In this document: positions 1-64,000 of the stretch, one piece after another
Layout of the letters: the number at the start of each line of letters is the position of its first letter
Numbering within the stretch: the stretch's first letter is position 1
Origin: Escherichia coli
Lineage (GTDB): Bacteria > Pseudomonadota > Gammaproteobacteria > Enterobacterales > Enterobacteriaceae
Assembly (NCBI RefSeq): GCF_017348835.2
Contig: NZ_CP071375.1
DNA: 64,000 bases
Direction: 5' to 3' (one strand)
The notes under the pieces: generated by a model
What the model was told of the DNA's origin: nothing
What the model saw: the letters and a program-made list of their open reading frames with translations, nothing else
Database searches by the model: none
Made by a program: the position numbers and the translations under genes

Positions 1-303
1 TATACTCACGCGCCAACCTTGACCAGCACCGACTGGTATGATGTTGGTATGGAAGATGCGATATCGGGCAGCGCCATAAAAGATGACGATGCATTTAGCG
101 ATTCACAGGCGGATCGCGGTCTATTCCTTAAAGGATATGCCGAAGGACAAAAGAAAACTTGCCAGACCGATTTTACTTATGCCCGAGGACTTTCCGGTAA
201 AAGCTTTCCTGCCAGCTGCAACAATGTTGAAAATACAAGCCAACTGCATGAAGTATGGCAAAAAGGGGCTGATGAAAATGCCAGCACAATACGATTAAAT
301 TAA
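1..303 (+). CDS. yfiL: 3' part of an upstream ORF running in from the window edge (frame 1 open from base 1); probably lipoprotein YfiL, which precedes yfiR in E. coli
   Basis: ORF open from position 1 to stop at 303; position upstream of yfiR; identity by synteny only. Confidence 0.45.
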   Translation, partial: YTHAPTLTSTDWYDVGMEDAISGSAIKDDDAFSDSQADRGLFLKGYAEGQKKTCQTDFTYARGLSGKSFPASCNNVENTSQLHEVWQKGADENASTIRLN

Positions 304-452
304 TTAAAACCCCACAAATAAATTAAACATAAGATTTTACTCATTATGTTTTATTTCTCACAATGATGACGATCGCATGAAAAAATGATATTTTAATGAG
401 CATTCTGAAAAAATATCGATGCATTTCGAGCGAAGATGGTGGGGATCCCTGA

Positions 453-971
453 ATGCGTTTTTCTCACCGACTGTTCTTACTTCTGATTCTCCTGCTGACG
501 GGAGCACCAATACTCGCTCAGGAGCCTTCTGACGTTGCGAAAAACGTGCGTATGATGGTTTCCGGTATTGTCAGTTACACCCGCTGGCCTGCGCTATCAG
601 GGCCACCAAAATTATGTATCTTTTCATCTTCACGTTTTAGTACCGCCCTACAAGAGAATGCCGCGACATCTTTGCCTTATCTGCCTGTCATCATTCACAC
701 TCAACAAGAGGCGATGATTTCAGGCTGCAATGGTTTTTATTTTGGCAACGAGTCACCGACATTCCAGATGGAATTAACCGAACAATATCCGTCAAAGGCG
801 TTATTATTAATTGCCGAACAAAATACCGAGTGCATTATTGGTAGCGCCTTTTGTCTGATCATCCACAATAATGACGTCAGATTTGCCGTAAACCTGGATG
901 CCTTATCGCGTAGCGGTGTAAAGGTCAACCCGGATGTCTTAATGCTCGCACGGAAGAAAAATGATGGATAA
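453..971 (+). CDS. yfiR: YfiR, periplasmic repressor of diguanylate cyclase DgcN
   Basis: 172-aa ORF with N-terminal signal peptide ([24 protein letters not shown]); overlaps start of dgcN; matches remembered YfiR length and context. Confidence 0.9.
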
Positions 972-2187
972 CGATAATTCTCTTAATAAGCGCCCCACGT
1001 TTAAAAGAGCATTACGCAACATCAGTATGACCAGCATATTTATCACTATGATGCTGATCTGGTTGCTGCTTTCCGTGACCTCGGTGCTGACCCTGAAACA
1101 GTACGCGCAAAAAAACCTGGCACTGACAGCAGCAACAATGACTTACAGTCTGGAAGCAGCTGTCGTTTTTGCCGATGGCCCTGCAGCAACTGAAACACTG
1201 GCAGCGCTGGGCCAGCAAGGGCAATTTTCAACTGCAGAAGTACGTGATAAGCAGCAAAATATTCTGGCATCCTGGCATTACACCCGTAAGGATCCAGGCG
1301 ATACTTTCAGCAATTTCATAAGCCACTGGCTCTTCCCTGCCCCCATCATTCAGCCGATTCGTCACAATGGCGAAACCATTGGCGAAGTACGCTTAACCGC
1401 TCGCGACAGTTCAATCAGCCATTTTATCTGGTTTTCGCTCGCCGTACTGACCGGTTGTATTCTGCTGGCATCAGGAATCGCAATTACCCTCACCCGCCAT
1501 TTGCACAATGGCCTGGTGGAAGCACTGAAAAATATCACCGATGTCGTACATGATGTGCGTTCCAACCGCAATTTTTCCCGACGAGTTTCGGAAGAACGTA
1601 TCGCTGAGTTTCACCGATTCGCTCTCGACTTCAACAGTCTGCTGGATGAAATGGAAGAGTGGCAGCTTCGTTTACAGGCCAAAAATGCGCAGCTTCTACG
1701 TACCGCGCTACATGACCCATTAACCGGGCTGGCTAACCGCGCAGCGTTTCGTAGCGGCATCAACACGTTGATGAACAATTCCGATGCCCGAAAAACGTCG
1801 GCGTTACTATTTCTTGATGGCGATAATTTCAAATATATCAATGATACCTGGGGTCATGCGACGGGCGATAGAGTCTTGATTGAAATCGCAAAACGGTTAG
1901 CTGAATTTGGCGGGCTGCGACATAAAGCATACCGCCTGGGCGGCGATGAATTCGCTATGGTGCTCTATGATGTACAGTCGGAATCTGAAGTGCAGCAGAT
2001 ATGCTCAGCACTGACACAAATCTTTAATCTCCCGTTTGATCTTCATAATGGCCATCAGACCACCATGACATTAAGCATTGGTTACGCGATGACCATTGAG
2101 CACGCCTCTGCGGAAAAATTACAAGAGCTTGCCGATCACAATATGTATCAGGCCAAACACCAGCGTGCCGAAAAGCTGGTGAGATAA
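961..2187 (+). CDS. dgcN: Diguanylate cyclase DgcN (YfiN), membrane GGDEF protein
   Basis: 408 aa; two TM segments, HAMP-like region, GGDEF signature (RLGGDEF) near residue 330. Confidence 0.92.
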
Positions 2188-2202
2188 CAAGGATATATCG
2201 AT

Positions 2203-2685
2203 ATGATAAAGCACCTGGTAGCACCCCTGATTTTCACCTCACTAATACTGACTGGCTGCCAGTCCCCTCAGGGAAAGTTTACTCCTGAGCAAGTCGCCGC
2301 TATGCAATCTTATGGATTTACTGAATCCGCCGGCGATTGGTCGCTGGGCTTATCAGATGCCATTCTGTTCGCAAAAAATGACTACAAATTGCTCCCGGAA
2401 AGCCAGCAACAGATCCAAACCATGGCAGCCAAATTGGCCTCGACAGGGCTAACACATGCCCGTATGGATGGACACACCGATAACTATGGTGAAGACAGTT
2501 ACAACGAAGGCTTATCATTGAAACGGGCGAATGTCGTGGCCGATGCATGGGCTATGGGTGGACAAATTCCACGCAGCAATCTCACCACACAGGGTTTAGG
2601 AAAAAAATATCCCATAGCCAGTAACAAGACCGCCCAGGGCCGCGCCGAGAACCGCCGCGTCGCAGTGGTGATTACTACCCCTTAA
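2203..2685 (+). CDS. yfiB: YfiB, OmpA-family outer-membrane lipoprotein
   Basis: 160 aa; lipobox LTGC; OmpA-like C-terminus (NRRVAVVI); third gene of yfiRNB. Confidence 0.9.
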   Translation: MIKHLVAPLIFTSLILTGCQSPQGKFTPEQVAAMQSYGFTESAGDWSLGLSDAILFAKNDYKLLPESQQQIQTMAAKLASTGLTHARMDGHTDNYGEDSYNEGLSLKRANVVADAWAMGGQIPRSNLTTQGLGKKYPIASNKTAQGRAENRRVAVVITTP

Positions 2686-2700
2686 AACACGAGCAAACAG

Positions 2701-2732
2701 ATAAAAAAAAGGGCCAGCCAATTGGCCAGCCC
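2701..2732 (-). terminator. Intrinsic terminator of the rpsP-rimM-trmD-rplS operon
   Basis: On minus strand GGGCUGGCC-AAUU-GGCUGGCCC stem (with G-U pairs) followed by U8 run, just downstream of rplS stop. Confidence 0.6.
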
Positions 2733-2762
2733 TTCTTAACAGGATGTCGCTTAAGCGAAATC

Positions 2763-3113
<351 letters not shown>

Positions 3114-3151
3114 TTAATCTCTTATCCTGGGTAAACTGATATCTCGGGGGC

Positions 3152-3919
3152 TTACGCCATCCCATCATGTTTATGTTGCTGTTGTGCGTGTTCCGTTTTG
3201 AACTCCGCCAGCAACCTTGCTTGCTCTTCAGTCAGAGCCAGGTTTTCCAGAAGTTCAGGTCTTCTAAGCCAGGTACGGCCCAGCGACTGTTTCAAACGCC
3301 AGCGACGTATCTCGGCATGGTTGCCCGACAGTAACACTGGCGGAACTTCCATCCCTTCTAACACCTCAGGCCGCGTATAGTGCGGGCAATCCAGCAATCC
3401 TTCAGCAAAGGAATCTTCCGTTGCCGAGGCTTCATGTCCCAGTACTCCCGGAATAAACCGGGAAACGGAGTCAATCAGCGTCATTGCTGGTAACTCACCA
3501 CCACTGAGAACGTAATCGCCGATTGACCATTCTTCGTCAATTTCGGTTTGGATCACGCGCTCATCTATACCTTCGTAGCGACCGCACACCAGAATCAATT
3601 TTTGATTCGTTGCCAGTTCGCTGACGCCCGCTTGATCAAGCTTGCGTCCCTGTGGTGAAAGATAAATCACCTTTGCGCCTTCACCCGCCGCGGCTTTTGC
3701 TGCATGAATGGCGTCCCGCAAGGGTTGCACCATCATTAACATCCCCGGTCCGCCGCCGTAAGGACGATCGTCCACGGTACGGTGCCGGTCATGCGTGAAA
3801 TCGCGAGGACTCCAGCTCTGGATGCTCAGCAGGCCATTTTTAACTGCCCGGCCAGTTACCCCGTAATCGGTAATTGCGCGGAACATTTCAGGAAACAGGC
3901 TAATTATGCCAATCCACAT
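3152..3919 (-). CDS. trmD: tRNA (guanine37-N1)-methyltransferase
   Basis: 255 aa, [13 protein letters not shown]... classic TrmD N-terminus; operon context. Confidence 0.97.
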
Positions 3920-3949
3920 AGCGCCGTCTTTTACCGTTTATCCGGTGGT

Positions 3950-4498
3950 TTAAAAACCAGGATCCCAATCTACTTCGATTGAACGAGTAGTGAGATCGAC
4001 TTTCTTGATAACCTGCCCATCGAGGAACGGTACGAGACGTTCCTTGATACCAAACGCATCTTTCAGGTTTGCCTTAATGACGAGAACGTCATTGGATCCG
4101 GTTTCCATCATATCGACGACTTTACCGAGATCGTAGCCTTCAGTGGTTACTACCTGGCAGCCCATCAGGTCTTTCCAGTAGTAGTCACCCTCTTCAAGCT
4201 GAGGCAGCTGCGATGAATCCACGACAATTTCACAATTTGTCAGCAGGTTCGCCGCATCACGATCGTCAACGCCTTTCAGCTTGATGATCATGTCCTGATT
4301 GTGGTGCTTCCAGCTTTCCAGCTGGACTTGCTGCCACTGACCCGCCTTCTGGATAAACCAGGGCTGATAGTCAAAAATGCTTTCGGCGTCTTCGGTGGAA
4401 GAAAACACTCTGAGCCACCCACGAATACCGTAAGACGAACCCATTTTTCCCAAAACGATGGGATCAACAGGTGCTTGCGCGGTGAGTTGTTTGCTCAT
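3950..4498 (-). CDS. rimM: Ribosome maturation factor RimM
   Basis: ORF 3950-4507; start chosen at [10 protein letters not shown] (182 aa) by recalled RimM N-terminus. Confidence 0.93.
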
Positions 4499-4516
4499 CA
4501 TGACCACCGTGACAGA

Positions 4517-4843
<327 letters not shown>

Positions 4844-4901
4844 TTACTGATTTCTGGAGAAAATGCAATCAGCAGTTAATAACTCTGTCGCATAAGGTCA
4901 T

Positions 4902-6263
4902 TTAGCGACCAGGAAATCCCGGCGGCATCATCCCCTTCATGCTTCTCATCATCTTCGCCATTCCGCCTTTCTTCATTTTCTTCATCATGCGCTGCATGTC
5001 GTCGAACTGCTTCAGAAGGCGGTTAACGTCCTGCACCTGCATACCGCAACCGGCAGCAATACGGCGTTTACGCGAACCTTTGATGATTTCTGGCTTAGCG
5101 CGCTCTTTCATCGTCATTGAGTTGATGATGGCTTCCATACGCACCAGCACTTTATCGTCCATCTGCGACTTGACGTTATCCGGGATCTGCCCCATGCCCG
5201 GCAGTTTGCCCATCAAGCTGGCCATGCCGCCCATATTTTTCATCTGGCGCAGCTGCTCAAGAAAGTCGTTGAGATCGAAGCCGTCACCTTTTTTCAGCTT
5301 GCTGGCTAATTTCTCTGCCTGCGCGCGGTCAACTTTGCTTTCGATATCTTCGATCAGCGACAGTACGTCGCCCATGCCGAGAATACGCGACGCGATGCGG
5401 TCCGGATGGAACGGCTCCAGCGCCTCAGTTTTCTCGCCAACACCGAGGAACTTGATCGGTTTGCCAGTGATGTGACGAATAGAGAGCGCCGCACCGCCGC
5501 GGGCATCGCCGTCCACTTTGGTCAACACTACGCCGGTAAGCGGTAACGCTTCATTGAATGCTTTTGCCGTATTGGCCGCATCCTGACCGGTCATGGCGTC
5601 AACCACAAACAGGGTTTCAACCGGGTTAATCGACGCATGGACTTGTTTGATCTCGTCCATCATCGCTTCGTCAACGTGCAGACGACCAGCGGTATCCACC
5701 AGCAGCACGTCGTAGAATTTCAGTTTGGCTTCTTTCAGCGCCGCGTTAACGATATCTACCGGCTTCTGACCAACATCAGAAGGGAAGAAATCAACGCCCA
5801 CCTGCTCTGCCAGCGTCTCAAGCTGTTTGATTGCCGCCGGGCGATAGACGTCGGCAGAAACCACCAACACTTTCTTCTTGTGCTTCTCGCGCAGGAACTT
5901 ACCGAGTTTACCAACGCTGGTTGTTTTACCGGCACCTTGCAGGCCCGCCATCAGCACGACCGCTGGCGGTTGCGCAGCCAGGTTCAGGGTCTGGTTCTCT
6001 TCGCCCATCGCCGCAACCAGTTCGTTACGGACGATTTTGACGAACTCCTGCCCCGGCGTCAGGCTCTTATTAACTTCATGACCAACCGCTTTCTCTTTTA
6101 CGCGATTGATAAACTCACGCACTACCGGCAGAGCAACGTCCGCCTCCAGCAGCGCCATGCGCACTTCGCGCAGCGTATCTTTTACGTTGTCTTCAGTGAG
6201 GCGTCCACGGCCACTGATATTGCGCAGCGTGCGCGACAAACGATCGGTTAAATTATCAAACAT
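4902..6263 (-). CDS. ffh: Signal recognition particle protein Ffh
   Basis: 453 aa; GTPase motifs (GLQGAGKTT, DTAGR), Met-rich C-terminal M-domain. Confidence 0.97.
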   Translation of the reverse strand: MFDNLTDRLSRTLRNISGRGRLTEDNVKDTLREVRMALLEADVALPVVREFINRVKEKAVGHEVNKSLTPGQEFVKIVRNELVAAMGEENQTLNLAAQPPAVVLMAGLQGAGKTTSVGKLGKFLREKHKKKVLVVSADVYRPAAIKQLETLAEQVGVDFFPSDVGQKPVDIVNAALKEAKLKFYDVLLVDTAGRLHVDEAMMDEIKQVHASINPVETLFVVDAMTGQDAANTAKAFNEALPLTGVVLTKVDGDARGGAALSIRHITGKPIKFLGVGEKTEALEPFHPDRIASRILGMGDVLSLIEDIESKVDRAQAEKLASKLKKGDGFDLNDFLEQLRQMKNMGGMASLMGKLPGMGQIPDNVKSQMDDKVLVRMEAIINSMTMKERAKPEIIKGSRKRRIAAGCGMQVQDVNRLLKQFDDMQRMMKKMKKGGMAKMMRSMKGMMPPGFPGR

Positions 6264-6429
6264 TGTCTCTCGCCTGGGGTGGAAACGGTTGGCCGCAATC
6301 GCGACACATCATCAGTATTTTGCCGCAGTATAACATGAAGGCGTCTTTGTTGTTATGCAACGGTTGGAGCAGCGTTCACCTGACGCTATACTGCTTCTCT
6401 TTCTTATTGCTCAAACTGTCGACATCACT

Positions 6430-7221
6430 ATGCCCGTTTTTGCTCTGCTCGCGCTTGTCGCCTACTCCGTCAGTCTTGCGCTGATTGTTCCCGGTCTGCT
6501 GCAAAAAAACGGCGGCTGGCGGCGCATGGCTATTATTTCTGCGGTCATTGCGCTGGTCTGCCACGCAATCGCTCTGGAAGCCCGCATCCTGCCCGACGGT
6601 GATAGCGGACAAAACCTCAGCCTGCTGAACGTTGGTTCATTGGTCAGTTTGATGATCTGTACGGTAATGACCATTGTGGCTTCTCGCAATCGTGGCTGGT
6701 TGCTGCTACCCATTGTCTATGCCTTTGCGCTTATCAACCTGGCGCTGGCGACCTTCATGCCCAATGAATACATCACCAATCTGGAAGCTACGCCTGGGAT
6801 GCTGGTGCACATTGGCTTATCGCTCTTTTCCTATGCCACGCTAATTATCGCCGCCCTGTACGCGCTGCAACTGGCGTGGATTGATTACCAACTGAAGAAC
6901 AAGAAGCTGGCGTTTAACCAGGAAATGCCGCCATTGATGAGTATCGAGCGTAAAATGTTCCACATCACGCAGATTGGCGTGGTGCTGCTAACGCTCACGC
7001 TTTGCACTGGCCTGTTCTACATGCACAACTTATTTAGCATGGAAAATATCGACAAGGCTGTGCTCTCTATCGTGGCGTGGTTTGTCTATATTGTGCTGCT
7101 GTGGGGACATTATCATGAAGGATGGCGTGGACGCCGCGTCGTCTGGTTTAACGTTGCGGGTGCAGTCATTCTGACACTGGCCTACTTCGGCAGCCGAATT
7201 GTCCAGCAGTTAATCAGCTAA
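6430..7221 (+). CDS. ypjD: Inner membrane protein YpjD (CcmC/CcsA-like)
   Basis: Start at MPVFALLALVAYSV within ORF 6355-7221 gives 263 aa; polytopic membrane protein, divergent from ffh. Confidence 0.85.
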   Translation: MPVFALLALVAYSVSLALIVPGLLQKNGGWRRMAIISAVIALVCHAIALEARILPDGDSGQNLSLLNVGSLVSLMICTVMTIVASRNRGWLLLPIVYAFALINLALATFMPNEYITNLEATPGMLVHIGLSLFSYATLIIAALYALQLAWIDYQLKNKKLAFNQEMPPLMSIERKMFHITQIGVVLLTLTLCTGLFYMHNLFSMENIDKAVLSIVAWFVYIVLLWGHYHEGWRGRRVVWFNVAGAVILTLAYFGSRIVQQLIS

Positions 7222-7265
7222 ACCCAGAAAAGGAGTTTCCCCTGGAACACATTTCTACTACTACG

Positions 7266-8528
7266 TTGATCATTATTCTGATCATCATGGTGGTCATTTC
7301 AGCCTATTTTTCCGGGTCCGAAACCGGAATGATGACCCTCAACCGCTATCGTCTGCGACATATGGCGAAACAGGGTAATCGCTCGGCCAAACGCGTCGAA
7401 AAACTGCTGCGTAAGCCAGACCGCCTGATAAGCCTGGTGTTAATCGGCAATAACCTGGTCAATATTCTTGCCTCCGCGCTCGGCACTATTGTTGGGATGC
7501 GTTTGTACGGCGATGCGGGCGTGGCAATTGCGACTGGTGTGCTGACTTTTGTCGTACTGGTTTTTGCTGAGGTATTGCCGAAAACCATTGCTGCGCTGTA
7601 CCCGGAAAAAGTCGCTTATCCGAGTAGTTTTCTGCTGGCTCCGCTGCAAATTTTGATGATGCCGCTGGTCTGGTTGCTGAATGCTATCACCCGTATGCTG
7701 ATGCGCATGATGGGTATCAAAACCGATATCGTGGTTAGCGGCTCTTTGAGCAAAGAAGAGTTGCGCACTATCGTGCACGAATCGCGCTCACAAATTTCCC
7801 GTCGCAATCAGGATATGCTGCTGTCGGTGCTCGATCTGGAAAAAATGACCGTTGATGACATCATGGTGCCGCGCAGTGAAATTATCGGTATTGATATCAA
7901 CGATGACTGGAAATCGATTCTGCGCCAACTCTCCCACTCACCTCACGGGCGCATCGTGCTCTACCGTGATTCGCTGGACGACGCCATCAGTATGCTGCGA
8001 GTACGTGAAGCCTGGCGGTTGATGTCGGAGAAAAAAGAGTTCACCAAAGAAACCATGCTGCGCGCCGCGGACGAGATCTATTTTGTGCCGGAAGGTACGC
8101 CGCTCAGCACGCAGTTGGTAAAGTTTCAGCGCAACAAAAAGAAAGTCGGCCTGGTCGTCAACGAGTATGGAGACATTCAGGGGCTGGTGACGGTTGAAGA
8201 TATTCTGGAAGAGATTGTCGGCGATTTCACTACGTCGATGTCGCCAACACTTGCCGAAGAAGTCACGCCGCAAAACGACGGTTCGGTGATTATTGATGGC
8301 ACTGCCAACGTGCGGGAAATCAACAAAGCCTTTAACTGGCATCTACCGGAAGATGATGCCCGCACGGTTAATGGCGTCATTCTTGAGGCACTGGAAGAGA
8401 TCCCTGTCGCAGGCACCCGCGTGCGTATTGGCGAGTACGATATCGATATTCTCGACGTACAGGACAATATGATTAAGCAGGTAAAAGTTTTTCCTGTGAA
8501 ACCGCTGCGCGAGAGTGTGGCGGAGTAA
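7266..8528 (+). CDS. yfjD: CorC/HlyC-family membrane protein with DUF21, CBS and transporter-associated domains (YfjD/CorB)
   Basis: 420-aa ORF, N-terminal TM region, CBS-pair region, C-terminal CorC_HlyC-like domain; synteny. Confidence 0.85.
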   Translation: MIIILIIMVVISAYFSGSETGMMTLNRYRLRHMAKQGNRSAKRVEKLLRKPDRLISLVLIGNNLVNILASALGTIVGMRLYGDAGVAIATGVLTFVVLVFAEVLPKTIAALYPEKVAYPSSFLLAPLQILMMPLVWLLNAITRMLMRMMGIKTDIVVSGSLSKEELRTIVHESRSQISRRNQDMLLSVLDLEKMTVDDIMVPRSEIIGIDINDDWKSILRQLSHSPHGRIVLYRDSLDDAISMLRVREAWRLMSEKKEFTKETMLRAADEIYFVPEGTPLSTQLVKFQRNKKKVGLVVNEYGDIQGLVTVEDILEEIVGDFTTSMSPTLAEEVTPQNDGSVIIDGTANVREINKAFNWHLPEDDARTVNGVILEALEEIPVAGTRVRIGEYDIDILDVQDNMIKQVKVFPVKPLRESVAE

Positions 8529-8582
8529 CGAAAACGGCCCGGCATTCGCATGCAGGGCCGTGAATTATTACGAAAGCAGAAA

Positions 8583-9209
<627 letters not shown>

Positions 9210-9298
9210 CTAACTTCGCTTATTATGGGGATCAGTTTCAGGGTTTCAAGGGAAGCACTCACATTGTCATCAATCTTCGCAACAAGGACCTCGGAAAA

Positions 9299-10177
9299 AT
9301 GAATAATCATTTCAAGTGTATTGGCATTGTGGGACACCCACGGCACCCTACTGCACTGACAACACATGAAATGCTCTACCGCTGGCTCTGCACAAAAGGT
9401 TACGAGGTCATCGTTGAGCAACAAATCGCTCACGAATTGCAACTGAAGAATGTGAAAACTGGCACGCTCGCGGAGATTGGGCAACTGGCTGATCTCGCGG
9501 TAGTCGTTGGTGGCGACGGTAATATGCTGGGCGCGGCGCGCACGCTCGCCCGCTACGATATTAAAGTTATTGGAATCAACCGTGGCAACCTGGGTTTCCT
9601 GACTGACCTGGATCCCGATAACGCCCAGCAACAGTTAGCCGATGTGCTGGAAGGCCACTACATCAGCGAAAAACGTTTTTTGCTGGAAGCGCAAGTCTGC
9701 CAGCAAGATTGCCAGAAACGCATCAGCACGGCGATTAACGAAGTGGTACTTCACCCTGGCAAAGTGGCGCATATGATTGAGTTCGAAGTGTATATCGACG
9801 AGATATTTGCGTTTTCTCAGCGTTCCGATGGCCTGATTATTTCGACACCTACAGGCTCCACTGCCTATTCTCTCTCGGCAGGCGGTCCAATTCTGACGCC
9901 TTCTCTGGATGCAATTACCCTCGTGCCCATGTTCCCGCATACGTTGTCAGCACGACCGCTGGTGATAAACAGCAGCAGCACGATCCGTCTGCGTTTTTCG
10001 CATCGCCGTAATGACCTGGAAATCAGTTGCGACAGCCAGATAGCCCTGCCAATTCAGGAAGGTGAAGATGTCTTGATTCGTCGCTGTGATTACCATCTGA
10101 ATCTGATTCACCCGAAAGACTATAGCTATTTCAACACATTAAGCACAAAGCTCGGCTGGTCAAAAAAATTATTCTAA
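9299..10177 (+). CDS. nadK: NAD kinase
   Basis: 292 aa, [11 protein letters not shown] and NRGNLGFL motifs. Confidence 0.95.
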
Positions 10178-10194
10178 TTTTGCGCCAGCCTCTT

Positions 10195-10236
10195 TACTGT
10201 ATATAAAACCAGTTTATACTGTACACAATAACAGTA
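10195..10236 (+). promoter_or_regulatory. Tandem LexA (SOS) boxes in the recN promoter
   Basis: TACTGTATATAAAACCAGTT and TACTGTACACAATAACAGTA (CTGT-N8-ACAG consensus) 30-70 bp upstream of recN ATG. Confidence 0.7.
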
Positions 10237-10262
10237 ATGGTTTTTCATACAGGAAAACGACT

Positions 10263-11924
10263 ATGTTGGCACAACTGACCATCAGCAACTTTGCTATCGT
10301 TCGTGAGCTTGAGATTGATTTTCACAGCGGCATGACCGTAATAACCGGTGAAACCGGCGCGGGTAAATCTATTGCGATAGATGCTCTCGGCCTTTGTCTC
10401 GGTGGTCGAGCTGAAGCCGACATGGTGCGTACTGGCGCTGCTCGCGCTGACCTGTGCGCCCGTTTTTCACTGAAAGATACGCCAGCGGCTCTGCGCTGGC
10501 TGGAAGAAAACCAACTGGAAGATGGCCGTGAATGCCTGCTTCGTCGTGTAATCAGTAGCGATGGTCGCTCCCGTGGTTTTATCAACGGTACAGCTGTTCC
10601 TCTGTCACAACTGCGCGAACTGGGTCAGTTGCTGATTCAGATCCATGGTCAGCACGCTCATCAGTTACTCACCAAACCCGAGCACCAAAAATTCCTGCTT
10701 GATGGCTATGCCAATGAAACCTCTCTGCTTCAGGAAATGACCGCACGTTATCAGTTGTGGCATCAAAGCTGCCGCGATCTCGCGCATCATCAACAGTTAA
10801 GTCAGGAACGCGCCGCCCGTGCGGAACTGCTGCAATACCAATTAAAAGAACTTAACGAATTTAATCCGCAGCCCGGAGAGTTTGAGCAAATCGACGAAGA
10901 GTACAAACGTCTGGCGAACAGCGGTCAATTGCTGACCACCAGCCAGAATGCATTGGCATTAATGGCCGACGGTGAAGACGCAAACCTGCAAAGTCAGCTT
11001 TACACAGCTAAACAACTGGTGAGCGAATTGATTGGCATGGACAGCAAACTGTCCGGCGTACTTGATATGCTGGAAGAAGCTACCATCCAGATTGCTGAAG
11101 CCAGCGACGAACTGCGCCACTACTGCGATCGTCTGGATCTCGATCCCAACCGACTGTTTGAACTTGAACAGCGCATCTCAAAACAGATTTCGCTGGCACG
11201 TAAACATCACGTCAGCCCTGAGGCATTACCACAGTATTACCAGTCGCTACTGGAAGAACAGCAGCAACTGGACGATCAGGCCGACTCACAAGAAACGCTC
11301 GCGCTGGCGGTAACGAAACATCATCAGCAGGCACTGGAAACGGCGCGCGCATTACACCAGCAACGCCAGCATTATGCAGAAGAACTTGCACAGCTGATCA
11401 CCGACAGTATGCATGCGCTCTCAATGCCGCATGGGCAGTTTACGATTGATGTCAAATTTGACGAGCATCACCTGGGCGCTGACGGCGCCGATCGTATTGA
11501 GTTTCGGGTAACCACCAACCCAGGTCAGCCAATGCAGCCTATTGCCAAAGTCGCATCCGGTGGTGAATTGTCCCGCATCGCATTGGCAATTCAGGTCATC
11601 ACGGCGCGTAAAATGGAAACCCCGGCACTGATTTTTGATGAAGTGGATGTAGGGATTAGCGGTCCAACAGCGGCAGTTGTCGGCAAACTGCTGCGTCAAC
11701 TCGGCGAATCAACTCAGGTGATGTGTGTTACCCACCTGCCACAAGTCGCGGGATGTGGTCATCAACACTATTTTGTCAGCAAAGAAACCGATGGTGCGAT
11801 GACAGAAACGCATATGCAATCTCTGGATAAAAAAGCGCGGTTACAAGAGCTGGCGCGCCTGCTTGGTGGCAGTGAAGTCACACGTAACACACTGGCGAAT
11901 GCGAAAGAACTGCTTGCGGCGTAA
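10263..11924 (+). CDS. recN: DNA repair protein RecN (SMC-like ATPase)
   Basis: 553 aa; Walker A GETGAGKS, long coiled-coil, Walker B at C-terminus. Confidence 0.97.
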
Positions 11925-12072
11925 ACTTTTTTCCTGCTTCACGGTCAGAGTAAACAGCAAAACGCCGTAAGACCGGAAAGCAAAAGGTTTTAAAGTGATG
12001 AAAGGTCTATTATCATCGGCATATTACAGATGAGCCACGTACTGCTCGGGCCCGAAAAGGAATCAAATCACT

Positions 12073-12414
12073 ATGCGCTGTAAAACGCTGACTGCTGCAG
12101 CAGCAGTACTATTGATGTTGACCGCAGGCTGTTCCACTCTGGAGCGAGTGGTTTACCGTCCTGACATCAACCAGGGGAACTATCTGACCGCTAACGACGT
12201 ATCCAAAATACGTGTTGGCATGACGCAACAACAAGTTGCGTACGCATTGGGTACACCGCTGATGTCCGATCCATTTGGTACGAATACCTGGTTCTATGTC
12301 TTCCGCCAGCAACCAGGTCATGAAGGTGTAACGCAGCAAACGCTGACGCTAACCTTTAACAGTAGCGGTGTGTTGACCAATATTGATAACAAACCTGCGC
12401 TGAGTGGTAACTAA
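12073..12414 (+). CDS. bamE: Outer membrane protein assembly factor BamE (SmpA)
   Basis: 113 aa, lipobox LTAGCS, matches BamE. Confidence 0.93.
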
Positions 12415-12440
12415 TAATAAAGTTGCTCTCAAAGACGTTA

Positions 12441-12468
12441 AAAAAGGTGCTCAATGAGCACCTTTTTT
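12441..12468. terminator. Bidirectional intrinsic terminator between convergent bamE and ratB
   Basis: AAAAA-GGTGCTC-AAT-GAGCACC-TTTTTT: 7-bp stem flanked by A-run and T-run. Confidence 0.65.
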
Positions 12469-12475
12469 CTGTCCG

Positions 12476-12766
12476 TTATTTATTCGCTGATTTTTCTGCT
12501 CGTTGCCTGCGAAGCTCTTTCGGATCGGCAATGAGAGGGCGATAAATCTCCACCCGATCGCCATCATGCACACTATCGCTTAGTTTTGCCGGACGGCTGT
12601 AAATGCCGACTTTGTTTTTAGTTAAATCGATATCGGTACGCAATTCCAGCAAGCCACTGGCGCGAATAGCTTCTTCAACCGTCGCGCCCTCCTGCAGCGT
12701 CACGCGCTGCAGGTACTGCTTCTCAGGTAGCGCATAAGCCACCTCAACGGCAATTTTACCTGGCAC
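12476..12766 (-). CDS. ratB: RnfH-family ubiquitin-like small protein RatB (YfjF)
   Basis: Start at [19 protein letters not shown] (96 aa) within the 124-aa ORF; overlaps ratA stop region. Confidence 0.82.
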
Positions 12767-13232
12767 TGTAAACCTCTTTCGCACGAACCGTAAAAGCCTG
12801 GACCATATTAGACGCCAGCTCTTTAAACACGCGACCAAAGGCGAGCTCAATCAACTTATTGGTAAACTCAAAGTCGAGATGAAACTCGATACGACACGCC
12901 TCCTGGCTCAGCGGCGTAAACTTCCATCCACCAATCAATTTCTTGAACGGCCCATCCACCAGATTCATAAGAATACTTTGGTTACTGGTCAACTGGTTGC
13001 GGGTAGTAAACGTTTTGCTGATCCCAGCCTTAGAGACATCTACCGCCGCAGTCATCTGCCCAGGAGTAGACTCCAGAATCCGACTTCCGGTACAACCCGG
13101 CAAAAACTGAGGATAAGACTGAACGTCATTCACTAACTGATACATTTGCTCCGCGCTGTAGGGTACCAGTGCGGTCCGGCTAATCTGAGGCATAACAATT
13201 TCCATCAACAAAAATCCAACAAATAATATCAT
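12756..13232 (-). CDS. ratA: Ribosome association toxin RatA (YfjG), SRPBCC/polyketide-cyclase-like fold
   Basis: 158-aa ORF; conserved smpB-adjacent gene; the true start may be the internal MPQISRT. Confidence 0.85.
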
Positions 13233-13363
13233 TTATCCTGCTGTAAAAAAAACGCTATCCCGGCGCTGGGTAACATCGGGTTCATGCTAAGATAGAGCCT
13301 TGTCCCCCGCAGGATTGATATGGGGTGTTTTCGATTTCAGATTACCGATGATTCACGACGCTT

Positions 13364-13846
13364 ATGACGAAGAAAAAAGCACATAAACCTGGTTCAGCGA
13401 CCATCGCGCTTAACAAGCGCGCCCGTCACGAATACTTTATCGAAGAAGAGTTCGAAGCGGGACTTGCCCTGCAAGGCTGGGAAGTTAAATCCCTGCGCGC
13501 AGGAAAAGCCAATATCAGCGACAGCTACGTCCTTCTGCGTGACGGAGAGGCATTTCTGTTTGGCGCTAACATCACGCCAATGGCCGTGGCCTCCACGCAT
13601 GTGGTGTGCGATCCTACCCGTACCCGCAAGTTACTTCTCAACCAGCGCGAACTGGACTCATTGTACGGTCGCGTCAATCGAGAAGGCTATACCGTAGTGG
13701 CGCTCTCCCTGTACTGGAAAAATGCCTGGTGCAAAGTGAAAATCGGCGTCGCCAAAGGTAAGAAACAGCACGATAAACGTTCAGATATCAAAGAGCGCGA
13801 ATGGCAGGTGGATAAAGCGCGTATCATGAAAAACGCCCACCGTTAA
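13364..13846 (+). CDS. smpB: SsrA-binding protein SmpB
   Basis: 160 aa, [48 protein letters not shown]... Confidence 0.97.
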
Positions 13847-14060
13847 ACCTGCACTCCAATTATTGACCAGTTCCTCACCGCGCCTCCCTCTCCGGCGGCG
13901 CGAATGAACATCTTATTGGTTATCACATCCGACACAAATGTTGCCATTCCATTGCTTAATCGAATAAAAATCAGGCTACATGGGTGCTAAATCTTTAACG
14001 ATAACGCCATTGAGGCTGGTCATGGTGCTCATAAATCTGGTATACTTACCTTTACACATT

Positions 14061-14423
14061 GGGGCTGATTCTGGATTCGACGGGATTTGCGAAACCCAAG
14101 GTGCATGCCGAGGGGCGGTTGGCCTCGTAAAAAGCCGCAAAAAATAGTCGCAAACGACGAAAACTACGCTTTAGCAGCTTAATAACCTGCTTAGAGCCCT
14201 CTCTCCCTAGCCTCCGCTCTTAGGACGGGGATCAAGAGAGGTCAAACCCAAAAGAGATCGCGTGGAAGCCCTGCCTGGGGTTGAAGCGTTAAAACTTAAT
14301 CAGGCTAGTTTGTTAGTGGCGTGTCCGTCCGCAGCTGGCAAGCGAATGTAAAGACTGACTAAGCATGTAGTACCGAGGACGTAGGAATTTCGGACGCGGG
14401 TTCAACTCCCGCCAGCTCCACCA
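14061..14423 (+). ncRNA. ssrA: tmRNA (SsrA), 363 nt, ending in CCA
   Basis: Starts GGGGCTGATTCTGGATTCGACGGG, contains tag-reading-frame region and tRNA-like 3' end GGTTCAACTCCCGCCAGCTCCACCA. Confidence 0.97.
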
Positions 14424-14550
14424 ATCATGATTGGACGGTGTAAGGACAACACCAACAAAAACAGGAAGTTAGCAGTCTCAGCAGGACACCGACCAGACGG
14501 TGAGGAGACAAAAAAGGATACGCAAAGGAGCCGCGGCTCCTGGCGACATG

Positions 14551-14575
14551 AAAGCCCACAGATGTGGGCTTTTTC
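14551..14575 (+). terminator. Intrinsic terminator downstream of ssrA, just past the ypjA stop
   Basis: GCCCAC-AGAT-GTGGGC hairpin followed by TTTTT. Confidence 0.6.
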
Positions 14576-14583
14576 GTTGATGG

Positions 14584-17500
14584 TCAGAACGACCAGTTCA
14601 CACCAGCCACCGCGTTCCACGGGGATTCCACATCGGCACCGTTGCTATACCCCACCCCGAGATGCCCGCTTAACGTACTGCTGAATGAGGCTTTAATACC
14701 TGCCTGGTATATTCCACGTCTGCCCGACAAATCATTGACGAAATTACCGTCATTATTCACCTTCACCCGGTTATCATCGACAAATTCTTTGCGCACAGCC
14801 GCCTTCAGCCACGGCTCAACTTCCATACCGTTCCCCAGACGCATGTTGTAACTCAGCGTTGCACCCAGTTCACGATATATACTGCGGGTATCGACTGATT
14901 TCGATTCCATGCCATTGGATAAATGATATTCGGGGTTATCAGCGGTGAACCCCGTTAACGATGCATACGGCGTCAGGTTCCAGTTACCATCAGTAAATCG
15001 CATCCCGGTTTCAATGTGACCGCCCAGCCCGTTGCTGTGGTAACTGCCATTGGCGGCTCCACCGCTGCTCATTTTACCGGCTACGTTACTTTCAAAACGG
15101 TTCAGCTTCACGACACCGTCCAGATAGAAACCACTTTCATGTTCCCAACTGGCATAGCCGCCCAGAGAATAACTGCCCACACTGCCATGTCCTCCGCGAT
15201 CAAAACCGATATGTGAATGGGAATAACCCATAAAAGCGCCCAGCGTCGCAATCCCCTCAGGAATATCATTACGGCTGTCGATCCCCACTGTCATTCCGGT
15301 CAGCGTCTGCTCAAACCCGGCCCCCGCATCGGTGGTGACATTATTACGGGTGTTATACGTCGCCCCCCAGACATTATTGTTGTGTGAACTCGCTTTCATT
15401 ATGTTCAACCGCTCGCGAATACTGTTTAGCTCAGCATCAAATACCAACGGTAATGTTGCTGCCATATTGAGTACGGCTGCGGTAGAAGGCGTGATGCGTT
15501 TCTCCGGAACGGGTGTCGGCGTTGGCTCGGGAGTCGGGTCTGGTTTCGGATCCGGTTTTGGGTCTGGTTTTGGATCCGGCTTCGGATTTGGGTTGGGATT
15601 TGGGTTGGGATCCGGGTTGGGTTTGACATCATTGGTCAGGTTCCAGTTGCTGTTGCCATCGCTTTTCAGGACATACTCATAGGTCCCAAGATCAACGAAA
15701 CCGCCAGTATTGCCCAGCGAAAACGAAGCATCCCCTCCCCCTGTTTTCACCAGCGTCATCGCGTCGTCAGACTGAGGACTGACGCCGGTATCCTGAACAA
15801 AGATTTTAAAATTACCAGTGGCGTTGTTGCTGACGACCAGTTGATCACCGCGGGAGCCAGCAACGTTGGTATGCAGGTAGAAATTACCGCTACCGGAAAG
15901 TTCATTGGTTGTCAGCGTATTGTAGATACCGTTAGTTGTGGCAGGCGCTGCTGTTTGTGCTGATAAATAAACATCACCGTCGTTGAGTAGCAAACTGTTT
16001 ACTCTATATTCGCAGTTGCTGGTACCTGCACAGGAATTATTGCTGTTAAGCCAGACACTGCCCCGGCTGGCAGCCATCAGGTCGGCAAGCGTTGTATCGA
16101 CGCCATTTCCCAGAGTTAATGCCGCGCTATCGGTAATCCGGACCGCCCCTACGAGTTTAACTGGCGTAACATTATCCCGTGGCGTCATTAACGACAGGCT
16201 TCCTGTCGCGCCACTGACCGATGCATCCGCCAGCGTACCTGCGTAGACGATTGCCGTACCGCCAGCGACCTGGAGATCTTCTGCCCGGGCCAGAGCCTGA
16301 AACTCATCTTTTGACCGCCCAAGGGTATATTGCCCGCCAGAGTTAACCTTTGTAGCGGAGTCCTGACCCAGGTTTTGCATTGCACCACCCTTGCCAACCG
16401 TGGAGTAGCGAGCTTCGGTACCTGCTAATACCAATAAATTACCACCATTTTCCAGCAACATATTGGTCGCTAAATTTCCGGCAATGGAAAAGGTGCCGTA
16501 CTGGTGAGTACCGCTGATTTCAATACCGTTAGCTGTGCTCGTCTGGAGAGCGGCACCGCTGTTCTGGACGATATCTGTCGCTTTGCCATTATCATTGACT
16601 GTCAGCGTACCGCCTTCATTTATCGTTGTTTTTATTGCCTCACCGTTAGCCGAAACTGTTTGTATTCCGCCGTCGTTAATCGTTGTCTCATTCGCCACAC
16701 CCTCGACGATTTGTTCGCCGCCGGTGAGCGTCGTGCCTGTCGCAGTGGCTTTTATTTTGACGATCTCCCGTCCGCCCGTATTGACCTGTGTTTTGGCGGA
16801 AGTGGTGTCTGACTCCACGGTTAACACGCCGCCATTTGCCAGCAGGATATTGTTCGCCGCATCCTGCTCGATGCTGAACACGACGCCATCTGCGCGTGTC
16901 CCTGTGACACGCGTCGCCTTGGTGGTTGCAACCAACGCGCCCTGGCTACTCTGCTGTATCCCCGTTGCGCTGCCTTTCTCCCGCACATCGAGTGTGCCGC
17001 CGTCATTAAGCACCGAGTTTTCAGCCAGACCGCCCTCATTAACTACCTGTGAACCGCCATTAATAATGGAACCTTCCGCTGTCCCGTTTGCCATAATTTG
17101 TTGTAGGCCAGAGACGATATCGGTGTTGATTGCCTTACCATAACTCTGAACGGTTTGCGTGCCACCATTGATGTGTGTTTTATCTGTTGACCCACCATCA
17201 ACAATTTGTTCACCACTTTCGAAATTTGCCTCAGTGGCTAAACCATATACCGTTTGCTTGCCACCTTTGATATTTGCTTTATCAGAAGTGGCACTGGCAT
17301 ATATTGTTTGGGTGCCCGCACTATTAAGTACAGTGCCAACATCTTTTCCATAAACATCCATTTTGCCGTTGACATTAATAATCGTATCAACTGCCCGGGA
17401 ACCAGTGACGACTGTTAATGAGCCAGCGTTTTCCAGCACTACATTTTTAGCTTCTGAATTCCTGATGTAGAAAGCATCACCATAACTGTTGGTTCCTTCG

Positions 17501-19170
17501 ATAAGTGTTCCGGAAGTCGTGGAAGCAATTAATGCGCCGCCGGATTGTTGCTCAACATGCTTAGCCTCACCACCGTCCTGAACCTCCAGAACGCCGCCAT
17601 GATTAAGTCTGGTGGTATCTGTTTTGGCCTCCTTCTGGACAATCAGCTTACCGCCAGCATCAATGGTAGTATTTTTCGCCGAGGTTTTAGCCACTACCGT
17701 CAATTCGCCGGTATTTTCCAGCACAACATAATTAGCCTCCCCTCCGGTAATAGTGAAGTGAGAGAGCTTGTTGTATCCTTCGATATCAGTCCCTGCGCCC
17801 GTGTTGGCAACTAAAGCACTGCCCGTCTCCTGGTTAACCCCATGTGCAATACCGCCGGTATAGACAATCAGCGAGCCTCCGGCGCTAATATTGCTGCCAG
17901 TTGCCGTACCATCTTTCTCAACAACCTGGCGGCTCCCAGAGGAGATATTCGTCGTGTCAGCTTTCCCGCCGCTCTTGATATTTTGCGTTCCACTGTTGAT
18001 ATTGGTGCCCGTGGCAATACCATGATTATTAATATTCTGTGTGCCACCATTAATTATGGTATTTGTCGCGTTTCCGGCAACATCCATAACCCCGCCATTA
18101 TCTATTCGGGTAGCATCAGCTTTAGCATTCGTTAAAACTGACATTGTTCCTTTATCTTTAATAATCGTCTTGTTTGCCGAACCATATGCGTTTATGTCTA
18201 AATGACCACCGTGTTCCAGCAACACATTGTCTGCAACGTGATTGTGGATGGAGAATGCCCCTTCACTATTCGTACCGCTCACCGTCGTACCGTTAGTGTT
18301 TGTTTTTAAAATTGCACCATCGTGCTGGGTAACATTTGTTGCCGTACCACCACTAACATCAAGCACGCCACCGGAATAAACTTCAATAACATCCGAGGTG
18401 CTGGTGTTATCAACAATTTGCGTGCCACCAGCATAGATCTGCGTATTTTTTGCCGTTGACTTACTATTCAGAGACTGAGTTCCGCCTTCAATCGTGTTGT
18501 TCAGCGCACGGCTCTCATATACTCTTTGCTCACCGCCATTTTTAATGGTGGTTGTTTCTACTGTGCTCTGTTCAACATACTGTCGACCACCATTTATGGT
18601 TGTGTTCGTTGCCAGACTTCCTTGCGTGATGTCCTGAGAGCCAGACTTATTTATCGTTGTACTGTCGACATGCCCCTGAGTTGTTACTCGTTGGCTGCCA
18701 CCATCAATGATTGTTCCATTCGCAGTCCCCCCACTTATGTGTGAATTACCCCCCTTAATTGTCGTTCCATTGCTGATACCACCTGTATAAACGTCCTGAT
18801 TGCCACTCTCGATTATTGTACCTGTGGAAATACCCCCGTCATGAATTGTCTGTCTGCCCCCGTTAATGGTTGTATTATTAGACTGCCCCACATAATTGTT
18901 ATGCCTTGCTACATCTTGATATCCACCAGATTCAATAAGACTTCCATTAGATATCCCACCATAAACATTCTGCTGGCCATGGTTGATAATATGAGTGTTA
19001 TTTGTTGTACCTCGTTCATCTACTCTTTGGGTGCCATCTACAGTCTCATCGTTTACCACACCAATAACATCAGGAGTGAAGGCCGCCATCCCGGGCGGGG
19101 CATATATCAAGGCAGATATCAATAAGGAAAGTACTGAGCGGCGACAATAATGGGGACTGGTCCTGTTCAT
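14584..19170 (-). CDS. ypjA: Large autotransporter adhesin-like protein (YpjA family): signal peptide, long repetitive passenger, Pro-rich linker, C-terminal beta-barrel
   Basis: ORF 14584-19299; start placed at MNRTSPHYCRRSVLSLLISALIYAPPGMAAF (signal peptide) giving about 1528 aa; passenger built of about 19-aa Gly/Thr/Asn-rich repeats; barrel ends ...NWSF. Confidence 0.85.
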   Translation of the reverse strand: MNRTSPHYCRRSVLSLLISALIYAPPGMAAFTPDVIGVVNDETVDGTQRVDERGTTNNTHIINHGQQNVYGGISNGSLIESGGYQDVARHNNYVGQSNNTTINGGRQTIHDGGISTGTIIESGNQDVYTGGISNGTTIKGGNSHISGGTANGTIIDGGSQRVTTQGHVDSTTINKSGSQDITQGSLATNTTINGGRQYVEQSTVETTTIKNGGEQRVYESRALNNTIEGGTQSLNSKSTAKNTQIYAGGTQIVDNTSTSDVIEVYSGGVLDVSGGTATNVTQHDGAILKTNTNGTTVSGTNSEGAFSIHNHVADNVLLEHGGHLDINAYGSANKTIIKDKGTMSVLTNAKADATRIDNGGVMDVAGNATNTIINGGTQNINNHGIATGTNINSGTQNIKSGGKADTTNISSGSRQVVEKDGTATGSNISAGGSLIVYTGGIAHGVNQETGSALVANTGAGTDIEGYNKLSHFTITGGEANYVVLENTGELTVVAKTSAKNTTIDAGGKLIVQKEAKTDTTRLNHGGVLEVQDGGEAKHVEQQSGGALIASTTSGTLIEGTNSYGDAFYIRNSEAKNVVLENAGSLTVVTGSRAVDTIINVNGKMDVYGKDVGTVLNSAGTQTIYASATSDKANIKGGKQTVYGLATEANFESGEQIVDGGSTDKTHINGGTQTVQSYGKAINTDIVSGLQQIMANGTAEGSIINGGSQVVNEGGLAENSVLNDGGTLDVREKGSATGIQQSSQGALVATTKATRVTGTRADGVVFSIEQDAANNILLANGGVLTVESDTTSAKTQVNTGGREIVKIKATATGTTLTGGEQIVEGVANETTINDGGIQTVSANGEAIKTTINEGGTLTVNDNGKATDIVQNSGAALQTSTANGIEISGTHQYGTFSIAGNLATNMLLENGGNLLVLAGTEARYSTVGKGGAMQNLGQDSATKVNSGGQYTLGRSKDEFQALARAEDLQVAGGTAIVYAGTLADASVSGATGSLSLMTPRDNVTPVKLVGAVRITDSAALTLGNGVDTTLADLMAASRGSVWLNSNNSCAGTSNCEYRVNSLLLNDGDVYLSAQTAAPATTNGIYNTLTTNELSGSGNFYLHTNVAGSRGDQLVVSNNATGNFKIFVQDTGVSPQSDDAMTLVKTGGGDASFSLGNTGGFVDLGTYEYVLKSDGNSNWNLTNDVKPNPDPNPNPNPNPKPDPKPDPKPDPKPDPTPEPTPTPVPEKRITPSTAAVLNMAATLPLVFDAELNSIRERLNIMKASSHNNNVWGATYNTRNNVTTDAGAGFEQTLTGMTVGIDSRNDIPEGIATLGAFMGYSHSHIGFDRGGHGSVGSYSLGGYASWEHESGFYLDGVVKLNRFESNVAGKMSSGGAANGSYHSNGLGGHIETGMRFTDGNWNLTPYASLTGFTADNPEYHLSNGMESKSVDTRSIYRELGATLSYNMRLGNGMEVEPWLKAAVRKEFVDDNRVKVNNDGNFVNDLSGRRGIYQAGIKASFSSTLSGHLGVGYSNGADVESPWNAVAGVNWSF
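15527..15631 (-). repeat. In-frame tandem hexanucleotide repeat tract inside ypjA encoding a (Pro-Asn/Asp/Lys)n linker
   Basis: DNA shows repeating ggatccggttttgggtctggtttt... units; translation PNPDPNPNPNPKPDPKPDPKPDPKPDPTPEPTPTP. Confidence 0.75.
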
Positions 19171-19552
19171 AAATTTCATCCTCTGAAAAGTGAATACTGA
19201 GTAGCGTTTAAGCAACCTTAGCTCTGCTGCAACATCAGCCCACAGGCACCAGACCAGGGGATTCATCCTGAAGAGACAGCGCAAGTGTATTGTGTTCACC
19301 GCTCATCAAAGACATCATGATGAAATGATGATATTCCGCATAAGAATGAGTCATTTTTTAAACGCAGTGCGCTGAAGTGTGGTTGGATAAAAAAGTCAAT
19401 CTATTCAGGAAACACGGGCGTATTCTTTTCTTTCGACATTCAGGCAGTCGGCAAAATAAAATGATTTACATAATCGTTTCTGATGAATATCTTCTGCTCA
19501 CATAAAAATCACACAATAACTTTGATATCGCAGATTGTTTTACTTCTACAGC

Positions 19553-19745
19553 ATTCGTCCCCCCATTGTTGGGGAAATATAGATTGGGCCAGAGCTCGAA
19601 AGTTAATACCACGTTTGCACAACTCCTCCAACAGCACGACAAGATGCCACATACTGCGCACCAGTCGGTTCAGTTTACAGACTAGCAGTGCGTACCCTGC
19701 CGATAATGTCCTGAGCAGTTTTTTCAGTCCGGACCTCCTGCCACG
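19553..19745 (-). pseudogene. pinH: Internal fragment of a Pin/Hin/Gin-family serine DNA invertase (remnant, no start, no catalytic N-terminus, no HTH)
   Basis: Minus-strand translation RRSGLKKLLRTLSAGYALLVCKLNRLVRSMWHLVVLLEELCKRGINFRALAQSI aligns with the invertase core ...[45 protein letters not shown]; flanked by stop codons. Confidence 0.6.
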
Positions 19746-20104
19746 GTTTTACGTTGAAGAGGTAACCCTGAGCACGCAGTTCTTCAGTCAGGCGTGGTGC
19801 ACCGTAACGCTGTTATTGCTGGGTAAGATCAAAAAACTTTCAGGCAGCTAAGGAAAGTTGAACCAGACATTAGATGAAATATTTCAACCAATTACAGCAC
19901 TAATTCAACACCGCCAGATCGCCAAATAAATCAAGGGGTTACGTGAAAGTGCAGCCCCTTTTTCTTTGGTAGTGACAGCAAAATGGATGTAGTGTGAAGA
20001 ATAATCCCGTTTAATCAATCAATAATACATATTGTTTCAATCTACGTTATTATCTCTTTGTAAAAATTGCCATTTATTCATCATTGAAAACTGCTTTTAG
20101 AACT

Positions 20105-21559
20105 TTATACAATAGAACTATTCACAACAGGACTATTCTCAACAGGATCATCCTCAGAGGAACTATCATCAAAGTCATCATCCATAAATAAAATATCATC
20201 GAATGGTGCCACGCCCGTGATTAGTTTTATTTTATTATTACGATCAGACAAGACTCCATTTAAACCGTTTTCGCTGACGGATTTTAATAATTTCTCATAA
20301 CTCTTATTGTCATCAGGCACATTAAAAATACACGGTGCATCAACATCAAACAATGAAGTTCTCCAATTCACATTTTTAATATCATAGTTACGGAAGTTCT
20401 GTCCAGAAAAGAAGCATCCCTTAAAATCCAACCCACCTAAATTATATAAACCACCCTCTCCTTTTTGTAGAGTAATATTAATTCTGGCTATCTCCCGGAC
20501 AAAACTTCCTTTTTTATATTTGAATACCGTTTCAAGATTTTCCCCAGACAGCTTGACTTCTGGGAATAATTTGAAATTAAACCCTACATCATTATTATTC
20601 AAAGTAGATGAACGGAAGATGGAAAAAGCTTGCAGCGCTGAATTATAGCTTTCGATTTTATCTTGAGGCTGCGCTCTTGGTAAAAATATATAGCAGCACT
20701 CATAAAAATTGAATAAACGTTCTGATGAATTTCCATTTTTATCAAATAATATCCCCCGGAACTCCTTCACAAAGGCATCCGTTATTTTTTGAATATCTAT
20801 GGTGTGTTCCTTTGACTCTGACAAAGATGGAGCCTGTTGAAGTGCATTGCTCATCTGGTTAAGGAACATCTGCATTTCTTTCAATTTATCTCCATAGTGG
20901 CCTTTAACTTGCTGAGAGTTTTTAGTTACAGGTGAAACCTTATCTATTTGGTTGTCATATAAATTACGTGGTTCCATAGAGACATTTGGTTGCGTTTCTA
21001 AAATAACACTACGCGTACTACCTGGCTTTAATGAATCAACATGAAACTCACTTTTTCTTATATTGCCGAATAGGGTCTGTTCATCTCTCTTAGCGGATTG
21101 AAAAAAATGATCAACATTATTTTTATTCGATGACAGGTCAGTTTCAGAAACCGCATTTTCTTTGTTCTCCAGCTTTAGTTTAATGAGAAGATCTTCCCAG
21201 ACCTGCTTGCTTAAACATACTACGTCAGGCTCACCATCAGTAACTAACTCTTCATTATTATCAAAGTATACGTTGAATACTTTTAAGTTATTTTCATCAA
21301 CATCATATTTAATACGTTTTAATTGCTCTCCAGATCCCATAATGACAAAGGCGTTGCCTTCATGATATATACATTCAGACATCATTTTTTGTAAAGTTTC
21401 AAGAGCACCGCGATACGTCGCTGAGGCAGCTTCCTTACAAATTAATTTTATAATACTATGAGCTAGTAGCTCCATGGGGTTGGAAGAATTGTTTCCATTA
21501 CAATTCCTGCTAGCAAAAAATGCGCTAGTGTTAAGTTCGTTGCTTTTACTAACTAACAT
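20105..21559 (-). CDS. Hypothetical 484-aa protein of unknown function (probably the YpjC family), low-GC gene with C-terminal pentapeptide-like repeats and acidic tail
   Basis: Long ORF in very AT-rich DNA; residues about 395-430 read LDFKG-CFFSG-QNFRN-YDIKN-VNWRT-SLFDV (x-D/N-hydrophobic-x-x periodicity); C-terminus DDDFDDSSSEDDPVENS; no signal peptide or TM evident. Confidence 0.6.
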   Translation of the reverse strand: MLVSKSNELNTSAFFASRNCNGNNSSNPMELLAHSIIKLICKEAASATYRGALETLQKMMSECIYHEGNAFVIMGSGEQLKRIKYDVDENNLKVFNVYFDNNEELVTDGEPDVVCLSKQVWEDLLIKLKLENKENAVSETDLSSNKNNVDHFFQSAKRDEQTLFGNIRKSEFHVDSLKPGSTRSVILETQPNVSMEPRNLYDNQIDKVSPVTKNSQQVKGHYGDKLKEMQMFLNQMSNALQQAPSLSESKEHTIDIQKITDAFVKEFRGILFDKNGNSSERLFNFYECCYIFLPRAQPQDKIESYNSALQAFSIFRSSTLNNNDVGFNFKLFPEVKLSGENLETVFKYKKGSFVREIARINITLQKGEGGLYNLGGLDFKGCFFSGQNFRNYDIKNVNWRTSLFDVDAPCIFNVPDDNKSYEKLLKSVSENGLNGVLSDRNNKIKLITGVAPFDDILFMDDDFDDSSSEDDPVENSPVVNSSIV

Positions 21560-22073
21560 TGTCTATTCCTCAATTAATGTCTACATGGCTATTTTTAATG
21601 TTATTACTGTTTGTCACTATAAAAATCGCTCATTTGAGACAATTGCTGACATTAACTGTTTCACATGCTACGCATGGAACTTTTAATTAAATTAGCACAG
21701 GAATGTTAAATTTAATAAACAAAAGGTTATTTCGCTGTATGATAAAAACCACCCGTTATAATTTATTAGTGAAATTCGTTTTTCGAGTGTTAGAAATTTA
21801 TATCTAAATAGCGTTGATTAATGAGAAATGCCAGACTCCTGTAACGCTCATAAGACTCATCTGCCTGCGACGGGTGTTCTGGTCAGTAGTAGATGTTTAA
21901 GGCGTGCCAGAGACATTTCATACTTACTCTACGGCATTGTTCTACATACATTGGTTGTGGTACTCACTCATCATCAGTGAGCGAACAGAGAATAGTTCAG
22001 TGATTTGAGTAATTAACCTGATTAAATGAAGGGGTATAATAAATGATAATACTCTGGCTTTATCGTTAATTAC

Positions 22074-22300
22074 TTAATTCCACATGTAAGCAATTTGCCC
22101 GCTTGGCATAGCGAGCATTTTTTCCAGGTACTTTTGAATGAGTACTGATGGATAAATACATTGCAGTGGCGTGCCACGTACCAAAACACCAGCCCTCATT
22201 CGAAACCACCCACCGCACTTCTTCCTTGAAATGGCGTTAGTCATGAAATATAGACCGCCATCGAGTACCCCTTGTACCCTTAACTCTTCCTGATACATGA
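22074..22300 (-). pseudogene. Possible degraded N-terminal stub of a P4-family tyrosine integrase immediately 3' of ileY
   Basis: Minus-strand translation ...VLDGGLYFMTNAISRKKCGGWFRMRAG... resembles the integrase N-terminal motif ...LADGGGLYL...GSKYWRMKYR...; short, stops at 22074; weak similarity. Confidence 0.35.
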
Positions 22301-22308
22301 ATGATGAT

Positions 22309-22384
22309 TTGGTGGCCCTTGCTGGACTTGAACCAGCGACCAGGCGATTATGAGTCGCCTGCTCTAACCACTGAGCTAAAGGGC
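22309..22384 (-). tRNA. ileY: tRNA-Ile (anticodon CAU, lysidine-modified, AUA-reading)
   Basis: Minus strand reads GGCCCTTTAGCTCAGTGG...CGACTCATAATCG...GGTTCAAGTCCAGCAAGGGCCACCA; cloverleaf with CAT anticodon. Confidence 0.92.
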
Positions 22385-22944
22385 CTTGAGTGTGCAATAA
22401 CAATACTTATAAACCACGCAATAAACATGATGATCATATGATGTAAATAACAGATTTTTATGCGTTCTCATTCATCCTTGCTCGTCATTACACGCGACAT
22501 AAAACCCGACACCGCCTCTATTCGCAAAGTCGATACTCGCAGTCAACAAGCAAATGTTAATAATTAACACTATCTATAGTTATCATCGATTCAATGATAC
22601 TTTGTAATGATTTTGTATCTAATAATATAACTTTATTACATTAGCTGAAGAGTTTTCGCATCATTATGATATCTGTTACTTTTCACGCCATAAAAATAAA
22701 CTTCATATAGCAATATATTCTTTCATAGATCTTATTCTGCTAATCATTAGTTTCGTATGAGCGATTTTTGACAGTTGCCTCTCCAGACCACATCGATAAT
22801 TAAAAAAACAGATTTAAGCATTATCCTTTTCCATATAAATATTGGATAAAAGTAGGACATCTGTTTGCAATTACTTTCACAACAATTAAACATTTTTATG
22901 TTTCCATATACACCATATTACTCTACCATTAGAGGAACTTTATT

Positions 22945-34638: not shown

Positions 34639-35043
34639 TTAGATCAGGAAATCGTCGAGAGATTTACCTTCTGCCAGCGCCTGAGCAATTGGCTTCGGTG
34701 TACGGCCCTGACCGGTCCAGGTTTTAGTTTCACCGTTAACATCGGTGAATTTATATTTCGCCGGACGCGGCTGGCGTTTTTTACCAGCGCGTGGTGCAGC
34801 AGCAGAGCTATTACCCAATAACTCTTCCGGGTTAATTCCGTCAGCTTTCATCAGCTCCAGCCAGGTGCTAATTTTTTCCTGGCGCTCTGCCAGTTCACGC
34901 TGCTGCTGTTCTTCTTCTTCACGTCTTTCTTTAGTGACAACCCTGAATTTTTCGAGCATTTCTTCAAGAACGTCAATGGAGAATTCGCGAGCCATCGCAC
35001 GGAGGGTGCGAATGTTATTTAAACTTTGTAACATTACGGACAT
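34639..35043 (-). CDS. stpA: H-NS paralogue StpA
   Basis: 134 aa, [45 protein letters not shown]... Confidence 0.96.
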
Positions 35044-35710
35044 AATAAAGAAAACCTTTTAACGCCAAAACAAAAAAGTATTTCGTCGCGTAGTGTAAGC
35101 GATCACTTATTATATTTCCACAAAATTTAATCTATTTACAGTCCTGCGCGAGATTATTTCAGCTGTTATTTTCTGAAACTCTCAGAATAATTTCAAGATT
35201 ATATATTAGCCATTTTGATGAGTAATTTAGGTTATTGGTGAACAGAGTGGCGCTCTCTGCTCGCTCATTCCGCAAGCCTGACAAAACCGAAGTGAATAAA
35301 AATGCAATATAACAGAATAAAAGAAAATACCCCTCACTGGTGCTTTCTGCTGTTAATGTACATTTTCTGGCATAAAAAATGCTGTAAATGACCCGGTCAC
35401 GACATACACCGAATTCTCTACGCTTATAGCGTTACCTCCCCCCCAAACTTTCATTAGTGAAATTAAAGGCAATGTCATATCTAATTGATTTAATTGAAAA
35501 TAAATCATATCGGCATGTAAAAATCCACAATGTACAAAAAACGAGCCGTTACGGAATATTTTATCTACAAAAACTGACTAAATAAAAATTTTTCACTAAT
35601 TGATTAGTCATAGCCAGCGATATACGCTATGCGAAAATGCAGATGGCAATGAGATCCACTGCTTTCATCTCCATTAACATCCCATTACGCTTTTATTAAG
35701 GAGCATTAGC

Positions 35711-36159
35711 ATGTTCTCACCGCAGTCACGCTTGCGTCATGCAGTTGCAGATACGTTCGCGATGGTTGTTTACTGTTCTGTCGTGAACATGTGTATTGAA
35801 GTTTTCCTCTCCGGAATGAGCTTCGAACAGTCTTTTTATTCCAGATTGGTAGCGATTCCGGTGAACATCTTAATTGCATGGCCATACGGTATGTACCGCG
35901 ATCTGTTTATGCGGCGGCACGCAAAGTTAGCCCGTCGGGCTGGATAAAAAATCTGGCGGATATCCTGGCTTATGTGACGTTCCAGTCACCGGTGTATGTG
36001 GCGATCTTGTTAGTGGTGGGCGCAGACTGGCATCAGATTATGGCGGCGGTCAGTTCAAACATCGTTGTTTCGATGTTGATGGGGGCGGTTTATGGCTACT
36101 TCCTCGATTATTGCCGCCGACTGTTTAAAGTCAGCCGTTACCAGCAGGTAAAAGCCTGA
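35711..36159 (+). pseudogene. alaE: L-alanine exporter AlaE (YgaW) with an apparent 1-bp deletion frameshift
   Basis: Two overlapping ORFs (35711-35947 and 35878-36159) in different frames together reconstitute a 149-aa AlaE-like protein; the frame breaks in the run ATGCGGCGGCACGC about 35911-35920. Confidence 0.75.
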
Positions 36160-36195
36160 CTCTTCTTTTCGCGACTGGCATCGCCAGTCGCGTCT

Positions 36196-36540
36196 TTAAC
36201 TGGCTTCGCCAAATAAACCATTCAAATAACGTTCAAGCGCAACACGCGAACTAAAGCCATGCGGGATACCGTAATGCTCGTGTCGCTCGCCTGCTAAATA
36301 GAGCGGAAATTGTTGATAATGATCGCAAGTTTTAATATCGGAAGCGGGTTCAGCCAGTGGCGAACTACGTTCTTTTAATGTTGGATGAATTACCAGTGCG
36401 GTACGTCCCATTCGCGCTTCGCGATTAACATAGACATAATTTTCCCCACGGCGGTAACCATACGCTTTCTGGGTTACCACATCGACAGTAAAACCGACTT
36501 TTTCAAGTACGCGCGCCACCTCGTCTGGTCGTAAATACAT
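36196..36540 (-). CDS. ygaC: Conserved protein YgaC (DUF2002)
   Basis: 114-aa ORF; synteny between alaE and ygaM. Confidence 0.85.
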
Positions 36541-36691
36541 ATTTGATCCTCGTTATTATCAACCGCGGGCCTACCTTACCTGATTGCGCATTAACAACGC
36601 TTTCAGAAAAGTCCATAAAGCCGCGATGAACCTCAGTTAAGAAAATTATGGTCTACACTGAAAATTACATCGAATTCTAATGGGGGATCAT

Positions 36692-37021
36692 ATGTTTAAC
36701 CGACCGAACCGCAACGACGTTGATGATGGCGTGCAGGATATCCAGAATGATGTCAATCAATTAGCTGACAGCCTCGAATCTGTATTGAAGTCCTGGGGCA
36801 GCGACGCCAAAGGGGAAGCTGAAGCCGCACGCAGTAAAGCTCAGGCATTGCTGAAAGAAACCAGGGCGCGAATGCATGGTCGTACTCGCGTCCAGCAAGC
36901 CGCACGCGATGCCGTTGGCTGCGCGGATTCTTTTGTTCGTGAAAGACCCTGGTGTAGCGTGGGTACAGCAGCTGCGGTAGGTATTTTTATCGGCGCACTG
37001 TTAAGCATGCGCAAATCGTAG
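36692..37021 (+). CDS. ygaM: Ribosome-associated, membrane-anchored protein YgaM (ElaB/YqjD family)
   Basis: Start at MFNRPNRNDVDDGVQDIQNDV (109 aa); C-terminal TM anchor. Confidence 0.88.
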   Translation: MFNRPNRNDVDDGVQDIQNDVNQLADSLESVLKSWGSDAKGEAEAARSKAQALLKETRARMHGRTRVQQAARDAVGCADSFVRERPWCSVGTAAAVGIFIGALLSMRKS

Positions 37022-37052
37022 TGCAAAAATGATAATAAATACGCGTCTTTGA

Positions 37053-37081
37053 CCCCGAAGCCTGGCTTCGGGGTTTCTTTT
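37053..37081 (+). terminator. Intrinsic terminator after ygaM
   Basis: CCCCGAAGCC-TG-GCTTCGGGG stem followed by TTTCTTTTT. Confidence 0.7.
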
Positions 37082-37140
37082 TACCTGGTGAATCACAAAA
37101 ATCCCCCTACCCCGTCACGCTCATATCCAGGGTAATTTCG

Positions 37141-37268
37141 ACCACTATTTGCTATATATTGTGTGGTTGAATCTTTTTTCAACTACATCTAGTATCTCTG
37201 TATCAACAGAGAGACAACCCGACGCGTATCATCGCGCCGTATCTTCATTTTAAACGGAAATACGAATC
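37141..37268 (+). promoter_or_regulatory. nrdHIEF promoter region with probable NrdR/Fur operator sequences
   Basis: AT-rich partial palindrome ACCACTATTTGCTATATATTGTGTGGT resembling an NrdR box upstream of nrdH; sites not individually verified. Confidence 0.35.
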
Positions 37269-37514
37269 ATGCGCATTACTATTTACACTCGTAACGATTG
37301 CGTTCAGTGCCACGCCACCAAACGGGCGATGGAAAACCGGGGCTTTGATTTTGAAATGATTAATGTCGATCGCGTTCCTGAAGCGGCAGAAGCGTTGCGT
37401 GCTCAGGGCTTTCGTCAGTTGCCGGTAGTGATTGCTGGCGATCTTAGCTGGTCTGGTTTCCGTCCGGACATGATTAACCGTCTGCATCCAGCGCCACACG
37501 CGGCCAGTGCATGA
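37269..37514 (+). CDS. nrdH: Glutaredoxin-like protein NrdH
   Basis: 81 aa, redox motif CVQC ([21 protein letters not shown]). Confidence 0.96.
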
Positions 37515-37921
37515 GCCAGCTCGTCTACTTCTCCAGCAGCTCCGAAAACACGCAGCGTTTTATCGAACGTTTAGGTCTGCCCGCGGTGCGCATCCCGCTC
37601 AATGAGCGGGAACGGATTCAGGTAGACGAGCCTTACATCCTGATCGTGCCCTCTTACGGCGGCGGCGGTACGGCTGGCGCGGTGCCACGACAGGTAATTC
37701 GCTTTTTAAACGACGAGCACAACCGGGCGTTGCTTCGCGGCGTTATTGCTTCTGGTAATCGCAACTTTGGTGAGGCGTATGGCCGCGCCGGAGATGTGAT
37801 TGCCCGGAAATGCGGCGTGCCGTGGCTGTACCGTTTTGAACTCATGGGTACGCAAAGCGATATCGAAAACGTTCGTAAAGGAGTAACCGAATTTTGGCAA
37901 CGACAACCGCAGAATGCCTGA
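37511..37921 (+). CDS. nrdI: Flavodoxin-like protein NrdI
   Basis: 136 aa, [23 protein letters not shown]...; overlaps nrdH stop and nrdE start. Confidence 0.96.
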
Positions 37922-40038
37922 CGCAGGAAACGATGGATTACCACGCGCTGAATGCGATGCTTAACCTCTACGATAGCGCAGGTCGCATTCAGTTCGATAA
38001 AGACCGCCAGGCCGTTGACGCCTTTATTGCGACGCATGTGCGTCCGAACAGTGTGACCTTCAGTAGCCAGCAGCAGCGCCTGAACTGGCTGGTCAACGAA
38101 GGTTACTATGATAAAAGCGTTCTTAATCGCTACTCTCGCGACTTTGTCATTACGCTGTTTGCCCACGCACACACCAGCGGTTTTCGTTTCCAGACATTCC
38201 TCGGGGCATGGAAGTTTTACACCAGCTATACGCTGAAAACATTCGACGGTAAGCGTTATCTGGAAGATTTTGCTGATCGAGTCACGATGGTGGCGCTGAC
38301 GCTGGCACAAGGCGATGAAACACTGGCGACGCAGCTCACTGATGAGATGCTGTCAGGACGCTTTCAGCCAGCCACGCCGACATTCCTCAACTGCGGTAAG
38401 CAGCAGCGCGGCGAACTGGTTTCCTGTTTTCTGCTGCGTATTGAAGACAATATGGAGTCGATTGGCCGGGCGGTAAATTCCGCACTGCAGCTGTCGAAAC
38501 GCGGCGGCGGCGTGGCATTTTTGCTGTCGAATCTGCGGGAAGCGGGCGCGCCAATTAAACGTATTGAAAATCAATCTTCTGGCGTAATTCCGGTGATGAA
38601 AATGCTGGAAGACGCATTTTCCTATGCCAACCAACTCGGCGCGCGTCAGGGGGCAGGTGCAGTCTATTTACATGCTCATCATCCCGATATTCTGCGTTTT
38701 CTCGATACAAAACGGGAAAATGCCGACGAAAAAATCCGCATTAAAACACTGTCGCTGGGCGTGGTGATCCCGGATATCACTTTCCATCTGGCAAAAGAGA
38801 ATGCGCAGATGGCGCTGTTTTCGCCCTATGACGTTGAGCGAGTTTATGGCAAGCCGTTTGCCGATATCGCCATTAGCGAACACTATGACGAACTGGTTGC
38901 CGATGAACGCATCCGCAAAAAATACCTCAACGCCCGTGATTTCTTCCAGCGACTGGCAGAAATCCAGTTTGAGTCCGGCTATCCCTACATCATGTATGAA
39001 GACACGGTAAACCGTGCTAACCCTATCGCCGGGCGCATAAATATGAGTAATCTCTGCTCAGAAATTTTGCAGGTTAACAGCGCCTCAGAGTATGACGAGA
39101 ATCTCGACTATGCCCGCACAGGCCATGATATTTCCTGCAATTTAGGTTCGTTGAATATTGCGCACACCATGGATTCCCCCGATTTTGCCCGCACGGTAGA
39201 GACTGCCGTGCGCGGTTTAACGGCAGTATCAGATATGAGTCATATCCGCAGCGTGCCGTCCATCGAAGCCGGAAATGCCGCCTCGCATGCCATCGGACTA
39301 GGGCAGATGAATTTACACGGCTATCTGGCGCGAGAAGGCATCGCTTATGGTTCGCCGGAAGCACTGGATTTCACCAATCTCTATTTCTATGCCATCACCT
39401 GGCACGCACTGCGTACCTCGATGTTGCTGGCACGCGAACGCGGTGAAACCTTCGCCGGGTTCAAACAGTCACGCTATGCCAGTGGTGAATATTTTAGCCA
39501 ATATCTGCAAGGGAACTGGCAGCCGAAAACGGCGAAAGTTGGCGAACTGTTTGCCCGTAGCGGTATTACGTTACCTACCCGTGAGATGTGGGCGCAACTG
39601 CGCGACGACGTGATGCGCTACGGCATTTACAACCAGAATCTTCAGGCGGTGCCGCCAACCGGTTCTATCTCTTATATCAACCATGCTACGTCGAGTATTC
39701 ATCCGATTGTGGCGAAAGTAGAGATACGCAAAGAGGGCAAAACAGGACGCGTTTACTACCCTGCCCCGTTTATGACTAACGAGAATCTGGCGCTGTATCA
39801 GGATGCTTACGAAATCGGCGCAGAAAAGATCATCGACACCTACGCGGAAGCGACTCGCCATGTCGATCAGGGTTTGTCGCTGACGCTGTTTTTCCCCGAT
39901 ACCGCCACCACTCGCGATATCAACAAAGCGCAGATTTACGCCTGGCGCAAGGGTATCAAAACGCTCTATTACATTCGCCTGCGTCAGATGGCGCTGGAAG
40001 GCACTGAAATTGAAGGCTGCGTCTCCTGTGCACTTTAA
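37894..40038 (+). CDS. nrdE: Class Ib ribonucleotide reductase alpha subunit NrdE
   Basis: 714 aa; RNR large-subunit active-site region (NLCSEI) and C-terminal redox cysteines (CVSC). Confidence 0.97.
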
Positions 40039-41007
<969 letters not shown>

Positions 41008-41266
41008 GTGGGTTATTTTCAAAAATATCACTACCCGCTGCAGGGAAATAATTCCCTCCAAATAGCTTTATATCACGCAAATAATTTGTGGTGATCTACA
41101 CTGATACTCTGTTGCATTATTCGCCTGAAACCACAATATTCAGGCGTTTTTTTGCTATCTTTGACAAAAAATATCAACTTTTCTCGATTTGCTCTCAGCC
41201 CTTATATCATGGGAAATTCCGGCGATTTGCTCACATCAATATTCATGCCACATTTGCCCTCAGGGG

Positions 41267-41294
41267 TTGCCTCAGATTCTCAGTATGTTAGGGT
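41267..41294 (+). promoter_or_regulatory. proU osmoresponsive sigma70 promoter (P2-like): -35 TTGCCT, -10 TAGGGT
   Basis: TTGCCT at 41267-41272 and TAGGGT at 41289-41294 with 16-bp spacer, about 70 bp upstream of proV. Confidence 0.55.
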
Positions 41295-41362
41295 AGAAAA
41301 AAGTGACTATTTCCATTGGGTAATGTATCGACATAAACAAATAACAGGAATCTTTCTATTGC

Positions 41363-42565
41363 ATGGCAATTAAATTAGAAATTAAAAATCTTTATAAAAT
41401 ATTTGGTGAGCATCCACAGCGAGCTTTCAAATATATCGAACAAGGACTTTCAAAAGAACAAATTCTGGAAAAAACTGGGCTATCGCTTGGCGTAAAAGAC
41501 GCCAGTCTGGCCATTGAAGAAGGCGAGATATTTGTCATCATGGGATTATCCGGTTCGGGTAAATCCACAATGGTACGCCTTCTCAATCGCCTGATTGAAC
41601 CCACCCGCGGGCAAGTGCTGATTGATGGTGTGGATATTGCCAAAATATCCGACGCCGAACTCCGTGAGGTGCGCAGAAAAAAGATTGCGATGGTCTTCCA
41701 GTCCTTTGCCTTAATGCCGCATATGACCGTGCTGGACAATACTGCGTTCGGTATGGAACTGGCCGGAATTAATGCCGAAGAACGCCGGGAAAAAGCCATT
41801 GATGCACTGCGTCAGGTCGGGCTGGAAAATTATGCCCACAGCTACCCGGATGAACTCTCTGGCGGGATGCGTCAACGTGTGGGATTAGCCCGCGCGTTAG
41901 CGATTAATCCGGATATTTTATTAATGGATGAAGCCTTCTCGGCGCTCGATCCATTAATTCGCACCGAGATGCAGGATGAGCTGGTAAAATTACAGGCGAA
42001 ACATCAGCGCACCATTGTCTTTATTTCCCACGATCTCGATGAAGCTATGCGTATTGGCGACCGAATTGCCATTATGCAAAATGGTGAAGTGGTACAGGTC
42101 GGCACACCGGATGAAATTCTCAATAATCCGGCGAATGATTATGTCCGTACCTTCTTCCGTGGCGTTGATATTAGTCAGGTATTCAGTGCGAAAGATATTG
42201 CCCGCCGGACACCGAATGGCTTAATTCGTAAAACCCCTGGCTTCGGCCCACGTTCGGCGCTGAAATTATTGCAGGATGAAGATCGCGAATATGGCTACGT
42301 TATCGAACGCGGTAATAAGTTTGTCGGCGCAGTGTCTATCGATTCGCTTAAAGCCGCGTTAACGCAGCAGCAAGGTCTTGATGCGGCGCTGATTGATGCG
42401 CCGTTAGCAGTCGATGCACAAACGCCTCTTAGCGAGTTGCTCTCTCATGTCGGACAGGCACCCTGTGCGGTGCCCGTGGTCGACGAGGACCAACAGTATG
42501 TCGGCATCATTTCGAAAGGAATGCTGCTGCGCGCTTTAGATCGTGAGGGGGTAAATAATGGCTGA
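41363..42565 (+). CDS. proV: Glycine betaine/proline ABC transporter ATPase ProV (tandem CBS domains)
   Basis: 400 aa; Walker [10 protein letters not shown], signature LSGGMRQR, Walker B ILLMDE. Confidence 0.97.
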
Positions 42566-43622
42566 TCAAAATAATCCGTGGGATACCACGCCAGCGGCGG
42601 ACAGTGCCGCACAATCCGCAGACGCCTGGGGTACACCGGCTGCTGCACCGACTGACGGCGGTGGTGCTGACTGGCTGACCAGTACGCCTGCGCCAAACGT
42701 CGAGCATTTTAATATTCTCGATCCGTTCCATAAAACGCTGATACCGCTCGACAGTTGGGTCACTGAAGGGATCGACTGGGTCGTTACCCATTTCCGTCCC
42801 GTCTTCCAGGGTGTGCGCGTTCCGGTTGATTATATCCTCAACGGTTTCCAGCAATTGCTGCTGGGTATGCCCGCACCGGTGGCGATTATCGTTTTCGCTC
42901 TCATCGCCTGGCAGATTTCCGGGGTCGGAATGGGCGTGGCGACGCTGGTTTCGCTGATTGCCATCGGCGCAATCGGTGCCTGGTCGCAGGCAATGGTGAC
43001 TCTGGCGCTGGTGTTAACCGCCCTGCTGTTCTGTATCGTCATCGGTTTGCCGTTGGGGATCTGGCTGGCGAGAAGTCCGCGAGCGGCGAAAATTATTCGT
43101 CCACTGCTTGATGCCATGCAGACCACGCCAGCGTTTGTTTATCTGGTGCCAATCGTCATGCTATTTGGTATCGGTAACGTGCCGGGCGTGGTGGTGACGA
43201 TCATCTTTGCTCTGCCGCCGATTATCCGTCTGACCATTCTGGGGATTAACCAGGTTCCGGCGGATCTGATTGAAGCCTCGCGCTCATTCGGTGCCAGCCC
43301 GCGCCAGATGCTGTTCAAAGTTCAGTTACCGCTGGCGATGCCGACCATTATGGCGGGCGTTAACCAGACGCTGATGCTGGCCCTTTCTATGGTGGTCATC
43401 GCCTCGATGATTGCCGTCGGCGGGCTGGGTCAGATGGTACTTCGCGGTATCGGTCGTCTGGATATGGGGCTTGCCACCGTTGGCGGCGTCGGGATTGTGA
43501 TCCTCGCCATTATCCTCGATCGCCTGACGCAGGCCGTTGGGCGCGACTCACGCAGTCGCGGCAACCGTCGCTGGTACACCACTGGCCCTGTCGGTCTGCT
43601 GACCCGCCCATTCATTAAGTAA
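42558..43622 (+). CDS. proW: Glycine betaine/proline ABC transporter permease ProW
   Basis: 354 aa; long N-terminal extension then ABC permease TM core; overlaps proV stop. Confidence 0.97.
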
Positions 43623-43678
43623 CTCTGCACTTGCCCGGTGACGCCGGGCATATCACCCTGCCAAAAAAAGGAATAACA

Positions 43679-44671
43679 ATGCGACATAGCGTACTTTTTG
43701 CGACAGCGTTTGCCACGCTTATCTCTACACAAACTTTTGCTGCCGATCTGCCGGGCAAAGGCATTACTGTTAATCCAGTTCAAAGCACCATCACCGAAGA
43801 AACCTTCCAGACACTGCTGGTCAGTCGTGCGCTGGAGAAATTAGGTTATACCGTCAATAAACCCAGCGAAGTGGATTACAACGTTGGCTACACCTCGCTT
43901 GCTTCCGGCGATGCAACCTTCACCGCCGTGAACTGGACGCCACTGCATGACAACATGTACGAAGCTGCCGGTGGCGATAAGAAATTTTATCGTGAAGGGG
44001 TATTTGTTAACGGCGCGGCACAGGGTTACCTGATCGATAAGAAAACCGCCGACCAGTACAAAATCACCAACATCGCACAACTAAAAGATCCGAAGATCGC
44101 CAAACTGTTCGATACCAACGGCGACGGTAAAGCGGATTTGACTGGCTGTAACCCTGGCTGGGGCTGCGAAGGTGCGATCAACCACCAGCTTGCCGCGTAT
44201 GAACTGACCAATACCGTGACGCATAATCAGGGGAACTACGCGGCGATGATGGCTGACACCATCAGTCGCTACAAAGAGGGCAAACCGGTGTTTTACTACA
44301 CCTGGACGCCGTACTGGGTGAGTAATGAGCTGAAGCCAGGGAAAGATGTGGTCTGGTTGCAGGTGCCGTTCTCTGCACTGCCGGGCGATAAAAATGCCGA
44401 TACCAAACTGCCGAATGGCGCGAATTACGGCTTCCCGGTCAGCACCATGCATATCGTTGCCAATAAAGCCTGGGCCGAGAAAAACCCGGCAGCAGCGAAA
44501 CTGTTTGCCATTATGCAGTTGCCAGTGGCAGATATTAACGCCCAGAACGCCATTATGCATGACGGCAAAGCCTCAGAAGGCGATATTCAGGGCCATGTTG
44601 ATGGCTGGATCAAAGCCCACCAGCAGCAGTTCGATGGCTGGGTGAATGAGGCGTTGGCAGCGCAGAAGTAA
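43679..44671 (+). CDS. proX: Glycine betaine-binding periplasmic protein ProX
   Basis: Start at [21 protein letters not shown] (signal peptide; 330 aa) inside ORF 43631-44671. Confidence 0.95.
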
Positions 44672-44677
44672 TTTTTA

Positions 44678-44755
<78 letters not shown>

Positions 44756-44862
44756 GCCTACAAACCACACCGCACATTTCAACAATCTATCTTTCATCCC
44801 ATATTCATCAACATCCGCTATTATTGATTTCCAGCTTAATCATCACCTGATGAACAAAAATA

Positions 44863-46047
44863 ATGACCAAACCTAATCATGAGCTTAGCCCGGCGCTAAT
44901 CGTGCTGATGTCTATCGCCACCGGTCTGGCGGTCGCCAGCAACTATTACGCCCAGCTATTGCTCGACACCATCGCGCGTAACTTTTCCCTTTCCGCCAGT
45001 TCGGCAGGCTTTATTGTTACCGCCGCGCAGTTGGGCTATGCCGCCGGTCTGCTGTTTCTTGTTCCCCTCGGTGATATGTTTGAACGCCGCCGCCTGATTG
45101 TCTCGATGACCTTACTGGCGGCATGCGGCATGTTGATTACCGCCAGCAGTCAGTCGCTGGCGATGATGATCCTCGGTACGGCATTAACCGGTTTATTCTC
45201 AGTCGTGGCACAAATTCTGGTTCCACTGGCAGCGACGCTGGCTTCACCGGACAAACGCGGCAAAGTGGTTGGCACCATTATGAGCGGTCTGCTGTTGGGG
45301 ATCTTGCTGGCACGAACCGTTGCCGGGTTACTGGCAAACCTCGGCGGCTGGCGCACCGTCTTTTGGGTTGCCTCGGTGTTAATGGCACTGATGGCGCTGG
45401 CATTATGGCGTGGTCTGCCACAAATGAAATCAGAAACCCACCTCAATTACCCACAGTTGTTGGGTTCCGTTTTCAGTATGTTTATCAGCAATAAGATCCT
45501 GCGCACCCGCGCGTTGCTGGGCTGCCTGACCTTTGCCAACTTCAGCATTCTCTGGACCTCAATGGCCTTTTTGCTTGCCGCTCCACCTTTTAACTACAGC
45601 GATGGTGTCATTGGTCTGTTTGGACTTGCGGGAGCTGCCGGAGCGTTGGGCGCTCGTCCAGCGGGCGGTTTTGCCGACAAGGGCAAATCGCACCACACAA
45701 CAACTTTCGGTCTGCTTCTGCTGTTACTTTCATGGCTGGCAATCTGGTTTGGTCACACTTCCGTACTGGCGTTGATTATCGGCATTCTGGTGCTGGACCT
45801 CACCGTACAGGGCGTGCATATCACTAACCAGACGGTAATTTATCGAATACATCCTGATGCGCGTAATCGCCTGACCGCAGGTTACATGACCAGCTACTTT
45901 ATTGGCGGTGCCGCCGGTTCGCTAATTTCAGCCTCAGCCTGGCAACATGGCGGTTGGGCTGGCGTTTGTCTGGCTGGCGCGACGATTGCCCTGGTTAACT
46001 TACTGGTCTGGTGGCGAGGTTTTCATCGTCAGGAAGCCGCAAATTAA
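44863..46047 (+). CDS. ygaY: MFS transporter YgaY (intact 394-aa reading frame)
   Basis: 12-TM MFS-like hydrophobic profile; position between proX and ygaZ. Confidence 0.8.
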   Translation: MTKPNHELSPALIVLMSIATGLAVASNYYAQLLLDTIARNFSLSASSAGFIVTAAQLGYAAGLLFLVPLGDMFERRRLIVSMTLLAACGMLITASSQSLAMMILGTALTGLFSVVAQILVPLAATLASPDKRGKVVGTIMSGLLLGILLARTVAGLLANLGGWRTVFWVASVLMALMALALWRGLPQMKSETHLNYPQLLGSVFSMFISNKILRTRALLGCLTFANFSILWTSMAFLLAAPPFNYSDGVIGLFGLAGAAGALGARPAGGFADKGKSHHTTTFGLLLLLLSWLAIWFGHTSVLALIIGILVLDLTVQGVHITNQTVIYRIHPDARNRLTAGYMTSYFIGGAAGSLISASAWQHGGWAGVCLAGATIALVNLLVWWRGFHRQEAAN

Positions 46048-46170
46048 GCAATCAGCAACCGTTTTCGTGGCTTTACACTTATAAGGGTGTTAAGAAGCCC
46101 ATCAGTCTGATAAGGTTAAGATATTCATTCAGTCTATTTATAATATTAACAATCGTTAAGCGTACACTCT

Positions 46171-46908
46171 ATGGAAAGCCCTACTCCACAGCCTGCTCCT
46201 GGTTCGGCGACCTTCATGGAAGGATGCAAAGACAGTTTACCGATTGTTATTAGTTATATTCCGGTGGCCTTTGCGTTCGGTCTGAATGCGACCCGTCTGG
46301 GATTCTCTCCTCTCGAAAGCGTTTTTTTCTCCTGCATCATTTATGCAGGCGCGAGCCAGTTCGTCATTACCGCGATGCTGGCAGCCGGGAGTAGTTTGTG
46401 GGTTGCTGCACTGACCGTCATGGCAATGGATGTTCGCCATGTGTTGTATGGCCCGTCACTGCGTAGCCGTATTATTCAGCGTCTGCAAAAATCGAAAACC
46501 GCCCTGTGGGCGTTTGGCCTGACGGATGAGGTTTTTGCCGCCGCAACCGCAAAACTGGTACGCAATAATCGCCGCTGGAGCGAGAACTGGATGATCGGCA
46601 TTGCCTTCAGTTCATGGTCATCGTGGGTATTTGGTACGGTAATAGGGGCATTCTCCGGCAGCGGCTTGCTGCAAGGTTATCCCGCCGTTGAAGCAGCATT
46701 AGGTTTTATGCTTCCGGCACTCTTTATGAGTTTCCTGCTCGCCTCTTTCCAGCGCAAACAATCTCTTTGCGTTACCGCAGCGTTAGTTGGTGCCCTTGCA
46801 GGCGTAACGCTATTTTCTATTCCCGTCGCCATTCTGGCAGGCATTGTCTGTGGCTGCCTCACTGCGTTAATCCAGGCATTCTGGCAAGGAGCGCCCGATG
46901 AGCTATGA
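46171..46908 (+). CDS. ygaZ: L-valine exporter subunit YgaZ (AzlC family)
   Basis: 245 aa polytopic membrane protein; 11-bp overlap with ygaH. Confidence 0.88.
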
Positions 46909-47233
46909 GGTTCTGCTGCTTGGGTTACTGGTTGGCGCGGCGAATTATTGCTTCCGCTATTTGCCGCTGCGCCTGCGTGTGGGTAATGCCCGCCCAACCA
47001 AACGTGGCGCGGTAGGTATTTTGCTCGACACCATTGGCATCGCCTCGATATGCGCTCTGCTGGTTGTCTCTACCGCACCAGAAGTGATGCACGATACACG
47101 CCGTTTCGTGCCCACGCTGGTCGGCTTCGCGGTACTGGGTGCCAGTTTCTATAAAACACGCAGCATTATCATCCCAACACTGCTTAGTGCGCTGGCCTAT
47201 GGGCTCGCCTGGAAAGTGATGGCGATTATATAA
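46898..47233 (+). CDS. ygaH: L-valine exporter subunit YgaH (AzlD family)
   Basis: 111-aa small membrane protein translationally coupled to ygaZ. Confidence 0.88.
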
Positions 47234-47323
47234 CCCACAAGAATCATTTTTCTAAAACAATACATTTACTTTATTTGTCACTGTCGTTACTATATCGGCT
47301 GAAATTAATGAGGTCATACCCAA

Positions 47324-47854
47324 ATGGATAGTTCGTTTACGCCCATTGAACAAATGCTAAAATTTCGCGCCAGCCGCCACGAAGATTTTCCTTATCAGGA
47401 GATCCTTCTGACTCGTCTTTGCATGCATATGCAAAGCAAGCTGCTGGAGAACCGCAATAAAATGCTGAAGGCTCAGGGGATTAACGAGACGTTGTTTATG
47501 GCGTTGATTACGCTGGAGTCTCAGGAAAACCACAGTATTCAGCCTTCTGAATTGAGTTGTGCTCTTGGATCATCCCGTACCAACGCGACGCGTATTGCCG
47601 ATGAACTGGAAAAACGCGGTTGGATCGAACGTCGTGAAAGCGATAACGATCGCCGCTGCCTGCATCTGCAATTAACGGAAAAAGGTCACGAGTTTTTGCG
47701 CGAGGTTTTACCGCCGCAGCATAACTGCCTGCATCAACTCTGGTCCGCGCTCAGCACAACAGAAAAAGATCAGCTCGAGCAAATCACCCGCAAATTGCTC
47801 TCCCGTCTCGACCAGATGGAACAAGACGGTGTGGTTCTCGAAGCGATGAGCTAA
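47324..47854 (+). CDS. mprA: MarR-family repressor MprA (EmrR)
   Basis: 176 aa; wHTH region; directly upstream of emrAB. Confidence 0.95.
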
Positions 47855-47900
47855 CGCGTCATCTCGCTCAAAAATCCAGATTTATAAAAGAAAAAATGAC

Positions 47901-47932
47901 CGGCCAGCATCGCAACATGCTGGCCTTTTTGG
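47901..47932 (+). terminator. Strong intrinsic hairpin between mprA and emrA (possible attenuator/partial terminator)
   Basis: GGCCAGCAT-CGCAAC-ATGCTGGCC (9-bp stem) followed by TTTTTGG. Confidence 0.5.
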
Positions 47933-47980
47933 CAAGCAGGTCGGCTCAGCCGATGAGTTAAGAAGATCGTGGAGAACAAT

Positions 47981-49153
47981 ATGAGCGCAAATGCGGAGAC
48001 TCAAACCCCGCAGCAACCGGTAAAGAAGAGCGGCAAACGTAAGCGTCTGCTCCTCCTTCTCACCTTGCTCTTTATAATTATTGCCGTAGCGATAGGGATT
48101 TATTGGTTTTTGGTACTGCGTCATTTCGAAGAAACCGATGACGCATACGTGGCAGGGAATCAGATTCAAATTATGTCTCAGGTGTCTGGCAGCGTGACGA
48201 AAGTCTGGGCCGATAACACCGATTTTGTAAAAGAAGGCGATGTTCTGGTCACTCTCGACCCGACAGATGCTCGCCAGGCGTTTGAAAAAGCCAAAACTGC
48301 ACTGGCTTCCAGCGTTCGCCAAACCCACCAGCTGATGATTAACAGCAAGCAGTTGCAGGCGAATATTGAGGTGCAGAAAATCGCCCTCGCGAAAGCACAA
48401 AGCGACTACAACCGCCGTGTGCCGCTGGGCAATGCCAACCTGATTGGTCGCGAAGAGCTGCAACACGCCCGCGACGCCGTCACCAGTGCCCAGGCGCAAC
48501 TGGACGTCGCGATTCAACAATACAATGCCAATCAGGCGATGATTCTGGGGACTAAACTGGAAGATCAGCCAGCCGTGCAACAGGCTGCCACCGAAGTACG
48601 TAACGCCTGGCTGGCGCTGGAGCGTACTCGTATTGTCAGTCCGATGACCGGTTATGTCTCCCGCCGCGCGGTACAGCCTGGGGCGCAAATTAGCCCAACG
48701 ACGCCGCTGATGGCGGTCGTTCCAGCCACCAATATGTGGGTGGATGCCAACTTTAAAGAGACGCAGATTGCCAATATGCGTATCGGTCAGCCGGTCACTA
48801 TCACCACCGATATTTACGGCGATGATGTGAAATACACCGGTAAAGTGGTTGGTCTGGATATGGGCACAGGTAGCGCGTTCTCACTGCTTCCGGCGCAAAA
48901 TGCGACCGGTAACTGGATCAAAGTTGTTCAGCGTCTGCCTGTGCGTATCGAGCTGGACCAGAAACAGCTGGAGCAATACCCGCTGCGTATCGGTTTATCC
49001 ACGCTGGTGAGCGTCAATACCACTAACCGTGACGGTCAGGTACTGGCAAATAAAGTACGTTCCACTCCGGTAGCGGTAAGCACCGCGCGTGAAATCAGCC
49101 TGGCACCTGTCAATAAACTGATCGACGATATCGTAAAAGCTAACGCTGGCTAA
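47981..49153 (+). CDS. emrA: Multidrug efflux membrane-fusion protein EmrA
   Basis: Start at MSANAETQTPQQPVKKSGKRKR (390 aa); single N-terminal TM, HlyD-like coiled-coil. Confidence 0.95.
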   Translation: MSANAETQTPQQPVKKSGKRKRLLLLLTLLFIIIAVAIGIYWFLVLRHFEETDDAYVAGNQIQIMSQVSGSVTKVWADNTDFVKEGDVLVTLDPTDARQAFEKAKTALASSVRQTHQLMINSKQLQANIEVQKIALAKAQSDYNRRVPLGNANLIGREELQHARDAVTSAQAQLDVAIQQYNANQAMILGTKLEDQPAVQQAATEVRNAWLALERTRIVSPMTGYVSRRAVQPGAQISPTTPLMAVVPATNMWVDANFKETQIANMRIGQPVTITTDIYGDDVKYTGKVVGLDMGTGSAFSLLPAQNATGNWIKVVQRLPVRIELDQKQLEQYPLRIGLSTLVSVNTTNRDGQVLANKVRSTPVAVSTAREISLAPVNKLIDDIVKANAG

Positions 49154-49169
49154 TCCAGAGGTGCGTGTG

Positions 49170-50708
49170 ATGCAACAGCAAAAACCGCTGGAAGGCGCGC
49201 AACTGGTCATTATGACGATTGCGCTGTCACTAGCGACATTCATGCAGGTGCTGGACTCCACCATTGCTAACGTGGCGATCCCCACTATCGCTGGGAATCT
49301 GGGCTCATCGCTCAGCCAGGGAACGTGGGTAATCACTTCTTTCGGGGTGGCGAATGCCATCTCGATCCCGCTTACCGGCTGGCTGGCAAAGCGCGTCGGG
49401 GAAGTGAAACTGTTCCTCTGGTCAACCATCGCCTTTGCTATTGCGTCGTGGGCGTGTGGTGTCTCCAGCAGCCTGAATATGCTGATCTTCTTCCGCGTGA
49501 TTCAGGGGATTGTCGCCGGGCCGTTGATCCCGCTTTCGCAAAGTCTATTGCTGAATAATTACCCGCCAGCCAAACGCTCGATCGCGCTGGCGTTGTGGTC
49601 GATGACGGTGATTGTCGCGCCAATTTGCGGCCCAATCCTCGGCGGGTATATCAGCGATAATTACCACTGGGGCTGGATATTCTTCATCAACGTGCCGATT
49701 GGCGTGGCGGTGGTGTTGATGACACTGCAAACTCTGCGCGGACGTGAAACCCGCACCGAACGGCGGCGGATTGATGCCGTGGGGCTGGCACTGCTGGTTA
49801 TTGGTATAGGCAGCCTGCAGATTATGCTCGACCGCGGTAAAGAGCTGGACTGGTTTTCATCACAGGAAATTATCATCCTTACCGTGGTGGCGGTGGTGGC
49901 TATCTGCTTCCTGATTGTCTGGGAGCTGACCGACGATAACCCGATAGTCGATCTGTCGTTGTTTAAGTCGCGCAACTTCACCATCGGCTGTTTGTGTATC
50001 AGCCTCGCGTATATGCTCTACTTCGGCGCGATTGTTCTGCTGCCGCAGTTGTTGCAGGAGGTCTACGGTTACACGGCGACCTGGGCAGGTTTGGCCTCTG
50101 CGCCGGTAGGGATTATTCCAGTGATACTGTCGCCGATTATCGGCCGCTTCGCGCATAAACTGGATATGCGCCGACTGGTAACCTTCAGCTTTATTATGTA
50201 TGCCGTCTGCTTCTACTGGCGTGCCTATACCTTTGAACCAGGTATGGATTTTGGCGCGTCGGCCTGGCCGCAGTTTATCCAGGGGTTTGCGGTGGCCTGC
50301 TTCTTTATGCCGCTGACCACCATTACGCTGTCTGGTTTGCCACCGGAACGACTGGCGGCAGCATCGAGCCTCTCCAACTTTACGCGTACGCTGGCGGGGT
50401 CGATCGGCACATCGATAACCACGACCATGTGGACTAACCGTGAGTCGATGCACCATGCGCAGTTGACTGAGTCGGTAAACCCGTTCAACCCGAATGCCCA
50501 GGCGATGTACAGTCAACTGGAAGGGCTTGGGATGACGCAACAGCAGGCCTCCGGCTGGATTGCCCAGCAGATCACTAACCAGGGGCTGATTATTTCCGCC
50601 AATGAGATCTTCTGGATGTCAGCTGGGATATTCCTCGTCCTGCTGGGGCTGGTGTGGTTTGCTAAACCGCCATTTGGCGCAGGTGGCGGCGGAGGCGGTG
50701 CGCACTAA
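49170..50708 (+). CDS. emrB: Multidrug efflux MFS pump EmrB (14-TM)
   Basis: Start at MQQQKPLEGAQLVIMTIALSLATFMQVLD (512 aa). Confidence 0.95.
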   Translation: MQQQKPLEGAQLVIMTIALSLATFMQVLDSTIANVAIPTIAGNLGSSLSQGTWVITSFGVANAISIPLTGWLAKRVGEVKLFLWSTIAFAIASWACGVSSSLNMLIFFRVIQGIVAGPLIPLSQSLLLNNYPPAKRSIALALWSMTVIVAPICGPILGGYISDNYHWGWIFFINVPIGVAVVLMTLQTLRGRETRTERRRIDAVGLALLVIGIGSLQIMLDRGKELDWFSSQEIIILTVVAVVAICFLIVWELTDDNPIVDLSLFKSRNFTIGCLCISLAYMLYFGAIVLLPQLLQEVYGYTATWAGLASAPVGIIPVILSPIIGRFAHKLDMRRLVTFSFIMYAVCFYWRAYTFEPGMDFGASAWPQFIQGFAVACFFMPLTTITLSGLPPERLAAASSLSNFTRTLAGSIGTSITTTMWTNRESMHHAQLTESVNPFNPNAQAMYSQLEGLGMTQQQASGWIAQQITNQGLIISANEIFWMSAGIFLVLLGLVWFAKPPFGAGGGGGGAH

Positions 50709-50716
50709 GTACAACT

Positions 50717-50744
50717 AAGCCAGTTCATTTGAACTGGCTTTTTT
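50717..50744 (+). terminator. Intrinsic terminator after emrB
   Basis: AAGCCAGTTCA-TT-TGAACTGGCTT hairpin followed by TTTTT. Confidence 0.6.
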
Positions 50745-50771
50745 CAATTAATTGTGAAGATAGTTTACTGA

Positions 50772-51287
50772 CTAAATGTGCAGTTCCTGCAACTTCTCTT
50801 TCGGCAGCGCCAGTTCTTCGTTGCTGTTGATGCGCACGTCACGTTCCAGAATGCTACGCGCAACATCCTGTGCTTCCTGCAACGAGTGCATCTGGTAAGT
50901 GCCACACTGGTAGACGTTCAGTTCCGGGATCTGATTCTGATCCTGCACTTTCAGCACGTCTTCCATTGCCGCTTTCCAGGCATCAGCAACACGCTGCTCA
51001 TCTGGCGTACCAATCAGACTCATATAAAAACCGGTGCGGCAGCCCATTGGCGAGATATCGATAATCTCTACACCATTACCGTTAAGATGGTTACGCATAA
51101 AACCAGCAAACAGGTGCTCCAGAGTATGGATCCCTCTTTCTGGCATCACTTCTTTGTTCGGCACGCAGAAGCGCAGATCGAACACGGTGATTGCGTCGCC
51201 ATGCGGGGTGTTCATTGTTTTCGCCACCCGAACTGCAGGCGCTTCCATCCGGGTATGATCGACTGTGAAGCTATCTAACAACGGCAT
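50772..51287 (-). CDS. luxS: S-ribosylhomocysteine lyase LuxS (AI-2 synthesis)
   Basis: 171 aa, [25 protein letters not shown]...; metal-binding HTLEH motif. Confidence 0.97.
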
Positions 51288-51355
51288 TTAGCCACCTCCG
51301 GTAATTTTTTTAAAAATTTTCTGAACTCTTTCTTCCCAGGCGAGTCTGAGTATAT

Positions 51356-51433
51356 GAAAGACGCGCATTTGTTATCATCATCCCTGAATTCAGAGATGAA
51401 ATTTTGGCCACTCACGAGTGGCCTTTTTCTTTT
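51356..51433 (+). ncRNA. micA: MicA (SraD) small regulatory RNA
   Basis: GAAAGACGCGCATTTGTTATCATCATCCCTGAATTCAGAGATGAAATTTTGGCCACTCACGAGTGGCCTTTTTCTTTT in the luxS-gshA intergenic region; terminator hairpin plus U-tract. Confidence 0.82.
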
Positions 51434-51436
51434 CTG

Positions 51437-53020
<1,584 letters not shown>

Positions 53021-53065
53021 TTAATTAGCATAACTGTAATGGTGACCATATGTGCAGGCCTACAA

Positions 53066-53494
53066 TTAGTGCCACCACATCATGCCCTGAACGGTCGCTG
53101 CTGCAACTGCAACATAGCGTAACGCTTTACCAAGGCACAAAAAAAAGATTACCGGCCCCCAGGAGATGCGCATCCATCCCGCTAACAGACACAGTAAATC
53201 GCCAACCACGGGCATCCAGCTTAATAATAGCGTGACTGCACCATAGCGTTTCAGCCAGCCGGTAGCTTTCTCTTGCCAGCGCGATGTTTTACGCAATGGA
53301 AAGAAACGCCCAAGGATAACGTTAGTTAACCCTCCAAGGCTATTACCCATTGTTGCTGTTAAAACTAAAACCCAGGGATGACTGATCCCGGAAAGCAACA
53401 TTGCCACCAGCACGACTTCGGAGTTGCCGGGTAATAGTGTAGCGCTGAGAAAACTACTGGCAAACAACGAGAAAAGCGATAACGCTTCACTCAC
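53066..53494 (-). CDS. yqaA: DedA/SNARE-associated family inner membrane protein YqaA
   Basis: 142-aa membrane protein; overlaps yqaB stop by 4 bp. Confidence 0.88.
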   Translation of the reverse strand: MSEALSLFSLFASSFLSATLLPGNSEVVLVAMLLSGISHPWVLVLTATMGNSLGGLTNVILGRFFPLRKTSRWQEKATGWLKRYGAVTLLLSWMPVVGDLLCLLAGWMRISWGPVIFFLCLGKALRYVAVAAATVQGMMWWH

Positions 53495-54057
53495 AGCAAG
53501 CGAACATCCACAGCGTCCATGCCTGCTGCACGGGCCGCCTGAATACCGAAATCGGCATCTTCAAAGACCACACACTGCGTCGGTTGCACGCCCATACGCT
53601 GCGCGCACAACAAAAATGTGTCTGGCGCGGGTTTATGGTGTTTGACGTGATCAGCAGCGACGACGGCGTCAAAATAACGGCGTAATCCCAGGTGCGCCAG
53701 CAATGCCTCAGCGATGGCGCTTTCACTCCCCGTTCCTACAGCCATTGGGCGACGACCATGCCAACCTTTCACCACATCAACAAGAGGAAGCGGTTCGACG
53801 CTATCCAGCAGCATACTTCTTACTGCTTCTGTTTTTTCACGCGCTAACGCATGCGGGTCGAGATCGGCCTGATTCAGCTCAATAATTGCCTGAGCAATAC
53901 GCCAGGTGGGCGATCCATTAAGCGCAATCATCGCCTGAACATCGTACTGAAGACCGTAGTGCCCTAATACTTCGCGCCACGCTTTACGGTGCGTAGGCTC
54001 CGTATCCAGGATTGTGCCATCCATATCAAAAATTAAACCTGCATAACGCTCGTACAT
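53491..54057 (-). CDS. yqaB: HAD-superfamily sugar phosphatase YqaB
   Basis: 188 aa; HAD motif I GLIFDMDGTILDTE near N-terminus. Confidence 0.88.
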   Translation of the reverse strand: MYERYAGLIFDMDGTILDTEPTHRKAWREVLGHYGLQYDVQAMIALNGSPTWRIAQAIIELNQADLDPHALAREKTEAVRSMLLDSVEPLPLVDVVKGWHGRRPMAVGTGSESAIAEALLAHLGLRRYFDAVVAADHVKHHKPAPDTFLLCAQRMGVQPTQCVVFEDADFGIQAARAAGMDAVDVRLL

Positions 54058-54202
54058 GGTCTTCTCGCAAGTCGAAAAATATGACGCTACTTTAGCGTAA
54101 TTGCTTGATTTTGTCGCTGATGGCGAAGGAGAAGAAAATTCAGGAAATGGATAAAGTAGTTATTTAGAAATGAGATATTTTTGAAGGAAATTTTTTGGAG
54201 AA

Positions 54203-54337
54203 GATGGTGCATCCGGGAGGATGACTCACTGGCGTTCGCCCTTCGGGCCGTTGCTAAAGCAACGTTATCCTTCCTGGTGCCTGCGATTAATTCCGCTACC
54301 TCTTCGATATCTTCATTGCTGAAGATTTCGGAGAATA
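54203..54337 (-). repeat. About 135-bp tRNA-linked repeat (copy 1): tRNA-Arg 3'-end mimic plus long hairpin, downstream of argQ
   Basis: Begins with tRNA-Arg acceptor-like TGGTGCATCCGGGAGGAT; inverted repeat CCGGGAGGAT...ATCCTTCCTGG; near-identical to copy 2. Confidence 0.6.
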
Positions 54338-54414
54338 TGGTGCATCCGGGAGGATTCGAACCTCCGACCGCTCGGTTCGTAGCCGAGTACTCTATCCAGC
54401 TGAGCTACGGATGC
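54338..54414 (-). tRNA. argQ: tRNA-Arg (anticodon ACG)
   Basis: Reverse complement GCATCCGTAGCTCAGCTGGATAGAGTACTCGGCTACGAACCGAGCGGTCGGAGGTTCGAATCCTCCCGGATGCACCA. Confidence 0.93.
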
Positions 54415-54475
54415 ATCGGGAAAATTTATTTTACTGCTGATATTGATATCGCTACTAAAGCCATATCAAGTAAGA

Positions 54476-54612
54476 GATGGTGCACCAGGGAGGATTACTC
54501 GCCTTGCGGCTCGCCCTTCGGGCCGTTGCTGGCGCAACGTTATCCTCCCTGGTGCCTGCGGTTAATTCCGCTACCTCTTCGATATCTTCATTGCTGAAGA
54601 TTTCGGAGAATA
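54476..54612 (-). repeat. About 135-bp tRNA-linked repeat (copy 2) between argZ and argQ
   Basis: TGGTGCACCAGGGAGGAT ... ATCCTCCCTGGTGC perfect 13-bp inverted repeat enclosing about 45 nt; shares the 3' 60 bp with copy 1. Confidence 0.6.
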
Positions 54613-54689
54613 TGGTGCATCCGGGAGGATTCGAACCTCCGACCGCTCGGTTCGTAGCCGAGTACTCTATCCAGCTGAGCTACGGATGC
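54613..54689 (-). tRNA. argZ: tRNA-Arg (anticodon ACG)
   Basis: Sequence identical to argQ copy. Confidence 0.93.
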
Positions 54690-54751
54690 ATCGGGAAATT
54701 AATTTTACTGCTGATATTGATACCGCTACTAAAGCCATATCAAGTAAGAGA

Positions 54752-54828
54752 TGGTGCATCCGGGAGGATTCGAACCTCCGACCGCTCGGTTCGTAGCCGA
54801 GTACTCTATCCAGCTGAGCTACGGATGC
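54752..54828 (-). tRNA. argY: tRNA-Arg (anticodon ACG)
   Basis: Sequence identical to argQ copy. Confidence 0.93.
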
Positions 54829-54892
54829 ATCGGGAAACTTACTTTACTGCATATTTTTTGATACCGCTACTAAAGCCGTATCAAGTAAGAGA

Positions 54893-54969
54893 TGGTGCAT
54901 CCGGGAGGATTCGAACCTCCGACCGCTCGGTTCGTAGCCGAGTACTCTATCCAGCTGAGCTACGGATGC
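54893..54969 (-). tRNA. argV: tRNA-Arg (anticodon ACG)
   Basis: Sequence identical to argQ copy. Confidence 0.93.
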
Positions 54970-54972
54970 AAA

Positions 54973-55065
54973 TGGCGGTGAGGCGGGGATTCGAACCCCG
55001 GATGCAGCTTTTGACCGCATACTCCCTTAGCAGGGGAGCGCCTTCAGCCTCTCGGCCACCTCACC
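54973..55065 (-). tRNA. serV: tRNA-Ser (anticodon GCU), long variable arm
   Basis: Reverse complement GGTGAGGTGGCCGAGAGGCTGAAGGCGCTCCCCTGCTAAGGGAGTATGCGGTCAAAAGCTGCATCCGGGGTTCGAATCCCCGCCTCACCGCCA. Confidence 0.93.
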
Positions 55066-55380
55066 ACACGCCTCTTACGAGTGCTTCGAAGAACTTGCTT
55101 ATCGCTCATCGTCGCTGCGTGGCGCACATATTACTTTCTGAGACTTATAAGTCAAACAATTTTTCCCACACTTTTATCGTTTGCACACTTCACGCTCAAT
55201 TAGTCTGTAAAAACGTCAAAAAGAGTGTTTTATCAACAGAAAAACGGAGGTCTGACAGATAGCAGTAATGTAAAAAAATGGAGACTTAAGTTGAATGAAC
55301 GGGAGTAAAGCGAAAAGACTATAGAGTGAAGGAGAAATTTTTAGGGTGCGTCTCACCGATAAAGATGAGACGCGGAAAGA

Positions 55381-55566
55381 TTAGTAACTGGACTGCTGGG
55401 ATTTTTCAGCCTGGATACGCTGGTAGATCTCTTCACGGTGAACAGAAACTTCCTTCGGGGCATTTACGCCAATACGTACCTGGTTGCCCTTTACCCCTAA
55501 AACTGTCACGGTGACCTCATCCCCAATCATGAGGGTCTCACCAACTCGACGAGTCAGAATCAGCAT
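55381..55566 (-). CDS. csrA: Carbon storage regulator CsrA
   Basis: 61 aa, [61 protein letters not shown]. Confidence 0.98.
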
Positions 55567-55800
55567 TCTTTGCTCCTTGAAAGATTAAAAGAGTCGGGTC
55601 TCTCTGTATCCCGGCATTATCCATCATATAACGCCAAAAAGTAAGCAATGACAAACACATTACATCTAAGCAGTCATGGCATTACATTCTGTTAAACCTA
55701 AGTTTAGCCGATATACACAACTTCAACCTGACTTTATCGTTGTCGATAGCGTTAATGCGAATGCCGTGAAGCGAGTCCACGGCATTGCCTGACGCTTATA

Positions 55801-58431
55801 TTATTGCAATTTCGCGCTGACCCAGCCTTTCACACTGGCTAACGCTGCAGGTAAGGCCGCAGCATCCGTACCACCGGCTTGCGCCATGTCAGGACGTCCA
55901 CCACCCTTGCCGCCCACCTGCTGAGCGACCATACCAATCAGCTCCCCTGCTTTCACACGATCTGTGACGTCCTTAGATACGCCTGCAATCAGAGAAACCT
56001 TACCTTCGGCTACCGTTGCCAGCACGATAATTGTCGACCCCAGCTGATTTTTTAAATCGTCAACCATGGTACGCAACATTTTCGGCTCAACACCGCTAAG
56101 CTCGCTAACCAACAGCTTAACACCATTAACATCAATTGCCTTACTGGAAAGATTTGCGCTCTCCTGTGCGGCAGCTTGTTCTTTAAGCTGTTGTAGTTCT
56201 TTTTCTAACTGACGCGTACGTTCCAGTACTGAGCGCACTTTATCAGCCAGATTATTGCTATCGCCTTTCAGCAGATGCGCGACTTCGCTTAAGCGATCGC
56301 TGTCTGCATGAACGGTGGCGATAGCACCTTCTCCGGTTACCGCTTCGATACGACGAACGCCTGCAGCAGTACCCGATTCAGAGATGATGCGGAACAGACC
56401 AATATCACCAGTGCGGCTGGCGTGAGTACCGCCACACAGCTCGGTGGAGAAATCGCCCATGCTCAGCACGCGTACGCGCTCATCATACTTCTCGCCGAAC
56501 AGCGCCATCGCACCTTTCGCTTTCGCCGCTTCGAGATCCATGATGTTGGTTTCGATCGGCAAATTGCGACGAATCTGTGCGTTCACCAGGTCTTCGACCG
56601 CACGAATCTCTTCTGGTTTCATCGCTTCGTTGTGTGAGAAGTCGAAGCGCAGCACCTTGTCGTTAACCAGTGAACCTTTCTGCGATACATGAGTACCCAG
56701 AACCTGGCGCAGCGCAGCGTGCATCAGGTGCGTTGCGGAGTGATTCAGACGAATACGGGCGCGACGAGCCTCATCAACATCAGCCTGCACAGCGTCGCCC
56801 ACTTTCAGAGAACCCGCAGCAAGTTTACCGATGTGACCAATCGCCTGGCCGTATTTCTGCGTATCTTCCACCACGAAGGAGAAGTTAGCGCCTTTCAGTT
56901 CGCCTTTATCACCAACCTGACCGCCGGATTCCGCATAGAATGGCGTTTGATCCAGCACGACCACAGCTTCCTGGCCTGCATTGATGGCATCAACCGCTTT
57001 ACCATCAACAAACAGCGCAGTCACTTTGCCGTTCAGTTCCAGATGGTCATAGCCTTTAAATTCAGATGCACTGTCAACACGGATCATTGCGTTGTAATCG
57101 GCACCAAAGCCGCTGGCTTCGCGCGCGCGACGACGCTGCTCTTCCATTGCAGCTTCAAAACCAGCTTCGTCAACTTTGATGTTGCGCTCACGACAAACAT
57201 CAGCCGTCAGGTCAACCGGGAAGCCATAGGTGTCGTACAGACGGAAAGCAGTTTCACCATCCAGCGTATCACCAGAAAGTTTTGCCAGCTCTTCATCCAG
57301 CAACGCCAGACCGCGCTCCAGAGTACGAGCAAACTGCTCTTCTTCAGTCTTCAGCACCTGCTCAACCTGCGCCTGCTGGCGTTTCAGGTCTTCACCCGCA
57401 GAGCCCATAACGTCGATCAGCGGACCAACCAGTTTGTAGAAGAAGGTTTCTTTCGCGCCGAGCATATTACCGTGACGCACTGCGCGACGAATGATACGAC
57501 GCAGTACATAACCACGGTTTTCATTGGACGGCATTACGCCATCCGCGATCAGGAACGCACAAGAACGAATGTGGTCAGCGATTACGCGCAGCGATTTATT
57601 GCTCAGATCGGTTGCGCCAGTGACTTTCGCTACCGCCTGGATCAACGTGCGGAACAGGTCGATGTCATAGTTAGAGTTAACGTGTTGCAGCACCGCAGCA
57701 ATACGCTCCAGACCCATACCGGTATCTACAGACGGTTTCGGCAGCGGTTCCATCGTGCCATCGGCCTGGCGGTTGAACTGCATGAAGACGATGTTCCAGA
57801 TCTCAATGTAGCGGTCGCCGTCTTCTTCCGGACTTCCCGGAGGGCCACCCCAAATGTGGTCGCCGTGATCGTAGAAGATTTCGGTGCACGGGCCGCACGG
57901 ACCAGTGTCACCCATCTGCCAGAAGTTGTCAGATGCGTATGGCGCACCTTTGTTATCGCCGATGCGAATAATACGTTCGCGCGGGATCCCTACTTCTTTT
58001 TCCCAGATTTCGTAGGCTTCGTCGTCGCTTTCATAGACGGTAACCCACAGACGCTCTTTCGGCAGGGCAAACCATTTTTCGCTGGTCAGCAGTTCCCATG
58101 CAAACTGAATGGCATCGTGTTTGAAATAGTCGCCGAAGCTGAAGTTGCCCAGCATTTCGAAGAAGGTATGGTGACGCGCGGTGTAACCGACGTTTTCCAG
58201 GTCGTTGTGTTTACCACCCGCACGCACGCAGCGTTGGGAAGTGGTAGCGCGGGAATAATTACGCTTGTCGAGCCCAAGGAACACATCCTTGAACTGGTTC
58301 ATCCCGGCGTTGGTAAACAACAAAGTTGGGTCGTTATGGGGTACCAGGGAGCTGCTGGCAACTACCTGATGTCCCTTACTATGGAAAAAGTCGAGAAACG
58401 CCTGACGGATCTCAGCGGTGCTCTTGCTCAT
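55801..58431 (-). CDS. alaS: Alanine--tRNA ligase AlaS
   Basis: 876 aa, [31 protein letters not shown]... Confidence 0.97.
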
Positions 58432-58558
58432 AATTATCCTGAAATCAAGCTAACGAAATATCGCCACCAGCTCCAGCGTGTCTTAACCGCCGGGCTGGTA
58501 ACTGAAAAGTGGGAATAAGATAAGTTTTCTTGACTGGGAAGTAAAATACCGTATGCGT

Positions 58559-59059
58559 TCAGTCGGCAAAATTTCGCCAAATATCCTGGATATCTTCCAT
58601 CAGATAGCCACGATAGAGCAGAAAACGCTGGATCTTAACTTTTTCTGAAAAGACAGTTGGCAAAGGTTCACCATATTTTCGCGTCGCCTGATCGCGCGCC
58701 AGTGCGCACCAGTCGATGTCACATTCACGCATCGCTTTTTCTGTCGCTTCGCGGGAAATACCTTTCTGATTCAGTTCCTGGCGAATACGCGCAGGTCCAT
58801 AACCTTTGCGGCTACGGCTGGCGATAAAGCGCGCAACAAATCGGCTGTCATCGAGATAGCCATGTTCATGGCACCAGGCAATAACGCGCTCGTAATCTTC
58901 TGCCGTAGCATCAATCTCTTCTGGGCCATTTTTGCCCATAATCGGTGCCGCGAGTTTACGTCGCAGTTCTTGCTCACTGTGATCGCGCACCGCCAGAATG
59001 CGTACCGCACGATCCAACAGGCGAGCATATGCCGGGCGACGGGACGTTGATTCTGTCAT
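58559..59059 (-). CDS. recX: RecA regulator RecX
   Basis: 166 aa directly downstream of recA. Confidence 0.95.
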
Positions 59060-59127
59060 GGCATATCCTTACAACTTAAAAAAGCAAAAGGGCCGCAGAT
59101 GCGACCCTTGTGTATCAAACAAGACGA

Positions 59128-60268
<1,141 letters not shown>

Positions 60269-60766
60269 TCAAGTGTTTTGTAGAAATTGTTGCCACAAGG
60301 TCTGCAATGCATACGCAGTAGCCTGACGACGCACCGCATCACGGTCGCCGCTGAAGCATTCCCGCCGGGTAATGCCTTCACCGCGGGCAGTGGCAAAAGC
60401 AAACCAGACGGTGCCGACAGGCTTCTCTTCACTGCCGCCATCCGGCCCGGCGATACCACTAATAGACACGGCGTAATCAGCACGAGCCGCTTTCAGTGCG
60501 CCTATCGCCATTTCCACCACGACGGGTTCGCTCACCGCGCCATGCTGCGCCAGCGTCTCTTCGCGTACGCCGATCATTTGCGCTTTGGCTTCGTTACTGT
60601 AGGTGACAAATCCGCGTTCAAACCAGGCGGAACTGCCGGCAATATCGGTAATCACTTTCGCTACCCAACCGCCGGTACAAGACTCAGCAGTTGTTACGGT
60701 TGCGCCACGGGCTTTCAGCGCCTGCCCAACCTGTTCGCTTAACTGCATCAGTTCACTGTCAGTCAT
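60269..60766 (-). CDS. pncC: NMN amidohydrolase PncC (YgaD, CinA-like)
   Basis: Start at MTDSELMQLSEQVGQALKARGATVTTAESCTGGW (165 aa). Confidence 0.9.
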   Translation of the reverse strand: MTDSELMQLSEQVGQALKARGATVTTAESCTGGWVAKVITDIAGSSAWFERGFVTYSNEAKAQMIGVREETLAQHGAVSEPVVVEMAIGALKAARADYAVSISGIAGPDGGSEEKPVGTVWFAFATARGEGITRRECFSGDRDAVRRQATAYALQTLWQQFLQNT

Positions 60767-60910
60767 CACAACCTCTGTCAGTCAAAAATTTATGCCGGAC
60801 AAGATAGCACTTTCGTCAGGAAGATGGTGTTGGCGTTGCAATTTTACGAGGAGGATTCAGAAAAAAGCTGATTAGCCAGAGGGAAGCTCACGCCCCCCTC
60901 TTGCAAATAG

Positions 60911-64000: not shown

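Follow-up and report, generated by a model that had tools for sequence, protein, structure and literature searches.

The tmRNA gene, ssrA, is reportedly treated as an integration hotspot in Williams's 'Traffic at the tmRNA gene' of 2003. More generally, tRNA and tmRNA genes are hotspots for the integration of genomic islands (Islander, PMC4383910; Klebsiella t(m)DNA survey, bioRxiv 10.1101/2020.11.02.365908), and at ssrA islands generally insert into the 3' end, supply a sequence by which the gene is restored, and are delimited at the far end by the fragment that was displaced. For example, Escherichia coli K-12 carries the element CP4-57 at ssrA (Kirby et al., 1994; Wang et al., 2009, 2010; Onodera et al., 2022; as cited in PMC3105296 and PMC10107115). 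CP4-57 excises in K-12 (PMC3105296; PMC10107115), and the product of this event is ssrA delta-T357, which leaves the tmRNA inactive (PMC10107115). The same gene end is targeted by Citrobacter phage phiNP, for which a 25-bp attB/attP core was mapped experimentally (PMC6456863).

The mode of integration at ssrA is established knowledge. The attB at the end of the gene is used by the tyrosine integrases of P4-like islands such as CP4-57, of P2-like and phiNP/LLS-type phages and of lambdoid phages, each recombining its attP with the 3' segment of ssrA. The element brings a replacement 3' end for the gene, and some phages bring a replacement trailer and terminator as well, while the original 3' fragment is displaced to attR, beside the native trailer and ypjA. 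The locus described here bears the signs of none of these steps and represents the unoccupied allele of this hotspot.

The ssrA 3' end and its attachment site

The DNA analyzed is a 64-kb stretch of an E. coli genome, referred to below as the window, and a near-identical genome, PE164, supplied annotation. The window contains a full-length ssrA at 14061..14423 on the + strand, which ARAGORN called as a tmRNA with the tag peptide ANDENYALAA and which Rfam matched at the same coordinates over positions 1-374 of 374 of RF00023 (292.8 bits, E 2.5e-119). Upstream lies its conserved neighbor smpB (13364..13846, +), an ORF annotated under that name in PE164. The interval of interest, 14380..14600, takes in the terminal 44 nt of ssrA, the entire intergenic spacer and the stop codon of the convergent gene ypjA. 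A base check found a T at window position 14417, so T357 of ssrA is kept and the G3-U357 wobble pair is intact.

The last 25 nt of ssrA, GGTTCAACTCCCGCCAGCTCCACCA (14399..14423, +), are the phiNP core with no base changed (PMC6456863), and 14401..14424 is the segment that alignment of the K-12 attL and attR sequences shows to be imperfectly duplicated at the CP4-57 attR. Straddling the end of the gene is a 14-bp perfect palindrome, CCAATCATGATTGG (14421..14434), which was detected by self-matching, is common to all aligned copies of the downstream trailer, phage ones included, and may be a core-type recombinase site.

In an alignment with a K-12-type genome, the junction in the window reads ssrA...CCAGCTCCACCAA joined to TCATGATTGGACGG...ypjA. 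It equals K-12 attL as far as the last base of ssrA, connected to the sequence found after the degenerate repeat TTCAGACTCCGCCAGC-CCACCAA at attR, with nothing inserted. As the original prediction stated, K-12 carries CP4-57 here, with 22,030 bp from intA to ypjF between the two junctions and ypjA coming after attR. The two strains thus share the gene, its 3'-terminal segment and the downstream flank of trailer plus ypjA, whereas in K-12 the 22 kb of intA to ypjF occupy the site and the window has no insertion there and keeps T357. The site in the window is identical to the reconstructed attB.

The interval is therefore very probably empty, as the original prediction held: an intact E. coli ssrA 3' end, with its native trailer and terminator and a convergent ypjA, into which no mobile element is integrated, and whose last ~25 nt are an unoccupied attB. 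From its sequence this attB is predicted to be competent for recombination, and its emptiness presumably means that it was never occupied, as opposed to cleanly vacated.

Searches for an integrase or a second ssrA end

A duplicated ssrA 3' segment, which the original prediction held to be lacking, was sought in several ways. Queries with the terminal 26 nt and 18 nt of ssrA, allowing up to 3 mismatches, matched ssrA alone in the 64-kb window; the degenerate K-12 version of attR gave 0 matches there; and blastn-short with the last 60 nt of ssrA, and with the spacer, found no further match in the window. For a genome-wide check PE164 was used as a proxy, and megablast with a 220-nt query placed the ssrA 3' end and spacer at one place only in its chromosome, a search that would miss any short degenerate attR lacking an adjoining trailer. 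A longer query of 1201 bp found one matching place per complete E. coli genome beyond the ssrA junction; since the 220-nt query has a single place in PE164, this extra place does not represent another ssrA 3' end or trailer.

Genes of a mobile element were likewise lacking. No integrase gene occurs from dgcN to srlB, where the ORFs of the window and the PE164 annotation describe core genes, and the 160 bp between ssrA and ypjA are a non-coding trailer in which ORF analysis, the PE164 annotation and Pfam revealed neither an integrase nor other element genes. A displaced ssrA 3' fragment, a second trailer copy and an integrase were thus found neither in the 64-kb window nor, within the scope of these searches, in PE164. 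The sole recombinase-like sequence in the window by Pfam and annotation is a fragment of pinH (19578..19745, -), a 56-codon pseudogene of a Pin/Hin-type serine recombinase, or invertase (Pfam Resolvase, E 3.2e-09), which is annotated as partial in both PE164 and K-12 and in the latter lies outside CP4-57. The statement that phage genes are lacking consequently holds for intact ones, but has to be qualified for this fragment, which lies 5 kb downstream of ssrA and is 81% identical to a recombinase fragment of the ssrA-integrated prophage of Esc12; beyond it, neither an attR-like copy nor an integrase or any other intact phage gene was found outside the interval.

The accessory block downstream of ssrA

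The gene that converges on ssrA, ypjA (14584..19170, -), begins a region that is itself variable among E. coli strains. Its stop codon reads TCA, the reverse complement of TGA, at 14584..14586, which agrees with the convergent stop originally reported, and its product, annotated ypjA/EhaD in PE164, is an autotransporter adhesin with AIDA, Pertactin and Autotransporter domains in Pfam. Genome comparison delimits an accessory block of 10.76 kb (14575..25333), without an integrase, that comprises ypjA, a small ATPase-like ORF, the pinH fragment, ypjC (DUF5507/5508), the tRNA gene ileY and a ygaQ-like gene of the amylase family. The ileY gene (22310..22385, -), recognized by ARAGORN, Rfam and the PE164 annotation, has a CAT anticodon and is annotated tRNA-Ile; its 42-nt, 79% match to the ssrA 3' end was considered as a possible attR and set aside as tRNA-likeness.

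It could be that this block is the remnant of an old island that inserted itself at ssrA, or beside it, and has since lost its integrase and attR, in which case the site would not be empty in the strict sense. The block does show the presence/absence polymorphism expected of an island, as E. coli 536 and the two sister species E. whittamii and Escherichia sp. E1V33 lack it, as do 1103 of 5426 E. coli genomes, and in genomes without it (536, E. whittamii, E1V33) only about 330-430 bp separate the terminator from the glaH promoter region. In addition, a tRNA gene lies within the block, and its serine-invertase fragment resembles the one in the Esc12 prophage at ssrA. G+C content is 0.33-0.39 over 19500..25500, the distal half of the block, but ypjA itself is at 0.44-0.55. 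On the other hand, the left edge of the block falls after the terminator, at 14575, and not within ssrA; neither edge has direct repeats or an ssrA-like fragment, and the ssrA end and the trailer do not recur near 25,300 or elsewhere in the window; and no tyrosine integrase adjoins the target or occurs anywhere in the block, whose one recombinase sequence is the 56-codon serine-recombinase fragment. The block also replaces about 333 bp, so it is not a clean insertion, and the same block lies beyond attR in K-12, so that active elements treat it as chromosome. An origin of the block as a degraded ssrA island consequently seems rather unlikely, although it fares better than the other alternatives considered below.

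Occupancy of ssrA in other genomes

In the survey of 5426 complete E. coli genomes, ssrA was occupied in most, and the contiguous ssrA-ypjA junction of the window was found in 1384, or at least a quarter. Several classes of occupant were seen among other E. coli genomes. Because the empty state is this common, it carries little information by itself. Occupied genomes break from the 1201-bp query at positions that correspond to window 14401-14424 (query 502/511/519 and 524/525). Sequenced phages carry either the 35 terminal nt of ssrA or its 3' end together with the trailer; the copies in phiNP, LLS and the P2-like phages Fels-2, RE2010 and SEN8 align to 14390..14574 (with the trailer included in LLS and phiNP), and Escherichia phage LLS (PQ299149) bears an annotated tmRNA pseudogene/attP. 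The window itself holds no phage.

A related arrangement is that of 'attB-in-PP', in which copies of attB lie inside prophages with flanking chromosomal sequence (Nakamura et al., 2021, PMC8112680). Outside the window, the present analysis encountered a similar copy of the ssrA type in a 43.7-kb circular phage record from strain CT01, where a degenerate ssrA 3' end and trailer lie between dinI and a restriction gene, whereas the loci in the earlier work were ompW-prophage sites and the ykgJ/ecpE region. The CT01 record also has a second, weaker copy.

The prevalence of occupied sites raises the possibility that the empty state is a secondary loss, with CP4-57 or a similar element having occupied the site at one time and then left it by excision. 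Such a history would fit the known excision of CP4-57 (PMC3105296; PMC10107115), and elements with perfect repeats excise precisely without a trace. However, the known product in K-12 lacks T357 because attR there reads CCAGC-CCACCA in the alignment, and the corresponding scar would read CCAGCCCACCA, whereas the window reads CCAGCTCCACCA with a T at 14417. As T357 is present, the ssrA gene of the window is not the inactive delta-T357 scar left by CP4-57 excision in K-12. Moreover, hybrid or foreign bases were not seen at the junction, and the trailer belongs to the type found on E. coli chromosomes and not to the phage-borne one, so prior occupation followed by excision is improbable.

The ssrA trailer and terminator

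The 160-bp spacer between ssrA and ypjA (14424..14583, +) has features of its own, which emerged from folding, alignment, covariation and matches across genera. It contains three hairpins, H1 (14437..14453), H2 (14475..14509) and H3 (14521..14545), one of which bears an invariant ACCAGAC loop, followed by a terminator hairpin (14550..14573), all on the + strand. The fold has a z-score of -3.47, and in the RNAalifold alignment of trailer copies 96% of the cells are paired, versus 39-48% in slid controls. Compensatory changes occur in 10 of 33 pairs, and all four hairpins are supported in this way across Enterobacteriaceae. Between genera the trailer is 88-91% identical, with the adjoining smpB coding sequence at 81-82%, and it is homologous to the sequences of other genera and of phages up to 14574-14578. 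These sequences were gathered by an exact 17-nt junction match and share common descent, possibly with horizontal transfer among them; an exact-pattern scan of genome contigs with CCACCAATCATGATTGG returned 109 matches, mostly chance ones in unrelated phyla, of which 15 Enterobacterales loci were useful. No Rfam family was found for the trailer in a search of 14300..14700 with E up to 10, which returned tmRNA and, on the minus strand, weak chance hits to isrB and rsmX (E about 0.1). Two ORFs that overlie the spacer, 14427..14684 (+, 85 aa) and 14402..14620 (-, 72 aa), were treated as spurious, the former having no Pfam match and overlapping ypjA in antisense.

Sequence, fold and covariation agree on the terminator. 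The hairpin at about 14550..14575 is the predicted Rho-independent terminator of ssrA, with a 9-10 bp G+C-rich stem, an AGAT loop and a T run; it reads AAAGCCCAC-AGAT-GTGGGCTTT and then TTCG (14551..14575) and begins 127 nt past the end of ssrA, close to the ~130 bp first estimated. This hairpin is the strongest helix of the RNA fold, and in relatives compensatory changes preserve it, as its stem (14550..14573, with TTTTT) has the form CCCAC/GTGGG in some copies and CCCGC/GCGGG in others. A simple terminator scan did not list the 14551..14575 hairpin, probably because part of the T run was counted inside the stem, and this negative was discounted since fold and covariation show the hairpin clearly. 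The window has the CCCAC/GTGGG type, as does the K-12 copy flanking attR (96.0% identical), whereas phage-borne copies at attL have the CCCGC/GCGGG type and are 92-93% identical to the window.

Although whole-trailer copies that are 85-93% identical exist in phages and prophages, it is very improbable that the 160 bp are an attL-type remnant of a lambdoid or LLS-like phage with the ssrA end and trailer in its attP, as the trailer follows ssrA in the element-free genomes of 536, E. whittamii and E1V33, directly adjoins a full-length ssrA in eight further species of Enterobacteriaceae that were sampled, is followed by a DUF4236 gene and not an integrase in the two species typed, lies on the chromosomal side of attR in K-12, and in the window groups with the chromosomal E. 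coli type. Those two species are Klebsiella indica and Pseudenterobacter, in which 401-aa ORFs after the trailer had been suspected to be integrases; they encode DUF4236 proteins instead, and therefore the trailers of these species are not attL remnants of integrase islands.

The spacer is thus regarded as native to the chromosome, and these observations lead to a tentative proposal, which seems possible if somewhat short of probable. The ~150 nt after ssrA may constitute a conserved and structured 3' trailer of the primary tmRNA transcript (three hairpins plus the terminator), with an RNA structure that is selected across Enterobacteriaceae, and its copying by phages would imply a role in cis. 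Phages that target ssrA (the LLS and phiNP types, and the lambdoid prophages of Esc12 and SFE8) appear to have copied the trailer into attP, so that integration would regenerate the gene end together with a native-like trailer.

Implications for ssrA islands and tmRNA processing

An empty ssrA attB is an ordinary and already well-known state that adds nothing new on the phenomenon of integration hotspots, and the view of ssrA as such a hotspot is unchanged. The value of the site is confined to that of a reference allele, which provides the exact attB and native flank needed to delimit ssrA islands elsewhere. The proposed use of this locus for reconstructing island gain and loss stands in that respect, but is limited by the little information that the empty state carries alone and by the accessory nature of the ypjA-ygaQ flank. 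This polymorphism abuts the ssrA terminator and needs to be accounted for when the 'empty' state is used in this way; the ssrA flank of the window is not the barest one, and 'empty' is a relative term. For the strain itself, the intact T357 indicates that it keeps a tmRNA 3' end that is predicted to be functional.

The observations on the ypjA-ygaQ block and on the trailer have more potential than the empty site. If the proposal for the trailer is correct, it would have a cis role in the processing, stability or expression of pre-tmRNA, one that would have been missed because the model strain K-12 has a CP4-57-derived trailer instead. That the native trailer is conserved, structured and mimicked by phages suggests that what K-12 has taught about the 3' processing of pre-tmRNA was learned on a trailer of prophage origin.

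Structure of the ssrA locus

The tmRNA gene ssrA lies at 14061..14423 on the plus strand, where ARAGORN predicts one gene with the E. coli tag ANDENYALAA and RF00023 of Rfam matches end to end (292.8 bits). Upstream are smpB (13364..13846), ratA, yfjF and bamE; downstream, the minus-strand ypjA/EhaD autotransporter gene (1528 codons; AIDA, Pertactin and Autotransporter domains) has its stop at 14584..14586 (TCA on the plus strand). The 160-bp non-coding spacer (14424..14583) has a predicted fold of three hairpins and a terminator (z = -3.47). This terminator, AAAGCCCAC-AGAT-GTGGGCTTT followed by TT (14551..14574), lies ~130 bp past ssrA and is followed by the convergent ypjA stop, both as the original prediction described.

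Position 320 of ssrA (window 14380) is C in the window and in Escherichia sp. E1V33, and T in K-12, Esc12, SFE8 and most other sampled genera. A perfect 14-bp palindrome, CCAATCATGATTGG (14421..14434), overlaps both the CCA terminus of ssrA and the first bases of the spacer, and is present in all collected chromosomal and phage copies, which were selected with a pattern that itself contained it.

The near-identical genome PE164 (NZ_CP114128.1) differs from the window by 2 mismatches in 24 kb, up to an indel in glaH; the alignment loses register at ~26044, within this gene, whose 325-codon frame (25533..26510) is open in the window and annotated as frameshifted in PE164. Elsewhere, Rfam matches above the gathering score identify naRNA4 (CssrE; 44681..44758, 76.4 bits) and MicA (51356..51427, 83.9 bits), and a minus-strand tRNA cluster beside csrA and alaS (54338..55065) contains tRNA-Ser(GCT) and four identical, unequally spaced copies of tRNA-Arg(ACG) (199, 62 and 64 bp).

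An unoccupied integration site

In the K-12-type reference locus (strain KMS2005; breakpoints identical in MC4100), the cryptic prophage CP4-57 separates ssrA from ypjA, in the order ssrA, intA, yfjH, alpA ... yfjZ, ypjF, ypjA. Its left junction, attL, reads ...CCGCCAGCTCCACCAA / AATTCTCCATCGG... and its right junction, attR, reads ...TTCAGACTCCGCCAGC-CCACCAA / TCATGATTGGACGG.... The window reads ...CCGCCAGCTCCACCAA / TCATGATTGGACGG..., so the left side of attL is joined to the right side of attR, and 22,030 bp of CP4-57 are absent relative to the K-12-type locus.

No second ssrA 3' end was found in the window with 26-nt and 18-nt patterns (up to 3 mismatches), with the degenerate K-12 attR version, or by blastn-short with the last 60 nt of ssrA plus spacer. 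In addition, a 220-nt query covering the ssrA end and spacer matched one place only in the PE164 chromosome, used as a proxy for a genome-wide search, and no integrase is present from glaH to srlB, a remainder of the window that is core chromosome. Thus, these searches found no attR-like duplicate with phage genes in the window, nor one with an adjoining trailer in PE164; the predicted empty site is confirmed as an observation, and its interpretation as unoccupied is supported.

The ssrA gene is a well-documented integration hotspot (PMC4383910; bioRxiv 10.1101/2020.11.02.365908), and the contiguous ssrA-ypjA arrangement occurs in 1384 of 5426 complete E. coli genomes. Since this attB is well known and is empty in at least a quarter of E. 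coli genomes, the feature is an already known unoccupied allele of low interest. In occupied genomes, the left piece either ends at 14423/14424, the end of ssrA, or runs through a phage-borne copy of the spacer to 14574-14578, and the right piece begins at 14401, 14410 or 14418. Occupants among the sampled genomes include CP4-57 (K-12-type), lambdoid prophages that border ssrA with their tail-fibre or cargo end (Esc12 and SFE8), a prophage with effector genes (2013C-4187), and an element with two tyrosine recombinases adjoining ypjA (ERL05-1306). The attR side of the last (NZ_CP032803.1, 241..2761) carries, ~2 kb from ypjA, the two adjacent recombinase genes and a DNA-binding protein gene, an occupant class unlike CP4-57 and unlike lambdoid prophages.

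Judged from sequence alone, it is conceivable that another element was once present and then excised with perfect precision. Excision of CP4-57 in K-12 yields ssrA minus T357 and an inactive tmRNA (PMC3105296; PMC10107115), because attR is without that base. In the window, ssrA position 357 (14417) is a T, which keeps the G3-U357 pair intact. The window's trailer, as we call the non-coding stretch after ssrA, belongs to the chromosomal type of E. coli, with 96.0% identity to the K-12 attR flank and a terminator stem (CCCAC/GTGGG) common to both; phage-borne attL trailer copies show 92-93% identity and the stem CCCGC/GCGGG. With T357 present and a trailer of chromosomal type, this site is not a CP4-57-type scar.

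Phage copies and conservation of the trailer

The last 35 nt of ssrA are found at 100% identity in P2-like phages of Salmonella, Klebsiella, Cronobacter and Escherichia. In Escherichia phage LLS, an annotated 'tmRNA pseudogene / attP' lies downstream of xis and int, and a 90% copy of the trailer comes after it. The 25-bp attB/attP core of phiNP, mapped experimentally (PMC6456863), is identical to window 14399..14423. Between dinI and a restriction-modification module, the 43.7-kb circular, phage-like record CT01 'plasmid unnamed3' (NZ_CP081794.1), which has a dusA-type integrase, contains a degenerate ssrA 3' end with the complete trailer and terminator; this copy (5982..6158) and a weaker one further along (10145..10241) may be relics of att sites or phage-internal copies of attB.

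An exact junction 17-mer search, with one genome per species, yielded 15 Enterobacterales loci, and the same trailer follows ssrA in Lelliottia, Enterobacter, Klebsiella, Citrobacter, Pseudenterobacter, Trabulsiella and Tatumella. Homology extends to 14574-14578 where the terminator is kept and ends earlier (~14539-14542) in Tatumella, Trabulsiella and Mangrovibacter. In Lelliottia, Enterobacter, Klebsiella and Citrobacter the trailer is 88-91% identical to the window's, above the 81-82% of smpB coding sequence at loci reaching that gene (Enterobacter, Klebsiella, Pseudenterobacter). K-12 differs in that its own ssrA trailer is derived from CP4-57.

An alignment of 19 chromosomal, attR-side, attL-side and phage copies gave a consensus of four helices, with compensatory changes in 10 of 33 pairs and an invariant ACCAGAC loop (trailer 14424..14574). 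Paired cells amounted to 96.0%, versus 38.8-48.3% with partners slid, and the observed covariation was reached in none of 500 shuffles; no Rfam family covers the trailer. A conserved RNA structure is a lead and not a result, because selection with the junction pattern biases the sample and its sequences are not independent.

Accessory DNA beyond the terminator

E. whittamii and Escherichia sp. E1V33 match the window across ssrA and the trailer as far as 14574; after no more than about 350-430 bp, the match picks up again at 25334/25387, shortly before glaH. This short form is shared by E. coli 536 (smpB, ssrA, 682 bp, glaH) and by 1103 of 5426 E. coli genomes; in block-less genomes (E. whittamii, E1V33, 536-type) the gap from terminator to glaH flank is about 330-430 bp. 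The 10.76-kb ypjA block (14575..25333), present or absent among genomes, is therefore accessory. It encodes ypjA, a 39-codon ATPase-like ORF, a Resolvase-domain invertase fragment (pinH, 19578..19745), ypjC (DUF5507/5508), tRNA ileY and an amylase-family gene (ygaQ).

The distal half of the block has a G+C of 0.33-0.39, and the invertase fragment is 81% identical to that of the Esc12 ssrA prophage. However, the block's left edge follows the ssrA terminator, it contains no tyrosine integrase, no repeats flank its edges, and it stands in place of ~333 bp and so is not a clean insertion; on these sequence features it would not be filed as a tmRNA-gene island. The block may be an old, degraded accretion; alternatively, the short form may have arisen by deletion. 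In K-12 the block lies on the far side of attR, which means that active elements treat it as part of the chromosome.

Given this accessory block, 'empty' is a relative term here. Beyond the textbook picture of this attB, the locus offers only two things, a conserved trailer that phages mimic and a ypjA block that is polymorphic.

Follow-up and report, generated by a model that had tools for sequence, protein, structure and literature searches.

YpjA of Escherichia coli K-12 (b2647) and EhaD of EHEC O157:H7 are products of the same gene, and reviews assign adhesion and biofilm formation to it (PMC3796261, PMC9289746, PMC12547504). In a published tree EhaD clusters with TibA of ETEC (PMC12399667), a self-associating member of the AIDA-I family that shares with YpjA the order of 19-aa repeat passenger, junction, Pro-rich domain and membrane domain. 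The Pro-rich domain of TibA (residues 627-677) parts the junction from the C-terminal domain (PMC3835316), the same position as that of the YpjA spacer. The two differ in that the YpjA passenger is around three times longer, and that, unlike for TibA, no heptosyltransferase gene was found among the annotated features within 8 kb of ypjA; self-association is a trait of TibA. Bordetella pertactin (P.69) also has a pertactin-fold junction followed by a Pro-containing repeat, however its units are PQP and GGXXP rather than X-Pro dipeptides, and their number varies among isolates and is used in typing (PMC12243275). TonB carries a (Glu-Pro)n(Lys-Pro)n spacer of alternating charged-residue/Pro dipeptides, as does YpjA, but is unrelated and spans the periplasm rather than lying at the cell surface, such that the likeness is one of composition and not of homology. 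Charged-residue/Pro sequence of the TonB type is held to act as a spacer of extended, rod-like form.

We analysed a window of 64,000 nucleotides of E. coli DNA, in which the ORF list and translation, annotated homologues and Pfam place an intact ypjA/ehaD CDS of 1528 aa plus stop at 14584..19170 on the minus strand, its start ATG lying 8 nt downstream of a GAGGA motif. The gene matches the ypjA annotated in E. coli PE164 (WP_153645450.1) at 100% identity and annotated K-12 ypjA at 96% (DNA identity 96.1% to K-12 and 96.8% to an O157-type allele), with the same domain order, the PGAP name YpjA/EhaD and the same site beside ssrA, flanked by ssrA and ileY; K-12 has the CP4-57 prophage between ssrA and ypjA, which the window lacks. 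Pfam recovered eleven AIDA, a Pertactin and an Autotransporter domain in the product, and NCBIfam an autotransporter barrel and twelve strand-loop-strand repeats (TIGR04415). Together with the structure matches and an AF2 model, these agree with the original prediction that the gene is ypjA and that its product, an autotransporter, combines a repetitive passenger with a Pro-rich linker ahead of the barrel. Its remark that no function is known for the protein is outdated, because of the adhesion and biofilm roles given in the reviews cited above.

All domains described here are encoded on the minus strand. A Sec signal peptide (aa 1-29, MNRTSPHYCRRSVLSLLISALIYAPPGMA; 19084..19170) was read off the sequence, and a 29-aa signal peptide has been given for YpjA (PMC13101318). 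It is followed by a passenger of around 55 degenerate β-helix rungs of 18-19 aa (aa 30-1056; 16003..19083), supported by periodicity (offsets of 18 and 19 aa score z = 10.5 and 7.9 against 200 shuffles), the AIDA and TIGR04415 matches and sequence alignment with the Ag43 and TibA structures. This periodicity, the matches and a composition of 15% G, 13% T and 9% N bear out a repetitive, Gly/Thr/Asn-rich passenger; the 1528 aa first ascribed to it are the entire protein, the passenger spanning around aa 30-1180. Its last part is a pertactin-like junction or autochaperone (aa 1057-1180; 15631..16002), covered by PF03212 (aa 1057-1179, E = 4.8e-45), aligned by sequence with pertactin structure 1DAB (aa 1062-1180, ending at 1180) and modelled by AF2 as β strands at high pLDDT (aa 1053-1179). 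Beyond the spacer lie the α-helical plug or linker of the translocator (aa 1228-1258; 15397..15489), identified from an AF2 helix (model residues 188-218) and an alignment with the BrkA translocator 3QQ2 that begins at aa 1246, and a 12-strand outer-membrane β-barrel (aa 1266-1528 plus stop; 14584..15375). The barrel is supported by PF03797 (aa 1267-1506, E = 5.2e-46), TIGR01414, a dN/dS of 0.13 and an AF2 model in which pLDDT is mostly high and 12 long strands are formed.

The spacer itself, KPNPDPNPNPNPNPKPDPKPDPKPDPKPDPTPEPTPTPVP, consists of 20 X-Pro dipeptides (aa 1183-1222; 15505..15624) encoded by imperfect 6/12-bp repeats. AF2 assigns no secondary structure to aa 1185-1221 (pLDDT <50, 10-residue block means 34-37), and the NCBIfam TonB model gives a weak compositional match across aa 1181-1225 (E = 6e-4, far below the cut-off). 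The tract had been placed at 15527-15631, which overlaps these coordinates with ends off by 7 nt and 22 nt, and its repeats had been called near-perfect, a description that does not hold: TRF reports period-12/24 arrays at 15534-15625 with matches of 78-83%, and exact-repeat scans reveal a sole perfect tandem in the tract, the 12-bp unit ATCCCAACCCAA in 2.3 copies (28 bp; 15584..15611, minus strand). This duplication is carried by the alleles of the window, the O157 type and L012, and is single-copy in the K-12-type, 126-bp and 102-bp alleles, in which exact-repeat scans of the alleles read found no perfect tandem. Five alleles (L004, L005, L006, L009 and L010) have a 12-bp gap at the duplication site, the indel corresponding to exactly one copy of the unit.

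BLAST against complete E. coli genomes found ypjA in 2,524 of 5,426, with at least 80% of the query retained in one aligned place in 2,435; in some strains the gene is disrupted by IS insertions, deletions or frameshifts (L007, L011, L013, L015 and H8). Spacer DNA is around 132 bp in roughly 50% of the ypjA-positive genomes, 126 bp in roughly 31% and 138 bp, the window type, in roughly 16%. These three length classes make up around 97% of 2,525 records (around 394 window-type, 1,267-1,314 K-12-type and around 770-823 of the 126-bp type), counts that derive from BLAST identity bands and samples of 40-60 rows and may miss rare classes and within-lineage variants. In the tract region, 1,267 records are at least 99% identical to K-12 and 266 to the window; over the full gene the window allele is rare, with only 2 records at least 99% identical. 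Rare forms of 102 and 108 bp also occur. Direct reading of ten alleles yielded tracts of 138, 132, 126 and 102 bp, and the spacers so read hold 28-40 X-Pro residues; the window spacer, an O157-type form, has 40 residues and that of K-12 38. Besides these ten, a K-12-like form with 6 bp added and a form shortened by 18 bp were seen. Since several spacer lengths exist, repeat number is not identical in all strains, and the predicted length polymorphism of the linker is borne out, albeit weakly (102, 108, 126, 132 and 138 bp). Tract indels are all in-frame, of 6-30 bp (6, 12 and 24-30 bp), and flanked by short direct repeats. Of the in-frame indels in ten alleles, nine intact and one frameshifted, all but one fall in the tract, although it makes up just 2.6% of the gene; the passenger varies in length by one 6-bp indel only, and its repeats have diverged too far in DNA sequence for recombination. 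Sampled O157 genomes and identifiable K-12 derivatives each keep the length of their own lineage in all sampled rows.

Values of dN/dS between 0.08 and 0.40 across all segments indicate purifying selection on the protein. Variation in the gene is greatest in the N-terminal third of the passenger, with nucleotide diversity of up to 9.6% at nt 300-450, a dN of 0.057 and a dN/dS of 0.40, as compared to 0.08-0.16 in the mid-passenger, autochaperone and barrel. In the tract a dN/dS of 0.11 accompanies a high dS of 0.21, indicating that the X-Pro pattern is constrained rather than that its amino acids are diversifying. Between the window and the O157-type allele L008, three of four 150-nt segments across nt 3451-4050, tract included, hold no differences and the fourth holds 2, while the rest of the window allele resembles other alleles. 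The alleles of ypjA are recombination mosaics, in which the tract travels as a block.

A shorter paralog, also labelled ypjA by PGAP and represented in K-12 by the remnant ycgI, lies outside the window at the ymgD-ymgJ/minE locus. Its product of 1,114-1,154 aa is without two passenger blocks and has a translocator 97.7% identical in protein to that of ypjA. The paralog's linker consists of a pure (NP)n hexanucleotide VNTR, with n = 17-37 and 16 length classes in 60 genomes, encoded by pure hexamer/dodecamer repeats; the tract end DPTPEPTPTPVP is common to the paralog and the window allele. The two genes also share a conserved 5' leader or promoter region (19171..19415, minus strand; around 95% identity), including an annotated 39-aa ORF (19235-19354), and the entire 5' block with N-terminal coding DNA is 87% identical. 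The ypjA leader gave no Rfam match and no unusual RNA fold (z = 0.12).

The original prediction implied a contingency-type simple-sequence repeat, with frequent length change and rapid, reversible variation of the adhesin. The 6/12-bp periodicity of the tract, strain differences in multiples of 6 bp and the truly hypervariable paralog, with its similar linker design, would all fit such a repeat, however we consider it very improbable given the modest TRF matches, the single perfect duplication of the window allele and its absence from the K-12-type, 126-bp and 102-bp alleles, the concentration of records in three classes with 1,267 alike in the tract region, and the invariance of the O157 and K-12 lineages as sampled. 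In addition, because all tract changes are in-frame, on/off switching is impossible. Slippage or recombination as the source of length change fares better, as indels between short direct repeats are expected under slippage, but the tract lacks the proneness to slippage of a contingency locus. It is likewise highly unlikely that ypjA is a decaying, silent gene whose indels are neutral debris without consequence. Its presence in less than half of the genomes and the disrupted alleles would be in keeping with decay, but this is at odds with the many genomes that retain most of the gene in one place, the exclusively in-frame tract indels, the reported adhesion and biofilm phenotypes (PMC3796261, PMC12547504), and a dN/dS of 0.08-0.16 from mid-passenger to barrel that is not expected of a pseudogene.

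We also considered that the spacer might be an immunodominant surface epitope, with host immunity driving changes of length and sequence as in the repeat regions of Bordetella pertactin. Its place directly after a pertactin-like domain is the topological position of the pertactin PQP region, where GGXXP/PQP repeat numbers vary and serve typing (PMC12243275), and the AF2 model predicts an exposed, unstructured tract. This reading is nevertheless very improbable: in contrast to pertactin the tract carries no signal of amino-acid diversification, its alleles are few and each common to many lineages, and amino-acid variation peaks in the N-terminal passenger instead. Finally, the repeat signal could stem from a gene on the opposite strand, a Gly-rich ORF of 116 aa (15332-15682, plus strand) that covers the tract, or from a small overlapping CDS, for example 'CDS87 in-ypjA', which a transposon-reporter study lists as translated within ypjA (bioRxiv 10.1101/2024.09.06.611592). 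We regard this as extremely unlikely, as Pro codons (CCN) read as Gly codons (NGG) in reverse, so that the antisense ORF mirrors the ypjA frame, and the sense-frame dN/dS accounts for the conservation; the main text of that study does not state the position or strand of CDS87.

The explanation that we favour, and which as a whole we hold to be very likely, is that the locus is ypjA (ehaD), an accessory gene of the E. coli chromosome that encodes an AIDA-I-type autotransporter adhesin (classical type Va). YpjA would be exported by Sec via its signal peptide, the C-terminal barrel with its helical plug would insert into the outer membrane, and the passenger of around 1,150 aa would be threaded outward, to fold upward from the autochaperone into the β-helix. 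The 40-residue X-Pro spacer, with alternating K/D/N/T, sits between autochaperone and plug helix, most likely as an extended polyproline-II-like rod keeping the β-helix off the membrane surface; alternatives to this stalk role include a ligand-binding segment or an epitope. The degenerate CCN-RAN hexamers that encode it have probably been subject to occasional slippage at replication, or to deletion, between short direct repeats (of 8-16 bp where read), giving rise to a handful of in-frame alleles that homologous recombination would then spread among lineages within mosaic genes. Synonymous scrambling of Pro and partner codons is proposed to keep the tract genetically stable, which would leave ypjA length-polymorphic species-wide, yet neither hypervariable nor phase-variable. 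The identity of the gene, the order of its domains, the range of alleles, the sites of the indels and the mosaic structure are demonstrated by the present analysis; adhesion and biofilm formation are taken from published work, and the stalk role is inferred.

Taken together, the original prediction is partly confirmed in its observation and partly supported in its interpretation. The tract is a slowly evolving spacer with few stable in-frame versions and not a contingency locus, and ypjA/ehaD is an already described adhesin gene whose length variation is genuine but ordinary; in contrast, it is the paralog at the minE locus that provides a picture of genuine slippage-driven variation.

The ypjA (ehaD) open reading frame ends at 14584 on the minus strand and its longest form runs from a GTG at 19299; however, translation is likely to begin at the ATG at 19170, since a GAGGA precedes it by 8 nt and the annotation of E. 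coli PE164, whose ypjA is 100% identical, uses this start as well. This gives a protein of 1528 aa, a length that the original prediction had assigned to the passenger when it is that of the entire protein. ypjA retains 95-100% DNA identity across 4.7 kb in 2,435 genomes, and its conserved chromosomal position, with ssrA on one side and ileY on the other, fits the YpjA/EhaD orthologue group. As an already described and annotated gene from a well-studied family of adhesins, with a phenotype on record, it matters little for the window. The view that no function is known for it is outdated: YfaL, YpjA and YcgV have been linked to initial adhesion and biofilm formation (reviewed in PMC3796261), YpjA is grouped with the biofilm-forming AIDA-I, Ag43 and TibA (PMC9289746), and EhaD enhances biofilm in O157:H7 (PMC12547504).

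Pfam searches returned 11 stretches of AIDA (PF16168, E = 9e-138), a Pertactin domain at aa 1057-1179 (PF03212, E = 4.8e-45) and an Autotransporter barrel at aa 1267-1506 (PF03797, E = 5.2e-46), and NCBIfam added a barrel model (TIGR01414, E = 2.9e-97) and 12 stretches of strand-loop-strand repeats (TIGR04415). In alignments to solved structures, the passenger is matched by those of Ag43 and TibA, aa 1062-1180 by pertactin (1DAB) and aa 1246-1528 by the BrkA translocator (3QQ2). Inspection by eye suggests a putative Sec signal peptide with a basic n-region (RR), a hydrophobic core and then GMA|A; a 29-aa signal peptide of YpjA is listed in PMC13101318. The protein search gave mostly fragments and YejO-type relatives instead of full-length YpjA clusters, and was used only for linker diversity and for the AlphaFold2 alignment. 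The resulting AlphaFold2 model, covering aa 1041-1528 with an alignment of 32 homologues, contains confident beta structure to about aa 1179, a structureless stretch at aa 1185-1221 (pLDDT <50, with means of 34-37 for 10-residue blocks), a helix at aa 1228-1258 immediately ahead of the first barrel strand, and a C-terminal barrel of 12 long strands. Sequence and model together identify a classical (type Va) autotransporter, with its 12-strand barrel, alpha-helical linker and putative Sec signal peptide, and the passenger of ~19-aa repeats followed by a pertactin-type junction/autochaperone makes it one of the AIDA-I-type adhesin autotransporters. YpjA is related to the Ag43 and AIDA-I equivalogs, the self-associating autotransporters proper, but is not one of them, as it scores 331 bits against auto_Ag43 and 265 bits against auto_AIDA-I, both below the NCBIfam cut-off of 1200. 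The 18 features annotated up to 8 kb to each side of PE164 ypjA include no glycosyltransferase, such as a linked heptosyltransferase of the Aah/TibC type.

The X-Pro segment (aa 1183-1222, window 15505-15624, minus strand) reads KPNPDPNPNPNPNPKPDPKPDPKPDPKPDPTPEPTPTPVP and comprises 20 X-Pro dipeptides. As the model leaves aa 1185-1221 structureless between beta structure and helix, this tract is predicted to be an exposed spacer running from the autochaperone to the plug helix. In TibA the same position is taken by a "proline-rich domain" (PMC3835316), and this domain and the PQP region of pertactin (PMC12243275) are in-frame length-variable linker analogues of the YpjA spacer, which fits the same class: a Pro-rich tract between junction and translocator, differing in length among strains. 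Its position, its composition and the analogy with TibA and TonB suggest that the segment may hold the beta-helix off the membrane. On the antisense strand, a 116-aa ORF spans the tract (15332-15682, plus strand); its GSGFGSGFG... sequence mirrors the Pro codons, and nothing indicates that this ORF is a gene. A preprint reports a translated small 'CDS87 in-ypjA' in K-12 (bioRxiv 10.1101/2024.09.06.611592).

The original prediction had described the DNA encoding this spacer as near-perfect tandem repeats prone to slippage. TRF found period-12/24 arrays at 15534-15625 with matches of only 78-83%, and the longest perfect tandem in the window tract is 28 bp (12-mer x 2.3, at 15584-15611), figures that do not bear out the term "near-perfect"; among the K-12-type, 126-bp and 102-bp alleles read, none contains a perfect tandem. 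The tract has a high dS (0.21) and a dN/dS of 0.11: codon scrambling has left the X-Pro pattern intact and deprived slippage of its substrate.

Of 5,426 complete E. coli genomes, 2,524 matched a 301-bp query around the tract, in agreement with the 44.8% ypjA carriage among 227,873 genomes given in the same preprint. The alleles read were nine intact, one frameshifted and several partial, with tract length measured from NDV to EKR. The window shares its 138-bp tract length with an O157-type strain and an otter isolate; the tract is 132 bp long in K-12, 126 bp in several strains and 102 bp in a single strain. A K-12-like +6-bp form is likewise 138 bp, and a -18-bp form was seen in one sampled row. 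The predicted length polymorphism between strains is therefore real, if modest (102-138 bp across the alleles read). Class counts were taken from identity bands in three reciprocal searches, which were mutually consistent, and gave about 394 records for the window-type tract (266 at >=99% and 128 at 95-99%), 1,267 at >=99% plus 47 more close ones for the K-12-type region, about 770-823 for the 126-bp type, and about 40-47 remaining, including genomes with only a paralog of ypjA. Three length classes thus account for about 97% of 2,525 records. In the sampled rows, all those labelled O157 or O157:H7 have the 301-bp span, and all identifiable K-12 derivatives (MG1655, C600, HMS174, MC4100, NEB Turbo and others) have a 295-bp span.

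Across ten aligned alleles, in-frame indels all fall inside the tract, except for one of 6 bp at aa ~324. The 12-bp tract indel is exactly one copy of the perfect duplication and the 30-bp deletion sits between CCAAAACC direct repeats, which makes slippage or short-homology deletion the likely origin of the tract indels. Such events do not amount to a slippage-prone tract, given the dominance of three classes and the invariance of the sampled O157 rows and K-12 derivatives. Nor does the tract resemble a contingency locus: no long perfect tract is present, the 6- or 12-bp units cause no on/off frame or promoter-spacing shift, all observed tract indels being multiples of 6 that keep the frame, and no high variability among close isolates was seen in the sampled O157 and K-12 rows. 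The ypjA tract is not hypervariable. Repeat purity and passenger length apart, what the original prediction observed is real; its interpretation was right in part, because the tract is polymorphic, yet neither slippage-prone nor in a protein of unknown function.

The paralog, a shorter ypjA-like gene of 1,114-1,154 aa also annotated 'ypjA', provides a natural control. It sits between ymgJ and minE in some genomes (2021-5461 in locus L003, with its tract at 4307-4540; 2422-5808 in L017), whereas K-12 has only the ycgI remnant there. It shares with ypjA the 5' end (87-93% identical), a middle block and the 3' half, and is without two passenger blocks. Its linker is a pure VNTR, (AATCCG AACCCA)1-8 followed by (AATCCA)6-15, encoding (NP)17-37; among the 60 best-matching genomes the region spans 545-665 bp in 16 length classes, all multiples of 6. 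The VNTR differs among related porcine ETEC isolates, but agrees within the consecutively numbered pairs ETEC4070/4071, ETEC6333/6334 and ETEC4077/4079 and within the duplicate THO-008 records. The slippage mechanism originally proposed is what is seen with a pure repeat, a state in which ypjA is not. Two sets of matches were reassigned to this locus: the "9% remnant" matches, considered as internal ypjA deletions, are the paralogous ycgI remnant, and H89 and H149, considered as carrying a +114-bp ypjA tract, are the paralog. None of the 18 published primers of a generic E. coli MLVA scheme (GECM-10) matches the ypjA region or the fetched loci, paralog included, at <=3 mismatches; the sole match, CVN016-R with 2 mismatches, is at window 55042, distant from ypjA.

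Overall, the window allele and K-12 ypjA are 3.9% divergent, and of 5,336 matching records just 2 are >=99% identical to the window allele along its whole length. Compared with the O157-type allele L008, it has no differences in three of the four 150-nt windows of gene nt 3451-4050, tract included, and 2 in the fourth, while at nt 301-600 and 751-1050 its resemblance is to other alleles. ypjA alleles are clear recombination mosaics, and this local match amid stretches of other alleles shows that tract classes travel by recombination inside them. The passenger, rich in G, T and N, has a clear periodicity of 18-19 aa (z = 10.5 and 7.9 against shuffles, BLOSUM autocorrelation), in keeping with the dozens of degenerate units originally described; self-BLASTP of YpjA for super-repeats gave no off-diagonal matches. 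Recombination between passenger units was rejected, since their DNA repeats are just 61-87% identical over 21-34 nt. The hypervariable part is the N-terminal third of the passenger (window 18070-19020, minus strand; gene nt ~150-1100), with a nucleotide diversity of up to 9.6%, a dN of 0.057 and a dN/dS of 0.40, as compared to 0.08-0.16 elsewhere in ypjA. Functional or antigenic diversity is more likely to reside in this fast-evolving N-terminal tip. The dN/dS values of 0.08-0.40 over the whole gene, indicating purifying selection, argue that YpjA has a use in nature.

In about 3.5% of carriers ypjA is not contiguous, owing to large disruptions such as IS1, IS2 or IS1203 insertions and deletions. 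Sporadic inactivation was seen in AR_0162 (L007), SCEC020023 (L011), EC21Z-048 (L013), F765 (L015) and 13P484A (H8), the disruptions among these five loci being a 1-bp frameshift, insertions of IS1, IS2 and IS1203, and a ~1.3-kb deletion removing the region from junction to barrel.

Upstream of ypjA, the leader (19171-19415, minus strand) includes an annotated 39-aa ORF (19235-19354). These ~250 nt are about 95% identical to the region upstream of the paralog, as against 87% for the whole 5' block with adjacent coding DNA. Between the two genes, the ATG of the 39-aa ORF becomes GTG and all 4 other differences are nonsynonymous, so that, by sequence comparison, leader conservation looks regulatory (DNA or RNA) and not protein-coding. 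Rfam over 13900-19800 returned only the tmRNA and no leader match, the leader folds no better than shuffles (z = 0.12), and promoter and terminator scans were near shuffle expectation and were not used. On the other side, ssrA (tmRNA; 14061-14423, plus strand) lies 160 bp from the ypjA stop; this gap holds CP4-57 prophage genes in K-12 and a different integrase-bearing element in A16 and F765, and with nothing inserted here the window (14061-14583) represents an empty ssrA attachment site. A recombinase fragment and a gene for a 484-aa DUF5507 protein (20105-21559, minus strand; low GC, 32-36%) lie between ypjA and a CAU-anticodon tRNA annotated as tRNA-Ile (ileY; 22310-22385, minus strand), an arrangement that resembles the remains of an old island beside ypjA.

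Taken together, YpjA is best read as a type Va adhesin exported via Sec, in which the X-Pro segment would act as an extended spacer keeping the beta-helix away from the membrane, and whose few tract alleles were made by rare in-frame indels and are spread by recombination. A bolder reading, which we regard as unlikely, treats the spacer as a height dial: its length would be selectable and set the reach of the beta-helix past O-antigen or capsule, frozen in ypjA and variable in the paralog, with occasional gene conversion. The window allele has the tract end DPTPEPTPTPVP common to the paralog, plus an extra NPNP unit. Were this reading true, scrambled codons would have frozen the ypjA dial, the pure (NP)n VNTR of the paralog would retune adhesin reach on epidemiological time-scales, and ypjA-paralog gene conversion would explain the window allele. 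The contrast between ypjA and its paralog in one species shows that periodicity does not by itself make a Pro-rich coding tract hypermutable, and that variability is predicted by repeat purity instead; the paralog VNTR might be used for typing, or as a natural experiment in which spacer length varies.

Follow-up and report, generated by a model that had tools for sequence, protein, structure and literature searches.

The window analysed here is a stretch of 64,000 nucleotides of Escherichia coli DNA (contig NZ_CP071375.1), and the region under study lies in it between ssrA and glaH. The features found there are as follows.

14575..25333, no strand assigned: the whole accessory block, 10,759 bp, GC 0.425; homology to empty-site genomes stops at 14574 and restarts at 25334
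14584..19170, minus strand: ypjA, adhesin-like autotransporter (YpjA/EhaD), left part of the block; an open reading frame, named from the RefSeq annotation of the near-identical PE164
19200..19558, no strand assigned: ypjA upstream region, about 88% DNA identity to a ymgJ/autotransporter locus in many genomes
19578..19745, minus strand: pinH', internal fragment (residues ~42-94) of a phage-type serine DNA invertase, from HMM, BLAST and RefSeq
19732..19826, minus strand: remnant of an IS3-family transposase gene, about 95 bp, abutting the pin fragment; peptide 'RYGAPRLTEELRAQGYLFNVK'
20105..21559, minus strand: ypjCB, 1455 nt at 35% GC, intact 484 amino acids with no internal stop
22068..22205, minus strand: element with three hairpins, on the same strand as ileY and some 105 nt past the 3' end of the tRNA; conserved core 22056-22215
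22075..22270 (approximate), minus strand: the 'integrase-like stub' of the first-pass annotation, string 'VLDGGLYFMTNAISRKKCGGWFRMRAGV...'
22310..22385, minus strand: ileY, tRNA-Ile2 with anticodon CAU, paralogous to ileX, with 3 differences in 76 positions
22945..25197, plus strand: ygaQ, alpha-amylase-family glycosyl hydrolase, right part of the block; an open reading frame with RefSeq annotation

The block is accessory DNA of foreign composition that is variably present in E. coli. In E. coli Ecol_AZ159, Escherichia sp. E1V33 and E. whittamii, ssrA is followed directly by glaH. The ssrA-glaH distance in Ecol_AZ159 is 683 bp; this spacer is colinear over its full length with those of E1V33 (91%) and E. 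whittamii (84%), and the points where homology with the window is lost are 14574/14575 and 25333/25334. By this comparison, 333 bp of the ancestral spacer have been replaced by the 10.76-kb block, which holds ypjA, the pin fragment, the IS3 remnant, ypjCB, ileY and ygaQ. Because the breaks fall at these positions, ileY and ygaQ lie inside the variable block. The first-pass annotation had recognized an accessory element here and had confined it to the interval between ypjA and ileY (19171-22400); the accessory nature stands on comparing genomes, and those limits do not. E. coli PE164 is 100% identical across the interval, and its annotation reads, in order, ypjA, a recombinase pseudogene, a DUF5507 protein, tRNA-Ile, an alpha-amylase and glaH.

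The block is missing from about one fifth of E. coli genomes as well as from two sister species, E. whittamii and Escherichia sp. E1V33. In roughly 9 of 40 evenly spaced records (a rough frequency), the glaH part alone is kept, and at least 80% of 21800-26500 is present in 3104 of 5426 genomes. In other Escherichia lineages the cargo upstream of glaH is different, and Salmonella, Citrobacter and Pseudocitrobacter show nothing of the block at this position. Part of this DNA is old, since E. albertii has ileY, the stub region and ygaQ upstream of glaH. The ypjA-ileY interval is AT-rich, as had been noted, with a GC content of 0.379 vs 0.50 to 0.52 in the flanks. However, the low-GC stretch proper spans 19831-25333 (GC 0.364 vs about 0.51), running past ileY and through ygaQ to end about 95 bp before glaH; therefore, AT-richness extends beyond the ypjA-ileY interval. 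The block is composite, because the GC content of ypjA is ordinary (0.495), and its parts may have arrived separately. Its history may be one of loss in some lineages, or of gain or transfer by recombination in the flanks. The DNA upstream of ypjA (19200..19558), which includes an annotated ORF of 39 codons at 19235-19354 on the minus strand, is, judged by DNA identity, paralogous to the upstream region of another autotransporter gene beside ymgJ.

The locus itself is already known, as it is annotated in K-12 (pinH pseudogene, ypjCB family, ileY). The K-12 arrangement ypjA-pinH-ypjB/ypjC-ileY-ygaQ matches the window in position, gene order and the ends of the pin fragment, with DNA 85 to 99% identical by segment. 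In contrast to the window, where ypjCB and ygaQ (750 amino acids) are both intact, in K-12 ypjCB has lost 105 nt and is interrupted by an internal stop (annotated as a ypjCB pseudogene), and ygaQ is a pseudogene. Furthermore, K-12 carries prophage CP4-57 between ssrA and ypjA, and the window does not.

The Pin/Hin-type serine invertase fragment reported by the first-pass annotation is confirmed at 19578-19745 on the minus strand. PHROG 125 'DNA invertase' matches it with E=9e-15 over profile positions 61-114 out of 254. Its peptide shares 66% identity with a P2-like phage invertase in residues 42-94 of the latter (E=3e-21), and at the DNA level its identity to phage invertase genes is 84%. Thus, the fragment resembles the catalytic domain of the Pin/Gin/Cin/Hin tail-fibre invertases, but it differs from them in comprising only about 56 codons with stops on both sides, without the N-terminus bearing the catalytic serine or the C-terminal helix-turn-helix that binds DNA, and in having no invertible segment nearby. 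RefSeq records it as a recombinase pseudogene with both ends missing. Judged from these missing parts, pinH' is predicted to be unable to work as an invertase. Its annotated ends are identical or within 9 nt in nine genomes, none of the nine E. coli genomes inspected has an intact invertase at the locus, and the truncation seems to be fixed across E. coli lineages. The adjoining IS3 remnant, overlooked before, aligns over about 95 bp, at 85 to 90% DNA identity, with genes annotated as IS3 transposases on more than 1400 plasmids; its peptide gives only weak protein-profile matches (PHROG, NCBIfam). The truncation was probably caused by insertion of this IS3 element. The earlier view that mobility genes have eroded here is therefore right for the pin fragment, to which the IS3 remnant is now added, and fails for the supposed integrase stub discussed below.

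The large intact ORF of 484 amino acids was likewise read correctly, and the cargo is intact in this strain. By profile, it is a member of the YpjCB family: it scores 937.7 bits against NCBIfam NF050179 (cut-off 650), with DUF5507 over residues 1-160 (E=1e-80) and DUF5508 over residues 234-484 (E=2e-137) in Pfam. Full-length alleles of 484 to 491 amino acids occur on thousands of contigs, and no homologue outside E. coli/Shigella was found among 5.8 billion proteins and 1.84 billion cluster representatives. Among nine genomes inspected, the gene is intact in PE164, O157:H7 and WP4 and broken in the other six (K-12, LWY24, ATCC 8739, O104:H4, IGC_RcoliRes and AMSCJX03). The overall dN/dS is 0.5 (dS 0.19 to 0.34). 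For the three intact alleles, the C-terminal domain has a dN/dS of 0.27 to 0.35 at dS 0.12 to 0.33, the N-terminal part has 0.7 to 1.0, and the indels between them are in frame. These substitution patterns suggest a fast-evolving gene with a C-terminal domain under weak purifying selection. The literature search found no functional study of ypjC, ypjB or DUF5507. Hha has been shown to bind and induce ypjC (PMC2408971), and H-NS sites and RpoD promoters have been mapped in the ypjC/ileY and ileY/ygaQ spacers (PMC3946193).

The full-length AF2 model of YpjCB (pLDDT 37.5) was discarded. A model of the C-terminal domain, of medium confidence, reached pLDDT 63, with about 150 residues at pLDDT 70 to 89. 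In a Foldseek search of AFDB50 with this model, the first non-self matches were two 'pentapeptide repeat-containing' proteins (E=6e-6 and 1.7e-4). The matches include a Salmonella protein. No sequence or profile match was found in the PDB, where nothing was significant by fold either, and PADLOC gave no match. A Pfam match to CTD4 (ABC-3C) at E=0.0015 falls within the variable linker and was judged unreliable. The E. albertii genes at the position of ypjCB were considered as relatives and have no similarity to it, and IMG/VR loci with ypjCB, considered as phage carriers, are pieces of normal E. coli chromosome that prophage prediction had cut out.

Among pentapeptide-repeat proteins are effectors secreted by type III systems, for example PipB/PipB2 of Salmonella. 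YpjCB resembles this class in the Foldseek matches, in a five-residue period (D/N then F/L/I/W) at residues ~365-412, in its polar and variable N-terminus, and in low GC. In contrast, it has no match to the Pfam Pentapeptide profiles and none in the PDB. Our guess from the model, one of low confidence, is an effector-like or conflict-type role for YpjCB, with a short beta-helix of pentapeptide repeats.

The tRNA-Ile(CAU) of the first-pass annotation is present at 22310-22385 (minus strand). An element had been proposed to be integrated at it, and ileY is indeed an attachment site, though in other strains. At four loci (L019, L020, L023 and L032), homology with the window is lost at 22356, inside ileY, and a 47-nt partial tRNA stands beside a 438-amino-acid tyrosine integrase (PHROG 1, E=1.5e-45). 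The 3' 47 nt of ileY (22310-22356) are thus the attachment core of an integrase island, which is unoccupied in the window. The junction occurs in 82 genomes, a minority of strains, and the copy in AMSCJX03 lies in a normal chromosomal context. This island, also carried by IGC_RcoliRes, inserts between ileY and the 'stub', leaving the stub, ypjCB and pin outside as flank. A direct repeat of the ileY 3' end, sought as an att remnant, is not found: it occurs once in the window at up to three mismatches (25-mer and 16-mer). A general repeat search over 13900-25500 gave nothing beyond chance, and no repeat of the ssrA 3' end was found at the block edges at up to three mismatches. An exact 41-mer specific to ileY had no match in 100,044 species-representative genomes; evidently, the E. 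coli representative lacks the block and the ileY copy of E. albertii differs. With its position inside the borders at 14574/14575 and 25333/25334, ileY is cargo of the block and not an island border.

The block nevertheless shares some features with P4-type tRNA islands (CP4-57 at ssrA, and the ileX/ileY island of AMSCJX03 and IGC_RcoliRes). Both have foreign composition and variable presence, and the block also adjoins ssrA and holds a tRNA targeted by other islands. It differs in lacking an integrase as well as att repeats at its flanks, and in having its tRNA inside.

The claim of a P4-family integrase N-terminus beside ileY does not hold, although the string is present. It has no Pfam match even at E<=10, including Arm-DNA-bind_3/DUF4102, and none in PHROG and NCBIfam at E<=1. 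BLASTP returned E=4.6 against IntA of CP4-57 and E=1.6 against the integrase that truly uses ileY. Searching 5.8 billion proteins returned the same E. coli ORF and no integrase, and tblastn against 50,697 phage records was negative. Of the two fragments proposed as mobility genes, profile searches thus support the invertase (PHROG 125, E=9e-15) and not the integrase. In E. albertii, indels of 23 and 13 nt break the frame in the motif region, and the conserved part has 11 nonsynonymous vs 2 synonymous changes. The motif begins about 45 nt from the end of ileY. In P4-type integrases it normally lies near residue 20-30, so the N-terminus of an integrase here would overlap the tRNA. The stub shows no sign of a coding remnant and would be non-coding DNA overlapping the conserved hairpin-rich element.

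This element is unannotated, has no Rfam family, and is far more conserved than its neighbours: it is about 90% conserved in E. albertii, and the tRNA-adjacent spacer is not. Folding of the minus strand gives a minimum free energy of -55.8 kcal/mol (z=-3.3), vs z=-1.0 for the plus strand. Thirteen pairs vary on one side and still pair, and none changes on both (simulation P=0.035). A plus-strand small RNA, considered for its promoter-like (22013-22040) and terminator-like (22101-22123) sequences, folds like shuffled sequences (z=0.05). The conserved element, some 140 nt long, could be a structured RNA, derived from the ileY 3' trailer or made as a separate small RNA. That at least one of two propositions is true, namely that this element is a structured RNA or that YpjCB is a working, fast-diversifying, E. 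coli-specific effector or conflict-type protein with a short pentapeptide-repeat helix at its core, we hold possible but doubtful.

How the block came to be here can be read in several ways. An old element could have integrated at ileY by a P4-type integrase, now the stub, with its invertase reduced to pin and ypjCB as surviving cargo. The stub does follow the tRNA 3' end closely and shares its strand, an arrangement known from P4-type islands; the eye can pick out L-DGG-LY...W-R-R in it, with YP further on; ileY is a true attachment site in 82 genomes; newer elements often displace older remnants downstream of a tRNA; and the composition is foreign. However, the string finds no integrase by any profile, BLASTP or protein-collection search, its motif sits too near the tRNA, its frame and substitutions in E. 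albertii speak against coding, no att repeat exists, and the block has its borders at ssrA and glaH rather than ileY. We consider this origin very unlikely. Somewhat less so, yet still unlikely, is that the block is decaying core DNA, ancestral to Escherichia and deleted where absent. In E. albertii, glaH is indeed preceded by ileY, the stub region and ygaQ, an IS-mediated partial deletion of the block is seen at one locus (H17/L003), and IS-mediated deletions of parts of it have been described in E. coli W and B (PMC3032704). But the empty-site genomes of three species share a 333-bp spacer that is absent from the window and that plain deletion could not have produced. Furthermore, GC is 0.36 in the right part of the block vs 0.50 to 0.52 in the flanks, Salmonella, Citrobacter and Pseudocitrobacter lack any trace of the block upstream of glaH, and the cargo at this site differs in other Escherichia lineages.

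With regard to ypjCB alone, the frame might not be a gene in any lineage, being a long ORF left open by luck in AT-rich junk. Its pseudogene state in six of the nine genomes inspected, its restriction to E. coli/Shigella, the poor full-length model (pLDDT 37.5) and a dN/dS near 1 in the N-terminal half would fit such an accident. Yet an open frame of 1455 nt is very unlikely to arise in stop-rich DNA of 35% GC, and the constrained C-terminal domain of the three intact alleles, their in-frame indels, the thousands of contigs with full-length alleles, and the roughly 150 residues modelled at pLDDT 70 to 89 all argue for a gene. A chance frame is thus improbable. Overall, 19171-22400 probably represents the central portion of an accessory block, fossil and mosaic, at the ssrA-glaH hot spot, and not an element integrated at ileY.

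Composition, fragments and block borders are observed here, as is the fact that the attachment site is empty and ypjCB an orphan; from these observations, we infer the order of events. The block would sit in a hot spot of Escherichia chromosomes between ssrA and glaH, carrying ileY as a second tRNA-Ile2 copy among its cargo. The pin fragment would be an inert piece of a phage tail-fibre-type DNA invertase severed when an IS3 element, now reduced to 95 bp, inserted, and nothing in the block would be able to move any longer. The sole possibly active gene would be ypjCB, low in GC, bound by H-NS/Hha according to the literature, intact here and broken in many lineages.

The value of the present analysis is mainly corrective, as the integrase stub proves to be a motif seen by eye, without statistical or evolutionary support. 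At the ssrA-glaH hot spot, the corrected unit would be a replacement of 10.8 kb that includes ileY among its cargo; the attachment site in ileY is genuine but empty here. Of side interest are the conserved hairpin-rich element behind ileY and the E. coli-restricted orphan YpjCB, which is intact here and in O157:H7 and dead in K-12.

The interval between ssrA and glaH (csiD) in this stretch is a known, decayed accessory block; what was put forward as new about it, a tRNA-integrated island carrying an integrase stub, fails. E. coli PE164 matches 19171-22400 at 100%, and the RefSeq gene order around it runs smpB, ssrA, the autotransporter gene ypjA, an ORF of 39 codons, a pseudogene of a 'recombinase family protein' that lacks both ends, a gene for a DUF5507 protein, tRNA-Ile, ygaQ (alpha-amylase family), glaH, lhgO, gabD and gabT. 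The gene order in K-12 is identical, the differences being an internal stop in ypjCB, a broken ygaQ and prophage CP4-57 between ssrA and ypjA. The finding thus sits in well-known, already annotated DNA. In the window, ygaQ (750 aa; 22945-25197) is intact and is a pseudogene in K-12; glaH (25428-26510) carries an annotated frameshift in PE164, a nearly identical strain; and at 14424-14583 a CP4-57-type prophage is absent after ssrA, with the ypjA start 160 bp past ssrA. The features discussed here are as follows.

14575-25333: variable unit (10,759 bp) holding ypjA, the pinH invertase pseudogene, an IS3 scrap, ypjCB, ileY and ygaQ
19732-19826, minus strand: what is left (95 bp) of an IS3-family transposase gene (DNA identity; weak profile matches)
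20105-21559: ypjCB, intact ORF of 484 aa (NCBIfam NF050179, 937.7 bits, cut-off 650; Pfam DUF5507 and DUF5508)
22056-22215, minus strand (that of ileY): three-hairpin element about 105 nt downstream of ileY, hairpins at 22205-22132, 22117-22096 and 22095-22068
22310-22356: attachment core, the 3' 47 nt of ileY (also in loci L032, 9205-9252, L038 and L121)
22310-22385, minus strand: ileY, tRNA with CAU anticodon (ARAGORN)

The first-pass annotation was right in part. Its AT-rich DNA, its fragment of a Pin/Hin-type serine invertase and its large intact ORF (ypjCB) are all real, and so is a decayed accessory block; the integrase stub, and with it the tRNA-integrated island, is not borne out. The GC content is 0.379 over 19171-22400 versus 0.50-0.52 in the flanks, and the low-GC stretch (19831-25333; GC 0.364) lies on both sides of ileY and continues through ygaQ.

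To locate the borders of the block, 5426 complete E. coli genomes were searched with 21800-26500 as query. At least 80% of the query was covered in 3104 of them, and about 9 of 40 evenly spaced records matched from 25334 onward only. Ecol_AZ159, of this block-less class, has ssrA followed by glaH, 683 bp apart. Its homology to the window stops at 14574, just past the terminator hairpin of ssrA and 10 nt short of the stop codon of ypjA, and restarts at 25334, 95 bp ahead of the glaH-frame ATG (25428); the 333 bp between these ends are not present in the window. The whole spacer is colinear with those of Escherichia sp. E1V33 (91%) and E. whittamii (84%), in both of which ssrA adjoins glaH. These breaks and the shared spacer therefore define 14575-25333 as the variable unit, which on this comparative evidence replaces an ancestral spacer. 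ileY lies inside the unit and not at its edge, where a tRNA-integrated element would have it. Neither the 3' end of ileY nor that of ssrA has a copy elsewhere in the window that could serve as an att remnant.

E. albertii retains ileY, the region of the proposed stub and ygaQ, with unrelated genes further upstream, and in other Escherichia lineages the gene upstream of glaH is an ankyrin-repeat or a fimbrial-like one. Salmonella, Citrobacter and Pseudocitrobacter lack any trace of the block. Because the cargo beside glaH is lineage specific, the ssrA-glaH interval behaves as a hot spot, apparently a genus-wide one. ssrA is a well-known integration target, CP4-57 in K-12 being an example. Just upstream of glaH, one comparison locus (L044, 1-1700) and another (L045, 1-2500) carry cargo, one a fimbrial-adhesin-like gene and the other a gene for a 271-aa ankyrin-repeat protein. 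In E. albertii NBRC 107761 (L043, 1-6600), the low-GC genes upstream of ileY, other than those of the window, encode two orphans (395 and 222 aa), a paralogue of type B ribosomal protein L31 and a 362-aa protein in which PPPVPxRPSKS repeats occur together with an OTU-protease-like motif, 'GDGNCLYH'. As a set these genes resemble effector-type cargo, and none is similar to YpjCB.

Real islands do use ileY, as the junctions in 82 complete E. coli genomes demonstrate. In four IMG/VR loci, homology to the window is lost at 22356, within ileY, and about 195 bp separate the 47-nt partial tRNA 3' end found there from a tyrosine integrase of 438 aa (PHROG 1, E=1.5e-45) in divergent orientation. The same integrase/partial-tRNA/stub junction is present in the 82 genomes, and in AMSCJX03 the island stands in the normal ygaQ...ypjCB context. 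These islands insert between the tRNA and the proposed stub, so the stub, ypjCB and the invertase fragment fall outside them; in the window itself the ileY attachment site is empty. Three positions distinguish ileY from its paralogue ileX, one being a compensated pair in the acceptor stem, and the same integrase is also present at ileX, LWY24 being an example. In IGC_RcoliRes_1.1 (NZ_CP054662.1; L038 and L120), the integrase end of the island abuts the ileY flank and the opposite end lies at ileX, beside mug and rpoD; this arrangement implies that a large part of the chromosome was inverted between the two tRNA-Ile2 loci. The partial tRNA copy in the ileY island is an ileX/ileY chimera, and the island family carries inovirus Gp2-like genes with variable cargo (two-partner-secretion haemagglutinin or glycosyltransferase clusters). 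IGC_RcoliRes also has a P4-like satellite beyond ypjA, on the side normally occupied by ssrA (the stretch covered ends short of ssrA); its DUF1837 protein and helicase may be a defence pair.

The first-pass annotation had read a P4-family integrase N-terminus in the minus strand next to ileY. The peptide is present as a string in that translation; however, searches for relatives failed throughout. It had no match in Pfam even at E<=10 or in PHROG and NCBIfam at E<=1, the BLASTP E-values were 4.6 with IntA of CP4-57 and 1.6 with the integrase of the actual ileY islands, 50,697 phage records searched by tblastn gave noise only, and a search of 5.8 billion proteins returned the same E. coli ORF only. 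In P4-type integrases the motif normally lies near residue 20-30. Here only about 45 nt lie between the end of the tRNA and the start of the motif, and an integrase N-terminus would need to extend into the tRNA. Moreover, alignment with E. albertii places 23- and 13-nt indels in the first ~100 nt past the tRNA, where the 'LDGGLY' motif falls, and breaks the frame. Read in the proposed frame, the rest, which is well conserved, has 11 nonsynonymous against 2 synonymous differences; a coding remnant does not evolve in this way. We therefore reject the stub as such a remnant.

The invertase fragment matches PHROG 125 'DNA invertase' (E=9e-15; profile positions 61-114 of 254) and residues 42-94 of a P2-like phage invertase (66% identity, E=3e-21), and at the DNA level it shares 84% identity with the invertase genes of P2/Mu-like phages. 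Stops stand on either side, and the catalytic N-terminus and DNA-binding C-terminus are both lost. The IS3 scrap abutting it directly, missed in the first-pass annotation, is 85-90% identical to IS3 transposase genes on >1400 plasmids; the truncation is most simply, and probably, explained by insertion of an IS3 element and a later deletion. The annotated ends of the fragment are identical or <=9 nt apart in 9/9 E. coli genomes inspected, and the decay is thus older than their divergence. Nearby, 19200-19558 is part of the ypjA upstream region, and the 39-codon ORF inside it is annotated as 'ATPase' or hypothetical. A paralogue of this segment, 87-88% identical, lies upstream of another autotransporter gene beside ymgJ, which suggests duplicated regulatory DNA for paralogous adhesins.

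YpjCB is confined to one family: all 426 matches in the 5.8-billion-protein collection, and 40/40 among 1.84 billion cluster representatives, belong to the same E. coli/Shigella family or are fragments of it. Its alleles are mosaic, with a central linker varying by in-frame indels, and identity to K-12 is 85-89% within ypjCB versus 96-99% in the flanks. Comparison of three intact alleles gives a dS of 0.19-0.34, well in excess of what is typical for E. coli core genes. The corresponding dN/dS is 0.5 overall, 0.7-1.0 in the N-terminal part and 0.27-0.35 in the C-terminal domain, the last indicating weak purifying selection on that domain. The copy is broken in 6 of the 9 genomes inspected. By these measures ypjCB is a real gene where intact, yet one often lost. 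The full-length AF2 model is unusable (pLDDT 37.5); the C-terminal domain modelled alone (pLDDT 63; 70-89 over residues 10-160) is predicted to have three helices, a three-stranded sheet and short periodic strands. The literature on YpjCB is limited to H-NS sites and RpoD promoters in the flanking ypjC/ileY and ileY/ygaQ spacers (PMC3946193) and to Hha, which binds and induces ypjC (PMC2408971). An effector-like or conflict-type role is our guess.

The DNA under the rejected stub is the best-conserved part of the locus. The segment 22056-22215 is 99.2% identical to K-12 and stays at or above 95% identity in every one of the 3092 genomes having it, single-copy and unannotated; in E. albertii it is ~90% identical, with the adjoining spacer scrambled. 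The ileY strand folds with an MFE of -55.8 kcal/mol (z=-3.3) versus z=-1.0 for the opposite strand, and the E. albertii element has the same fold (-55.2 kcal/mol). Pairing is kept at 7/7 E. coli to E. albertii substitutions at paired positions of hairpins 1 and 2, and by eight of nine within-E. coli variants. A random-substitution simulation gave only P=0.035, in a test biased by a structure derived from E. coli. The element showed no two-sided compensatory changes and no Rfam match. It is a candidate structured RNA, perhaps one made from the 3' trailer of the tRNA, perhaps a small RNA. This hairpin element and the orphan YpjCB are the two side leads that remain of interest at the locus.

Follow-up and report, generated by a model that had tools for sequence, protein, structure and literature searches.

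The window, a stretch of 64,000 nucleotides from the Escherichia coli contig NZ_CP071375.1, carries an intact allele of ypjCB. In K-12 an internal stop codon interrupts this single gene, which is therefore annotated there as two, the pseudogene ypjC and a second gene, ypjB (the K-12 copy also lacks 35 linker residues). Judged from the differences among its alleles, ypjCB genuinely codes for a protein that is weakly constrained, and its intact alleles have been selected to stay open. In the best account that we can offer, and which we consider probable, it is an acquired, H-NS/Hha-associated, fast-evolving accessory gene with a conditional benefit, whose product would act as a partner binder. 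Existing catalogues already list ypjCB, its family and the pseudogene that K-12 carries, and on present evidence the outcome is a refinement of a catalogued gene rather than a new system. What the analysis adds is a short candidate repeat module that domain databases leave unflagged, a contrast in evolutionary rate with the neighbouring ygaQ, the selection that appears to keep intact alleles open, and an estimate that most carriers are null.

The initial annotation described an intact, low-GC open reading frame of 1455 bp that encodes neither a transmembrane segment nor a recognisable catalytic motif, and all of these statements held. The frame (1455 nt including the stop, encoding 484 amino acids) lies on the minus strand at the exact coordinates listed in Table 1. 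Its GC content is 35.1% (GC3, 31%) as against 49.8% for the whole window, and ATA serves for 10 of its 26 isoleucine codons compared with none of 32 in gabD. No TM-like segment was detected in YpjCB, the highest mean Kyte-Doolittle hydropathy over 19 residues being 0.89, and the N-terminus is devoid of a hydrophobic core. Similarly, searches of Pfam, NCBIfam, PADLOC and the PDB sequences assigned YpjCB to no enzymatic, defence or effector family, and the absence of a catalytic motif holds across the same four resources. Promoter and terminator scans at ypjCB gave no excess over shuffled expectation.

Table 1. Features of ypjCB and its immediate surroundings, in window coordinates.
Feature	Coordinates	Strand	Basis or remark
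Pin-type recombinase gene remnant, just downstream of ypjCB	19578..19745	-	RefSeq annotation of the identical PE164 stretch, mapped over
ypjCB coding sequence	20105..21559	-	ORF list; 484 codons plus stop, ATG start
Acidic tail, residues 451-484, APFDDILFMDDDFDDSSSEDDP..., predicted disordered	20108..20209	-	Net charge -11; pLDDT 25-31
Pfam DUF5508 (PF17621) region, residues 234-484, corresponding to the K-12 YpjB part	20108..20860	-	E = 2.3e-137
Seven pentapeptide-repeat-like units, residues 372-406	20342..20446	-	Shuffle test, PDB matches, variation pattern, AlphaFold2
Most conserved block, residues 281-320 (NFYECCY...ALQAFSIF), predicted helical	20600..20719	-	10-15% of columns vary
35-codon piece of the variable linker (about residues 209-243)	20832..20936	-	Protein and nucleotide alignments
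Codon 161, Gln here and TAG in K-12	21077..21079	-	K-12 translation; 61-mer counts; stops in sampled alleles
Pfam DUF5507 (PF17612) region, residues 1-160, corresponding to the K-12 YpjC part	21080..21559	-	E = 1.2e-80, model 1-160/160
Ser/Asn-rich, highly variable N-terminus, residues 1-30, predicted unstructured	21470..21559	-	47% S+N+T+Q; pLDDT 22-28
Shine-Dalgarno-like GAGGA	21567..21571	-	7 nt before the ypjCB ATG, read from the sequence
tRNA ileY (CAT anticodon), upstream neighbour	22310..22385	-	ARAGORN; RefSeq tRNA-Ile at the same place

The identity of the gene rests on full-length matches. Against the NCBIfam profile NF050179 ("YpjCB family protein"), for which the curated cut-off is 650 bits, the protein scored 937.7 bits, with residues 1-484 aligned to profile positions 1-465 of 465, and both Pfam halves are present in order, DUF5507 followed by DUF5508. 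The E. coli strain PE164, a pig isolate, carries a 100% identical ypjCB gene (protein WP_053884137.1) with the same neighbours. The K-12 pair ypjC (b2650, pseudogene) and ypjB (b2649) is this same gene, and it occupies the corresponding locus, with ileY on one side and the pin remnant/ypjA on the other. Compared with that copy, the window allele is 88% identical at the DNA level, carries the 35 additional linker residues, has Gln in place of TAG at codon 161 and is intact. The 35-codon linker piece occurs in the 484-aa alleles and is missing from alleles of the K-12 and O157 types. The statement in the initial annotation that ypjC is a pseudogene in K-12 was accurate, the K-12 copy being interrupted by the internal TAG.

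What has been reported on regulation comes from K-12 and points to control of ypjC by H-NS and Hha. Upstream of ypjC there is a constitutive sigma-70 promoter that is marked for H-NS (PMC3946193), and Hha binds the ypjC region, where a 9-fold induction of ypjC led the authors to propose that Hha induces its transcription instead of repressing it (PMC2408971). When ypjC was deleted, EAEC 55989 colonised a commensal biofilm to a greater extent, and constitutive expression did not reverse the effect (PMC3646849). All of these regulatory and phenotypic data concern the truncated ypjC, not the window allele. Our literature searches for YpjCB, DUF5507, DUF5508 and the K-12 b-numbers found no functional study.

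We then considered how widely the family is distributed. Of 426 database relatives of YpjCB, the best 120 are all at least 89% identical to it, and the named ones all belong to E. coli or Shigella. When representatives of 1.84 billion clusters (50% identity) were searched with an HMM, no relative outside E. coli/Shigella was found; the matches were one full-length YpjCB cluster, short fragments belonging to the YpjCB family and one weak, unrelated protein. Scanning one genome per prokaryotic species yielded a single ypjCB match, on a 2.8-kb contig in a "Planococcaceae" MAG, which we rejected as a non-E. coli homologue: the contig is contamination, because its allele shows zero differences from that of K-12 (dN = dS = 0). 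No record in the phage collection encodes YpjCB, and the matches in the plasmid collection comprise a single 354-nt fragment on an IncHI2 plasmid and three records that are labelled as plasmids but are in fact chromosomes. From the cluster, species-genome, phage and plasmid searches, the family appears confined to E. coli/Shigella, as far as these collections can show. The term "orphan" used in the initial annotation is apt in this taxonomic sense but not in the sense of an unnamed protein, since the curated family NF050179 exists. Another candidate, the Gfo/Idh/MocA tandem protein P0162, was also discarded as a relative; its match (E = 1.3e-4 over 4 repeats) is probably due to chance or composition, and the corresponding region of YpjCB gave E = 1 against PDB 3ezy.

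The gene order in PE164 runs gabT-gabD-lhgO-glaH, the amylase-like ygaQ, tRNA ileY, ypjCB, the Pin recombinase remnant, ypjA (EhaD autotransporter) and ssrA. In the window, ypjCB belongs to a low-GC islet that comprises ypjA, the pin remnant, ypjCB, tRNA ileY and ygaQ and lies between ssrA/ypjA and the gab operon; GC is low throughout positions ~20000 to 25500. The placement of ypjCB between ileY and the pin remnant/ypjA is shared by PE164, K-12, CS5L, Q65, O104:H4, NZRM3614 and 1604D011. Since this low-GC islet sits by a tRNA and a dead Pin gene, and no relative of the protein was found outside E. coli/Shigella, import by a mobile element is the most likely origin; ypjCB would have arrived with a phage-like or integrative element that has since degraded. 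The neighbours ygaQ, pin and ypjA are themselves often pseudogenes.

Within E. coli the gene is polymorphic for both presence and integrity. It is present in 3075 of 5426 complete genomes and absent from 2351 (43%); in 16 of these genomes ypjCB is at least 99% identical to the window allele, and in 2919 it is only 80-90% identical. Allele state was read in 19 of 30 evenly spaced carriers, of which 8 are annotated as intact, 10 as pseudogenes and 1 as an IS-flanked (IS5) fragment, giving ~58% disrupted. On the question raised by the initial annotation, whether orthologues are intact or decayed, these 8 intact, 10 pseudogenised and 1 fragmentary copies indicate that they are often but not consistently disrupted. 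The exact 61-mer with the K-12 TAG at codon 161 occurs in at least 1232 complete genomes, and its CAG version in 340. Other lesions include a stop at codon 119 in CS5L and E20 and frameshifts in strain 673 and O104:H4. Loss or inactivation of ypjCB has been a recurrent, independent event, with at least three independent lesion types (the stop at 161, the stop at 119 and the frameshifts). Extrapolating from the small sample, an open copy would be present in roughly one quarter of the complete genomes, and we estimate that most carriers are null. The O157:H7 clone carries an intact 449-aa allele, found at ≥99% identity in 310 genomes.

Pairwise comparison of nine ypjCB alleles (Nei-Gojobori) gave dN values of 0.06-0.16, dS values of 0.09-0.30 and omega values of 0.47-0.95. 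For ygaQ, which adjoins ypjCB, is equally AT-rich and is 95-99% identical across 4078 genomes, the same strains gave dN of 0.009-0.017, dS of 0.05-0.18 and omega of 0.06-0.21. By this measure, YpjCB evolves at 7-10 times the rate of its neighbour at the protein level. Variation is densest at residues 1-20, 141-260 and 461-484, and lowest at residues 281-320 and in the repeat described below. We also asked how often the reading frame would survive by chance, placing the observed 152-222 differences per intact pair at random under an unchanged spectrum of base changes. Only 0.03-0.13% of the random placements left the frame open (P = 0.0003-0.0013 for each of seven intact-allele pairs), and it is this avoidance of stops that argues for selection on the intact alleles. 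A gene in the process of being lost would also account for an omega of ~0.5-0.9 alongside frequent pseudogenes.

The C-terminal half of the protein contains a run of pentads. The initial annotation had noticed about six consecutive five-residue units; the run in fact comprises seven, at residues 372-406, which read in order YNLGG, LDFKG, CFFSG, QNFRN, YDIKN, VNWRT and SLFDV and have hydrophobic centres. When the protein sequence was shuffled 2000 times, 12 of the shuffled versions reached the composite pentapeptide score of YpjCB. When the 46-residue core was compared with all PDB sequences using phmmer, 12 of the 15 matches were pentapeptide-repeat proteins or designs derived from them, all with weak E-values; they included MfpA (E = 0.0074), QnrB1, AhQnr, TL15 and NleL (E = 1.2). 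Two shuffled versions of the core retrieved no pentapeptide-repeat protein from the PDB. Across 17 alleles, 7 of the 14 columns at positions i+1/i+2 of the 35-residue run vary, compared with 0 of the 21 at i-2/i-1/i (hypergeometric P = 5e-4). In the Rfr fold, the side chains of i and i-2 pack inside the beta-solenoid, and variation only at i+1/i+2 is therefore the pattern expected if these residues are packed in this way in YpjCB. AlphaFold2 placed strands with a 5-residue periodicity at residues 372-406 (pLDDT 64-73). Neither Pfam at E ≤ 10 nor NCBIfam at E ≤ 1 assigned YpjCB to a pentapeptide family; as a positive control, the same NCBIfam library recognised the K-12 protein YjbI through 13 repeat or effector models, and it recognised YpjCB through none. 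The reading of this region as a pentapeptide-type repeat is nevertheless supported at the level of sequence by three independent lines: the shuffle test, the PDB comparison with shuffled controls, although at weak E-values, and the i+1/i+2 variation.

Structure prediction combined with structural search gave no confident fold: the mean AlphaFold2 pLDDT was 39 for the full length (10-sequence alignment) and 38 for residues 245-458 alone, and fold searches with these models returned noise only. The models are poor, and the YpjCB family has too little depth to yield a useful alignment. AlphaFold2 predicted helices at residues 280-295 and 298-319, with low confidence. At the N-terminus, 70% of the columns vary in the first 20-residue block. 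At the opposite end, the strongly acidic tail reported in the initial annotation was confirmed, with a net charge of -11 over the last 34 residues, and its core, PFDDILFMDDDFDD, is kept in most ypjCB alleles. The whole protein carries a net charge of -15, of which about -4 lies outside the tail.

Taken together, the evidence suggests a binding rather than a catalytic role. We picture YpjCB as a soluble, non-enzymatic, multi-domain protein in which a disordered Ser/Asn-rich N-terminus would be followed by an alpha/beta DUF5507 domain, a variable indel linker and a helical block, and then by a beta region that may end in a short repeat-like coil before a disordered acidic/aromatic tail. In the coil, the buried positions would be the invariant ones and the exposed positions those that vary. 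From this domain anatomy we infer a binding protein rather than an enzyme; the most likely mechanism is that YpjCB serves as an adaptor or a decoy, its repeat surface and acidic tail together binding a partner protein. That the benefit is conditional is our proposed reason why many lineages have dispensed with the gene.

The alternative that the window ypjCB is an open but functionless remnant, the decaying cargo of a dead mobile element in which a stop has yet to come, is unlikely in our judgement, although it accounts for several observations. Some 58% of the sampled carriers are disrupted and 43% of genomes have no copy, omega reaches 0.5-0.95, and the frequent pseudogenes among ygaQ, pin and ypjA would suit a decaying islet. 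Neutral drift of such a remnant is difficult to reconcile with intact alleles that differ at 152-222 sites without a stop or frameshift (P ~0.001 or less per pair), or with the conservation of the pentads, in which 0 of 21 against 7 of 14 positions vary, a contrast that points to selection on the putative fold. The retention of the intact allele throughout the O157:H7 clone (310 genomes at ≥99%) argues in the same direction.

We see as doubtful a broader proposal, that YpjCB is an unrecognised conflict protein which acts either as a type III effector or, standing alone, as an anti-phage factor or a decoy, and which binds a target in the host, in a phage or in DNA metabolism. It is just as doubtful that the short repeat surface would do the binding together with the tail PFDDILFMDDDFDD, which by analogy could resemble an SSB tip (compare MDFDDDIPF of SSB). 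If this proposal were true, the deep allele classes and the repeated loss would reflect diversifying or balancing selection and not plain decay.

In the first of its two forms, which strikes us as distinctly unlikely, YpjCB would be a substrate of a type III secretion system (LEE or ETT2) by analogy with PipB2, SopA/NleL and EspX. The Ser/Asn-rich N-terminus would then direct secretion, while a target in the host would be bound by the repeat together with the acidic tail, an assignment of parts that we find equally improbable. The support for this role is circumstantial: the gene is low in GC, tRNA-linked and fast-evolving, with no Sec signal in its product and 47% S+N+T+Q in residues 1-30; its allele is intact throughout LEE-positive O157:H7; among PDB sequences the repeat core weakly matches the effector NleL (E = 1.2); and YjbI, the SopA-family protein of K-12, likewise begins with an Asn-rich stretch. 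However, no NCBIfam effector model, those for PipB/PipB2 and SopA included, matches YpjCB, the BLASTP comparison with YjbI is not significant (E = 0.77), and no chaperone or secretion gene is adjacent. Most ypjCB carriers are not known to have a functional type III secretion system, which also counts against this role.

The second form, in which YpjCB stands alone as a protein of anti-phage defence or as a decoy and pressure from phages drives its surface to diversify, appears very unlikely. The hyper-diverged allele classes, the presence/absence polymorphism and a locus beside the ssrA integration hot spot would all be in keeping with it, as would full-length membership of phrog_30093, a PHROGs family of unknown function that is made up of this same protein. 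Residues 79-221 also match Pfam CTD4 (PF20280, ABC-3C, Lamassu-type) weakly (E = 0.0015). Nevertheless, PADLOC returned nothing, the surrounding genes include no ABC ATPase or nuclease that could be a partner, the CTD4 score is marginal and no phage record carries ypjCB. Membership of an ABC-3C/Lamassu-type system was considered separately and rejected, the CTD4 match amounting to a marginal 18.5 bits and the neighbours being a tRNA, the pin remnant, ypjA and the amylase-like gene.

Qnr and MfpA are proteins of 183-221 aa in which the pentapeptide repeat extends over nearly the whole length. That YpjCB is a DNA mimic of this type, protecting or inhibiting a DNA-binding enzyme, as the acidic tail and the best PDB matches of the repeat core (MfpA, E = 0.0074, and Qnr proteins) might suggest, is highly improbable and the least tenable of the rival readings, because the repeat is far too short (~7 pentads, ~35 of 484 residues, under two coils) and no Qnr or MfpA model matches although the library detects the YjbI repeats; the net charge outside the tail, only about -4, also speaks against it. 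The step from repeat and tail to a secreted effector-like or DNA-mimic protein, which the initial annotation had taken, is therefore unsupported: the repeat covers ~35 residues, no effector, Qnr or MfpA model matches, and similarity to YjbI stays at E = 0.77.

The preferred reading, of a conditionally beneficial binding protein, concerns a "y-gene" in the bacterium that has been studied most. Inactivation of ypjCB is recurrent and includes K-12, and the phenotypes reported for K-12 stem from a truncated gene. Functional work would be better carried out with an intact allele, that of the window or of O157:H7, than with K-12.

Three groups of known genes and proteins invite comparison. MfpA, QnrB1, AhQnr and the thylakoid protein TL15, the top PDB matches of the YpjCB core, share with it A(D/N)LXX-like pentads with Phe, Ile, Trp or Leu centres; YpjCB differs from these repeat proteins in having only 7 pentads, set inside a 484-aa multi-domain protein, and its beta-helix is only putative. 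The genes for PipB/PipB2, SopA, the EHEC proteins NleL/EspX and K-12 YjbI are, like ypjCB, low-GC accessory enterobacterial genes whose products combine a repeat module with the lack of a Sec signal, but YpjCB shows no detectable homology to PipB, SopA, NleL, EspX or YjbI. Finally, AT-rich, fast-evolving E. coli ORFans reportedly derive from phages, a view associated with Daubin and Ochman in 2004. In being restricted to E. coli, AT-rich, high in dN/dS and adjacent to mobile-element remnants, ypjCB resembles these ORFans; unlike the typical ones, it is far longer (484 aa) and displays clear structural constraint in part of its protein.

The ygaQ-like neighbour of ypjCB is intact in the window, whereas the annotations of K-12, O104:H4 and O157 NZRM3614 list it as a pseudogene. 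The gene is present in 4102 of the 5426 complete E. coli genomes; despite its low GC it is under clear purifying selection, with an omega (dN/dS) of 0.06-0.21. The Pfam matches of its product to alpha-amylases, all weak, cover residues 264-519 and 649-738, and no family was matched by the first ~260 residues. Between this gene and ypjCB lies the tRNA gene ileY, so that one ATA-rich, low-GC gene stands on each side of it: ATA accounts for 10 of the 26 Ile codons in ypjCB, 21 of 66 in ygaQ and 0 of 32 in gabD. Farther along, glaH is intact, whereas it is annotated as frameshifted in PE164, a strain otherwise near-identical to the window; the window thus derives from a close relative of PE164 rather than from the PE164 assembly itself.

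Features of the ypjCB region, with positions in the window
Feature	Position	Strand	Remark
ypjA (EhaD autotransporter)	14584-19299	-	Within stretch 14061-19299; compared with PE164
39-codon ORF, annotated "ATPase" or "hypothetical"	19235-19354	-	Between ypjCB and ypjA
Pin-type recombinase gene, internal fragment	19578-19745	-	Between ypjCB and ypjA
YpjCB acidic tail, residues 451-484	20108-20209	-	
ypjCB linker stretch with in-frame length polymorphism	20832-20936	-	Allele alignments
YpjCB residues 79-221, CTD4 of ABC-3C (Lamassu-type)	20897-21325	-	Marginal Pfam match, 18.5 bits, E=0.0015
YpjCB residues 97-167, Gfo/Idh/MocA-like	21059-21271	-	Weak similarity to NAD-binding region
tRNA, CAT anticodon	22310-22385	-	ARAGORN: tRNA-Met; RefSeq: tRNA-Ile (ileY, AUA decoder)
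ygaQ-like amylase-family gene, intact, 750 aa	22945-25197	+	
glaH (csiD), intact	25533-26510	+	tblastn: residues 1-325 in single frame

On the other side of ypjCB, the Pin-type fragment and the 39-codon ORF were both retained in all genomes inspected, and together they suggest a long-dead mobile element. Beyond them, the arrangement next to ssrA differs among strains. In PE164, ypjA directly adjoins ssrA, no CP4-57 prophage intervening; the gene that comes after ypjA in K-12 is ypjF, which belongs to CP4-57; and in strain CH4804 an integrase adjoins ssrA.

Alignment of ypjCB alleles revealed that the presence or absence of the 35-codon linker stretch separates the 484-aa alleles from those of K-12 and O157, while strain 1604D011 carries a separate 24-codon linker deletion. 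The C-terminal end of the protein likewise occurs in two forms, ...NSSIV or ...TSPVVSSSKSSFQ. The conjugative IncHI2 plasmid NZ_MN732922.1 (L004) contains, within an unannotated stretch, a 354-nt K-12-type fragment encoding residues 168-320 (L004:6001-6354), which presumably arrived with chromosomal DNA. A ypjCB pseudogene was located on the 2.8-kb contig DEQI01000374.1 (L005) of the metagenome-assembled genome "Planococcaceae bacterium UBA3370"; judged by its sequence, which shows zero differences from K-12 (dN=dS=0), this contig is almost certainly E. coli contamination.

Comparison with known proteins yielded weak similarities in the N-terminal half of YpjCB. The likeness of residues 97-167 to Gfo/Idh/MocA oxidoreductases (E=1 for PDB 3ezy; E=1.3e-4, summed over four repeats, for the tandem 1316-aa protein P0162) is probably due to chance. 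The CTD4 match was accompanied neither by supporting gene context nor by a PADLOC match. At the opposite end of the protein, mimicry of single-stranded DNA-binding protein (SSB) by the acidic tail is doubtful, because the motif in YpjCB is internal, ~20 residues before the end; the tail core, PFDDILF-MDDDFDD, is itself similar to PPMDFDDDIPF, with which SSB of E. coli ends at its C-terminus (taken from K-12 ssb).

Follow-up and report, generated by a model that had tools for sequence, protein, structure and literature searches.

The 64,000-nucleotide stretch of Escherichia coli DNA analyzed here (the window) contains a divergent pair of genes, stpA on the minus strand and alaE (formerly named ygaW) on the plus strand, and between them lies a long intergenic region (the gap):

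34639–35043, minus strand: stpA coding sequence, the left flank, from the open reading frame (ORF) list and the annotation
35044–35710, no strand: the whole stpA–alaE divergent intergenic region, 667 bp, 34.8% G+C
35711–36159, plus strand: alaE coding sequence, the right flank, apparently frameshifted in this strain, with 1 bp deleted between 35913 and 35914

The StpA protein of the window is 100% identical to K-12 StpA in a protein comparison, and the alaE ATG begins at 35711 on the plus strand. The gap measures 667 bp here versus 668 bp in K-12 (2,798,496–2,799,163), is 100% identical to that of E. coli strain PE164, and belongs to the single-copy core of the species, with only 7 of the 5426 complete genomes lacking it (5419 have it). 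No feature is annotated inside it in the RefSeq records of MG1655 and PE164. The curated MG1655 record does list known sRNAs. An earlier note on this DNA, made from the letters alone, had described the gap as unusually long and as free of ORFs of at least 60 codons, and both descriptions hold: only one longer gap, the 750 bp of tRNA-Ile/DUF5507, occurs in the surrounding annotated 50 kb, and the largest ORF in the gap encodes 51 amino acids (35353–35508, minus strand). Because ORFs of at least 60 codons are expected to be missing by chance in DNA of ~35% G+C, their absence carries little weight.

The same note had called the gap AT-rich with multiple A/T tracts, and this too is borne out, with about twice the number of tracts that composition would predict. 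The G+C fraction is 0.348, compared with a mean of 0.498 across the 64 kb, and only 2.4% of all 667-bp segments are as low, the others all falling within an island at ~19.8–24 kb. Tracts of at least four A/T bases number 22 in the gap, the highest count of any 667-bp segment of the 64 kb, versus 10.2 ± 2.9 in shuffled versions, none of which (0 of 1000) reached 22. The enrichment in tracts hence exceeds an effect of composition alone. A/T tracts impart intrinsic curvature to DNA, and H-NS/StpA as well as Lrp prefer curved, AT-rich DNA. The composition of the gap is truly unusual, and its explanation is ordinary.

An AlaE-based scan across the Enterobacteriaceae yielded 80 loci, one per species, and stpA lies divergently upstream of alaE in 58 of them. 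Together with K-12 and the window, these loci form a comparison set of 60 sequences, all 60 with the divergent arrangement and with gaps of 475–789 bp at 31–43% G+C. Since the long AT-rich gap runs throughout this set, it represents an old feature of the Enterobacteriaceae and not a peculiarity of E. coli. The lengths fall into two groups among the genera, one at ~490 bp and one at ~630–790 bp. Across the family, the two ends of the gap are the best conserved, 35044–35123 next to stpA and 35484–35660 next to alaE, with a peak at 35564–35603.

A similar division is seen within the species. Among 11 diverse E. coli, which were picked to cover the spread of identities in the gap itself and therefore inflate the diversity of its center, the stpA-proximal 189 bp contain 4 segregating sites (π 0.010), the alaE-proximal 213 bp contain 15 (π 0.019), and the central 266 bp contain 44 (π 0.064), with values of π 0.006–0.027 in the flanking genes. 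Compared with K-12, the window carries 23 substitutions and one 1-bp indel; every substitution lies within 35232–35497, leaving both promoter-proximal parts with zero substitutions. At a threshold of at least 99% identity to the window, the alaE coding sequence is found in 5380 of 5420 genomes and the gap in only 9 of 5419. These patterns indicate that purifying selection is concentrated on the promoter-proximal DNA.

The stpA side of the gap can be anchored to a published transcription start site (TSS), placed by a study of 5′ ends in vitro and in vivo at K-12 position 2,798,556, downstream of a perfect TATAAT −10 element (PMC10301672). This position falls at 35103 of the window and defines the following features:

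35044–35103, minus strand: stpA 5′ untranslated region (UTR), 60 nt, from the published TSS converted by the K-12 alignment offset
35109–35114, minus strand: stpA −10 hexamer TATAAT (ATTATA on the plus strand), read from the sequence and in agreement with PMC10301672
35115–35228, no strand: stpA upstream control DNA, from conservation and from published Lrp occupancy and H-NS silencing (PMC10127797, PMC10301672)

The 5′ UTR is identical at 60 of 60 positions among the 11 E. coli, and most of these positions are also conserved across Escherichia. From the stpA ATG through 35228, there is a single variable site (35148) among the 11 diverse E. coli. The promoter itself is silent in the wild type, becomes active when hns is deleted, and also works in vitro (PMC10301672). 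The DNA at 35115–35228 is presumed to bind Lrp and H-NS, and any assignment of the bound bases within it is likewise putative.

On the alaE side, conservation across the family takes the form of short blocks, rich in A/T and each at a set distance from the ATG, with variable sequence between them. In the direction of alaE, these blocks read (C/T)AGAGnATTTT(A/G)TnGACAAAA, then AAATAAAAAT, then CTAnTTG, and finally ATAnnCTA, and they provide the basis for a tentative layout of the promoter:

35552–35566, plus strand: Lrp-consensus-like site CGGAATATTTTATCT (CAGAGTATTTTATCG in most genera), conserved in position in nearly all 60 sequences
35580–35589, plus strand: near-invariant AAATAAAAAT block, conserved in position, at a UP-element-like location of about −55 to −46
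35600–35605, plus strand: putative alaE −35 hexamer TTGATT, from the conservation of TTGnnn-17-TAnnCT
35623–35628, plus strand: putative alaE −10 hexamer TACGCT (TAnnCT in all species), from conservation
35635–35710, plus strand: predicted alaE 5′ UTR of ~76 nt, from the promoter position, with the Shine-Dalgarno sequence AAGGAG at 35698–35703

The Lrp-like site comprises the first 15 nt of the (C/T)AGAGnATTTT(A/G)TnGACAAAA block and is centered near −77 of the predicted alaE start. It differs from the Lrp consensus YAGHAWATTWTDCTR at 4 positions in E. coli and at 3 in most other genera, a likeness that suggests a binding site for Lrp. The AAATAAAAAT block is located 122–134 nt upstream of the alaE ATG in 59 of the 60 sequences, and TTGnnn-17-TAnnCT is found 102–114 nt upstream, likewise in 59 of 60. 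The single exception to the spacing of the latter carries an insertion in the leader. From this conservation, TTGATT-17-TACGCT would be the alaE promoter, and its position predicts transcription to start near 35635 (about K-12 2,799,088), giving a leader of ~76 nt. Within this leader, AGGAG is invariant across the family and the rest is poorly conserved.

As a −10 element, TACGCT is a poor match to the consensus. The automated promoter scan used here missed the TACGCT promoter as well as the real stpA promoter. A ChIP peak of sigma-S RNA polymerase has been assigned to alaE at U00096.2 2797100–2797249 (PMC4447067); by our conversion it corresponds to ~35623–35772 of the window, with the putative −10 hexamer at its edge, which fits the proximal promoter. 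A different alaE promoter, GTGATA-17-TCTAAT, was proposed by inspection of the sequence at a more distal position, ~35455–35483 (Shimada et al., PMC3946193). Its −35 element is not conserved, and the window itself reads GTGAAA at this place.

Between the two promoter-proximal parts lies a central segment with candidate sites of its own:

35232–35497, no strand: fast-evolving central spacer, single copy (44 segregating sites in 266 bp, π 0.064, as above)
35291–35308, no strand: candidate ArgR operator half (ARG box) AGTGAATAAAAATGCAAT, with 2 mismatches to TNTGAATWWWWATTCANW
35312–35329, no strand: possible degenerate second ARG box, 3 bp downstream of the first, a weak candidate with 6 mismatches

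A 100-bp stretch at 35184–35283, which overlaps the stpA-side edge of the spacer, is largely absent outside Escherichia, and adjoining the same edge, strain CUPF12 has an IS1 insertion at ~35209–35217. The density of segregating sites in the center (16.5%) is comparable to that at synonymous sites of the neighboring genes (10–27%, a rough estimate for ygaP, stpA, and alaE), so relaxed constraint suffices to account for it. Diversifying or balancing selection on the center was considered and dropped, given this resemblance to synonymous sites and a sample biased toward diversity in exactly this region. We infer that the center is an insertion-tolerant spacer that evolves at an approximately neutral rate and retains a few small footprints.

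One of these footprints is the ARG box. An ArgR operator consists of two 18-bp ARG boxes separated by 2–3 bp. The candidate at 35291–35308 matches at 16 of 18 positions, is palindromic, and is the only match in the 64-kb window; it corresponds to K-12 2,798,744–2,798,761. Escherichia, Salmonella, and Citrobacter all conserve its core as a footprint. This conserved palindrome in the center had been noticed before the published ArgR binding was found. By ChIP-exo and EMSA, ArgR binds upstream of ygaW (PMC4381063), and the ARG box, with which the published peak presumably coincides, probably explains this binding. From the box it is ~340 bp downstream to the predicted alaE start and, in the opposite direction, ~190 bp downstream to the stpA start. 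Given this remote position, a regulatory consequence is not evident.

Published work on other regulators bears on the gap as a whole. In genomic SELEX, both H-NS and RpoD holoenzyme bind the stpA–alaE spacer (PMC3946193). ChIP-seq of Lrp, which the earlier note had named as a check, displays strong peaks at stpA–alaE together with one inside ygaP, and removal of the ygaP site causes a more than 5-fold loss of the activation of stpA by Lrp (PMC10127797). Atomic force microscopy (AFM) in the same study visualizes Lrp bridging a stpA–alaE fragment to the ygaP site, with leucine abolishing the bridging, and a PalaE-lacZ reporter responds to Lrp with slight repression in minimal medium but with strong activation once leucine, isoleucine, and valine are present (PMC10127797). 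Activation of alaE by Lrp with alanine or leucine has also been described, as have a more than 300-fold induction after addition of valine and activation by ppGpp (PMC6801825, PMC7066862).

The SELEX, ChIP, reporter, and bridging experiments thus supply most of the support for the proposal in the earlier note that this DNA is bound by H-NS and regulated by Lrp. Its placement of the stpA promoter and the alaE upstream region within the gap is confirmed by the published stpA TSS, the activity of the PalaE-lacZ reporter, and the conserved TTGnnn-17-TAnnCT. Simple consensus scans of the gap for Lrp and H-NS motifs gave no enrichment: the Lrp consensus YAGHAWATTWTDCTR has 3 matches at 3 mismatches, compared with ~1.2 expected from the window-wide rate, and the gap shows no excess of the high-affinity H-NS motif TCGATAAATT. 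Hence, published experiments and the AT-rich composition, rather than the number of motifs, carry the case for binding.

The earlier note had further suggested that an unannotated small RNA or a small protein might fit into the gap, for which no test run here gave any support. An independent sRNA gene on either strand, complete with promoter and terminator, would find ample space, and AT-rich DNA offers many promoter-like hexamers; two weak promoter matches (9/12) do touch the gap, at 35018–35046 on the plus strand and 35196–35168 on the minus strand. Such matches are, however, no more frequent than in shuffled sequence (5 versus 3.3 ± 1.9). In a sliding calculation of minimum free energy (MFE) on both strands, 47 of 48 segments have unremarkable folding z-scores, and the one that stands out, a 90-nt segment of the minus strand at 35590–35679 that is antisense to the alaE promoter, has z = −3.1, which is about what 48 tests give. 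Rfam yields no match in the gap even at E ≤ 10 and chance-level matches only in the 4 kb around it, a scan of the whole window at gathering thresholds likewise has no match in the gap, and terminator-like hairpins followed by a T-run are missing from both strands of 35044–35710. With no consensus structure either (see below) and no annotation in MG1655, a hidden sRNA gene is very unlikely. We regard as equally improbable a distal promoter for alaE near 35480, which would turn 35484–35660 into a long structured leader in the manner of an alanine riboswitch or attenuator. The conserved 180-bp block upstream of alaE, the distal hexamer pair proposed in PMC3946193, and the response of alaE to alanine and leucine would all be compatible with such a leader. 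Nevertheless, RNAalifold finds 0 consensus pairs across 21 species in the conserved 230 nt upstream of alaE, so that conservation here acts on the DNA sequence and not on RNA structure, and a terminator or attenuator hairpin is absent. Short blocks at fixed distances are the pattern expected of protein-binding sites, the −35 of the proposed distal promoter is already altered in the window, the sigma-S polymerase peak lies at the proximal position, and induction by alanine or leucine is reported to act through Lrp and to be lost in an lrp mutant.

A small protein or regulatory upstream ORF encoded in the gap is an unlikely reading too, and its main candidate is situated in the alaE leader:

35637–35699, plus strand: 20-codon upstream ORF in the alaE leader, read from the sequence, probably not functional

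This ORF remains uninterrupted in the 11 E. coli (the window and 10 of 10 others) and, among the 5 other Escherichia, in E. albertii and Escherichia sp. MOD1, its TAA stop (35697–35699) overlaps the AAGGAG of alaE, and its ATG (K-12 2,799,090) is only 2 nt from the predicted alaE start, which makes a leaderless start conceivable. It is, however, cut to 5 codons in the remaining 3 of 5 Escherichia, and no ATG is present at that place in Salmonella, Citrobacter, and Enterobacter; between E. coli and E. albertii, ~55% of its amino acids versus ~27% of its nucleotides have changed, a roughly neutral divergence, and its invariance within E. coli is common to the whole of the promoter-proximal DNA. 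The remaining ORFs fare worse: among 17 ORFs of at least 12 amino acids in the gap, none stays intact across Escherichia (10 other E. coli and 5 other Escherichia), and all apart from the 20-codon ORF are broken within E. coli or the genus. The 51-amino-acid ORF is interrupted by a TGA stop in K-12, and a 29-amino-acid ORF has 3 non-synonymous changes against 1 synonymous change and a stop in MOD1. Translations of the gap ORFs have no meaningful match in Pfam, and two small-ORF supplements (Stringer et al. 2021 and an Enterobacteriaceae microproteome survey) have no entry near stpA/alaE, which is weak negative evidence. Least credible of all is that the center represents a decayed mobile element or the remnant of a lost gene. 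The ~100 bp at 35184–35283 that are absent outside Escherichia, the bimodal gap length, the high polymorphism of the center, and its acceptance of IS1 in one strain could be read in this way. Against this stand its single-copy state (a median of one place per E. coli genome), the lack of notable terminal or internal repeats and of any ORF with meaningful similarity to a family, and a level of diversity that, as for an unconstrained spacer, approximates that of synonymous sites in the neighboring genes.

We therefore consider it highly probable that the gap is a shared, protein-bound control region of the divergent stpA and alaE genes and that it contains no additional gene. In the arrangement we propose, an stpA module at ~35044–35228 comprises a sigma-70 promoter with a perfect TATAAT, a start at 35103, and a 60-nt leader. 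H-NS keeps this promoter silent, and Lrp bound upstream turns it on, aided by bridging to the ygaP site ~1 kb away. An alaE module at ~35519–35710 would consist of the Lrp-type site at about −77, the invariant A-rich block at about −50, and the weak promoter TTGATT-17-TACGCT, which Lrp charged with alanine or leucine would switch on near 35635 with the help of ppGpp. Such a switch, in combination with ppGpp, would fit the very large induction reported for alaE. The two modules would be held apart by the ~270-bp central spacer, evolving almost neutrally and carrying a few footprints, the ARG box among them, and the high content of A/T tracts would offer H-NS/StpA and Lrp the curved, AT-rich DNA that they prefer. 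As a long shot, the 20-codon ORF at 35637–35699, specific to E. coli and E. albertii, may be translated, perhaps without a leader, and tune alaE translation in a lineage-specific manner, or the ArgR footprint may couple arginine status to the Lrp-bridged complex.

The regulatory role of the stpA–alaE region is already published, and the idea of a small RNA or small protein is unsupported. As the locus already serves as a model for bridging by Lrp and silencing by H-NS, the importance of the present analysis extends little beyond a tidy annotation. Its by-products are a family-wide map of constraint, a candidate core promoter and Lrp-type site for alaE (59 of 60 sequences), and a likely sequence basis for the binding of ArgR. 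The negative result also counts, in that a gap can be long and AT-rich without hiding a gene.

Compared with known systems, the closest is the stpA–alaE (ygaW) region of K-12, which is the same locus and differs only at the level of the strain: the window has a rarer central allele (at least 99% identity in 9 of 5419 genomes) and an apparent frameshift in alaE. With paired ArgR operators, the gap shares one good box (16 of 18 positions), whereas the partner box is poor (6 mismatches). It resembles the H-NS/StpA-silenced proU, bgl, and hns in its low G+C, its excess of A/T tracts, its binding of H-NS in SELEX, and the de-repression of stpA in delta-hns. Unlike acquired DNA silenced by H-NS, however, the gap is core, vertically inherited, and conserved across the Enterobacteriaceae, and TCGATAAATT is not enriched in it. 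The Lrp-regulated promoters of ilvIH, dadAX, oppA, and pap, with multiple phased upstream sites and wrapping or bridging of the DNA, have in common with the gap long AT-rich upstream DNA, several candidate Lrp-like sites, an effector-dependent switch between repression and activation, and a second, distant peak that affects expression. The motif scan singled out no individual Lrp sites in the gap. In contrast to these promoters, a single Lrp-bound region here serves two divergent promoters, and its partner site lies inside ygaP.

In PE164, the E. coli strain identical to the window across the stpA-alaE gap, the gene downstream of the control region appears to be disrupted. Relative to K-12, alaE (35711-36159) carries a 1-bp deletion at 35913/35914 (GCG-GCGGCA versus GCGCGCGGCA) that splits the reading frame into two ORFs of 78 and 93 amino acids, and PGAP labels the PE164 gene "frameshifted." Among the 5420 complete genomes with a match, this 449-bp form of alaE occurs in PE164 only. 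Unless the deletion is an assembly indel error, the gene controlled by this region is therefore broken in this strain. The glaH/csiD gene (window about 25532-26510), less than 10 kb from alaE, is likewise annotated as "frameshifted" in PE164. Because two private frameshifts lie so near each other, we suspect indel errors in the assembly rather than real pseudogenes at both genes.

A PhoB site falls inside the alaE coding sequence:

35725-35742, PhoB ChIP-seq site AGTCACGCTTGCGTCATG, alaE codons 5-11 (K-12 position 2799166; PMC10294691)

PMC10294691 lists this sequence as a ChIP-seq site, and its title emphasizes numerous intragenic PhoB sites that are transcriptionally inert. The alaE read counts given there, 83 versus 58, differ little.

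The control region and its surroundings vary among related genomes. In strain CUPF12 (locus L088), an IS1 element lies within the gap at the equivalent of window about 35209-35217, upstream of the stpA start by ~110 bp. Its flanks overlap by 9 bp, representing a target duplication; the stpA promoter is thereby cut off from the remaining control region. On the alaE side, the Citrobacter amalonaticus locus (L011) carries a G+C-rich insertion of ~130 bp between the conserved promoter blocks and the Shine-Dalgarno sequence, resulting in a far longer alaE leader. Further downstream, from about 37041 onward, the alignment beyond ygaM fails for four E. coli strains (L085, L089, L090, and L092). A gene of the PLP-dependent aminotransferase family immediately follows ygaM in these strains, at the place occupied by the ygaM-nrdH spacer in the window and in K-12.

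Within the window, only one other stretch, at about 19800-24100 (G+C 0.30-0.36), is as AT-rich as the stpA-alaE gap. It has the appearance of a horizontally acquired island and surrounds tRNA-Ile, a DUF5507 gene, a recombinase fragment, and the ypjA autotransporter gene.

The 3' end of ygaM displays complementarity to the small RNA MicA, involving the following features:

37025-37051, + strand, MicA-complementary stretch in the ygaM 3' UTR, directly before the terminator hairpin
37052-37080, ygaM terminator hairpin
51356-51427, MicA gene

Of the 23 nt at the 5' end of MicA, 20 are matched by complementary bases in this stretch, and one of the mismatches is a potential G-U pair. The core of the stretch, AATAAATACGCGTC, is found at the same position in loci from Escherichia, Trabulsiella, Yokenella, and Klebsiella. 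Judged by sequence, the ygaM 3' end looks like a candidate MicA pairing site, which could act as a target or as a sponge. Such pairing may already have been reported, since "MicA" and "ygaM" are both named in two Hfq-CLASH papers.

Follow-up and report, generated by a model that had tools for sequence, protein, structure and literature searches.

A one-base deletion most likely inactivates the alanine exporter gene alaE in one clonal lineage of Escherichia coli

The alaE locus in the 64-kb stretch of Escherichia coli DNA analysed here (the window) raises the question of whether this gene for an L-alanine exporter is truly broken or only appears so through a sequencing error. The initial annotation had left both options open after noting two overlapping reading frames, one ending at 35947 and the other starting at 35878, that together resembled one AlaE protein. 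Both frames are found in the mechanical ORF list (Table 1), and the naming of the gene stands, since both match the Pfam AlaE family (PF06610). Against a curated cut-off of 25 bits, ORF1 aligned to profile positions 2–72 of 141 (E = 3e-31, 108.8 bits) and ORF2 to positions 67–140 of 141 (E = 8e-32, 110.7 bits), such that the two jointly span positions 2–140 and the locus as a whole is homologous to the family (PF06610/TC 2.A.104). The gene order stpA–alaE–ygaC–ygaM–nrdHIEF is identical in the window, PE164, O157, F2_81 and K-12, and alaE was found in 5,417 of 5,426 complete E. coli genomes, making it a near-universal core gene. An Rfam scan of window positions 33000–38000 returned no RNA families.

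We aligned the locus to alaE of reference strains, as the initial annotation had proposed. A single gap of one base separates the window from each of four intact alleles (O157:H7 PV15-279, F2_81, K-12 MG1655 and 503025), in the context ATGCG[C]GCGGCACGC, and the deletion-bearing junction reads ATGCGGCGGC. This bears out the predicted 1-bp deletion and narrows the frame switch, previously put at about 35911–35920, to the boundary 35913/35914. Because the 449 nt of the window gene match the intact 450-nt O157 allele at every position except the missing C, a chance pattern is excluded. The C was lost inside an alternating CGCGCG run spanning codons 68–70; the site is not a homopolymer, and is therefore not a typical context for homopolymer errors.

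Table 1 Features of the alaE locus, in window coordinates
Feature	Coordinates	Strand	Description	Basis
Shine-Dalgarno AAGGAG	35698..35703	+	7 nt 5' of the alaE ATG (35711); start signals intact	Read from sequence
alaE 5' fragment (ORF1, 78 aa)	35711..35947	+	68 native codons (M1–R68), 10 out-of-frame codons and stop; hydrophobic segments 1–2 and R45 kept	
1-bp deletion site	35913..35914	+	C of codon 68 (CGC) missing between both bases	Alignments; junction 40-mer
Premature TAA	35945..35947	+	Stop in the shifted frame	Sequence; ORF list
alaE native-frame remainder	35914..36159	+	Untranslated; codons 69–149 and stop; encodes D84 and hydrophobic segments 3–4	
ORF2 (93 aa)	35878..36159	+	Native-frame remainder extended 5' to a fortuitous ATG	Mechanical ORF list
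A_AAG tetramer	35923..35926	+	In the ORF1 frame (GCA AAG, 35921–35926); a -1 slip would regain the native frame; speculative	
stpA	34639..35043	-	Upstream neighbour; conserved synteny	PE164 annotation mapped onto the window
ygaC (DUF2002)	36196..36540	-	Downstream neighbour; conserved synteny	ORF list; PE164 annotation

At the protein level, the loss turns codon 68 from CGC into CGG, another arginine codon, and the shifted frame then adds ten wrong residues before the TAA. Removing the same C in silico from an intact alaE allele reproduced the 78-aa product of the window exactly. A compensating second indel is absent, with a single gap against the intact alleles and ORF1 ending at the TAA. AlaE is a protein of 149 residues with four transmembrane segments (PMC7176098, PMC10299036), its export is driven by the proton-motive force (PMC4554458), and residues R45 and D84 are cited as essential in PMC7176098. 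The hydropathy profile of the intact protein contains four hydrophobic stretches (approximately residues 11–38, 41–61, 85–108 and 109–132), and places the frameshift in the loop between the second and third. In place of one chain of ~149 aa with four such segments, the window encodes a 78-aa product with segments 1–2 only; R45 lies in ORF1 and the D84 codon only in the downstream frame, leaving the C-terminal half of the gene out of frame and the two residues in separate frames. Because hydrophobic segments 3–4 and the essential D84 are lost, the truncated product is most likely a null allele, that is, a non-functional exporter.

To find other carriers, we searched 5,426 complete E. coli genomes with a 40-nt query that was centred on the junction and unable to seed on intact sequence. 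Only PE164 (NZ_CP114128.1) contained it, and the other 5,425 genomes did not. PE164 is a pig O108:H9 aEPEC/ExPEC hybrid strain; its record is separate from that of the window, is 100% identical to it over window positions 35650–36220 and differs over 64 kb by three SNPs and one indel on the same flanking haplotype. A second O108:H9 isolate, PE150, belongs to the same study, and the paper on PE164 mentions neither alaE, pseudogenes nor alanine (PMC12233904). An exact-sequence look-up in a public collection further recovered the 78-aa product, aberrant tail included, from 18 contigs of separate NCBI, ENA and SRA (Logan) datasets, the sources including GCA_032490275.1, ERR9804580, SRR17729764, SRR27418558, ERR14374684, SRR14865169, SRR33453118 and SRR30937708. 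The junction was present in all eight distinct carrier loci that were read, seven of which were identical to the window (100%) or one SNP apart over 1.9–20 kb (the locus from ERR9804580 has one private SNP). A literature search on the carrier accessions (JAUERP, GCA_032490275 and the SRR/ERR numbers) found only unrelated papers.

A rare haplotype surrounds the deletion: in a 24-kb comparison with complete genomes, PE164 and F2_81 alone approach 100% identity to the window, and the following best reach 98.3%. Because almost all carriers share this haplotype, the deletion follows lineage and not sequencing platform. As expected of a genuine frameshift pseudogene, the lesion recurs in separately produced datasets and tracks shared ancestry of the flanking sequence instead of technology. 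Furthermore, alaE has no secondary damage, which suggests that the deletion is recent. Judged from sequence comparison, alaE in the window is thus very probably a genuine, recent and clonally inherited pseudogene, cells of the lineage most likely lacking the AlaE 'safety valve'. Between the two options of the initial annotation, the strain-specific pseudogene is favoured, the same deletion having turned up in PE164 and on 18 contigs, almost all of the rare haplotype.

If the deletion were instead a consensus error in a CG-rich run, with the C present in the true genome, one would have to explain why 18 contigs from separate NCBI, ENA and SRA datasets carry it bound to one rare haplotype, and why it is missing from 5,425 other complete genomes sequenced with all technologies. 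The run, not being a homopolymer, also shows essentially no other length variants: across ~15 billion proteins, the other modelled variants (CG4, an inserted C, an inserted G and a deleted G) were not found and CG2 occurred on a single contig. As one variant in one lineage was seen, and not a spectrum of variants across lineages, the data point to one inherited event and not to an error-prone site. Two observations lean the other way: at least one assembly of the lineage has an indel discrepancy, a T in glaH at window position 26044 that separates the window from the PE164 RefSeq record, and in other strains the CG run is where many Logan contigs stop, which hints at a difficulty for assembly there. 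Against F2_81, however, the 64-kb window contains no other coding indel. Taken together, an artefact is highly improbable and close to excluded, and the alternative of a homopolymer or CG-run sequencing error raised in the initial annotation is disfavoured by the separate datasets, the single rare haplotype and the nature of the site.

The contig breaks within the CG run were seen in strains with intact sequence, where the Logan contigs read (L012–L018) end at the same base (...TTTATGCGCGC; window ~35909–35916). Hundreds of Logan contigs break off in this run, and the corresponding 68-aa N-terminal AlaE fragment (P0003) is listed in 315 blocks of the collection. A codon 69 SNP that might cause these breaks was found in none of five aligned alleles.

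Among relatives with an intact gene, the closest is F2_81, an Australian pig isolate in which the C is present and the standard AlaE protein (WP_000492656.1) is encoded. A literature search on this strain found only unrelated papers. Over 64 kb, the only other indel between the window and F2_81 is one of 2 bp in a tandem tRNA-Arg cluster, and the window assembly is therefore not indel-prone. The cluster (window 54200–54970) holds most of the differences between the two sequences, among them this indel and a group of adjacent substitutions identical to a neighbouring repeat copy; by their sequence, these look like gene conversion among the tandem units. The window and PE164 also differ within this cluster, at position 54852. 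Two further positions, 6778 (A versus C) and 22114 (A versus G), distinguish the window from both PE164 and F2_81, and by this comparison belong to the window's source strain, or to its assembly, alone. In glaH/csiD, the RefSeq sequence of PE164 contains an additional T at window position 26044 (CACCGA[T]CTATG), and glaH is consequently annotated there as 'frameshifted'. This T is missing from the window, F2_81 and the GCA_032490275.1 contig, all of which have an intact glaH; it is thus confined to the PE164 assembly and is either an error or a mutation private to that strain.

One carrier departs from the common haplotype. In the 1,580-bp metagenome contig L010 (SRR30937708), the same base is missing from a haplotype that differs at 15 SNPs, and the best match of this contig among complete genomes is 99.1%. 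Taken at face value, it would favour a mutational hot spot or switch, in which the CG run repeatedly loses and regains a base and alaE toggles on and off among lineages. We give this idea very little credence: the deletion occurs in only one of 5,426 complete genomes, seven of the eight loci read share the haplotype of the window, the CG4, inserted-C, inserted-G and deleted-G variants are absent with CG2 limited to one contig, and L010 is itself a short metagenome contig that is perhaps chimeric. We saw no sign of convergent loss at the CG-run site. Nonetheless, given L010, a single event may not be the whole picture, whether because of recurrence, recombination or a chimeric contig. At L010:469 (equivalent to window position 35965), a C-to-A change creates an ATG (ATATCATGG), which gene calling takes as the start of a 64-aa ORF for the C-terminal part of AlaE.

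A different alteration of alaE was encountered in the public collection. In contig L011 of SRR22969638 (L011:2701–2732), alaE codon 68 runs directly into CTGATGAATCCCCTAATGATTTTTATCAA, which we take to be the terminal sequence of IS10/Tn10; L011 possibly represents an alaE copy interrupted at this point by a Tn10-type element, perhaps in a laboratory transposon mutant.

Even a real frameshift need not abolish a protein entirely, and two routes to residual AlaE activity deserve consideration. In the first, a -1 slip on the A_AAG tetramer that follows the deletion by 10 nt would give a 149-aa AlaE that differs from the native protein only at residues 69–71 (AAR to RHA) and provides useful export. 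The motif lies in the right frame, a slip would regain the native frame exactly, and no tetramer in E. coli is more shift-prone than A_AA.G (PMC4066793). Nevertheless, tetramers that lack a stimulator shift at about background in this species (0.147% versus 0.112%; PMC4066793), folding of the downstream 51 nt (35915–35965) shows no significant structure relative to shuffled sequence (z = -0.08), and the motif is out of frame in every intact allele and hence not selected for this role. Useful rescue by this route is accordingly very unlikely. It is slightly less likely still that the deletion falls short of a clean null, with a few ribosomes slipping and a low, possibly tunable alanine safety valve being kept; if true, a core transporter gene would offer a natural example of a frameshift mutation undergoing 'translational correction'.

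In the second route, the N-terminal part (segments 1–2) and a separately translated C-terminal part (segments 3–4, from the ATG at 35878 or a later start) would assemble into a working exporter. The native-frame ORF does span the whole C-terminal half, but the ATG at 35878 has no preceding Shine-Dalgarno sequence. Termination-reinitiation is also unlikely, the ORF1 stop being 70 nt downstream of this ATG. A conserved split arrangement is not seen elsewhere, and the carriers form one clone. A functional split gene is, on this evidence, extremely unlikely, and simple loss of function is the reading we carry forward.

The consequences of such a loss can be outlined from work on intact AlaE. The exporter acts as a 'safety valve' that is induced via Lrp upon alanine accumulation (PMC6801825), and D-alanine is exported as well (PMC10299036). 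Deleting alaE in MG1655 lowered the MIC of Ala-Ala from >1.25 to 0.04 mg/mL and raised intracellular alanine, and the gene is reported to guard cells against alanine overload in peptide-rich gut contents (PMC6801825). In the proposed sequence of events, one C would have dropped out of the CGCGCG run at codons 68–70, within the loop that joins hydrophobic segments 2 and 3; translation would start normally, shift frame after R68, append ten wrong residues and stop at 35945–35947; and the 78-residue product, without D84 and the last two of its four transmembrane segments, would presumably be unable to export alanine. A lineage deprived of the valve would then be expected to build up L-alanine and to show hypersensitivity towards Ala-Ala and other alanine-rich peptides, and we infer from the sequence both a loss of export activity and Ala-Ala hypersensitivity in the carriers. 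Other exporters or DadA-dependent catabolism could compensate for the loss.

For annotation, the implication is that the alaE frameshift should stay a true pseudogene and not be 'corrected' in curation. The deletion also offers a simple way of recognising the PE164-like pig O108:H9 aEPEC/ExPEC lineage. That a gut pathogen lineage persists without alaE suggests that, in the pig host, the valve can be dispensed with or its loss compensated, which is a modest point and no surprise.

Three known alleles place the lesion in context. In PE164, alaE (LZG51_RS05360) has the same deletion and is already labelled 'frameshifted' by PGAP/RefSeq; the lesion is thus known and flagged in public annotation, and is a case of ordinary lineage-specific gene decay. 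The K-12 gene (ygaW, b2670; PF06610, TC 2.A.104) resembles that of the window in its location between stpA and ygaC, its start codon and its Shine-Dalgarno sequence, and apart from the missing C the two differ at one further, synonymous position; the K-12 frame is unbroken, whereas that of the window is broken after codon 68, with D84 and transmembrane segments 3–4 out of frame. A further truncating lesion is an A6-to-A5 allele (88-aa product; for example BDY96716.1 and VFS40420.1), in which the loss of one base likewise cuts AlaE short in this loop region, after K80. The window has the normal A6 at this run (35944–35949, in GGATAAAAAATCTGG). Unlike the window deletion, the A6-to-A5 change affects a homopolymer, 30 nt downstream, and is much commoner, being found on 197 contigs, including complete genomes; an A7 allele of the same run (139-aa product) is on a few. 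The A6 run is a typical site of homopolymer slippage or long-read error, in contrast to the site of the CG-run deletion.

Follow-up and report, generated by a model that had tools for sequence, protein, structure and literature searches.

An intact ygaY allele of Escherichia coli encoding a predicted YnfM-family transporter, and the nature of the K-12 ygaY lesion

Gene organization of the ygaY locus

The ygaY gene was analyzed in a 64,000-nucleotide stretch of the E. coli contig NZ_CP071375.1 (assembly GCF_017348835.2), hereafter called the window, with positions counted from its first letter. The genes proW and proX lay upstream of ygaY, and ygaZ, ygaH, mprA (emrR) and emrA followed downstream. 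The features of the locus were as follows.

43679 to 44671, + strand: proX, the upstream neighbour at the end of proVWX (PGAP map of the identical locus, open reading frame)
44681 to 44758, + strand: REP/BIME-type element in the 191-bp proX–ygaY spacer (Rfam naRNA4, RF02564, 76.4 bits versus 59.5)
44863 to 46047, + strand: ygaY coding sequence, intact, 12-TM MFS transporter of the YnfM family, TCDB 2.A.1.36.3 (open reading frame, PGAP, Pfam, AlphaFold2, Foldseek)
44956 to 44958, + strand: codon 32, CTA (Leu), the P32L substitution in the Y-Y-x-Q-P-L-L motif where TM1 ends on the periplasmic side (SNP-centred 41-mer, alignments, HMM)
45118 to 45131, + strand: perfect 7-bp tandem duplication of GCGGCAT in codons 86 to 90, A-A-C-G-M (alignments with K-12 and with multiple alleles)
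45124 to 45126, + strand: codon 88, TGC (Cys), the G88C change that completes the perfect repeat (C88 against G88 across alleles)
46116 to 46144, + strand: sigma70-like site TTAAGA-17-TATAAT with 10 of 12 matches, directly upstream of ygaZ (promoter scan)
46171 to 46908, + strand: ygaZ, L-valine exporter subunit (open reading frame, PGAP)
46898 to 47233, + strand: ygaH, L-valine exporter subunit (open reading frame, PGAP)

The ygaY frame started with ATG and ran through 394 codons to a TAA stop without any internal stop. At the same coordinates, an intact "MFS transporter" (WP_096220543.1) was annotated by PGAP in PE164 and F2_81, two pig isolates whose ygaY was identical to that of the window; PE164 matched at 100% over a 1,499-bp query. 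The window ygaY is a real gene, and a chance reading frame is ruled out. A preliminary description of this DNA had reported a continuous 394-codon MFS-like frame with ygaZ and ygaH as neighbours, and both points were borne out, the former by the reading frame, PGAP and the Pfam family MFS_1, the latter by the window reading frames and the PGAP map. A 123-aa out-of-frame reading frame inside ygaY (45123 to 45494, + strand), together with overlapping antisense ones, was taken as a chance product of a GC-rich gene.

The proX–ygaY spacer contained an inverted repeat (I2, 44682 to 44711) within the REP/BIME element. Because of this element, a query including the spacer matched many places in each genome (median, 9). 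The spacer also varied in length: it was 100 bp longer in CH4790, and its first 98 or so nucleotides were unmatched in some genomes. In the promoter scan, the totals did not exceed those expected from shuffling, and no sigma70-like site turned up upstream of ygaY. No terminator-like structure was found between ygaY and ygaZ. Studies of this region in K-12 have concerned only its H-NS-mediated bridging to the downstream regulatory element of proVWX, and ygaY was there termed "cryptic" (bioRxiv 10.1101/2023.07.10.548347).

Several further features were observed elsewhere in the window. The tmRNA gene ssrA (14061 to 14423, + strand) was followed at once by a reading frame for a 1571-aa AIDA/pertactin-type autotransporter (14584 to 19299, − strand), and only about 27 kb separated ssrA from proV. 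K-12 carries a prophage at ssrA; the spacing suggests that this prophage is absent or different in the window. Moreover, a 484-aa protein with DUF5507 and DUF5508 was encoded at 20105 to 21559 (− strand); it matched CTD4 of ABC-three-component (ABC-3C) systems below the threshold, and a tRNA gene adjoined it (22313 to 22385, − strand). The two may form a small accessory or defence-related island. The MicA sRNA (51356 to 51427, + strand) and a five-tRNA cluster (54341 to 55065, − strand), four of whose five members scored identically, were ordinary content for the region.

Family assignment and predicted structure

YgaY matched the Pfam family PF07690 (MFS_1) with 139.2 bits against a cutoff of 33.4 and an E value of 2e-40. 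Its hydropathy profile displayed 11 strong hydrophobic segments and one weaker segment, with cytoplasmic loops rich in Lys and Arg in accordance with the positive-inside rule. The AlphaFold2 model, for which an alignment of 110 diverse sequences was used as input, was all-helical and had a mean pLDDT of 95.3 and a pTM of 0.93, with a 12-helix MFS fold. A sequence search of the PDB returned only weak partial matches (GlcP, EmrD, Qdr2), and a fold search was therefore needed. Against the PDB, Foldseek placed SotB, MdfA and NorA as the best matches, with TM-scores of 0.81 to 0.84. Hydropathy, the model and the TM-score of 0.84 to SotB and MdfA agreed on a twelve-TM MFS protein, and the MFS topology of the window gene was undisrupted, as the preliminary description would have it.

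The conserved motifs were consistent with this assignment. In the TM2–TM3 loop, motif A was present as P68-L-G70-D71-M-F-E-R-R-R77, a shortened variant of the canonical G-x-x-x-D/E-R/K-x-G-R-R/K, in which P68 was invariant and G70 and D71 were conserved at 92–97%. An echo of the motif occurred in the TM8–TM9 loop (G268-G-F-A-D272-K-G-K; G268 at 99% and D272 at 92%). In addition, a membrane-embedded Arg in TM5, R151, was near-invariant (98%) and aligned with an Arg of YnfM.

In TCDB, entry 2.A.1.36.3 is E. coli YgaY (P76628) itself, placed in the "acriflavin-sensitivity (YnfM)" family with the substrate "Unknown" (PMC5417439). Membership of this family was confirmed by BLASTP, which aligned residues 1–390 of YgaY with residues 20–414 of E. 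coli YnfM at 25% identity (E value 1e-18). No NCBIfam model scored YgaY above its own cutoff, and therefore no equivalog-level name could be given. Among these models, Cmx scored far under its cutoff, and the DHA1 models also stayed below theirs (TIGR00710 Bcr/CflA, 49 bits against 200.9; EmrD, 36 against 479). Antiporter motif C (G-x8-G-x3-G-P-x2-G-G) was sought in TM5, where YgaY reads G137-TIMS-G142-LLL-G146-ILLA-R151-TVA-G155 and lacks the G-P of the motif, so that YgaY was not assigned to DHA1 (TCDB 2.A.1.2). The predicted structure nevertheless supports the view that YgaY would resemble DHA1 exporters in its working, though it lies outside that family.

The 7-bp lesion of K-12 ygaY

In K-12 MG1655 (NC_000913.3), ygaY (b2681) is listed as a pseudogene, and the annotation of NZ_CP009685.1 marks it as "frameshifted". 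The preliminary description had named K-12 ygaY a pseudogene, and this was correct. Global alignment of the window gene with K-12 gave 36 substitutions and one 7-bp gap at window positions 45118–45124; the same intact frame was thus absent from K-12. At this site, the window reads CTG, two GCGGCAT units in tandem and then GTTG, while K-12 keeps a single unit. With one unit, the K-12 frame shifts after codon 87 and meets a stop directly following codon 88. The K-12 type of pseudogene was not found in the window, in which both units stand at 45118–45131 and the frame stays open to 46047.

The repeat itself was restricted to one haplotype. In an alignment of nine alleles, most lineages carried GCAGCGGGCGGTAT (A-A-G-G-M) at the repeat site, without a repeat, and the window, PE164 and the progenitor of K-12 carried GCGGCATGCGGCAT (A-A-C-G-M). 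The change of Gly88 to Cys, together with synonymous changes, produced the perfect 7-bp duplication. Column 88 held V, L, A, I or G in distant homologs, and C was found in 11 of 120 close homologs. Since this column varies across the family, Cys88 is probably tolerated.

The frequency of each state among 5426 complete E. coli genomes was determined with short probes. The K-12 junction 43-mer, designed so that it could not seed on the two-unit allele, was found in 353 genomes. These were judged from 40 rows evenly spaced down the ranking, and all 40 sampled genomes were K-12 or laboratory derivatives (MG1655, W3110, DH1, BW2952, C600, TG1, MC4100, J53 transconjugants and O16:H48 strains). The exact 43-mer of the two-unit G88C haplotype occurred in 684 genomes. 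By megablast, the two-unit 43-mer gave 789 genomes; the shortfall reflected neighbouring SNPs that break the 28-mer seed and not deletions in the other genomes, and blastn was used instead. A band of 2550 genomes at 80–90% identity was considered as a mass of K-12-type deletions and rejected, for these were mostly ungapped 43-bp matches with 5–7 SNPs, that is, the GCAGCGGGCGGTAT haplotype. In the blastn junction probe, only 36-bp spans represented deletions, and the sequences of six representatives agreed with this.

When the missing 7 bp were restored, K-12 ygaY agreed at 1185 of 1185 positions with the gene carried by many wild strains of human, pig, dog, cattle and water origin. This identity indicates that the K-12 lesion arose once, recently, on an allele that is common in the wild. 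The repaired K-12 frame differed from the window protein at only two residues (L32P and N210D). The following course of events can be proposed. The change from Gly88 to Cys on one haplotype would have yielded two GCGGCAT units in tandem, and replication slippage would then have removed one of them in the K-12 lineage, shifting the frame into the stop after codon 88. The window would represent the repeat haplotype as it stood before slippage, with both units kept. Slippage would be the obvious mechanism for a 7-bp loss at such a repeat.

Distribution and conservation

Query coverage for the gene reached 80% or more in 5413 of the 5426 complete E. coli genomes. Six comparison alleles, chosen to represent all identity classes of the junction probe (O157:H7, 55989, HB37, O139:H1, AST215 and M114), each encoded a ygaY product of 394 aa annotated as an ordinary, non-pseudo CDS. 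Read from these six translated representatives and the coverage counts, intact ygaY appears to be the norm of the species and K-12 the exception, although rare sporadic lesions may occur in other genomes. The dN/dS between the window gene and the six alleles plus the repaired K-12 frame was 0.02–0.065, with dS up to 0.17, and such values are indicative of strong purifying selection on ygaY. An apparent length variant in CH4790 (H23) was set aside, the extra 100 bp falling in the proX–ygaY spacer outside the gene.

Beyond the species, a search of 5.8 billion proteins returned 7,786 YgaY homologs at E values of 1e-20 or lower. Orthologs were 97–99% identical across Escherichia and Shigella, and full-length orthologs at 92–93% identity were present in Citrobacter and Salmonella. 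One homolog, a 596-aa protein from an ENA metagenome contig (P0001, 72% identity, 1079 bits), had residues of about 104–300 duplicated internally, which reflects either faulty assembly or a tandem duplication inside the gene.

The P32L substitution

Leu32 was the only residue that set the window YgaY apart from all seven other alleles (six wild ones and the repaired K-12 frame). The SNP-centred 41-mer was found in two of the 5426 genomes, the pig isolates PE164 (China) and F2_81 (Australia). All 120 close homologs had Pro at position 32, as did 112 of the 119 representatives at 36–59% identity; the others showed A, S or T or a gap there, and Leu in no case. In the 110-sequence alignment, column 32 belonged to the 31 columns with at least 90% conservation, beside the single invariant P68. 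Over the 40 most conserved columns, the window deviated at position 32 only. When the window protein was left out of the family HMM, P32L cost 7.5 bits and ranked third among 327 possible changes to Leu, and Leu tied for the worst residue at this position. Furthermore, the paralog YnfM (25% identity) shares the motif at the end of TM1 as YCVQPIL.

In the AlphaFold2 model, residue 32 lay at a break between the short helices H29–32 and H34–40. AlphaFold is insensitive to single substitutions, and so a good model is silent on the effect of P32L. The substitution is rare and falls on a near-invariant proline, and for this reason "functional" is less secure than "intact" as a description of the window YgaY. 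Judging from conservation, the activity of this copy may be reduced or altered by P32L; a materially deleterious effect would be the less probable outcome, though one to be reckoned with. The preliminary description had suggested that this strain might retain a functional transporter. The intact frame spoke for that suggestion, while the unusualness it implied did not hold, the intact gene being the norm and K-12 the exception.

Predicted transport mechanism and substrate

YgaY would be a secondary transporter driven by the proton-motive force and working by rocker-switch alternating access; by analogy, this is the mechanism best supported by the fold, by motif A in both halves and by the exporter relatives. 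Since the nearest structures (SotB, MdfA and NorA) and YnfM are exporters, the direction would be export, most likely of a small organic solute. R151 would fit an anionic substrate.

For YnfM of E. coli and Corynebacterium, glutarate export in a CCCP-sensitive manner has been reported (PMC12622518), and the sensitivity to CCCP means that efflux is driven by the proton-motive force. In addition, intracellular arabinose rose upon deletion of ynfM (PMC3429515), and a YnfM homolog of Salmonella was claimed to be a Cu importer (PMC13101709). Given the 25% identity and this broad substrate range in the YnfM family, a substrate cannot be transferred to YgaY. In the E. coli papers examined, no function, substrate or direction was reported for ygaY, which appeared in K-12 as a pseudogene, a neutral control or an integration locus. 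The genomic context gave no clue to the substrate either: the three homologs examined at 50–57% identity had no recurring neighbour and no AzlC/AzlD.

Evaluation of alternative explanations

It is highly probable that the window ygaY is an ordinary intact E. coli allele of a 12-helix YnfM-family MFS transporter and that the K-12 pseudogene is a lineage-specific accident. A contrary reading, in which ygaY is decaying and dispensable across E. coli and the K-12 frameshift is one case of widespread erosion, could draw on the normal growth of K-12 without the gene, on the use of the locus as a neutral integration site and control, and on the lack of an assigned function. It is nonetheless very improbable in view of the low dN/dS at considerable dS, the intact state of all six diverse wild alleles, the full-length orthologs in Citrobacter and Salmonella, the limitation of the junction to K-12-type genomes among those sampled, and the fact that the 7 bp are the sole change of the K-12 gene relative to wild alleles. 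It has also been considered that YgaY partners the YgaZH valine exporter in an operon and shares its branched-chain amino acid substrate class. The genes lie on the same strand, the 123-bp gap from ygaY to ygaZ contains no terminator-like structure, Citrobacter shares the gene order, and one paper names a "yga operon" (bioRxiv 10.1101/2023.07.10.548347); however, the strong sigma70-like site (10 of 12) stands right before ygaZ, AzlC/AzlD neighbours are absent from the homologs at 50–57% identity, and K-12 ygaZ and ygaH are annotated as intact despite the frameshifted ygaY. We consider such a partnership improbable. The order proVWX-ygaY-ygaZH-mprA-emrAB was kept in Citrobacter, and as the homologs at 50–57% identity lacked AzlC/AzlD, the adjacency of ygaY and ygaZH looks like enterobacterial synteny, a property of the lineage, rather than conserved functional coupling.

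The remaining alternative concerns the window copy itself, which might be in frame and yet impaired, P32L being a missense null or hypomorph and a second, independent route of loss in a pig-associated lineage. The confinement of L32 to two of 5426 genomes, both from pigs, would agree with this, as would Pro32 in 120 of 120 close and 112 of 119 distant homologs, the single deviation among the 40 most conserved columns at a column conserved at 90% or more, the cost of 7.5 bits (rank 3 of 327), the Q-P motif shared with YnfM, and the tolerance of E. coli for the loss of ygaY demonstrated by K-12. However, conservation is no functional assay; A, S or T occupied column 32 in 5 of the 119 distant homologs, and Pro is therefore no absolute requirement; the rest of the window YgaY was consensus-like, without a further rare change; and the L32 allele has persisted in no fewer than two isolates of independent origin, one Chinese and one Australian. 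An impaired copy is therefore a possibility of some substance, though not the reading that we favour. A wider form of this idea holds that, within part of the species, ygaY can be dispensed with under some conditions and is fragile towards mutation, through repeat slippage in K-12 and P32L in the pig lineage. This is rather unlikely; the holders of the G88C repeat haplotype comprise 684 wild genomes (exact matches) and 353 K-12-type descendants. If it were true, the window would show an early, frame-intact stage in the loss of a conserved transporter.

With the window ygaY read as an ordinary intact allele, part of the present result was already known: the pseudogene status in K-12 is found in the reference annotation, and the intact gene in RefSeq for six other genomes. 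Its interest is low because nearly every E. coli has an intact ygaY that RefSeq has already annotated. The additions made here are small and consist of the nature and origin of the K-12 lesion, with a haplotype-specific repeat that the window keeps, and the rare P32L substitution. That the function of YgaY has received no study is probably due to K-12, the model strain, being a natural null. For gain-of-function tests, K-12 offers a clean background in which any wild P32 allele can be expressed. Owing to P32L, the present strain is a poor source of a "functional" YgaY.

Comparison with known transporters

The gene of K-12 (b2681; P76628; 2.A.1.36.3) occupies the same locus as that of the window, between proX and ygaZ. 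It has lost one GCGGCAT unit and is frameshifted, whereas the window gene retains the second unit, its frame is open, and residue 32 is Leu instead of the consensus Pro of K-12. The YgaY proteins of wild E. coli and Shigella, such as WP_000165714.1 of O157:H7 and WP_000165676.1 of 55989, were also 394 aa long, 98–99.5% identical to the window protein and flanked by the same neighbours. They possessed P32 and mostly G88, in contrast to L32 and C88 in the window.

YnfM (b1596), which gave its name to TCDB 2.A.1.36, resembled YgaY in its 12 TM segments, full-length homology, Y-x-x-Q-P at the end of TM1 and the Arg of TM5. It differed in sequence, with an identity of 25%, and in location, being encoded at another locus beside the LysR regulator gene ynfL. 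Compared with the transporters of solved structure, SotB (6kkk), MdfA (4zp0) and NorA (8ttf), YgaY had the same 12-TM MFS fold with an rmsd of 2.5–4.0 Å over about 380–390 columns, while the sequence identity was only 15–17%.

Follow-up and report, generated by a model that had tools for sequence, protein, structure and literature searches.

A terminator between mprA and emrA in Escherichia coli and its conservation across Enterobacteriaceae

The mprA-emrAB locus of Escherichia coli raises a simple question: what does a strong terminator-like hairpin do inside an annotated operon, between the gene for a repressor and the genes for the efflux pump that it represses? A preliminary description of the sequence had reported a 9-bp GC-rich hairpin followed by a T-run between mprA (emrR) and emrA, and suggested that it might act as an attenuator or as a partial terminator that sets the ratio of repressor to pump. 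We have examined this proposal in the window (the whole 64-kb stretch of E. coli DNA that was analysed), in published transcript maps, and in related genomes. A terminator between mprA and emrA is already known and has been in print since Adams et al. (2021) and Chen et al. (2025); the contribution of the present analysis is confirmation and comparative context, not discovery.

The hairpin and the transcripts that end at it

Gene order at the locus is that of K-12 MG1655, namely ygaZ, ygaH, mprA, emrA and emrB, followed by luxS and gshA on the opposite strand. The 801 bases around the hairpin are present at an identity of at least 99% in about 5,400 of 5,426 complete E. coli genomes, where the flanking genes are annotated emrR (mprA) and emrA, in agreement with the names assigned in the preliminary description. 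Window positions convert to MG1655 (NC_000913.3) coordinates with a verified offset of +2,763,446. The genes and the parts of the terminator are as follows.

47324-47854, + strand: mprA (emrR) coding sequence, MarR-family repressor of emrAB (open reading frame list; RefSeq annotation in E. coli genomes and K-12)
47902-47910, + strand: 5' arm of the terminator stem, GGCCAGCAT (sequence and folding; 47902-47909 are 97.6% conserved across 77 spacers)
47911-47916, + strand: terminator loop, CGCAAC (sequence; 55% conserved, length variable between genera)
47917-47925, + strand: 3' arm of the terminator stem, ATGCTGGCC (47918-47925 are 99.0% conserved; three of the nine pairs between the arms show compensatory changes)
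47926-47930, + strand: U-tract, TTTTT (directly abuts the stem with no spacer; mapped RNA 3' end at 47930)
47981-49153, + strand: emrA, periplasmic adaptor of the EmrAB-TolC pump, downstream of the terminator (open reading frame list and annotation)
49170-50708, + strand: emrB, MFS pump subunit and last gene of the annotated operon (open reading frame list and annotation)
50717-50740, both strands: two-way terminator hairpin common to emrB (+) and luxS (-), the end of any read-through transcript

The stem joins 47902-47910 to 47917-47925 in nine perfect pairs, six of them G-C, around a 6-nt loop; the full sequence of 47902-47925 is GGCCAGCAT-cgcaac-ATGCTGGCC. The hairpin alone has a folding energy of -15.5 kcal/mol, and the 41-nt stretch singled out in the preliminary description (47895-47935) reaches -16.9 kcal/mol, with z = -2.75 against dinucleotide shuffles. 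It stands on the coding strand of both mprA and emrA, within a 126-nt spacer (47855-47980), 47 nt past the mprA stop codon (47852-47854) and 50 nt ahead of the emrA ATG (47981). The bases right after the five-residue U-tract are GGC. A single base distinguishes this spacer from that of K-12 MG1655 (47901, C versus T), and it lies just outside the stem. To place the hairpin against background, both strands of the 64-kb window were scanned for perfect stems of 9 bp or more that contain five or more G-C pairs, close a loop of 3-8 nt and are followed by at least five T among the next six bases. Five distinct sites were found, including the mprA-emrA hairpin and the emrB/luxS terminator, against a mean of 0.01 in 100 dinucleotide-preserving shuffles of the window. 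The observation of a strong hairpin with a T-run is correct, and it is far beyond chance.

The preliminary description had named 3'-end mapping as a check, and published Term-seq data give a positive answer. The curated 3' ends of MG1655 include 2,811,376 (+), with a score of 861 and the class 'orphan' (Adams et al., 2021, eLife 10:e62438, Supplementary file 1). This position is the final T of the run (window 47930); the flanking sequence of the entry reads GGCCAGCATCGCAACATGCTGGCCTTTTT up to the end and GGCAAG after it. The peak is weak (861 versus 208,906 for nearby luxS) and is entered on the first of three growth-condition tabs only, which we take from the caption order to be LB at OD 0.4. 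Both mprA and emrA are absent from the Rho-termination table of the same study, where the 2,811,376 end carries no individual Rho score.

Other ends in these data mark the surroundings of the locus. On the luxS strand, a strong 3' end at 2,814,159 (-), window 50713, falls at the emrB/luxS two-way terminator (Adams et al., 2021); just downstream of that terminator is the MicA small RNA gene (51356-51428), which has its own terminator hairpin at 51406-51423. A plus-strand end at 2,809,617/8 corresponds to window 46171, exactly the ygaZ start codon, and appears in two growth conditions (Adams et al., 2021), which points to transcripts that end prematurely in the ygaZH leader.

Transcript sizes agree with the mapped end. 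Chen et al. (2025, PNAS 122:e2513802122) name the element a Rho-independent terminator. In their northern analysis the main mprA RNA is about 900 nt long, rather than the approximately 3.5-kb mprA-emrAB RNA, and it is lost in an mprA deletion. Their 5' RACE places a triphosphate-dependent start in ygaH codon 49, giving a predicted ygaH'-mprA transcript of 888 nt with its 3' end at the terminator. Our coordinates reproduce this length: the ygaH ATG at 46898 plus 144 puts codon 49 at 47042-47044, and 47930 - 888 + 1 = 47043.

47043, + strand: approximate published transcription start, the 5' end of the 888-nt ygaH'-mprA RNA (Chen et al., 2025)

A promoter scan and inspection by eye of 47000-47043 found no strong sigma-70 -10/-35 consensus upstream of this start.

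Conservation of the spacer across Enterobacteriaceae

A scan of 100,044 species genomes with the MprA protein yielded 80 loci at 90-99% protein identity, from Escherichia, Salmonella, Citrobacter, Enterobacter, Klebsiella, Raoultella, Kosakonia and other genera. In every locus that extends far enough, emrA lies downstream of mprA; one truncated locus (L027) alone is without it. The spacer measures 114-133 nt in all loci but one. The exception is genome RIT714 (L020, about 3570-3640), in which about 60 inserted nucleotides in the mprA 3' UTR, ahead of the terminator, extend the spacer to 189 nt and leave the hairpins intact.

Alignment of the 77 distinct mprA-emrA spacers shows that the stem is held far more tightly than the loop: the two arms are 97.6% and 99.0% conserved versus 55% for the loop, whose tally takes in the ninth, innermost stem pair. 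Standard pairs are formed by 95.7% of the terminator stem cells. Three of the nine stem pairs carry double compensatory changes; L075, for instance, has GGCCTGCAT/ATGCAGGCC, and L076 and L080 have AGCCAG/CTGGCT. When columns were shuffled 500 times, no shuffle came up to the pairing and covariation values of the tested structure as a whole, and pairing falls from 93% to 29-50% when the partners are slid by 1-3 columns.

The tail has a narrower distribution. An uninterrupted TTTTTGGC tail (window 47926-47933) is found in 8 of the 77 spacers, comprising all five from Escherichia together with L076, L079 and L080, which are Kosakonia/Enterobacter-like. In 60 of the 77 the tail is interrupted (TTTCTGA followed by C or T), and the stem is equally conserved in such genera. 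Because the uninterrupted tail is nearly restricted to Escherichia, termination is probably weaker outside this genus, to judge from the sequences. Equal conservation of the stem where the tail is interrupted also hints that the hairpin may do more than terminate. Acquisition of ygaZH and of the new mprA start site has been assigned to the Escherichia lineage (Chen et al., 2025), and one could speculate that gain of the U5 tract is tied to this acquisition.

The alignment also brings out elements of the spacer outside the terminator.

47874-47882, + strand: conserved block ATCCAGATT in the mprA 3' UTR, a possible anti-Shine-Dalgarno partner of 47964-47973 (77-spacer alignment)
47940-47954, + strand: second hairpin, GTCGGC-TCA-GCCGAT, without a U-tract (77-spacer alignment and folding)
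47963-47976, + strand: near-invariant block AAGATCGTGGAGAA with the emrA Shine-Dalgarno GGAG at 47971-47974 (96.9% conserved in the alignment)

The second hairpin begins 10 nt beyond the terminator, with 98.3% of cells paired, compensatory changes at two pairs and a mean pairing probability of 0.91. In the minimum-energy fold, the ATCCAGATT block pairs with the AAGATCGTGGAGAA block in a long-range helix that encloses both hairpins. Changes in this helix are mostly one-sided and wobble-compatible, and its 3' side is invariant.

One disrupted copy of the terminator was seen in E. coli. In the blood-culture isolate AF57 (UK; NZ_OZ546943.1; L082 1575-3000), an IS4 element sits inside the 3' arm, at about window 47921, with a 12-bp target duplication, CGCAACATGCTG. 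The two stem arms are thereby separated between mprA and emrA.

Probable constitutive termination, possible read-through and competing readings

Of the two roles proposed for the hairpin in the preliminary description, a terminator inside the annotated operon is borne out by the Term-seq 3' end and the northern analysis. An attenuator in the regulated sense is not. With 76, 231, 607 or 888 nt of upstream RNA the hairpin pairs with a probability of about 0.98, and forbidding its 3' arm costs 12.3 kcal/mol; we rejected an antiterminator switch because no competing fold appeared in any upstream context from 76 to 888 nt. An open reading frame of 21 codons, MTGQHRNMLAFLASRSAQPMS, runs across both hairpins from an ATG at 47896 to a TAA at 47959-47961. 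This ATG is present in E. coli only (E. albertii and other genera have CTG or another codon), and loop indels that are not multiples of three break the frame. Leader-peptide attenuation was rejected on these grounds, and the reading frame is probably fortuitous. Rfam returned no match for the element, even at E values up to 10. The sole match in 46800-48500 is a chance hit to wcaG inside emrA on the minus strand (E = 0.7), and a known RNA family was rejected. Because there is no competing fold, conserved leader reading frame or Rfam match, the element looks like an unregulated, constitutive terminator and not a switchable attenuator.

Two further candidates were set aside. A dispersed repeat of the REP/BIME type was rejected because the element has a median of one location per genome across 5,417 E. 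coli genomes. A two-way terminator serving an antisense gene was rejected because the T-run on the minus strand starts 6 nt past the stem and there is no convergent gene.

We favour a constitutive intrinsic terminator in the mprA 3' UTR, with partial read-through feeding emrAB, as the explanation of the locus as a whole, at a probability of roughly 0.85. This model starts from four observations: the hairpin structure, its conservation, the 3' end found in vivo and the dominance of the short isoform. RNA polymerase from the mprA promoters would transcribe the stem GGCCAGCAU/AUGCUGGCC and the five U residues; the hairpin would form in the exit channel, and most complexes would release their RNA at or near the last U (47930). 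The product would be a monocistronic mprA mRNA, with the 888-nt ygaH'-mprA species as its main form in LB. Polymerases that do not terminate would pass the second conserved hairpin and continue into emrA and emrB, and a single MprA-repressed promoter region would in this way yield much more repressor message than pump message. The model takes the 3' end to be made by termination and not by trimming, and read-through to be the source of emrAB mRNA. Its caveats are a weak Term-seq peak, a tract of only five U residues, and a tail that is interrupted in most other genera.

A five-U tract rarely gives complete termination. This short tract, the lack of a promoter-like site in the spacer and control by an MprA operator upstream of mprA are the reasons for which we favour partial read-through over an essentially complete terminator, which would split mprA and emrAB into separate units and require an emrAB promoter in or near the spacer. 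A complete terminator would fit the main mprA RNA, which stops at the site, and the two points that speak against read-through: operon-length RNA is not prominent (Chen et al., 2025), and the curated Term-seq ends include no plus-strand 3' end past emrB (Adams et al., 2021). Both points could reflect low expression. There is also a -35-like hexamer after the stem, TTGGCA at 47929-47934 (CTGACA in other genera), but it has no acceptable -10 partner at the right distance. Consensus scans detected no sigma-70-like promoter in the spacer (47855-47980) and none on the plus strand of 47364-48338, and by these scans an internal promoter in the spacer is improbable, though a start in the 50 nt ahead of emrA keeps some probability. 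Older genetic work, as relayed by the literature that cites it, further places emrAB under the MprA-bound promoter/operator upstream of mprA and reports that loss of mprA raises the emrA transcript. Taken with these results, complete termination seems improbable.

The mapped end could also have arisen without termination. Polymerase would read through into emrAB, the RNA would be cleaved, and 3'-to-5' exonuclease trimming back to the stem would leave the short mprA RNA; trimming of a longer RNA could leave a 3' end five nucleotides past a stable stem. Term-seq cannot separate termination from processing, and Adams et al. (2021) ascribe most of their 3' ends to processing. A stem that merely stabilises 3' ends would also be compatible with a 3.5-kb species that is not the main isoform (Chen et al., 2025) and with retention of the stem in most genera despite an interrupted tail (UUUCUGA). 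We nevertheless consider trimming an unlikely origin of the end: its position is precisely the final U of a tract abutting a G-C-rich stem, as is characteristic of intrinsic termination, and Chen et al. (2025), on the basis of their northern blots, likewise interpret the element as a terminator. At the level of DNA, the inverted repeat could be an operator for a dimeric transcription factor, being a perfect 9-bp palindrome whose arms are kept in sequence rather than mainly by covariation. Yet genera differ in the distance between the arms, from about 3 to 12 nt, a poor match to a fixed dimer geometry, and it is because of this variable spacing that we regard the element as an RNA hairpin and not as a fixed-geometry protein operator. 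The double changes in L075, L076 and L080 keep pairing rather than sequence, and an RNA 3' end maps at the U-tract. An operator is highly improbable.

The whole 126-nt spacer might instead be a structured cis-regulatory RNA that gates emrA translation or conditional read-through, made up of the two hairpins and a long-range helix of UCCAGAU (47875-47881) with AUCGUGGA (47966-47973). Apart from the terminator, three other blocks are far better conserved than the flanks; the upstream block is paired with the emrA Shine-Dalgarno region in the minimum-energy fold, and wobble pairing survives the C-to-U and A-to-G changes seen in Klebsiella and Raoultella. The long-range helix itself argues in the other direction: pairing holds in only 87.6% of its cells, one position accounts for 17 breaks, and its mean pairing probability is 0.44, exceeding 0.5 in only 36 of the 77 sequences. 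It contains one double change, in a single sequence, and the invariant 3' side leaves covariation untestable. Given also the lack of an Rfam match and of any fold competing with the terminator, we see only a small chance that the spacer works as such a unit.

Related systems and meaning for the pump

With a G-C-rich stem-loop past a stop codon, a U-tract immediately 3' of it and an in vivo 3' end at the end of that tract, the element belongs to the ordinary class of intrinsic terminators. Canonical E. coli examples, such as the emrB/luxS terminator at 50717-50740, likewise have a short loop on a perfect, G-C-rich stem of 9-10 bp, with a U-tract adjoining the stem and an RNA 3' end mapped in that tract in vivo. 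Unlike them, the mprA-emrA element sits between co-oriented genes of one annotated operon and not at the end of a unit, and its U-tract has only five residues before GGC.

Its position is that of internal partial terminators, such as T1 between rpsU and dnaG in rpsU-dnaG-rpoD and the attenuator between rplL and rpoB. These leave the upstream gene in excess and make the downstream genes dependent on read-through. The textbook comparison extends to a hairpin with a U-tract in an intercistronic spacer, and read-through at mprA-emrA would complete the likeness. A difference from both systems is that mprA, the upstream gene, encodes an autoregulated repressor of the same promoter; a partial terminator here would shape a feedback loop and not a simple ratio.

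Two other classes of RNA element invite comparison. With Term-seq, Dar and colleagues reportedly found in 2016 drug-responsive leader-peptide attenuators upstream of resistance genes. The mprA-emrA element resembles these in that the same method shows RNA ending prematurely ahead of a drug-resistance gene. Such attenuators need a translated leader reading frame and antiterminator folds, whereas here the frame at 47896-47961 has its ATG in E. coli only and there is no competing fold. Small RNAs derived from 3' UTRs keep the parental terminator, and the 76-nt mprA 3' UTR is similar in its stable terminator hairpin end and conserved upstream sequence; it differs in that no separate short RNA, Hfq or ProQ association, or Rfam family was found for it. 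A five-U tail is short for Hfq binding.

The conserved blocks around the terminator allow a more speculative proposal, which we put forward tentatively and consider doubtful. The mprA-emrA spacer may be a multi-part RNA, with an anti-Shine-Dalgarno block, a terminator, a second hairpin and a ribosome-binding block, that gates the pump after transcription has started, the terminator having been strengthened specifically in Escherichia (UUUCUGA to UUUUUGG), the lineage that also gained ygaZH and the mprA start within ygaH. If this were true, the output of repressor and pump would be uncoupled to different degrees among enteric genera, and spacer mutations, for example the IS4 insertion in AF57 or those selected by CCCP, would be a route to efflux-based resistance with the repressor intact. 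Six such mprA-emrA intergenic mutations, beside loss-of-function alleles of mprA, are reported in a preprint on experimental evolution of W3110 under CCCP (Griffith et al., bioRxiv 10.1101/392977).

Substrates of EmrAB-TolC include uncouplers and nalidixic acid among other toxic compounds, and capsule and further virulence traits are also under MprA control. With a terminator between the repressor and pump genes, the two are not expressed one-to-one from a shared promoter, and the usual annotation of an mprA-emrAB operon overstates their co-transcription. It is plausible that the terminator sets the stoichiometry of repressor and pump, as the preliminary description had supposed, and the resulting ratio may have a physiological role. 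The consequence is a changed interpretation of induction, autoregulation and resistance mutations at this locus.
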